26,283 bases of DNA from an uncultured Desulfurellaceae bacterium (GTDB lineage Bacteria > Campylobacterota_A > Desulfurellia > Desulfurellales > Hippeaceae), in NCBI GenBank assembly GCA_913056505.1, contig CAJXLZ010000001.1:1-26283 (forward strand). The letters run 5' to 3'. Below, in pieces: positions 1 through 26,283 of this stretch (the stretch's first letter is position 1; the number at the start of each line of letters is the position of its first letter). Position numbers and translations under genes: made by a program. Below the pieces are notes generated by a model. That model searched no databases and was not told the origin of the DNA. It saw only the letters and a list, made by a program, of their open reading frames with translations.

Positions 1-118
1 ACAAATGAAGAATTAATTGTTACCCCTATTCCTATAATTTTAACAAATAGCAAAGGATAAACTATCAGCTTGCAGTTTGTGCAAAATAATATGGAAAAAC
101 ACCAGATATTTGCTTATA

Positions 119-1963
119 ATGTCTGTTATGTTTCGGATAATAAGATTACTTTTCGTGCTGTTTTTTATACCGCTTTCACTGTTTGCCGCAGATTTAAATA
201 GTGCGCTTTATGAAAACAAAGACTCGGTGAAGCTGTATGAACAGTTGCTTTCAAAAATAGACAGACAAAATAACAGCCCCAATGTTCAATTGGAAAAAAC
301 CCTTCTTTATAAATTGATCAACTTAACAAAATATCCTCCGAAGCCTGCATTTTCTGATTTAAGCAACAGAACAGTTGCTACGCAAAAGGAATATATGTCT
401 CTCTTCAAACAGCTTGTTAACTATTCAATTAAAAGCGTAACTATTCAAAATGAGATCAAGGACAAAAACGATAAACTGGATTTTCTAAAAAATACAGTAG
501 AGCAAAGTTCAGAAAACAACCCTGAGCTTTTATTGTATCAGTTGCAATATGCGTTTTATTATAAAACTCTTAAGAATTTGCAGGCGGAACTTGAATATTT
601 TAATACGAATTTTGAAAAATGGGAAAAATATCTCGCTCTCCAATTGAGCAGGGTTAAATTCAACACGACTGAAGCAAACAGTAAAATAAAAGACCTTAAA
701 TCAAGATATGAAAGTATAAAGCTTGATATAGAAAAACAAAAAATTGAGAAAGAGAGGTTGTTGCTTGTATCCTCCAAACAGGATAATCTAAACAGGGCGT
801 CACGCAACATACAAATATACGAAAGACAAAAAGATGAAATTATAGGTAATATTATAGACAACTACCTTATCCTATTTTTCAGTGCTCTAAAGCATAAGGA
901 TAAAAAGGCTTTTGAATATAAAAAAATGGTTAACAGATGGGAGCAGAATTTTTCAAGTGATAAAAAGATCGAATCGAGTAGTTTGGAAAATATTATGCAG
1001 TATATACTTCAAAATAGATTTGGTAGAGCAAAGGTATTTTTTAATGATACCAGGCATCATTTTATATATATTATGAATTACGCATGGAGTGTTCTTCATA
1101 AGCCCCTTTTTTCAATTAGCGGCAAGCCTGTAGATATTATTTCGTTGTTTATGGCCCTGTTGATATTTATTTTAGGGTTCTACATAGGCAAGCTTTACAA
1201 GAGATATATCGCAAAACTTAGCTATTATGTAAGCAATATTACACCGTCTTCACAAACCATCTTAAGCAATATGGGTTATTATGTCATTCTTCTGATAGGA
1301 TTTTTTACAGCTTTAAGGACAGTAGGCATCAACCTATCCTCTCTAACTATAATTGCGGGCGCACTGTCTGTAGGCATTGGTTTCGGGCTTCAAAATCTTG
1401 TTTCCAACTTTGTATCAGGGTTCATCATGATGTTCGAAAAGAGCATAAAAATAGGTGATTATATAGAGATTTCTGAAAATTTAAGAGGTAGGGTGAGCGA
1501 TATGCGCTTGCGTTCAACAACGATTACGACAAATGACAATATTGATATTATTGTGCCCAATCAGACATTCATACAGAATAATGTTATAAATTGGACACTT
1601 GCCGATAATATTCGAAGAATGCGTATACCATTTGGTGTGGCTTATGGAAGCAGCGTAGATAAGGTAAAACAGGCGGTGTTACAAGCATTAGAAAAATCTT
1701 CTATTCATTATGTTAGAAACCGCAAGGTTATGGAACCGCAAGTTGTTATGACAAATATGAATAGTAGCAGCGTTGATTTTGAGCTATATGTATGGGTAGA
1801 GGGAGAAAAAACATTAAAACCGAGAAGAACTACATCTGAATTTTTGATTCTTATCTATAACGCACTATATGAGAATAATATAGAAATACCATTTCCTCAA
1901 ATGGATCTACATATTAAGGACATAAAAGACACATTAAAAGTGACAGAGAAAAAAAATTTATAA
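119..1963 (+). CDS. Large MscS-family mechanosensitive channel with long N-terminal periplasmic helical region
   Basis: C-terminal MscS signatures GALSVGIGFGLQNLVSNFVSG, IGDYIE, LRSTTITT, IIVPN, FGVAYGS and IEIPFPQ follow three hydrophobic segments. The N-terminus looks like a signal peptide (FRIIRLLFVLFFIPLSLFA|AD). The track starts at TTG 77; ATG 119 or 128 is more likely. Confidence 0.85.
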   Translation: MSVMFRIIRLLFVLFFIPLSLFAADLNSALYENKDSVKLYEQLLSKIDRQNNSPNVQLEKTLLYKLINLTKYPPKPAFSDLSNRTVATQKEYMSLFKQLVNYSIKSVTIQNEIKDKNDKLDFLKNTVEQSSENNPELLLYQLQYAFYYKTLKNLQAELEYFNTNFEKWEKYLALQLSRVKFNTTEANSKIKDLKSRYESIKLDIEKQKIEKERLLLVSSKQDNLNRASRNIQIYERQKDEIIGNIIDNYLILFFSALKHKDKKAFEYKKMVNRWEQNFSSDKKIESSSLENIMQYILQNRFGRAKVFFNDTRHHFIYIMNYAWSVLHKPLFSISGKPVDIISLFMALLIFILGFYIGKLYKRYIAKLSYYVSNITPSSQTILSNMGYYVILLIGFFTALRTVGINLSSLTIIAGALSVGIGFGLQNLVSNFVSGFIMMFEKSIKIGDYIEISENLRGRVSDMRLRSTTITTNDNIDIIVPNQTFIQNNVINWTLADNIRRMRIPFGVAYGSSVDKVKQAVLQALEKSSIHYVRNRKVMEPQVVMTNMNSSSVDFELYVWVEGEKTLKPRRTTSEFLILIYNALYENNIEIPFPQMDLHIKDIKDTLKVTEKKNL

Positions 1964-2031
1964 TATTCGTTGTTGAGCCGAAATAGAAAAACCGGTGTGA
2001 CGAGTTTCTTTAAAAGTAGAGAGGTATTTTT

Positions 2032-3375
2032 ATGAGAGTCGCCATTGTAGGTGCCGGCAGTGCCGGTATGTTTGCTGCTTATAAACTGATAGATGCTGAC
2101 AATATAACGGTAGATATTTTTGAAATGGGCAAAGATATTGATCATAGAGACAGGAAACACATAATGAGCGGATTCGGCGGTGCGGGTGCTTATTCGGATG
2201 GGAAATTGGCGCTCACTACGAGTTTTGGCGGATGGCTAACGGACTTTGTATCGGAAGATAGACTTAAGGTGTTAATAGACGAAGCAGATACAATATGGAA
2301 AAATTTAAGCGGCGTAACCTCAATAGAGACAAAGAATGATTATGAAAGGATAAAAGAGTTAGAATACAGGTGCAGTATGCATAGATTGAGGCTCTTTGCT
2401 GCAAAGTTCAGGCATTTGGGTACGGATAATGCTTTTTCAGCAATAAAAAATATGTACGATAAACTTATGCAGTCAAGCAATATCAATATATTCTGCGAAA
2501 AATACATTGAAGATTTAATTGTAGAAAACGGAAATCTTTTGGGGATTGTTACAGGGGATAAGGAAAAGCTATATTATGACAAAGTTATTTTGGCAGTAGG
2601 TAGAATAGGCAATGACTGGATGCAGAATATAGCTGCAAAATATGACATAGAGTTCGATATCAACCCTGTTGATATAGGCGTGAGGGTTGAAACGAACAGA
2701 GCCATAACCGATTATTTTACAAACTATCTATATGAATTTAAGATTTTGTATCTGACATCGGAATTTGAAGATAAAGTTAGAACATTTTGTGTAAACCCCG
2801 GTGGATTTGTTGCAATGGAAGAGAATGAAAATAATCTTTTTACCGTTAACGGGCACAGCTTTAGAAATAAAAAAAGTGAAAATACAAATTTTGCCCTGCT
2901 TGTATCGACTAAATTCACAGAGCCGTTTAAAGAACCTGTGCACTACGGCCAATATATAGCACATCTTGCAAATATGCTGAGTGGTGGATCTGTTATGGTG
3001 CAGAGGTTTGGCGATTTTACCAGAGGGAGAAGGTCAACGTTTAAGAGAATAGAAAAAAATTTTGTCCGCCCGACTTTAAAATCTGCAATGCCAGGAGATC
3101 TTTCTTTTGTTCTACCATACAGATATTTGGTAGATATTAAAGATACTATTTATCAATTAGACAAGGTTATGCCGGGTATTGCAAATCCGGATACACTTAT
3201 TTACGGTGTAGAGGTAAAATTTTACTCACTGAGAATTAAGGTAGATAATAAAATGAGATCTATCAGTCTGAATAACTTGTACTGCATAGGAGACGGAGCA
3301 GGTATAACAAGAAGCATTATTCAGGCGTCAGTATCCGGAATCATAGCGGCGGAGGACATTCGTATTTCCGCTTGA
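2032..3375 (+). CDS. NAD(P)/FAD-dependent oxidoreductase, uncharacterised COG2509-like family
   Basis: Rossmann motif VAIVGAGSAG; family motifs GFGGAGAYSDGK, VDIGVRVE, RTFCVNPGGFV, VNGHS, YGVEVKFYS and IGDGAGITR; GAGG RBS upstream. Confidence 0.8.
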   Translation: MRVAIVGAGSAGMFAAYKLIDADNITVDIFEMGKDIDHRDRKHIMSGFGGAGAYSDGKLALTTSFGGWLTDFVSEDRLKVLIDEADTIWKNLSGVTSIETKNDYERIKELEYRCSMHRLRLFAAKFRHLGTDNAFSAIKNMYDKLMQSSNINIFCEKYIEDLIVENGNLLGIVTGDKEKLYYDKVILAVGRIGNDWMQNIAAKYDIEFDINPVDIGVRVETNRAITDYFTNYLYEFKILYLTSEFEDKVRTFCVNPGGFVAMEENENNLFTVNGHSFRNKKSENTNFALLVSTKFTEPFKEPVHYGQYIAHLANMLSGGSVMVQRFGDFTRGRRSTFKRIEKNFVRPTLKSAMPGDLSFVLPYRYLVDIKDTIYQLDKVMPGIANPDTLIYGVEVKFYSLRIKVDNKMRSISLNNLYCIGDGAGITRSIIQASVSGIIAAEDIRISA

Positions 3376-3400
3376 CAAAATATGATTAAACAGTTAGCTT
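3372..3400 (+). promoter_or_regulatory. Putative sigma70 promoter for the nitroreductase gene
   Basis: TTGACA (3372-3377, overlapping the upstream TGA stop), 17-nt spacer, TAGCTT (3395-3400); GGAGG RBS at 3423-3427. Confidence 0.55.
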
Positions 3401-3433
3401 AATTGGTACCCTATTAAAAATTGGAGGAAAAGT

Positions 3434-4102
3434 ATGGATGTGAAAGATGCTATCAAAAGCAGATTTTCTGTGAGAAAATATTTGAATAAACCTGTAGAAA
3501 AAAAGTTAATCTATAAAATATTGGATATTGCCCGTTTTTCACCTTCCGGGCACAATATGCAGCCTTGGGAAGTAGCTATCGTAACAGGTAAAACAAAAGA
3601 CGAACTCTCTAAGAGGCTAATGGATGACTTTAACAGCAGAAAGGCGCGAAACTATGATTATAACTATGCCATCAGAAATATTCCTGCTTTTATTAATGAC
3701 CGCAGGAAGGCTTGCAACGCGAAAATATTTAAGCATAAGCATATAGATCCTATAGCCGACAAAGAGGCTTTGCATGAACACATAATGGAAAACTTCAAAT
3801 TTTTTGGCGCTCCTGTAGAACTATTTTTTTTAAGGGAAAAACATTTAGGTGAGGGCACATTAATTGATATAGGCATATTTGCGCAAAGTGTTATGCTGGC
3901 GGCATGGGAATTAGGCCTTGGAAGCTGCCCCCAAGCTTCTATTGCAGCATATCCTGATACCATCAGGAATACACTTAAGCTGCCGGATAATAAGATTGTG
4001 CTTTTTGGCATTGCTTTGGGCTATCCTGATTTAGAAAATTATATCAATAAACTAAGGATGGATAGAGATGCCGTAGATGCCTTTAGCACATTTTACGATT
4101 AG
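3434..4102 (+). CDS. Nitroreductase family flavoprotein
   Basis: Motifs IKSRFSVRKY, ARFSPSGHNMQPW, DIGIFAQSVMLAAWELGLGSCPQ and GIALGYPD. Confidence 0.9.
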   Translation: MDVKDAIKSRFSVRKYLNKPVEKKLIYKILDIARFSPSGHNMQPWEVAIVTGKTKDELSKRLMDDFNSRKARNYDYNYAIRNIPAFINDRRKACNAKIFKHKHIDPIADKEALHEHIMENFKFFGAPVELFFLREKHLGEGTLIDIGIFAQSVMLAAWELGLGSCPQASIAAYPDTIRNTLKLPDNKIVLFGIALGYPDLENYINKLRMDRDAVDAFSTFYD

Positions 4103-4293
4103 ACTACTCACCTTATATTCTCTGTGGCTTTAATTGCATATTAATGATAACGGTTAATAAACTAAGATAAATCCGTTCTCAGCACTTTTATCGATGCGTA
4201 AGAATAGATGGATTATTTGAATTAAGCTTTTACGAAATGGTGCTTTATATATAGCAAAACAGATGTGAAACTTGTATGTTTTGTATAAAAATG

Positions 4294-4322
4294 TTGACGT
4301 ATAATATAAGTTATGCTAATTT
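4294..4322 (+). promoter_or_regulatory. Putative sigma70 promoter with extended -10 for the DUF167-ndk-rpmF-fab run
   Basis: TTGACG (4294-4299), 17-nt spacer, TG-C-TAATTT (TG 4314-4315, -10 at 4317-4322); AAGGAG RBS at 4336-4341. Confidence 0.5.
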
Positions 4323-4348
4323 CTTTTGTCTTTTTAAGGAGTGCGTTT

Positions 4349-4609
4349 TTGATTATTGAGGTTAAATTAAAGCCTAATGCAAAGAACAATGAAATCTTAG
4401 GTTTTAAAGATGGTATTTTGCAAGTCAGGGTTAAAGATGCTCCTATTGAAGGCAGAGCGAATAAAGCATTAGTGCAACTACTTGCAAAAAGGCTTAAAAT
4501 TGCTAAAAGTTGCATAAAAATTAAGAGCGGAGAAACATCTAAGATAAAAAGATTGATTGTTGAATGCATCGAAGAGAATAAAGTTTTTAAGCAATTGAAT
4601 GGGGGTTAA
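4349..4609 (+). CDS. DUF167 / YggU family protein
   Basis: Motifs VKLKPNAK, LQVRVKDAPIEGRANKALVQLLAK and IKSGETSKIK. TTG 4349, 7 nt after AAGGAG, is preferred over the track start at 4313. Confidence 0.85.
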   Translation: MIIEVKLKPNAKNNEILGFKDGILQVRVKDAPIEGRANKALVQLLAKRLKIAKSCIKIKSGETSKIKRLIVECIEENKVFKQLNGG

Positions 4610-4613
4610 CTGA

Positions 4614-4901
4614 ATGCCTATATACGAGTATGAATGTTCATACTGTTCTCACAAATTCCAACAGTTGCAGCGTGTTGGTGATAAAACGCCTGAGGTATGT
4701 CCTAATTGCGGAAAGAAGGGCGGCGTGCACAAGCTTATATCTCATACTTCGTTTGTTTTGAAGGGCTCGGGGTGGTATGTTACAGATTATAAAAACAGCA
4801 AGAACAGCGCATCAAGCAGTGAGAAAAATAAAACGAATACGGCATCTAAAAAGAACAACAGTATTCAAACTAAATCAAAGGCAGCGGGAGGCAGTAAATG
4901 A
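4614..4901 (+). CDS. FmdB-family zinc-ribbon protein
   Basis: [11 protein letters not shown]...CPNCG plus [13 protein letters not shown], followed by a low-complexity K/S/N-rich tail. Confidence 0.9.
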
Positions 4902-5314
4902 TTGAAAGAACACTATCTTTAATAAAGCCAGATTGCGTTAGTGCAAAAAATGCAGGAAAGGTTATAGACATACTTGAGAAGAATGGCTTTTTAATAGTAG
5001 GTATGAAGAAAATAAAACTGAGTAAAGAGGCAGCAGAAGGATTTTATGCCGTGCATAAGGACAGACCATTTTTTAAATCATTGACAGATTTTATGTCAGA
5101 AGGTCCTATTGTAGCGATGGTTCTTGAGAAGGAAAACGCCATAACGGATTACAGAGCATTAATGGGTGAAACAGATTCAACAAAAGCAAAGGAAGGAACC
5201 TTGCGTGCGCAATTTGGCACAGACATTGAGCGTAACGCTGTGCATGGTTCAGATAGTCCTGATACGGCAAAGTTTGAGATAGGTTATTTTTTTAGTGAAT
5301 TGGAATTAGTTTAA
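4898..5314 (+). CDS. ndk: Nucleoside diphosphate kinase
   Basis: [29 protein letters not shown] and catalytic NAVHGSDS; ATGA overlap with the upstream gene. Confidence 0.97.
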
Positions 5315-5339
5315 ATATAAATATTAAAAGGAGTTTAAG

Positions 5340-5519
5340 ATGGCATTACCTAAAAGAAAATCTTCACATTCAAGGGCAGCAAAAAGGGCTACTCACAAAA
5401 AGGCAAGTGGATTCGGTTTATCTAAGTGCCCCAATTGCGGTGAGCCTAAACTGCCACATAGAATTTGTCCAACATGTGGATACTATAAAGATAGAGAGGT
5501 TATTAAGATAGAGGAATAA
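5340..5519 (+). CDS. rpmF: 50S ribosomal protein L32, Zn-binding 4-Cys form; not in the ORF track
   Basis: Manual translation gives MALPKRKSSHSRAAKRATHKKASGFGLSKCPNCGEPKLPHRICPTCGYYKDREVIKIEE* (59 aa). AAGGAG at 5328-5333; canonical position before plsX. Confidence 0.97.
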   Translation: MALPKRKSSHSRAAKRATHKKASGFGLSKCPNCGEPKLPHRICPTCGYYKDREVIKIEE

Positions 5520-5525
5520 GATAAT

Positions 5526-6560
5526 ATGAGCAGCAGCCGTGTGGCAGTCGATGTATATGGGGGCGATTATGCGCCTACAGAAATAATTAAAGGTGCTATG
5601 AGTGCTGTATCATCAAATGACAAACTTAATATTGTGCTTATTGGGAATGAGTACAAAATATTAAAGGAGCTGTCTAAATTTGATTATGATGCAAGCAGAG
5701 TAAGCATAATAAATGCTACAGAAGCTGTGGGTATGTCCGATAAGCCTACAATTGCCCTGAGAAAAAAGAATTCTTCTATGATGGTAGGTGCTAAATTGGT
5801 AAAAAACAGTGAAGCGGATGCCTTTATTACCGCCGGTAACTCAGGGGCTGCGATGGTAATATCTATGTTTATATTGGGCAAAATCAAAGGCATAGGCAGA
5901 CCTGCTATTGCAACCATTCTGCCAACATTAAAGGGATATGTATTGCTAATAGATGCCGGTGCAAATGTTGACTGCAAGGTTGTAAATTTGGTGGAATTTG
6001 CGCTTATGGGCAGTGTTTATGCCAAATATATAATGAACATAGATAAACCAAAGGTGGGTTTGTTAAGCAATGGTGAAGAGCCTGGCAAGGGCAATCATCT
6101 CACTTTAAAAACATATGATGTTTTATCATTAAGCAAATTAAATTTTATAGGAAATATTGAGGGTAACAGTATATATAAAGGCAAAGCGGATGTTGTCATT
6201 TGTGATGGTTTTGTAGGTAACATTGTGTTGAAAACAAGTGAATCCATACCAGGCATAATAAGTGAATTTTTAAAAATTGAAATTAAAAAAAGCATTTGGT
6301 ATAAGATAGGCTTTTTGCTTGCTAAGCCTGCATTTAGATTATTAAAGAGAAAAATAGATTATGCTGAAATCGGCGGAGCACCGCTTTTGGGTATAAATGG
6401 CGCTTGCATAATAAGCCACGGTAGAAGCAAGGCAAAGGCTATTAAGAATGCAATTTTAAAAGCGTCTAAATTTTCGGAACTAAAAATTAATGATAAAATA
6501 CAATTGGCTGTTGAGCATTGCAGAGTGCTTGCAAATTTAAGAAAGGTGGAGAATGTATGA
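5526..6560 (+). CDS. plsX: Phosphate acyltransferase PlsX
   Basis: VAVDVYGGDYAP, AGNSGA, RPAIA, LIDAGANVD, LLSNGEEPGKG, FIGNIEG, DGFVGNIVLK, GGAPLLG and SHGRS. Confidence 0.96.
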   Translation: MSSSRVAVDVYGGDYAPTEIIKGAMSAVSSNDKLNIVLIGNEYKILKELSKFDYDASRVSIINATEAVGMSDKPTIALRKKNSSMMVGAKLVKNSEADAFITAGNSGAAMVISMFILGKIKGIGRPAIATILPTLKGYVLLIDAGANVDCKVVNLVEFALMGSVYAKYIMNIDKPKVGLLSNGEEPGKGNHLTLKTYDVLSLSKLNFIGNIEGNSIYKGKADVVICDGFVGNIVLKTSESIPGIISEFLKIEIKKSIWYKIGFLLAKPAFRLLKRKIDYAEIGGAPLLGINGACIISHGRSKAKAIKNAILKASKFSELKINDKIQLAVEHCRVLANLRKVENV

Positions 6561-7534
6561 ATGCTAAGATAATATCTACGGGTTCTTACCTACCGGAAAA
6601 GATTTTAACCAATAGTGATCTGGAAAAGATGGTAGATACTAATAACGAATGGATAGTGCAGAGAACAGGTATAAAGGTCAGGCATATTGCCGATGGCGAA
6701 TCTACATCTGATTTAGCTTATAAAGCGGCGTTGGATGCAATAAATAAAATACATTTGGATCCTCTTGACATTGATTTAATAATATTAGCAACAGTCACAC
6801 CGGATATGCCTCTGCCCGCAACAGCACTTTTTGTTCAGGAAAAATTAGGCGCGAAAAATGCTTTTTGTTTTGATATTAATGCTGCCTGCAGTGGGTTTAT
6901 GTATAGTTTGAGCATCGCTAATGCATACATAAAATCCGGTACGGTGAAAAAGGCTTTGATTATAGGCGCAGAAGAATTAAGCAAAATTACCGATTGGACG
7001 GACAGGTCTACATGTGTTATATTTGGAGACGGCGCTGCATGCGTTGTTTTAGAGGCGACGGATGATGAAAACAGGGGCATATTGGATATAAGGCTTAAAT
7101 CCGATGGAGCATATACAAACTTAATGAGAGTTCCTGCCCCGGGCTCTATTAAACAATGTTCCGAAGAGGTTATAAAAAACCGCGAAATATATATAAAAAT
7201 GCTGGGTAATGAAACATTTAAAATGTCTGTGAGACATATAGCAAGTATAAGTGAAGAATCCTTAGAGAGTGTAGGTTTAAATTTTAGTGATGTTGACTGT
7301 ATGGTTTGTCATCAAGCTAATAAGAGGATCATAGATGCGGTTGTCAGGAGAATTAAGATTCCTGCAGAAAACGCTGTTATTACCGTAGATCGCCATGGCA
7401 ATACGGCTGCGGCATCGATTCCGCTTGCTTTGGATTGGGCTAATAAAAATGGAAAAATTAAAGAAGATGATATATTATTGCTAAACAGTTTTGGTGCCAG
7501 TTTAACCTGGGCCGCTAGCGTTATTAGATGGTAG
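6557..7534 (+). CDS. fabH: 3-oxoacyl-ACP synthase III
   Basis: Cys-His-Asn triad (AACSGF, CHQANKR, HGNTAAAS), DWTDRSTCVIFGDGA and FGASLTW. Start is ATG 6557 (GGAG RBS, ATGA overlap with plsX), not 6518. Confidence 0.96.
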   Translation: MNAKIISTGSYLPEKILTNSDLEKMVDTNNEWIVQRTGIKVRHIADGESTSDLAYKAALDAINKIHLDPLDIDLIILATVTPDMPLPATALFVQEKLGAKNAFCFDINAACSGFMYSLSIANAYIKSGTVKKALIIGAEELSKITDWTDRSTCVIFGDGAACVVLEATDDENRGILDIRLKSDGAYTNLMRVPAPGSIKQCSEEVIKNREIYIKMLGNETFKMSVRHIASISEESLESVGLNFSDVDCMVCHQANKRIIDAVVRRIKIPAENAVITVDRHGNTAAASIPLALDWANKNGKIKEDDILLLNSFGASLTWAASVIRW

Positions 7535-7542
7535 GAGAAGTT

Positions 7543-8496
7543 ATGCTGAAAACGAAGATTTGTGATCTGCTGAATATAAAATATCCCATAATTCAAGGTG
7601 GTATGGCGTGGGTGGCAGATGCCCAGCTTGCATCCAGTGTATCCGAAGCGGGTGCTTTGGGTATTATAGCTGCGGGTAACGCACCTGCAGAAGTTGTAGA
7701 GAACGAGATTCTAAAGGCAAAAAGTATGACCGACAAACCGTTCGGCGTAAATGTAATGCTTTTGTCCCCTTTTGTGGATAAAGTGGTTGATGTTGTAGTA
7801 AAACATAAGATACCTGTCATCACGACAGGGGCCGGAAATCCCGGCAAATATATGGATAAATTCAAATCTGTAGATGCAAAAGTGATACCTGTCGTACCGT
7901 CTGTTGCACTGGCAAAACGTATGGAACATATTGGAGCAGATGTTGTTATTGCAGAGGGTATGGAATCTGGCGGACATGTAGGTGAGTTAACAACCATGTC
8001 TATGGTACCACAGATTGTTGATGCTGTTACGATTCCAGTGGTTGCAGCTGGCGGTATTGCAGATGGAAGGGGATTTGTGGCTGCTTTAAGTTTGGGCGCA
8101 CAGGGCGTTCAGATGGGCACACGTTTTGTGGCTTCAACAGAGTGTACCGCCGCAGAGATTTATAAAGAATATATTAAAAGAGCAAAAGATAGAGACACAA
8201 TTGTGACAGGTAGAACCACGGGGCATCCCGTAAGAGTCTTAAAGAATAAGTTCACAAGAGAATTGATTAAAATGGAAGAGATGGGTGCTACAAAAGAAGA
8301 GATTGAAAAATTTGGAGAAGGTAGACTAAGACTTGCGGTTAAAGAGGGCGATATGCTTATGGGCAGTGTAATGGCAGGTCAAATTGCAGGATTAATACAT
8401 GATATAAAACCTGTTAAAGATATAATGTCGGATATAATGAATGAAGCAGAGAGTACTTTGAGAAATATGTGTATGCAGATAGGTGAGTTTAAGTGA
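7543..8496 (+). CDS. fabK: FMN-dependent enoyl-ACP reductase FabK
   Basis: PIIQGGMAWV, PFGVNVM, TTGAGNP, GMESGGHVG, GVQMGTRF and MAGQIAGL; located inside the fab cluster. Probable start ATG 7543 after AGGAG (7533-7537). Confidence 0.88.
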   Translation: MLKTKICDLLNIKYPIIQGGMAWVADAQLASSVSEAGALGIIAAGNAPAEVVENEILKAKSMTDKPFGVNVMLLSPFVDKVVDVVVKHKIPVITTGAGNPGKYMDKFKSVDAKVIPVVPSVALAKRMEHIGADVVIAEGMESGGHVGELTTMSMVPQIVDAVTIPVVAAGGIADGRGFVAALSLGAQGVQMGTRFVASTECTAAEIYKEYIKRAKDRDTIVTGRTTGHPVRVLKNKFTRELIKMEEMGATKEEIEKFGEGRLRLAVKEGDMLMGSVMAGQIAGLIHDIKPVKDIMSDIMNEAESTLRNMCMQIGEFK

Positions 8497-9425
8497 GGTT
8501 TTTAGTTTTTACAGGGCAGGGTTCACAATGGGTCGGTATGTGCAAAGACCTATATGATAAATTTAAGGTTGTGCGCGAGGTTATACATAGAGCTAATGAT
8601 GCGTTGGATTTTAGTTTGAGTAAATTGATGTTTGATGGACCTGAGAATGAACTGATCTTAACGCAAAATGCACAGCCTGCAATATTGACATGCAGTATAG
8701 CTATACATGAACTTATTAAATCCGAAAATGGTTTTGATTTTGATATATGTGCAGGGCATTCGCTTGGTGAATATTCTGCACTTGTAGCAGCCGGAGCTCT
8801 CGATTTGGAAGATGCGGTTTATGCGGTTCATAAAAGAGGTATGTTTATGCAAGAAGCCGTGGCGAAGGGCGTTGGTGCTATGGCGGCTGTAATCACGGAT
8901 AACCATGCTAAAATAAAACAACTCTGTAGACAAGTTTCACAGGATAAGGATGCTTACTGCGATGTTGCAAATTACAATGCAAAAAGACAGATTATTATAT
9001 CCGGCTATAAAAAAGGTGTCGATAAAATGATTGAGATTGCAAAAAAGGAAAAGATAGGTAAAATTATACCGCTGAACGTCAGTGCACCTTTCCATTGTGA
9101 TCTAATGAAGCCGGTTCAGGAAAAAATGTCTAAGGTATTAGATAAAATAGCCTTTAAAAATCCAAATAAGCCCGTTATAGAGAATGTTTATTCGGATGTT
9201 ATTAAAGATAAATCTAAGATTAAGGATTATTTAATAGATCAAATTGTATATCCTGTGAATTGGCTCGGCAACATAAATAAAGCAATTGCAATGGGTGCGG
9301 ATGAGTTTATTGAGATGGGACCCAAAAATGTGCTTACGGCAATGTTGAAGAGGGAGTATAGAAAAGCGGATGTTAAGGCTATTGTTGATTTAAAAAGCTA
9401 TAATAGATACAGGGGAAGTTTATGA
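8493..9425 (+). CDS. fabD: Malonyl-CoA:ACP transacylase
   Basis: GQGSQ, TQNAQPAI, catalytic GHSLGEYSA, GAMAAV, ANYN and VSAPFHC; GTG start overlaps the fabK stop. Confidence 0.96.
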   Translation: MRFLVFTGQGSQWVGMCKDLYDKFKVVREVIHRANDALDFSLSKLMFDGPENELILTQNAQPAILTCSIAIHELIKSENGFDFDICAGHSLGEYSALVAAGALDLEDAVYAVHKRGMFMQEAVAKGVGAMAAVITDNHAKIKQLCRQVSQDKDAYCDVANYNAKRQIIISGYKKGVDKMIEIAKKEKIGKIIPLNVSAPFHCDLMKPVQEKMSKVLDKIAFKNPNKPVIENVYSDVIKDKSKIKDYLIDQIVYPVNWLGNINKAIAMGADEFIEMGPKNVLTAMLKREYRKADVKAIVDLKSYNRYRGSL

Positions 9426-10165
9426 GTTTTTCCGGTAGTGTTGCCGTTGTAACAGGTGGATCAAAAGGTATTGGCGCATCGATTGCCAAAAGTTTGGCAA
9501 AGAGGGGGCTAAAGGTGGTAATTAACTATTCATCAAGTGAGGATGATGCCTTTGCTCTTTCTGAAAATATTAAAAAAGATGGCGGATCGTGCGATATATT
9601 ACGGTTTAATGTAGCTGATTTTGAAGAATCTGGATCTGCTTTTAATGAAATAATTGGCAAATATAAGAGAATTGATTACCTTGTTAATAATGCCGGGATA
9701 ACAGCGGATAATTTGATGCTAAGAATGAAAGAAGACGAGTTCGATAGGGTAATTGCTGTAAACTTAAAGGGCGTTTTCAACTGCACAAAGCATGTTATCA
9801 AGCCTATGATAAAAAATAGATTCGGATCTATTGTAAATATATCAAGCGTAATAGGATTAATGGGCAATGCAGGGCAAGCGAACTACGCTGCCTCAAAAGC
9901 CGGTGTTATAGGACTTACTAAATCCTTGGCAAAAGAGCTCGGTTCCCGTAATATCCGTATAAATGCTATTGCTCCAGGGTTTATAGAGACGAGTATGACA
10001 AGAAAATTGAACATCTTACAAAGAAAGGTATTGATTGATTCTATAGCCTTAAAGAGATTGGGTAAACCAGAAGATGTTGCCAATCTTGCAGTCTTTCTTT
10101 TAAGCGACGAAGCGGGCTATATTACAGGTGAGACCATCAATATAAGTGGCGGATTATATATATAA
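9422..10165 (+). CDS. fabG: 3-oxoacyl-ACP reductase
   Basis: [30 protein letters not shown] and NAIAPGFI; between fabD and acpP. Confidence 0.96.
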
Positions 10166-10185
10166 ATAAAAAGGGGGTTTTTATT

Positions 10186-10416
10186 ATGTCTGTTTATGAT
10201 GATGTGAAAGCGATTATTGTGGAACAACTTGGAGTTGATGAGGAAGAGGTTAAACCAGAATCGAAATTTGTAGAGGACTTAGGCGCTGACTCTTTGGACA
10301 CTGTAGAGTTGGTTATGGCCATAGAAGAGAAATTTGGTATTGAGATTCCTGACACAGATGCAGAGAAAATTGCTAGTGTTAAAGATGCTGTAGATTATAT
10401 AGAATCGCATAAATAG
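10186..10416 (+). CDS. acpP: Acyl carrier protein
   Basis: Phosphopantetheine site [12 protein letters not shown], plus [10 protein letters not shown]. Confidence 0.98.
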
Positions 10417-10426
10417 GCGCGGTTAA

Positions 10427-11665
10427 ATGAGAAAACGAATAGTTGTAACAGGTGTAGGTGCCTTAACGCCTGTTGGATCTTCTGCAGTAGAGAGTTTTAA
10501 TAATGCTGTAAATGGCGTAAATGGCATAGGAAGGATAACTCACTTTGATGCGTCTGATTTTACTGTGAAAATAGCAGGAGAGGTTAAATCGTTTGATGTA
10601 ACGAAATATATTTCAAAAAAAGACGTAAAAAGAACAGACCTATTTTCTGTATATGCTTTAGTTGCCGCGGATGATGCAATTAAACAATCGGGTTTGGATC
10701 TAAACAATGAAGATCCATATAGAATTGGAGTAAGCGTCGGTTCGGGTATAGGCGGATTATCAACAATAGAGAAGAATAACAAATCTCTTTTGGAAAGAGG
10801 GCAAAGAGGCGTTTCACCATTTTTTATACCTATGGCTGTAATAAATATGGCTGGCGGTAGCATAGCAATAAAATGGAAGATTATGGGTCCTAATTTTAGT
10901 GATGTTACAGCTTGTGCCACAGGAACTCACTCTATAGGACTGGCTGCACGCTGCATTGCATACGGCGATGCAGATGTTATGATTTGCGGTGGGGCAGAGG
11001 CTTCAATAACACCTCTTGCTATATCGGGTTTTGCCAATATGAAGGCCCTTTCTACAAGAAACAGTGAACCTCAAAGAGCATCACGTCCTTTTGATAAAGA
11101 TAGGGACGGATTTATCGTTGGAGAGGGGGCGGGTGTTCTTGTTTTGGAATCATATGAGCATGCAAAAGCAAGGGGCGCGGAGATATTGGCCGAGTTTGCG
11201 GGCCTCGGTATGAGTGATGACGCCTATCATATCACGGCACCCGATCCTGAAGGGAAAGGGGCGGTTTATGCTATGAAAATGGCATTAAACGATGCTGAGA
11301 TTAACCCATCGGATGTTGATTACATCAATGCACACGGTACATCTACCTATTTTAATGATTTAATAGAGACAAAAGCCATAAAGGATGTTTTTAAAGAGCA
11401 TGCATATAAGATGGCAATTAGTTCTACAAAATCTGTTACCGGTCATTTATTAGGTGCTGCAGGCGGTGTTGAAGCCGTGTTCTCTGTGCTTTCCATTAAG
11501 AATGGTGTTATTCCTCCAACTATGAATCTGGATAATCCTGATGATGGGTGCGATCTATTTTATGTTCCCAATAGTGCGATTAAAAAGGATATAAGTGTTG
11601 CGATGTCCAATTCTTTTGGATTTGGCGGCACAAATGCTGTATTAATATTTAAAAAGTTTATATAG
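10427..11665 (+). CDS. fabF: 3-oxoacyl-ACP synthase II
   Basis: Cys-His-His triad (TACATG, NAHGTST, GHLLGAAG), RPFDKDRDGF and SNSFGFGGTNA. Confidence 0.97.
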   Translation: MRKRIVVTGVGALTPVGSSAVESFNNAVNGVNGIGRITHFDASDFTVKIAGEVKSFDVTKYISKKDVKRTDLFSVYALVAADDAIKQSGLDLNNEDPYRIGVSVGSGIGGLSTIEKNNKSLLERGQRGVSPFFIPMAVINMAGGSIAIKWKIMGPNFSDVTACATGTHSIGLAARCIAYGDADVMICGGAEASITPLAISGFANMKALSTRNSEPQRASRPFDKDRDGFIVGEGAGVLVLESYEHAKARGAEILAEFAGLGMSDDAYHITAPDPEGKGAVYAMKMALNDAEINPSDVDYINAHGTSTYFNDLIETKAIKDVFKEHAYKMAISSTKSVTGHLLGAAGGVEAVFSVLSIKNGVIPPTMNLDNPDDGCDLFYVPNSAIKKDISVAMSNSFGFGGTNAVLIFKKFI

Positions 11666-11691
11666 GGCGCGAGTTTATCCGCGCCTTTCTT
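11664..11691 (+). terminator. Probable intrinsic terminator after fabF
   Basis: Stem GGCGCG (11666-11671), loop AGTTTATC, stem CGCGCC (11680-11685), then TTTCTT, directly after the fabF stop. Confidence 0.55.
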
Positions 11692-12339
11692 ATGAAAACC
11701 GTATTTTTTGATTTAGATGGAACATTAATAGACTCGAAAAATGATATTGCAGATTCTATTAACTCTTCTCTATTGCATTTTAATATTGAACCTATAAAAG
11801 ATAGCATCATATATGAATACGTGGGAAACGGTGTTGATGATCTCATTAAATCATGCTTAAGACAAAGGAATAGAGAAGACCTGCAAGGAATATTTTCAGA
11901 GTATTTTATAGAATATTATGGTAAACATTTTCTTGATCATACAACATTATTTGATGGTATTAATAGTGTACTAAAACAATTGTCAAAACAGGCAGGTATG
12001 TTTGTTGTAAGCAATAAGCTTAAAAGTTATTCTACTGAGATATTAAAAGGGCTTGGTGTTTTTAAATATTTCATTGATGTTGTCGGCGGCAACAGTTTTA
12101 AAAATAAGAAACCTCATCCTGAACCTATACTGAAACTTGCTGAAAAATATAATATAGATTTGGTGCGTAGCCTATTTATAGGTGATTCGGAAACAGATAT
12201 ATTGGCTTCTCATGCGGCGGGTGTAAAAATCGCCTGGGTTTCCTATGGGTTTAGAACAAAAGAGATACTAAGCGATTACAACGTGGATTTTATTGTAAAT
12301 AGCCCCGAAGAAATAATGGATATAATCAAAGTTCTATAA
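11692..12339 (+). CDS. HAD-superfamily hydrolase, phosphoglycolate-phosphatase-like
   Basis: Motif I FFDLDGTLIDS, motif II VVSNK, KKPHP and motif IV FIGDSETD; substrate not assignable. Confidence 0.88.
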   Translation: MKTVFFDLDGTLIDSKNDIADSINSSLLHFNIEPIKDSIIYEYVGNGVDDLIKSCLRQRNREDLQGIFSEYFIEYYGKHFLDHTTLFDGINSVLKQLSKQAGMFVVSNKLKSYSTEILKGLGVFKYFIDVVGGNSFKNKKPHPEPILKLAEKYNIDLVRSLFIGDSETDILASHAAGVKIAWVSYGFRTKEILSDYNVDFIVNSPEEIMDIIKVL

Positions 12340-13366
12340 ATAATCCCTTTTCAGATATGCGTGAAATACATCTTGATATCTTATTTTTAAATTTTCCGTC
12401 TCTCAAATCTTCCGAGAACATATGCCATAAATCTATTTTGGAGCTTATAAAAATATCCACATCACCGTAGTATAGCACATCTGTTAAGTAGGAAAAACGC
12501 AGTGCGTCAAGCAACTCGTCATCGGTAAATTTCCTTAGATTTTCTATGAATATAGCATCTATTGTGTTGTTGAAATTGATATATCTAACCGGGTGAACAC
12601 TTCTTAATTTCTTTAGCAAATCATCGAATGTAACGTATAGTTTCTTTCTATTTTTTGTTTTGTATTGCTGAAATAGTTTTTTAAGATTGGATTGGCTTTT
12701 TTGTATGTTGGGTTTTTCTTCTATTCTGTAATCTTTTCCGTCAATTAGAATGATATCAAAGTAGTTAATCAGTTTACCTATGCGTTCTTTAAATACCATC
12801 ATATCAAATTTACGTCCACCCAAACTTGTAGGTGTTGTATTGGATGTCGTTACAATAACAGAATCTGTTTTAGACAGTTCTCTGACAAAATTTATACCCA
12901 TCATTGCATCGCCAGGGTCATCCAATTCAAATTCATCCAGGAGCACAATTTGAAATTTTGACATTTCTTCAACAACAGACAATAGATCAAAATAGGCTAT
13001 CAGATACATAAGCTCAGAAAAGGAGATAAATATAGCCTTTCCCTTGTATTTGTTGCCGATAGAAGACAAAAGGTGCGTTTTGCCCACGCCGAATACACCG
13101 TCTATATATACATTGTTAGGTTTTTTGTTTATTTTAAAAAGTTTATTTAATGTTTTGCTGCAGCATCTTTTTTTACTGTTAAAATCTTCCATCTTTTGTT
13201 TAAAAGCCATCAGTTGTTCTTTTGCACGCATCTGTGTCGGGTATTTTTTATCAGGAATATAATTTTGGAAATTGCACTGTGAAAACTTCAGGGGTACATT
13301 TTTTCTTGATACTATCTGCAGTATCGGTGTATCAAAATTGATATCGTCTATATTTATTGAGCACAT
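12326..13366 (-). CDS. zapE: ZapE / AFG1-family ATPase
   Basis: Walker A DGVFGVGKTHLL, Walker B LLDEFELDDPGD, TTSNTTP, DGKDYR and a C-terminal RCISRI. Start ATG 13366 (GAGG upstream) or 13372; the track uses GTG 13381. Overlaps the HAD gene tail-to-tail by 14 bp. Confidence 0.82.
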   Translation of the reverse strand: MCSINIDDINFDTPILQIVSRKNVPLKFSQCNFQNYIPDKKYPTQMRAKEQLMAFKQKMEDFNSKKRCCSKTLNKLFKINKKPNNVYIDGVFGVGKTHLLSSIGNKYKGKAIFISFSELMYLIAYFDLLSVVEEMSKFQIVLLDEFELDDPGDAMMGINFVRELSKTDSVIVTTSNTTPTSLGGRKFDMMVFKERIGKLINYFDIILIDGKDYRIEEKPNIQKSQSNLKKLFQQYKTKNRKKLYVTFDDLLKKLRSVHPVRYINFNNTIDAIFIENLRKFTDDELLDALRFSYLTDVLYYGDVDIFISSKIDLWHMFSEDLRDGKFKNKISRCISRISEKGLFIEL

Positions 13367-13482
13367 ACACATTAACCTCACAAAAAAGCATGATGCTTGA
13401 ATTTATACATTTTTTCTATGTTGATTTCCAGTTTTTCGGAGTTTATAGCCGAAAATGTTTTTGCATACAAAAGAGTAAAAAT

Positions 13483-13511
13483 TTGCTAAAAATTGATGTA
13501 TGGATTATACT
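13483..13511 (+). promoter_or_regulatory. Putative sigma70 promoter for fba-pgi-thioesterase
   Basis: TTGCTA (13483-13488), 17-nt spacer, TATACT (13506-13511); AAGGAGG RBS at 13555-13561. Confidence 0.55.
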
Positions 13512-13566
13512 AAAAAAGAGGATTTTTATATATTGAAATTGTATTAAACCGAATAAGGAGGGATTT

Positions 13567-14553
13567 ATGGTTAGTTATTCGGAATTGGGTTTTGTAAATA
13601 CCAAGAAAATGTTCAAGGATGCTATGGATAAGGGATATGCCGTGCCCGCATATAATTTTAACAATATGGAGCAACTGCAGGCTATAGTAACCGCTTGCAC
13701 GAGGACACAATCACCTGTTATTTTGCAGGTATCCAAAGGCGCACGCAATTATGCCAATCAGACGCTATTGAGATGGATGGGTCAGGGAGCTGTCGAGTTT
13801 ATGAAAGAGATAGCTTCAAACGAAAATTTGAAAGAGATACCAATTGCTATGCACCTTGATCATGGTGATAGTTTTGAACTGTGCAAGAGTTGTGTGGATA
13901 TGGGATTTTCGTCTGTTATGATTGATGGGTCGCACCTACCGTATGATGAGAATGTCTCTATTACTAAGCAGGTAGTAGATTATGCCCATAAATTTGATGT
14001 ATCAGTAGAGGGTGAACTTGGTGTTTTGGCGGGCATAGAAGACGATGTAAAGGCAGAAAAGAGCACATATACAGATCCAAATGCTGTCGAGGATTTTGTT
14101 TCGAAAACAGGTGTAGATTCCCTCGCTATAGCAATAGGCACATCCCACGGTGCATATAAATTTAAGGTAAAAGAGGGAGAGATGCCACCACCGTTGAGAT
14201 TTGATATATTGAAAGAGATAGAAAAGAGATTGCCGGGATTTCCTATAGTGCTGCATGGTTCATCCAGTGTTTTACAAGAATATGTTCAGCTTATCAACAA
14301 ATATGGCGGCAATTTAGAGGGGGCGGTTGGTGTGCCTGAGGATCAGCTGCGCCGTGCTGCAAAATCTGCTGTATGTAAAATAAACATTGATTCTGATGGT
14401 AGGTTGGTGATGACGGCTAAGGTTAGAGAGGTGTTGTGGACCAAGCCCAAAGAGTTTGATCCGCGTAAATATTTAGGACCGGCAAGGGATGAACTGATAA
14501 AAATGTATGAACGTAAAAACAGAGAGGTTTTGGGATCTGCGTTTAAGGTTTGA
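13567..14553 (+). CDS. fba: Class II (metal-dependent) fructose-1,6-bisphosphate aldolase
   Basis: AVPAYNFNN, MHLDHG, SSVMIDGS, VEGELGVL, IGTSHGAYK, VLHGSS, KINIDSD and FDPRKYL. Confidence 0.95.
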   Translation: MVSYSELGFVNTKKMFKDAMDKGYAVPAYNFNNMEQLQAIVTACTRTQSPVILQVSKGARNYANQTLLRWMGQGAVEFMKEIASNENLKEIPIAMHLDHGDSFELCKSCVDMGFSSVMIDGSHLPYDENVSITKQVVDYAHKFDVSVEGELGVLAGIEDDVKAEKSTYTDPNAVEDFVSKTGVDSLAIAIGTSHGAYKFKVKEGEMPPPLRFDILKEIEKRLPGFPIVLHGSSSVLQEYVQLINKYGGNLEGAVGVPEDQLRRAAKSAVCKINIDSDGRLVMTAKVREVLWTKPKEFDPRKYLGPARDELIKMYERKNREVLGSAFKV

Positions 14554-14575
14554 TACAATAATGGAGTAATACATT

Positions 14576-15787
14576 ATGTTTAAGTTAAGAGAGATTCAGT
14601 CTATGGAAAGGACGCTACTGTTTGAATATACGCTCAATAAGGATTTTAAGCTGAATTTCCAGACAAAATACGATTTTATACGCAGCTTATGCCAACGTGA
14701 TATTCCTGATGAGGTAAACGATTTTGTAAAGCAGCACAGATATAAAAATTTTATCCAAATCGGTATAGGCGGTAGTGCACTTGGGGCTACAGCGAGTATC
14801 GAATTTTTATCCGGCATCTACCATAATTATGAAAAGAAGAGACAATTTTTCGTGCTTGACAACATCGATCCCGAGCGTATGAGGTTTATTTTAACATTAA
14901 ACCCAGATGATACGCTCTTTCATGTCGTATCAAAATCCGGTGCTACTATAGAAACGATTTCGCAATTTCTTATACTTTACAAAAAAGTAAGCGAACAGAT
15001 AGGTGATAACGCCAAAGAACATTTTGTGTTTACAACGGATAGAGATGTAGGTTTTTTGCGAAAATTTTCTAAAAAGGAAAAGATTAAAACATTTGATTTG
15101 GCAAAGGAGGCAGGCGGCAGATATTCTATTTTTACGCCTGTCGGTCTGCTTCCTATTTCATTTTTTGGATATGACATAAATAAATTTTTGGACGGCGGGA
15201 AAGATGCTGTGCGTGCATATAGAAATGGATGGAGTTTGCCAAATGATTTTGTCAATTTTGCTGTAGGCGAATATGAGAATGCCAAAAATATACTTGTTGT
15301 TTTTGCATATAAAGACAGGCTTTACTCAATATCAGATTGGTTCAGGCAGCTTTGGGCTGAGAGCTTGGGCAAAGACTTAAAAGGACAAACGCCCGTTAAA
15401 GCACTCGGCGTTACAGATCAGCACTCCCAACTCCAGCTATACCAAGACGGTCCGAAAGATAAAGCTATTGTATTTTTGGATTGTGTAAACAACTATGATA
15501 TTGAAACAATTGGCTTGGATGAATTTGATTTTCTAAACAATAAGAAATTGGGCAAAATTATGAATATAGAAAAGCAATCAACAAGAAAAGCCTTGGAAGA
15601 GAATGGCGTGCCTACGGCGGAGTTATTTCTGAATGAGGTGAACGAATATGCACTGGGTGCTCTTTTTGCATCATTGATGATAGCAACGGCTAAAGCCGGC
15701 GATGTATTAGGGGTTAATGCATTTGATCAACCCGGTGTTGAATTGGGGAAAAAATATGCAAAAGAGAAATTAAAAGGTGGCATATGA
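14576..15787 (+). CDS. pgi: Glucose-6-phosphate isomerase, short (about 400 aa) type
   Basis: IGIGGSALG, DNIDP, SKSGATIET, GGRYSIFTPVGL, QLWAESLGK, DQHSQLQ and FDQPGVELGK. Confidence 0.95.
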   Translation: MFKLREIQSMERTLLFEYTLNKDFKLNFQTKYDFIRSLCQRDIPDEVNDFVKQHRYKNFIQIGIGGSALGATASIEFLSGIYHNYEKKRQFFVLDNIDPERMRFILTLNPDDTLFHVVSKSGATIETISQFLILYKKVSEQIGDNAKEHFVFTTDRDVGFLRKFSKKEKIKTFDLAKEAGGRYSIFTPVGLLPISFFGYDINKFLDGGKDAVRAYRNGWSLPNDFVNFAVGEYENAKNILVVFAYKDRLYSISDWFRQLWAESLGKDLKGQTPVKALGVTDQHSQLQLYQDGPKDKAIVFLDCVNNYDIETIGLDEFDFLNNKKLGKIMNIEKQSTRKALEENGVPTAELFLNEVNEYALGALFASLMIATAKAGDVLGVNAFDQPGVELGKKYAKEKLKGGI

Positions 15788-16155
15788 AAAGTTATACTAC
15801 TAAGGTTTATTACGATGACACAGATGCGGCAGGTGTTATGTATTATGCCAATTATCTAAAGTTGTGTGAGCGCGCAAAACAAGAATTTTTTCTTATGAAA
15901 AATTGTGATCTGTTTAAATTGCATAATGAAGGTATATATCTTGTTGTTAAAGATGTGCATATATCATATGTCAAAAGCATACAATTAGGTGAGACGGTAG
16001 ATGTATATGTTGATGTAATAAAAAGAAAGAATGCAAGCATTTTATTACATTTCGATATTAAAGTTGAAAATGATACAAGGGCGCGCGTTGACATATTAAG
16101 TGCAAGTATAGACAAAAATGCGAAAATATTGAAATTGCCGGAGTGTGTTAAGTAG
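15784..16155 (+). CDS. YbgC/4HBT-family hot-dog-fold acyl-CoA thioesterase
   Basis: VYYDDTDAAGVMYYANYLKLCERA matches the YbgC-type motif; ATGA overlap with pgi; no tol-pal genes adjacent. Confidence 0.85.
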   Translation: MKSYTTKVYYDDTDAAGVMYYANYLKLCERAKQEFFLMKNCDLFKLHNEGIYLVVKDVHISYVKSIQLGETVDVYVDVIKRKNASILLHFDIKVENDTRARVDILSASIDKNAKILKLPECVK

Positions 16156-16267
16156 CATTTAAACAGAAACCCTGATTGTCTTTAGCAATAATTGGGATGA
16201 GTGTTCATAAAGTCTTTACAGTCTATTGGCAAATCTCATCTTTACACCAAGCAAAAAGAAATGTTTT

Positions 16268-16383
16268 CTTTTGTCATTCCCGTGAAAACGGGAATCCAGA
16301 GTTTAGAATCCAGACTCCATCCTTTGGATTCCGCATCAGGTGCGGAATGACAGTGGGATAGCACGGAATGACAAAAGGACAGT
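16268..16383. repeat. REP/REPIN-like palindromic element, locus 1
   Basis: TGTC-ATTCCCGT-GAAA-ACGGGAAT (16272-16295), five heptamers, ATTCCGCA-TCAGG-TGCGGAAT-GACA (16328-16352), then an extra half-arm GCACGGAATGACAAAAGGACAG. Perfect 13-bp outer inverted repeat at 16268-16280 and 16365-16377. Confidence 0.9.
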
Positions 16384-16473
16384 ATTGATAACAAAGGAAG
16401 TGGGAAATTTTAATATCCAACAATTTTTGTTCCATAATTACAATAAATATAGTGATCTCGGACATATGTTTTA

Positions 16474-16501
16474 TTGACACAGGTATTTTTTTATATAGAA
16501 T
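16474..16501 (+). promoter_or_regulatory. Putative sigma70 promoter for ilvD and downstream genes
   Basis: TTGACA (16474-16479), 16-nt spacer, TAGAAT (16496-16501); AGGGGG RBS-like element at 16524-16529. Confidence 0.55.
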
Positions 16502-16534
16502 AAACTTTAATTTATGCAGTTGTAGGGGGTTGAG

Positions 16535-18202
16535 ATGGCAAGAAGAAGCGACATAATGTTAAAAGGATATGAAAGGGCGCCTCATAGATCATTACTTAAA
16601 GCTGATGGTTTTACTGATATCGAACTGAATAGACCGATAATAGCAATAGCAAATTCTGCGAATGATATAGTTCCAGGTCATATCCATCTGAAAACGCTTG
16701 TTGAGGCTGTTAAAGCGGGCATTTATATGGCTGGCGGTACACCCGTTGAATTTAATACAATTGCCGTTGATGATGGTATAGCGATGGGTCATTTGGGTAT
16801 GCACTATTCGCTGCCCTCTCGTGAAAATATAGCAGATGCAGTTGAGATAATGATTAGCGCTCATCCTGTAGATGGGCTGGTTATTCTGCCTGCCTGCGAT
16901 AAGATAGTGCCGGGTATGATGATGGCTGCTGCACGTGTTAATATTCCAACCATTATGATATCGGGTGGCCCTATGCTTGCAGGAAGATATAGGGGCACAG
17001 ATATAGATCTCGCCAAAACATTCGAGGGTGTTGGCAAATATATCAGCGGAGATATATCAGAAGATGAGCTACTTGAAATAGAGAACATATCCTGTCCATC
17101 TTGTGGGTCATGCTCGGGGATGTATTCGGCAAATTCCATTAATTGCATTAGTGAGGTTTTAGGTTTGTCCCTGCCCGGAAACGGCACAATGCCTGCACCT
17201 CTATCTGCGCGTGTAAGATTGGCTAAAATTGCAGGAATGAAGATTGTGGATCTTATTGAAAAAAATATAAAACCTCGGGATATTTTAACATTGGATGCCT
17301 TTAAAAATGCAATTTGTGCAGATATGGCAATGGGTTGTTCTACAAATACAGTTTTGCATCTGTTGGCAATAGCTCAGGAAGCAAAGGTTGACTTAAATTT
17401 GGATATGTTCAATGAAATTAGCGATAAAGTTCCTGATTTGTGTTCATTTTCTCCAGTAGGTCCATATCATCTGCAAGATTTGGACGAGGCTGGCGGTATG
17501 ATGGCTCTGTTAAATGAAGTAGACAAACTTGGTATATTGAATAGGGATTGCGTAACAGTTACAGGAAAAACGATCTACGAAAATTACAAAGACGCAAAGG
17601 TGTATAGAAGAGAAGTTATAAGACCTGTTGATGATCCATATTATCCAAAAGGTGGGTTGAGTGTTTTAAAAGGCAACATTGCACCTTACGGTTCTGTTCT
17701 AAAACAATCAGGCGTTGATGAATCTATGAACTATTTTGTCGGCAAGGCGCGAGTGTTTGATTCTGAAGAAGAATCATTGAAGGCTATCTTTAACAAACAA
17801 ATTCAAAAGGGTGATGTTATCGTTATACGATATGAAGGGCCTGCAGGCGGCCCGGGTATGAAAGAGATGCTGCAGCCCACAAGTGCTATAGCCGGTATGG
17901 GTCTTGATAAGGATGTTGCATTGATTACAGACGGAAGATTTTCAGGAGCTACAAGGGGTTTGTCTATAGGACACATTTCACCGGAGGCATATGTTGGTGG
18001 ACTTATAGGACTTATTGAAGAGGGCGATAAAATCGAGATAGATGTAAACAAAAAAACTATCAATCTTCTCGTTGATGATGAAACAATCAATGAAAGAAAA
18101 AAGAACTTCAAGCCTAAAGAGCCTAAAATTACAACAGGTTATCTTGCCCGTTATTCAAAGATGGTTGATCAGGCGCATAAAGGCGCAGTGCTGAAATCGT
18201 AA
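16535..18202 (+). CDS. ilvD: Dihydroxy-acid dehydratase
   Basis: [65 protein letters not shown] and GHISPE. Confidence 0.97.
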
Positions 18203-18212
18203 AGGAGATCGT

Positions 18213-20669
18213 ATGATAGAAAAGTACAATCCATCTGTTATCGAGCCTAAGTGGCAAAAAATATGGGAAGAAAAGAGTTCTTTTAAATCAAAGGATAACG
18301 ATAAAAGTGAGAAATTTTATCAGCTTGAGATGTTTCCATACCCATCTGGAAGAATTCATATGGGGCATGTTAGAAATTATACAATAGGTGATGCTATAGC
18401 ACGCTATAAAAGGATGAAGGGATATAATGTTCTGCATCCTATGGGTTTTGATGCATTCGGGATGCCGGCGGAAAATGCGGCTATAACCCACAATACACAT
18501 CCTGCGAAATGGACATATGAAAATATAGACTATATGATAAAAGAGCTGAAGCGCCTGGGTTTTGCGTACGATTGGGAGAGATTGCTTATAACATGCGATC
18601 CGGATTACTACAAATGGGAACAGAAAATTTTCATCGAGATGTTTAAGAGGGGCATGGTCTATAAAAAGAAAAGCAGAGTTAATTATTGCCCAAATTGCAA
18701 AACTGTGCTTGCCAATGAACAGGTGGATGATGGGAAATGCTGGCGTTGCAGTGGTCAAGTCGAAGAAAGAGAAATGGATGAATGGTTTTTTAAAATCACG
18801 GATTATGCTGACGAGCTAATCGATGATATGAGAGAACTTGAAAAAGGTTGGCCGAGAAAAGTTTTAACGCAGCAAATAAACTGGATAGGCAAAAGTAAAG
18901 GAGCATTCATAAAATTCAAAATCAAAGGCATAGATGACTATTTAGAAGTATTTACAACAAGGCCCGATACACTTTTCGGCGTAACATTTGCATCCATTGC
19001 ACCTGATCATCCAAAGTTGAAAGAACTTATCAAGGATGAAGATATTAAACGCAGGCTTGATGAATTCATAGAAAAACAAAAAAATATTACCAATGAGTAT
19101 GACAAAGACAAAGAAGGATTTTTCTCCGGTATTTATATTATAAATCCGGTTAATAATGAAACAGTGCCGCTATATGTTGCAAATTTTGTATTAATGGAGT
19201 ATGGAACAGGTGTTGTTATGGCTGTTCCTGCGCACGACCAGAGAGACTTTGAATTTGCTAATAAATATGGTTTGAAAAAAAGGATTGTTATATATAAAGA
19301 TGGTATGCCTAAATCTGCGGATGATCTAACAGAGGCTTATACAGATGAGGGCGTTTTAATCAATTCTGGTAAATTTAATGGTGAAGATAACGAAAAAGCC
19401 AAACAGGACATAGTTGAATGGTTGAAACAAAAAAATTTAGCGAGGGAAACATATCAATACAAACTTAGGGATTGGAATATATCTCGTCAAAGATATTGGG
19501 GTGCACCTATACCTATTGTATATTGTGAACATTGTGGTGTAGTGCCTGAAAAAATAGAGAATTTGCCTGTAAAATTGCCTGAGGATGTTCAGATTACAGG
19601 CGAGGGCGGCTCACCTTTAAGCAATCAAAAATCCTTTGTGGAAACAATATGCCCTGTTTGTGGCGCAAAGGCAAAAAGAGAGACCGATACCTTTGATACC
19701 TTCGTTGAATCTTCATGGTATTTTTTGAGATATTGCTCGCCTAAATATGATAAGGATATATTTGATAAAGAGGCAGTAGAGTATTGGATGAATGTTGATC
19801 AATATGTCGGTGGTATAGAACATGCTGTTATGCATCTGTTATATGCGAGATATTTTACCAAAGTGCTGAGAGATTTGGGATATCTGAAATTCAATGAACC
19901 GTTTAAGCGCCTTCTCACACAGGGAATGGTCATTAAAGACGGTGCAAAAATGAGTAAATCAAAAGGCAATGTTGTTGATCCGGATGATATTATAAAGCAG
20001 TACGGTGCAGATACGGCGCGCCTATTTGTCCTGTTTGCAGCGCCACCGGAGAAAGATTTAGAGTGGTCTGAGGAAGGTGTTGAGGGATCTTACCGGTTTT
20101 TAAACAGGGTATGGAGACTGCTCTACAAAAACAAGAATCTTATCTCAAAAGATTATGATGTGGCTATTAACAGTGATAGGCTAAAAAAACTCAACTACAC
20201 CATTAATTATACGATAAAAAAGGTAACAAATGACTTGGAACATTATCATTTCAATACAGCCATTGCATCATTAATGGAATACACAAACTTTCTACAGTCT
20301 TTTAATCCAAAGAGTAAAAATGAGGAAGTCCTGTTTGCAAAAGCGCTTAGGTATCTTATTGTTATGATTAGCGTGTTTGCTCCACACATAGCAGAAGAGA
20401 TGTACAGCATGACAAAATCTCAAGGTTTGGTAATTGATGAAAAATGGCCTGTATATGACGAATCGGCACTTATTATGAAAGAAACGACAATAGCCGTGAC
20501 AATTAACGGCAAATTGAGAGATACAATTAGCACCGGTATGGATTCAGACAAAGATACCGTTTTCGAAAAAGCAATGATGAGTAATAAGGTTAAAAAGCAT
20601 ATACAGGGTAAGGATGTAAAGAAAATTATATTTGTAAAAAACAGACTTTTGAATATTGTGGTGTCTTAA
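18213..20669 (+). CDS. leuS: Leucine--tRNA ligase
   Basis: MFPYPSG, HMGH (HIGH motif), CP1 editing motifs TTRPDT and GVVMAVPAHDQRD, SRQRYWGAPIP, GGIEHAVMHLLY and KMSKS. Confidence 0.98.
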   Translation: MIEKYNPSVIEPKWQKIWEEKSSFKSKDNDKSEKFYQLEMFPYPSGRIHMGHVRNYTIGDAIARYKRMKGYNVLHPMGFDAFGMPAENAAITHNTHPAKWTYENIDYMIKELKRLGFAYDWERLLITCDPDYYKWEQKIFIEMFKRGMVYKKKSRVNYCPNCKTVLANEQVDDGKCWRCSGQVEEREMDEWFFKITDYADELIDDMRELEKGWPRKVLTQQINWIGKSKGAFIKFKIKGIDDYLEVFTTRPDTLFGVTFASIAPDHPKLKELIKDEDIKRRLDEFIEKQKNITNEYDKDKEGFFSGIYIINPVNNETVPLYVANFVLMEYGTGVVMAVPAHDQRDFEFANKYGLKKRIVIYKDGMPKSADDLTEAYTDEGVLINSGKFNGEDNEKAKQDIVEWLKQKNLARETYQYKLRDWNISRQRYWGAPIPIVYCEHCGVVPEKIENLPVKLPEDVQITGEGGSPLSNQKSFVETICPVCGAKAKRETDTFDTFVESSWYFLRYCSPKYDKDIFDKEAVEYWMNVDQYVGGIEHAVMHLLYARYFTKVLRDLGYLKFNEPFKRLLTQGMVIKDGAKMSKSKGNVVDPDDIIKQYGADTARLFVLFAAPPEKDLEWSEEGVEGSYRFLNRVWRLLYKNKNLISKDYDVAINSDRLKKLNYTINYTIKKVTNDLEHYHFNTAIASLMEYTNFLQSFNPKSKNEEVLFAKALRYLIVMISVFAPHIAEEMYSMTKSQGLVIDEKWPVYDESALIMKETTIAVTINGKLRDTISTGMDSDKDTVFEKAMMSNKVKKHIQGKDVKKIIFVKNRLLNIVVS

Positions 20670-20670
20670 A

Positions 20671-21189
20671 GTGAAAAAGATAATCAATTTTATAATTATG
20701 TTATTTTTGGGTTTTACGCTTGCCTCATGTGGTTATAGATTTGCAGGATCATATTCGTCGCTTCCTATGGACATCAGGAATGTGTATGTGGATAGTGTTG
20801 AGAATGATACAAGTGAGCCGTCTATTCAAACCAATTTGAGAAGCTATTTGATAAATCAGTTGAATATGGACTCAAGGATTAAGGTGACGAATAAAGATGC
20901 AGCAGACGGTTATCTTTATGTAAAGATAATAAATTATGACATAGAGCAATCTTCCTATGCAAAATCTGGATTTGCATCATCATATAGATGTATAATTACG
21001 GTTTCTGTTTCCTTTAAGTCAAAAAAACAGGATAAATATATTATAAAAGATAATATACTGACATCTTATAAGGATTATAATGCTAATGATCAACTATCGG
21101 CAATAGAAATTGCGAGAAATAGGACATCTGATGAGGTTTTGCGCGATCTTGCAAATAAGATAAAAGATGATATGTTTGTAAATTTTTAA
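20671..21189 (+). CDS. lptE: LPS-assembly lipoprotein LptE family
   Basis: Lipoprotein signal MKKIINFIIMLFLGFTLAS|CGYRF, size about 170 aa, and conserved position right after leuS. GTG 20671 preferred over 20656. Confidence 0.75.
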   Translation: MKKIINFIIMLFLGFTLASCGYRFAGSYSSLPMDIRNVYVDSVENDTSEPSIQTNLRSYLINQLNMDSRIKVTNKDAADGYLYVKIINYDIEQSSYAKSGFASSYRCIITVSVSFKSKKQDKYIIKDNILTSYKDYNANDQLSAIEIARNRTSDEVLRDLANKIKDDMFVNF

Positions 21190-21205
21190 TTAAGGAGTGA
21201 AAGTA

Positions 21206-21997
21206 ATGGAAACATTAGACGAAAAAATTATATCAAGGGCTATACTTGAGCGATACACATCCAAGCTTATGGATTATTTGGACAATGATGTAAGTATTGT
21301 AGGAGGAGGTCCTGCGGGGCTGGTGTGTGCTTATGAGCTTGCTAAAAATGGCGTTAAGGTTGCGCTGTTTGACAAGAGATTAACCTTAGGCGGCGGTATG
21401 TGGGGTGGTGCAATGCTTTTTAATGAAATCGTCGTGCAGGATATGGGAAGAGAAATATTGGACGAGTTTGATATAAAGTATGATAAGTATACAGAAGGAT
21501 ACTATACGGCTGATTCTATAGAGGCGGTATCAACGTTAACGTCAAAAGCTGCAAAAGCAGGTGCAAGGATGTTTAACACAATAGAAATTGAAGATGTTGT
21601 TTTGAAAAAGATAGAGGGAAGCTATAGAGTAAACGGTTTGGTAATAGGATGGACAACTGTCAATATGGCTCATCTTCCGGTTGACCCGCTTGTTGTGACG
21701 AGCAGGTATGTTGTTGATGCAACAGGGCATGATGCTGATGTGGCTACGGTTTTAACGAAAAAAGCAGGTGTTAAACTAATATCTCCTACAGGCGGTGTAG
21801 TCGGGGAGAAGCCAATGTGGGCGGAGATAGGGGAACAGTCTACCATAGAACACACAAAAGAGGTATATCCGGGTTTAATTGTCGCGGGAATGGCTGCTGT
21901 TGCAGTAAATGGCTCTCATAGAATGGGGCCTGTGTTTGGTGGGATGCTACAATCGGGCAAAAAAGCCGCAGAAATAATCATAAACGGCTTAAAATAG
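21206..21997 (+). CDS. thi4: THI4-family thiazole synthase, non-Cys (sulfide-dependent) type
   Basis: IVGGGPAGL, LGGGMWGG, VDP, VVDATGHDA, VYPGLIVAGM and RMGPVFGGM. Start ATG 21206, 8 nt after AAGGAG (21192-21197). Confidence 0.92.
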   Translation: METLDEKIISRAILERYTSKLMDYLDNDVSIVGGGPAGLVCAYELAKNGVKVALFDKRLTLGGGMWGGAMLFNEIVVQDMGREILDEFDIKYDKYTEGYYTADSIEAVSTLTSKAAKAGARMFNTIEIEDVVLKKIEGSYRVNGLVIGWTTVNMAHLPVDPLVVTSRYVVDATGHDADVATVLTKKAGVKLISPTGGVVGEKPMWAEIGEQSTIEHTKEVYPGLIVAGMAAVAVNGSHRMGPVFGGMLQSGKKAAEIIINGLK

Positions 21998-22038
21998 GCT
22001 ATATATTATATCAACACTTTAGAAGGTTACAAATAAAT

Positions 22039-23445
22039 ATGAGAAAAATAAATAATTCCATATTCAGGGAGTATGACATACGAGGTATTTGGCAACAAAA
22101 TATTGATGAACAATTCAGTTTTGATCTGGGCAGGGCGTTTGCAAAATATATAAAAAAATATAGTAAGAAGGATAAGCTAACCATTAGCGTAGGATACGAT
22201 GCAAGATTATCTTCAAAGGATATATTTAGCTCGCTTGCAAAGGGATTAAATTATGAAAATATAGGAGTTATAAATTTAGGGCTTGTCGCAACGCCTGTTC
22301 AATATTTTTCACTATTCAATATGGCAGTAGATGGCGGCGTTATGATAACGGCATCGCACAATCCTAAAGAGTATAATGGATTTAAGCTGAGTTTTGATAA
22401 GGAAACACTTTTTGGGGATAAAATACAGGAAGTTAAGGACATAATGGAAAGCTTGGGTGATGTTGATTACGGTAAAGATGTAAAAAGAGAAGTTGTTGAT
22501 TATAATATTATAAAAGATTATACGGCTTATATGCTCAATGAATTTGGTTATTTGAAACAGTATAAAGATAAACCACCTATTGTGCTTGATGCCGGGAACG
22601 GCTGTGGCGGATTCATAGCTGAACCTATACTAAATAAATTGTCGTTTTTTGTTAAGGGACTGTTTATTGAACCGGATGGCACTTTTCCTAATCATCATCC
22701 TGATCCTACAGTTTTGGGAAATATAGAGGATATGAGAAAAACTGTTGTTGAGGGTAACTACGAGGTAGGTATAGGGTATGATGGCGATGCAGATAGAATC
22801 GGGGTTGTTTTAAAGGATGGCACACTTTTATATGGTGATCAGCTGTTGCTCCTGTTTGCTCAGGATATACTGCGAAAGCATAAGGGCGCAAAGATAATAG
22901 GCGAAGTAAAATGCTCGCAGGTTTTATTTGACGGAGTGCAGAAAGCAGGGGGTAAACCCATAATGTGGAAGGCTGGGCATTCGCTTATAAAGGCAAAAAT
23001 GAAAGATGAAAATGCGCTACTTTCAGGTGAAATGAGCGGACATATATTTTTTAAAGATAGATACTTCGGCTATGATGATGCCATATATGCATCACTCCGA
23101 CTACTTGAAATTATGACGGTTGAAAAGATTGATATTTTAGATTGGAGGAATCGGTTACCGAAAATGTTTAATACGCCTGAGATGCGCATCAGTTGTCCCG
23201 ATAGAAAGAAAGATACAGTTGTGCGGCATATAATCGAATATTGCAAACAGGATAAAGATATTATTGATATTAATACAATAGATGGCGTTAGGTTTAATGT
23301 TGAGGGCGGATGGGGACTTGTCAGAAAGAGCAATACTCAACCTGCAATTGTTTTAAGATTTGAAGCAAACACAAATGAACTATTGGATGATCTATCAGAA
23401 AAATTTATTAGCCTAGTCAAAAAAGAGATTAACAATCAAAAGTAA
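22039..23445 (+). CDS. Phosphomannomutase/phosphoglucomutase (AlgC-like)
   Basis: FREYDIRG, ITASHNP, PNHHPDP, DGDADR, SGEMSGH, YDDAIYA, GWGLVRKSNTQP and LRFEA. Confidence 0.93.
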   Translation: MRKINNSIFREYDIRGIWQQNIDEQFSFDLGRAFAKYIKKYSKKDKLTISVGYDARLSSKDIFSSLAKGLNYENIGVINLGLVATPVQYFSLFNMAVDGGVMITASHNPKEYNGFKLSFDKETLFGDKIQEVKDIMESLGDVDYGKDVKREVVDYNIIKDYTAYMLNEFGYLKQYKDKPPIVLDAGNGCGGFIAEPILNKLSFFVKGLFIEPDGTFPNHHPDPTVLGNIEDMRKTVVEGNYEVGIGYDGDADRIGVVLKDGTLLYGDQLLLLFAQDILRKHKGAKIIGEVKCSQVLFDGVQKAGGKPIMWKAGHSLIKAKMKDENALLSGEMSGHIFFKDRYFGYDDAIYASLRLLEIMTVEKIDILDWRNRLPKMFNTPEMRISCPDRKKDTVVRHIIEYCKQDKDIIDINTIDGVRFNVEGGWGLVRKSNTQPAIVLRFEANTNELLDDLSEKFISLVKKEINNQK

Positions 23446-23452
23446 TAATTTA

Positions 23453-23665
23453 TTATTCCGCATTTTTTCTTGTCATTCTCACAAACGCTCAGAATCCAGA
23501 GTCCAGATTCCGTGTCAAGCACGGAATGACAAGAGGACAACGTAATAAGTAGAATGGAATGACAGAGTGCGGTGCGGAATAACAATGGAGAAAATGTCAT
23601 TCCCGCGTATGCGGAATCCAGATTCTATAATCCAGATTCCGCATTAAGCACAAAATGACAGAGTG
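23453..23665. repeat. REP/REPIN-like array, locus 2 (two doublets plus half-arms) between convergent genes
   Basis: Doublet 23471-23531 (2 heptamers; perfect 11-bp outer IR TCTTGTCATTC 23468-23478 / GAATGACAAGA 23524-23534). Doublet 23595-23660 (3 heptamers). Orphan arms GGAATGACAGAGTG and TGCGGAATAACA. Confidence 0.9.
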
Positions 23666-23684
23666 GTGGCGGTGTTGTTATGTG

Positions 23685-24974
23685 CTATATTAGGATGTTT
23701 GGGCTTAATGATAGAAGTATTTCCAATAAACCTATTAAAAATCCCAATACAGCTCCGAAAAAATTTATATACCTGAATTGATCTTTACTTATGTTCAGCA
23801 CAACATCCTCTACTTCGGATATGTCCAATGCGCTTAGTTTTTCCCTCGCAAGCTTTTCTATATCAAAATTAAAGATTTTATCACTCTCTTTTTTAACAAC
23901 ATAAATCAGATTATTGACAATTATAGACGGCAATTTCTTATATATATCCGGTTTAAATGCATTAATTAGATCGAACATCGTATACTTATTCAGCAACAGC
24001 CTTATGTATGCTGTGATTTCAAAAGATATTTTGTAATTGTCCAGTGTATTTATTATATTATCTATGATTTTTCCCTTAATGTCAGTTTTTTTAAGCAGTA
24101 ACTCTGCTTTATCTGCGATTAAAGCCTGCAGCTGCTCCATATTTTTTATGTCTAATATTTTTAATAATTCCTCCGGTTTTTTATCCAATATTTTTTCTTT
24201 AATAGATATAAATATGGCGTTTTTTGTTTTATCTATAACGACAGGATTAATGAGAATATTTTTTATCTCAAAAATAATGGCATCCGTTATTTTTTTGTTA
24301 TCCTCAAAAAGTGGTGATGCCATAGAAATTAGCGAGGCTAAAAGTATATTGGAGTCGTCGGCGTATTTGTCCATAGCGGATTTTATTGTATTATTTATTA
24401 ACGTCCTCATTTCCTGCGAATCAAAATCATTTGATAGTTTATAGAGGGCCGTTTTTGAAAATTCATCGCTTGCACTTTTAATGTTATCTATCTGACTTTT
24501 ATTTAAATAAGAAATTACATCTTTATCTTTATCAACTAAATCAAAAACAGAATGTACGATATACTTAAAATCTATTTTAAATTTCTCTTTTACTATACTA
24601 CTTAGATTTTCATCCAATATTTTTCTGATTAGATTTTCTAATTTTTTATAGTCTATGTTGAAAGATGATAGTTTTCTTGCTAAAATCGTATTTAGGATTT
24701 TATCTGCAAATTCGTATAGAAACAACCTGTTCTTTTTTTTATAGATATGCTTTATTATCTCTTTCTTATCTACAATTTTGTTTGATATGGTGTATGAAAT
24801 TTTATCTATTATATATTTTCTTTTTTTAGGTATAAGACCTGGCGTAAAAGGAATTTTAAAACCGAATAAGTAATAGGGGTTCTTCGGTAAAAAAAGCATC
24901 TTTATGGCTATGTAGTTTGTTACATAGCCTATAAGGGCACCAATAATTGGCAAAAATAATATTTCTATGCTCAT
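23685..24974 (-). CDS. DUF445 (YheB-like) membrane-anchored protein
   Basis: N-terminal [21 protein letters not shown]...PFTPGLIPK and C-terminal [33 protein letters not shown], with a helical soluble middle region. Confidence 0.88.
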
Positions 24975-26077
24975 TTAAATATGTTTTTAAATTTACCTAT
25001 AATAGAATCTTTATACGTTAATTCTTCGCCCGATTCCTTGGCGAATTCTTCAAGTATCTCTCTTTGCCTTTGAGTTATTGTGGTAGGTATTTTTACATTT
25101 ATTATCACTATTTGATCTCCGCGGGTACCAGATAACTCAACACCTTTGCCTTTCATAATAAATTTACGATTATTTTGTGTTCCGGGTGGTATGGATAGTT
25201 CTTCCTCACCCCATATTGTTGGTACTTTGATAGTTGCGCCCAACGTAGCTTGCGTAATTGATATAGGAAGCTCTAAAATTATATTTTTCCCATCTCTTTT
25301 AAACAGGTCACTTTCTCTAACGGAAATATATATGTATAGGTCGCCATTTGGCCCGCCATTGCGTCCTTCGTAACCCCTATTCGACACCTTTATAATATTT
25401 CCATTATCTATACCTGGAGGTATTTTAATCTTTAGTTTTTCCTTTTCATATATGTATCCGCTACCTGAGCACCTTTTGCATGTTTTCGTTATAATCTTGC
25501 CGCTGCCTGAACAATGTTGGCACGTTTTCCTAACGGAGAAAAAACCTTGTGAATACTCAACCTCACCTCTTCCTTTGCAGTATGGGCATGTTTGTATACC
25601 ACCTTTTTCTGCACCTGTTCCATTGCAGTTGGGACATATTTTTCTATTTTTTATCTCTATCTCTTTTTCTGCCCCGAATACAGCTTCTTTAAAATCGATT
25701 GTTAAATTAAGCCGTACATCTTCCCCTTTTTGAGGTCTTTTCCTCCTATTTCTTCTTGATTGAAAGTCTCCAAATATATCCCCAAAGACGCTGGAAAATG
25801 TGTCAAATATATCTTCAGCCGTAGCTGATTCAAAGCCTTCAAATCCTGAAAATCCGCCCATATCACCAACGCTTCCGAATTGATCATACTGGGCTCTTTT
25901 TGATTCATCCGATAAAACAGAGTATGCTTCGTTAATTTTTTTAAATTTTTCTTCTGCTTTTTTGTCACCGGGATTTCTATCGGGATGATATTTAATAGCT
26001 AATTTTCTGTATGCTTTTTTTATCTCTTCTTGGGTTGCATCCCTGTTCACGCCTAATATATCATAATAATCGTTCAT
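24971..26077 (-). CDS. dnaJ: Chaperone DnaJ, class A
   Basis: J-domain with HPD, G/F-rich linker, four CxxCxGxG repeats ([32 protein letters not shown]) and a C-terminal domain. Confidence 0.97.
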
Positions 26078-26126
26078 TCATATACCTATCTATATACAAG
26101 CAAAAAAACAGACATAGATTTGATCA

Positions 26127-26278
26127 ATTAACAATCAAAAGTGCCAATTTGTCATTTTTTGCTTTTTTGTCATTTCCACGAACGCTCAGAATCCAGATTC
26201 CAAATCCCAGACTCCAAATTCCGCATCAAGTAATGTCACCCCGTGCTTGACACGGGGGGCGGAATGACAAGAGGACAG
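26127..26278. repeat. REP/REPIN-like element, locus 3, with nested hairpin; may continue past the window end
   Basis: TGTCATTTCCACGAACGCTCAGAATCCAG (26168-26196), four heptamers, ATTCCGCATCAAGT-[27 bp]-GCGGAATGACAAGAGGACAG; its flank matches locus 2. Confidence 0.9.
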
Positions 26279-26283
26279 TGTGA

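Follow-up and report, generated by a model that had tools for sequence, protein, structure and literature searches.

The locus at 16272-16352 is one copy of an intergenic, non-coding, head-to-head heterodimer of TGTC(CGTC)-tagged REP hairpins, and the linker joining its two hairpins consists of tandem 7-nt units. Across the metagenome-assembled genome (MAG) that carries it, linker length is quantised in steps of 7 nt, a property largely restricted to one lineage, a small AT-rich phylum that includes MAGs deposited as Desulfurellaceae. The heptamer-quantised linker appears to be new to the literature, and the repeat system itself is known. We lean modestly towards a reading in which known REP hairpins form the heterodimer, the tandem 7-nt units of its linker are altered by slippage or unequal exchange, and whole doublets are copied. 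We infer the slippage mechanism and also the agent by which the doublets spread in this genome.

Doublet architecture and identity of the arms

The window is the whole stretch of DNA that was analysed, 26,283 nt in length. Each of the four doublets in it reads, from 5' to 3', as an outward-facing TGTC tag, hairpin arm A, a spacer, hairpin arm B on the opposite strand and the complementary tag. The first-pass annotation had reported four spacers of 35, 14, 21 and 28 nt in this stretch, and all were recovered at exactly the positions it gave. The features are as follows.

16272..16294, plus strand: arm A of doublet 1, with a TGTC tag, a stem starting AT, a short loop and a 3' foot; fits the published degenerate SRM motif and folds
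16295..16329, plus strand: spacer of doublet 1, 35 nt, five 7-nt units (n=5) with consensus T-Y-Y-A-G-A-N
16330..16352, minus strand: arm B of doublet 1, a TGTC-tagged hairpin, CGTC-2-like in its dimensions (8-bp stem, 5-nt loop)
16361..16373, plus strand: half-arm made of the loop edge, 3' stem and tag without the 5' stem, 21 nt past the arm B tag
23471..23531, plus strand: doublet 2, with arm A as the non-folding GCTCAGAA variant, a 14-nt spacer at 23495-23508 (n=2) and an intact arm B
23595..23660, plus strand: doublet 3, with arm A lacking one G, a 21-nt spacer at 23617-23637 (n=3) and a degenerate arm B
26168..26269, plus strand: doublet 4, with arm A as the GCTCAGAA variant, a 28-nt spacer at 26192-26219 (n=4) and a hairpin nested in arm B

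The family to which these arms belong has been described twice. Di Nocera et al. 2013 (PMC3733652) defined CGTC-tagged REPs, in which the tag may be CGTC, TGTC or CCTC, stems of 8-9 bp start with AT, loops are 4-5 nt long and a 3-nt tail is close to CCA. Head-to-head dimers with the tags outside predominate, no transposase is associated with them, and the CGTC-1 family corresponds to Neisseria dRS3 and Rickettsia RPE-6. Chenal et al. 2025 (PMC11893778) extended dRS3 to the 28-nt NTS, which SsnA, a 94-aa GIY-YIG nuclease with a typically motif-flanked gene, binds along with related motifs (SRM) as single-stranded DNA and cuts just upstream.

The doublets match the first description in that both arms carry TGTC and have an 8-bp stem, the loop is 4 nt long in arm A and 5 nt long in arm B, arm A bears a CCA tail, and the tags point outward in 39 A-B doublets. 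The published CGTC-1/CGTC-2 dimers (PMC3733652) share the TGTC tag variant, the AT-starting 8-bp stem, the 4- or 5-nt loop and the CCA tail, as well as the outward tags, the heterodimeric make-up, the intergenic position, the high copy number and the failure to find a dedicated transposase. NTS and SRM were scored by the definitions of PMC11893778. Sixteen copies of arm A fit the NTS consensus with at most one mismatch and 33 fit the SRM motif, against 0-3 in five shuffled genomes; the one mismatch of arm A to the NTS consensus is at its first base, and the C that follows the palindrome is present. A search of the genome with the SRM expression placed arm B outside that motif. Judged by sequence, arm A is an NTS/SRM hairpin, of the type recognised by Ssn GIY-YIG single-strand DNA nucleases; in doublet 1 it is classed as an NTS/SRM-type, CGTC-1-like hairpin. 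Arm B, on the opposite strand, is a relative with a stem of 8 bp and a loop of 5 nt. The annotation had assigned the arms to the CGTC-tagged and dRS3-like family, and the NTS/SRM matches and the CGTC description bear out that assignment. No Rfam family was matched at gathering score in the window.

Several further repeat forms accompany the doublets. In the GCTCAGAA variant of arm A (23480-23494 and 26177-26191) the 7-nt 3' half of the stem is swapped for a unit-like heptamer, so that it cannot fold; the variant has multiplied all the same, to 14 copies in the genome. A third TGTC-tagged hairpin, with a ACCCCGTG stem and the 5-nt loop of arm B, lies inverted within arm B at 26232-26258, and this nested module has 11-14 copies genome-wide, on contigs including C24, C31, C45, C63, C90, C117 and C153. 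Such insertion of a repeat into a repeat suggests that the hairpins act as targets for insertion in their own right. Arrays of half-arms (3' stem and tag, no 5' stem) in the same orientation stand beside doublets at 16361-16373, 23553-23563, C18:30-96 and C186:1900-2033; genome-wide, the spacing of successive half-arm tags in the same orientation peaks at 21 nt, or three heptamers (14 cases). A 16-nt word lies 5' of doublets 2 and 4 in identical form (23428-23443 and 26127-26142), the sole two copies in the assembly, and its first copy forms the last codons and stop of a pgm/pmm gene whose same-genus homologue ends otherwise.

Spacer quantisation and its distribution

The assembly (1.1 Mb in 187 contigs, 35% G+C, 78% complete) was parsed with a regular expression, which returned the 39 A-B doublets genome-wide. 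Their spacers measure 14 nt in 8 copies, 21 nt in 10, 28 nt in 3, 35 nt in 5, 42 nt in 2, 22 nt in 2, 36 nt in 8 and 37 nt in 1. The annotation had claimed that the spacer grows in 7-nt steps, to be judged by a genome-wide histogram of length modulo 7, and that histogram upholds it: length is 0 mod 7 in 28/39 doublets (n=2-6; binomial p about 7e-16). Ten more are 1 mod 7, and each of these is a heptameric array with one recognisable 8-mer. When moduli 5 to 9 were tried, only 7 concentrated the lengths in this way. Within spacers, base identity reaches 0.54 at a lag of 7 and 0.56 at a lag of 14, and lies at 0.10-0.27 at other lags. These statistics, together with anchor-free listings, rule out chance or a parsing artefact. 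An assembly artefact is unlikely, as an independent JGI assembly of different DNA carries the same arrays. The idea of a palindromic spacer was likewise ruled out, since the arrays are direct rather than inverted repeats in which the last unit usually repeats the first.

To place the quantised spacer among bacteria, prokaryotic genomes, one per species, were scanned for an exact pattern, and the scan gave at least 117 stretches with at least 118 doublets. The stretches listed came from Nitrospirota, Planctomycetota, Bacteroidota, Chloroflexota, Patescibacteria, Cloacimonadota, Caldisericaceae, Pseudomonadota and others; with so many phyla among the matches listed, the A-B doublet is pan-bacterial. 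In the 118 doublets listed, spacers were mostly 20-26 nt long with a flat mod-7 distribution, and they usually had short complementary ends and a lineage-specific centre. Spacers of 7 or 14 nt occurred, among the matches listed, in three records, deposited as Desulfurellaceae (genome G029), WOR-3 and Bdellovibrionales. The last of these suggests that the n=1 form, at least, also occurs outside the phylum.

Of the 37 species in the phylum of the window, five or six carry the arms, namely this MAG, the genomes G033, G029 and G035 of another family, and members of a third family (G034 and G036). G029 matches a record deposited as a Desulfurellaceae MAG at 100% identity, and the group is probably Desulfurellia-like. 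The arms were not found in the 27 other genomes of the window's own order, in which fragmented assemblies can hide repeats. Among the 38 doublets of G033, n is 1 in 11, 2 in 25 and 3 in 1, with one 26-nt exception. In G029, n is 1 in four doublets and 2 in two, and the one doublet of G035 has n=1. The spacers of G034 are 13, 18 and 20 nt long. Seven low-GC contigs from the JGI metagenome Ga0114934 carry spacers of 21, 35, 21, 21, 36, 21 and 36 nt, and the repeats are the only DNA these contigs have in common with this MAG; high-GC JGI contigs with the same spacer ends do not follow the 7-nt rule.

The composition of the units is uneven. T1, A4 and A6 are each kept in 37/39 internal units, and positions 2, 3, 5 and 7 vary, the variation at positions 2 and 3 being almost solely C versus T. 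The near-invariance of the three positions suggests selection on the unit or its recurrent regeneration, rather than neutral decay. It could reflect a functional array, in which the units give a protein or an RNA-binding factor a periodic binding platform or a ruler for spacing, and n is selected for hairpin distance or phase. Gain and loss in whole units only, and the conservation of a 36-nt subfamily between this MAG and the unrelated metagenome, would also agree with such a role. However, n ranges freely from 1 to 6 with no favoured value over copies and genomes, a period of 7 bp does not keep phase with the DNA helix, the same doublet works elsewhere with the unrelated 20-26-nt spacers described above, and no candidate protein was identified. 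We therefore regard selection for such a function as unlikely to account for the steps.

Genomic context, turnover and the origin of the 7-nt steps

Intergenic DNA houses 38 of the 39 doublets, and 24 of the 39 lie within 400 nt of a contig end, a sign that the repeats fragment short-read assemblies. Summed contig depth in run X1 (16150-16499, 23500-23849, 25950-26283) was 4800-8100 in repeat bins versus 80-270 in unique flanks. In this one run, taken as Logan contigs, repeat bins reach 40-60 times the depth of their flanks, which indicates that the family is far commoner in the sample than 39 assembled doublets suggest. No 7-nt indels were seen at doublets in the Logan contigs of one run, a form of data in which rare alleles are invisible.

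At the pgm-DUF445 site the same-genus genome G001 has 105 nt without repeats and this MAG has 242 nt with two doublets, and the intergenic DNA cannot be aligned; at the thioesterase-ilvD site, G001 has a 100-N scaffold gap. Neither site compared with G001 yielded an alignable empty site for the doublets, whose outer tags form an inverted repeat. Most of the repeat-cluster structure has been remodelled between G029 and G033, whose flanks are 96-97% identical. One orthologous locus, with 96% identical flanks and a shared right flank, has n=2 in G029 and n=1 in G033. Arm B differs there by a nested hairpin, and the left flank differs too, so that replacement by another copy is as likely as slippage at this locus.

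We propose that the steps may arise at the hairpin feet. The 7-nt unit resembles the final three bases of the NTS stem joined to its four-base tail. At n=1 a single tail serves both feet, and the junction already reads as a pair of imperfect 7-nt direct repeats. Whole units could then be added or removed at this foot microhomology by replication slippage or unequal exchange, with stalling at the flanking hairpins favouring gain and loss. The doublets would subsequently be copied as wholes, because spacer subfamilies recur, and C-to-T drift may convert TCC units to TTT units. The arrays of G033, which are near-perfect tandem copies, fit the slippage account.

The same arrays bear on a different origin, namely that the units are scars of former multi-hairpin clusters, in which decayed or deleted internal hairpins left their feet about 7 nt apart without true tandem duplication. 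Internal units often read as a hairpin foot plus tail, half-arm clusters are common, and in 14 copies the 7-nt 3' stem half of arm A has been replaced by a unit-like heptamer, all of which such decay could leave behind. Deletion, however, would not yield exact multiples of 7 in 28/39 copies, the near-perfect tandem units of G033 are not expected, and the spacers of the 39 doublets contain no partial-hairpin intermediates. This origin is the least probable of those considered here.

Slippage in its simplest form also meets a difficulty within this MAG. When pairs of doublets with identical arms were compared, they differed by a single clean gap of 7, 14 or 21 nt, and the inserted units were frequently unlike both neighbours. 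Adjacent units show 2.10 differences in 6 positions versus 1.65 for non-adjacent units, so that neighbours are less alike, because TCC and TTT units alternate. The dissimilarity of neighbours, the unlike inserted units and the three near-invariant positions indicate that recent slippage by single units cannot by itself explain the arrays. Older events followed by C-to-T drift, exchange among copies, selection acting on the unit or enzyme-made duplication may each have contributed.

The clean gaps invite a further explanation, in which each insertion or excision at the doublet centre leaves a footprint through a 7-nt staggered cut with fill-in or a retained target duplication, and n counts such events. 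Increments in exact multiples of 7 between otherwise identical arms would be expected from it, as would the fast turnover of clusters between genomes with 96-97% identical flanks, and hairpins of this family do serve as insertion targets, as in the hairpin nested in arm B and a doublet inside an ssn gene. On the other hand, a footprint should duplicate the neighbouring unit, yet many inserted units differ from both neighbours; no element was caught within any spacer; the published Ssn cut falls upstream of the tag and outside the tail (PMC11893778); and no transposase is linked to the arms in this MAG. On this evidence a footprint origin is quite unlikely. Very unlikely, in our estimation, is that the machinery that copies or processes the hairpin pairs writes the heptamer count directly, with each event adding a single 7-nt unit at the tail that the two feet share.

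Candidate mobilising genes and relation to known systems

The annotation had regarded the repeats as a candidate undescribed mobile-repeat system, to be sought through a RAYT or GIY-YIG gene flanked by the arms. That view is not supported, as the hairpins, the tag-outward dimer and the cognate Ssn GIY-YIG single-stranded DNA nucleases were already published. The assembled 1.1 Mb contains no arm-flanked RAYT or GIY-YIG gene. An ssn gene was not found in this MAG by regular-expression, single-protein or profile searches of an assembly that is 78% complete and breaks at repeats. The sole GIY-YIG ORF encodes 604 aa and is presumably UvrC. A RAYT-like Y1 transposase gene at C138:2675-3482 (L001:1468-2274), scoring 80.5 bits to NF047646 against a cut-off of 80, has a long C-terminal extension, runs off the contig end and adjoins an integrase-type transposase gene. 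It was ruled out as the mobiliser, as its contig carries no TGTC arms. An IS110 on C147 was also discarded, there being no arms near it.

In other phyla the doublet is found close to genes of the ssn type. An A-B doublet adjoins or flanks small ssn-type GIY-YIG genes in L026, L050 and L104, and in a Gammaproteobacteria MAG (L046:7707-7967) an A-B doublet inside such a gene truncates the reading frame. With an ssn-type gene beside, between or under the repeats at these four listed loci, the doublet is tied to the Ssn system elsewhere. Within the phylum, G034 has an ssn remnant 120 nt from a doublet. The corresponding stretch (L153:1430-1982, contig C102 of G034) holds a different TGTC-tagged repeat with a ATTGCGAG-type stem, the C-terminal ssn remnant, and then half-arms and the A-B doublet, so that two hairpin families coexist there. 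Small GIY-YIG ORFs in G029 and G033 were rejected as candidates because no arms flank them; of the two, one looks truncated and one scores below the Pfam cut-off. A strong ssn homologue (E 1e-36) is present in a 100% complete genome of the same order (G021:C1:36394-36669, L149). This genome has none of the arms searched for, and its cognate motif may therefore differ.

Comparison with described systems delimits what is new. The published spacers of CGTC dimers (PMC3733652) are 20-100 bp long, conserved or variable and sometimes with complementary ends; in contrast to the arrays described here, tandem 7-nt units or quantised lengths are not reported there, and the five phyla listed exclude that of this host. 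With the Neisseria NTS/dRS3-SsnA system (PMC11893778), the family shares an arm A that fits NTS and SRM, and like doublets flank ssn genes in other phyla. It differs in that no ssn was found in this MAG and arm B is outside SRM, and the paper is without dimers or spacers. The annotation's view that a spacer with 7-nt steps is unrecorded has stood, with no description in PMC3733652, PMC11893778 or a full-text literature search.

Three other repeat classes are similar in outline. REPINs (Bertels and Rainey 2011, PMC3116915) likewise comprise two inverted hairpin repeats and a spacer copied as a unit, fall into subfamilies within a genome and are mostly intergenic; however, their REPs are GTAG-tagged and flank a single RAYT gene, whereas here the tag is TGTC and the C138 RAYT-like gene is without arms. 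E. coli BIMEs (see PMC2817692) have clustered, alternating REPs with linkers of a few discrete lengths, but these linkers are distinct named motifs and not tandem heptamers. Heptanucleotide microsatellites, or simple-sequence contingency repeats, are also made of head-to-tail 7-nt units that vary in number by whole steps. Unlike them, the units described here are degenerate, form short arrays (1-6) and are confined between two hairpins, and the documented variation lies between paralogous copies and, in one case, between species rather than alleles.

The spread of CGTC/NTS hairpin repeats is unexplained because no transposase has been linked to them; the Ssn nuclease cuts near these repeats and has not been shown to move them. 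A linker whose length shifts only by whole 7-nt units, between n=1 and n=6, is a simple and countable read-out of events at the hairpin foot. It may show how CGTC/NTS repeats change and could separate slippage from enzyme-made duplications. If the count were written by the copying machinery itself, the arrays would be a readable record of how CGTC/NTS-type repeats propagate.
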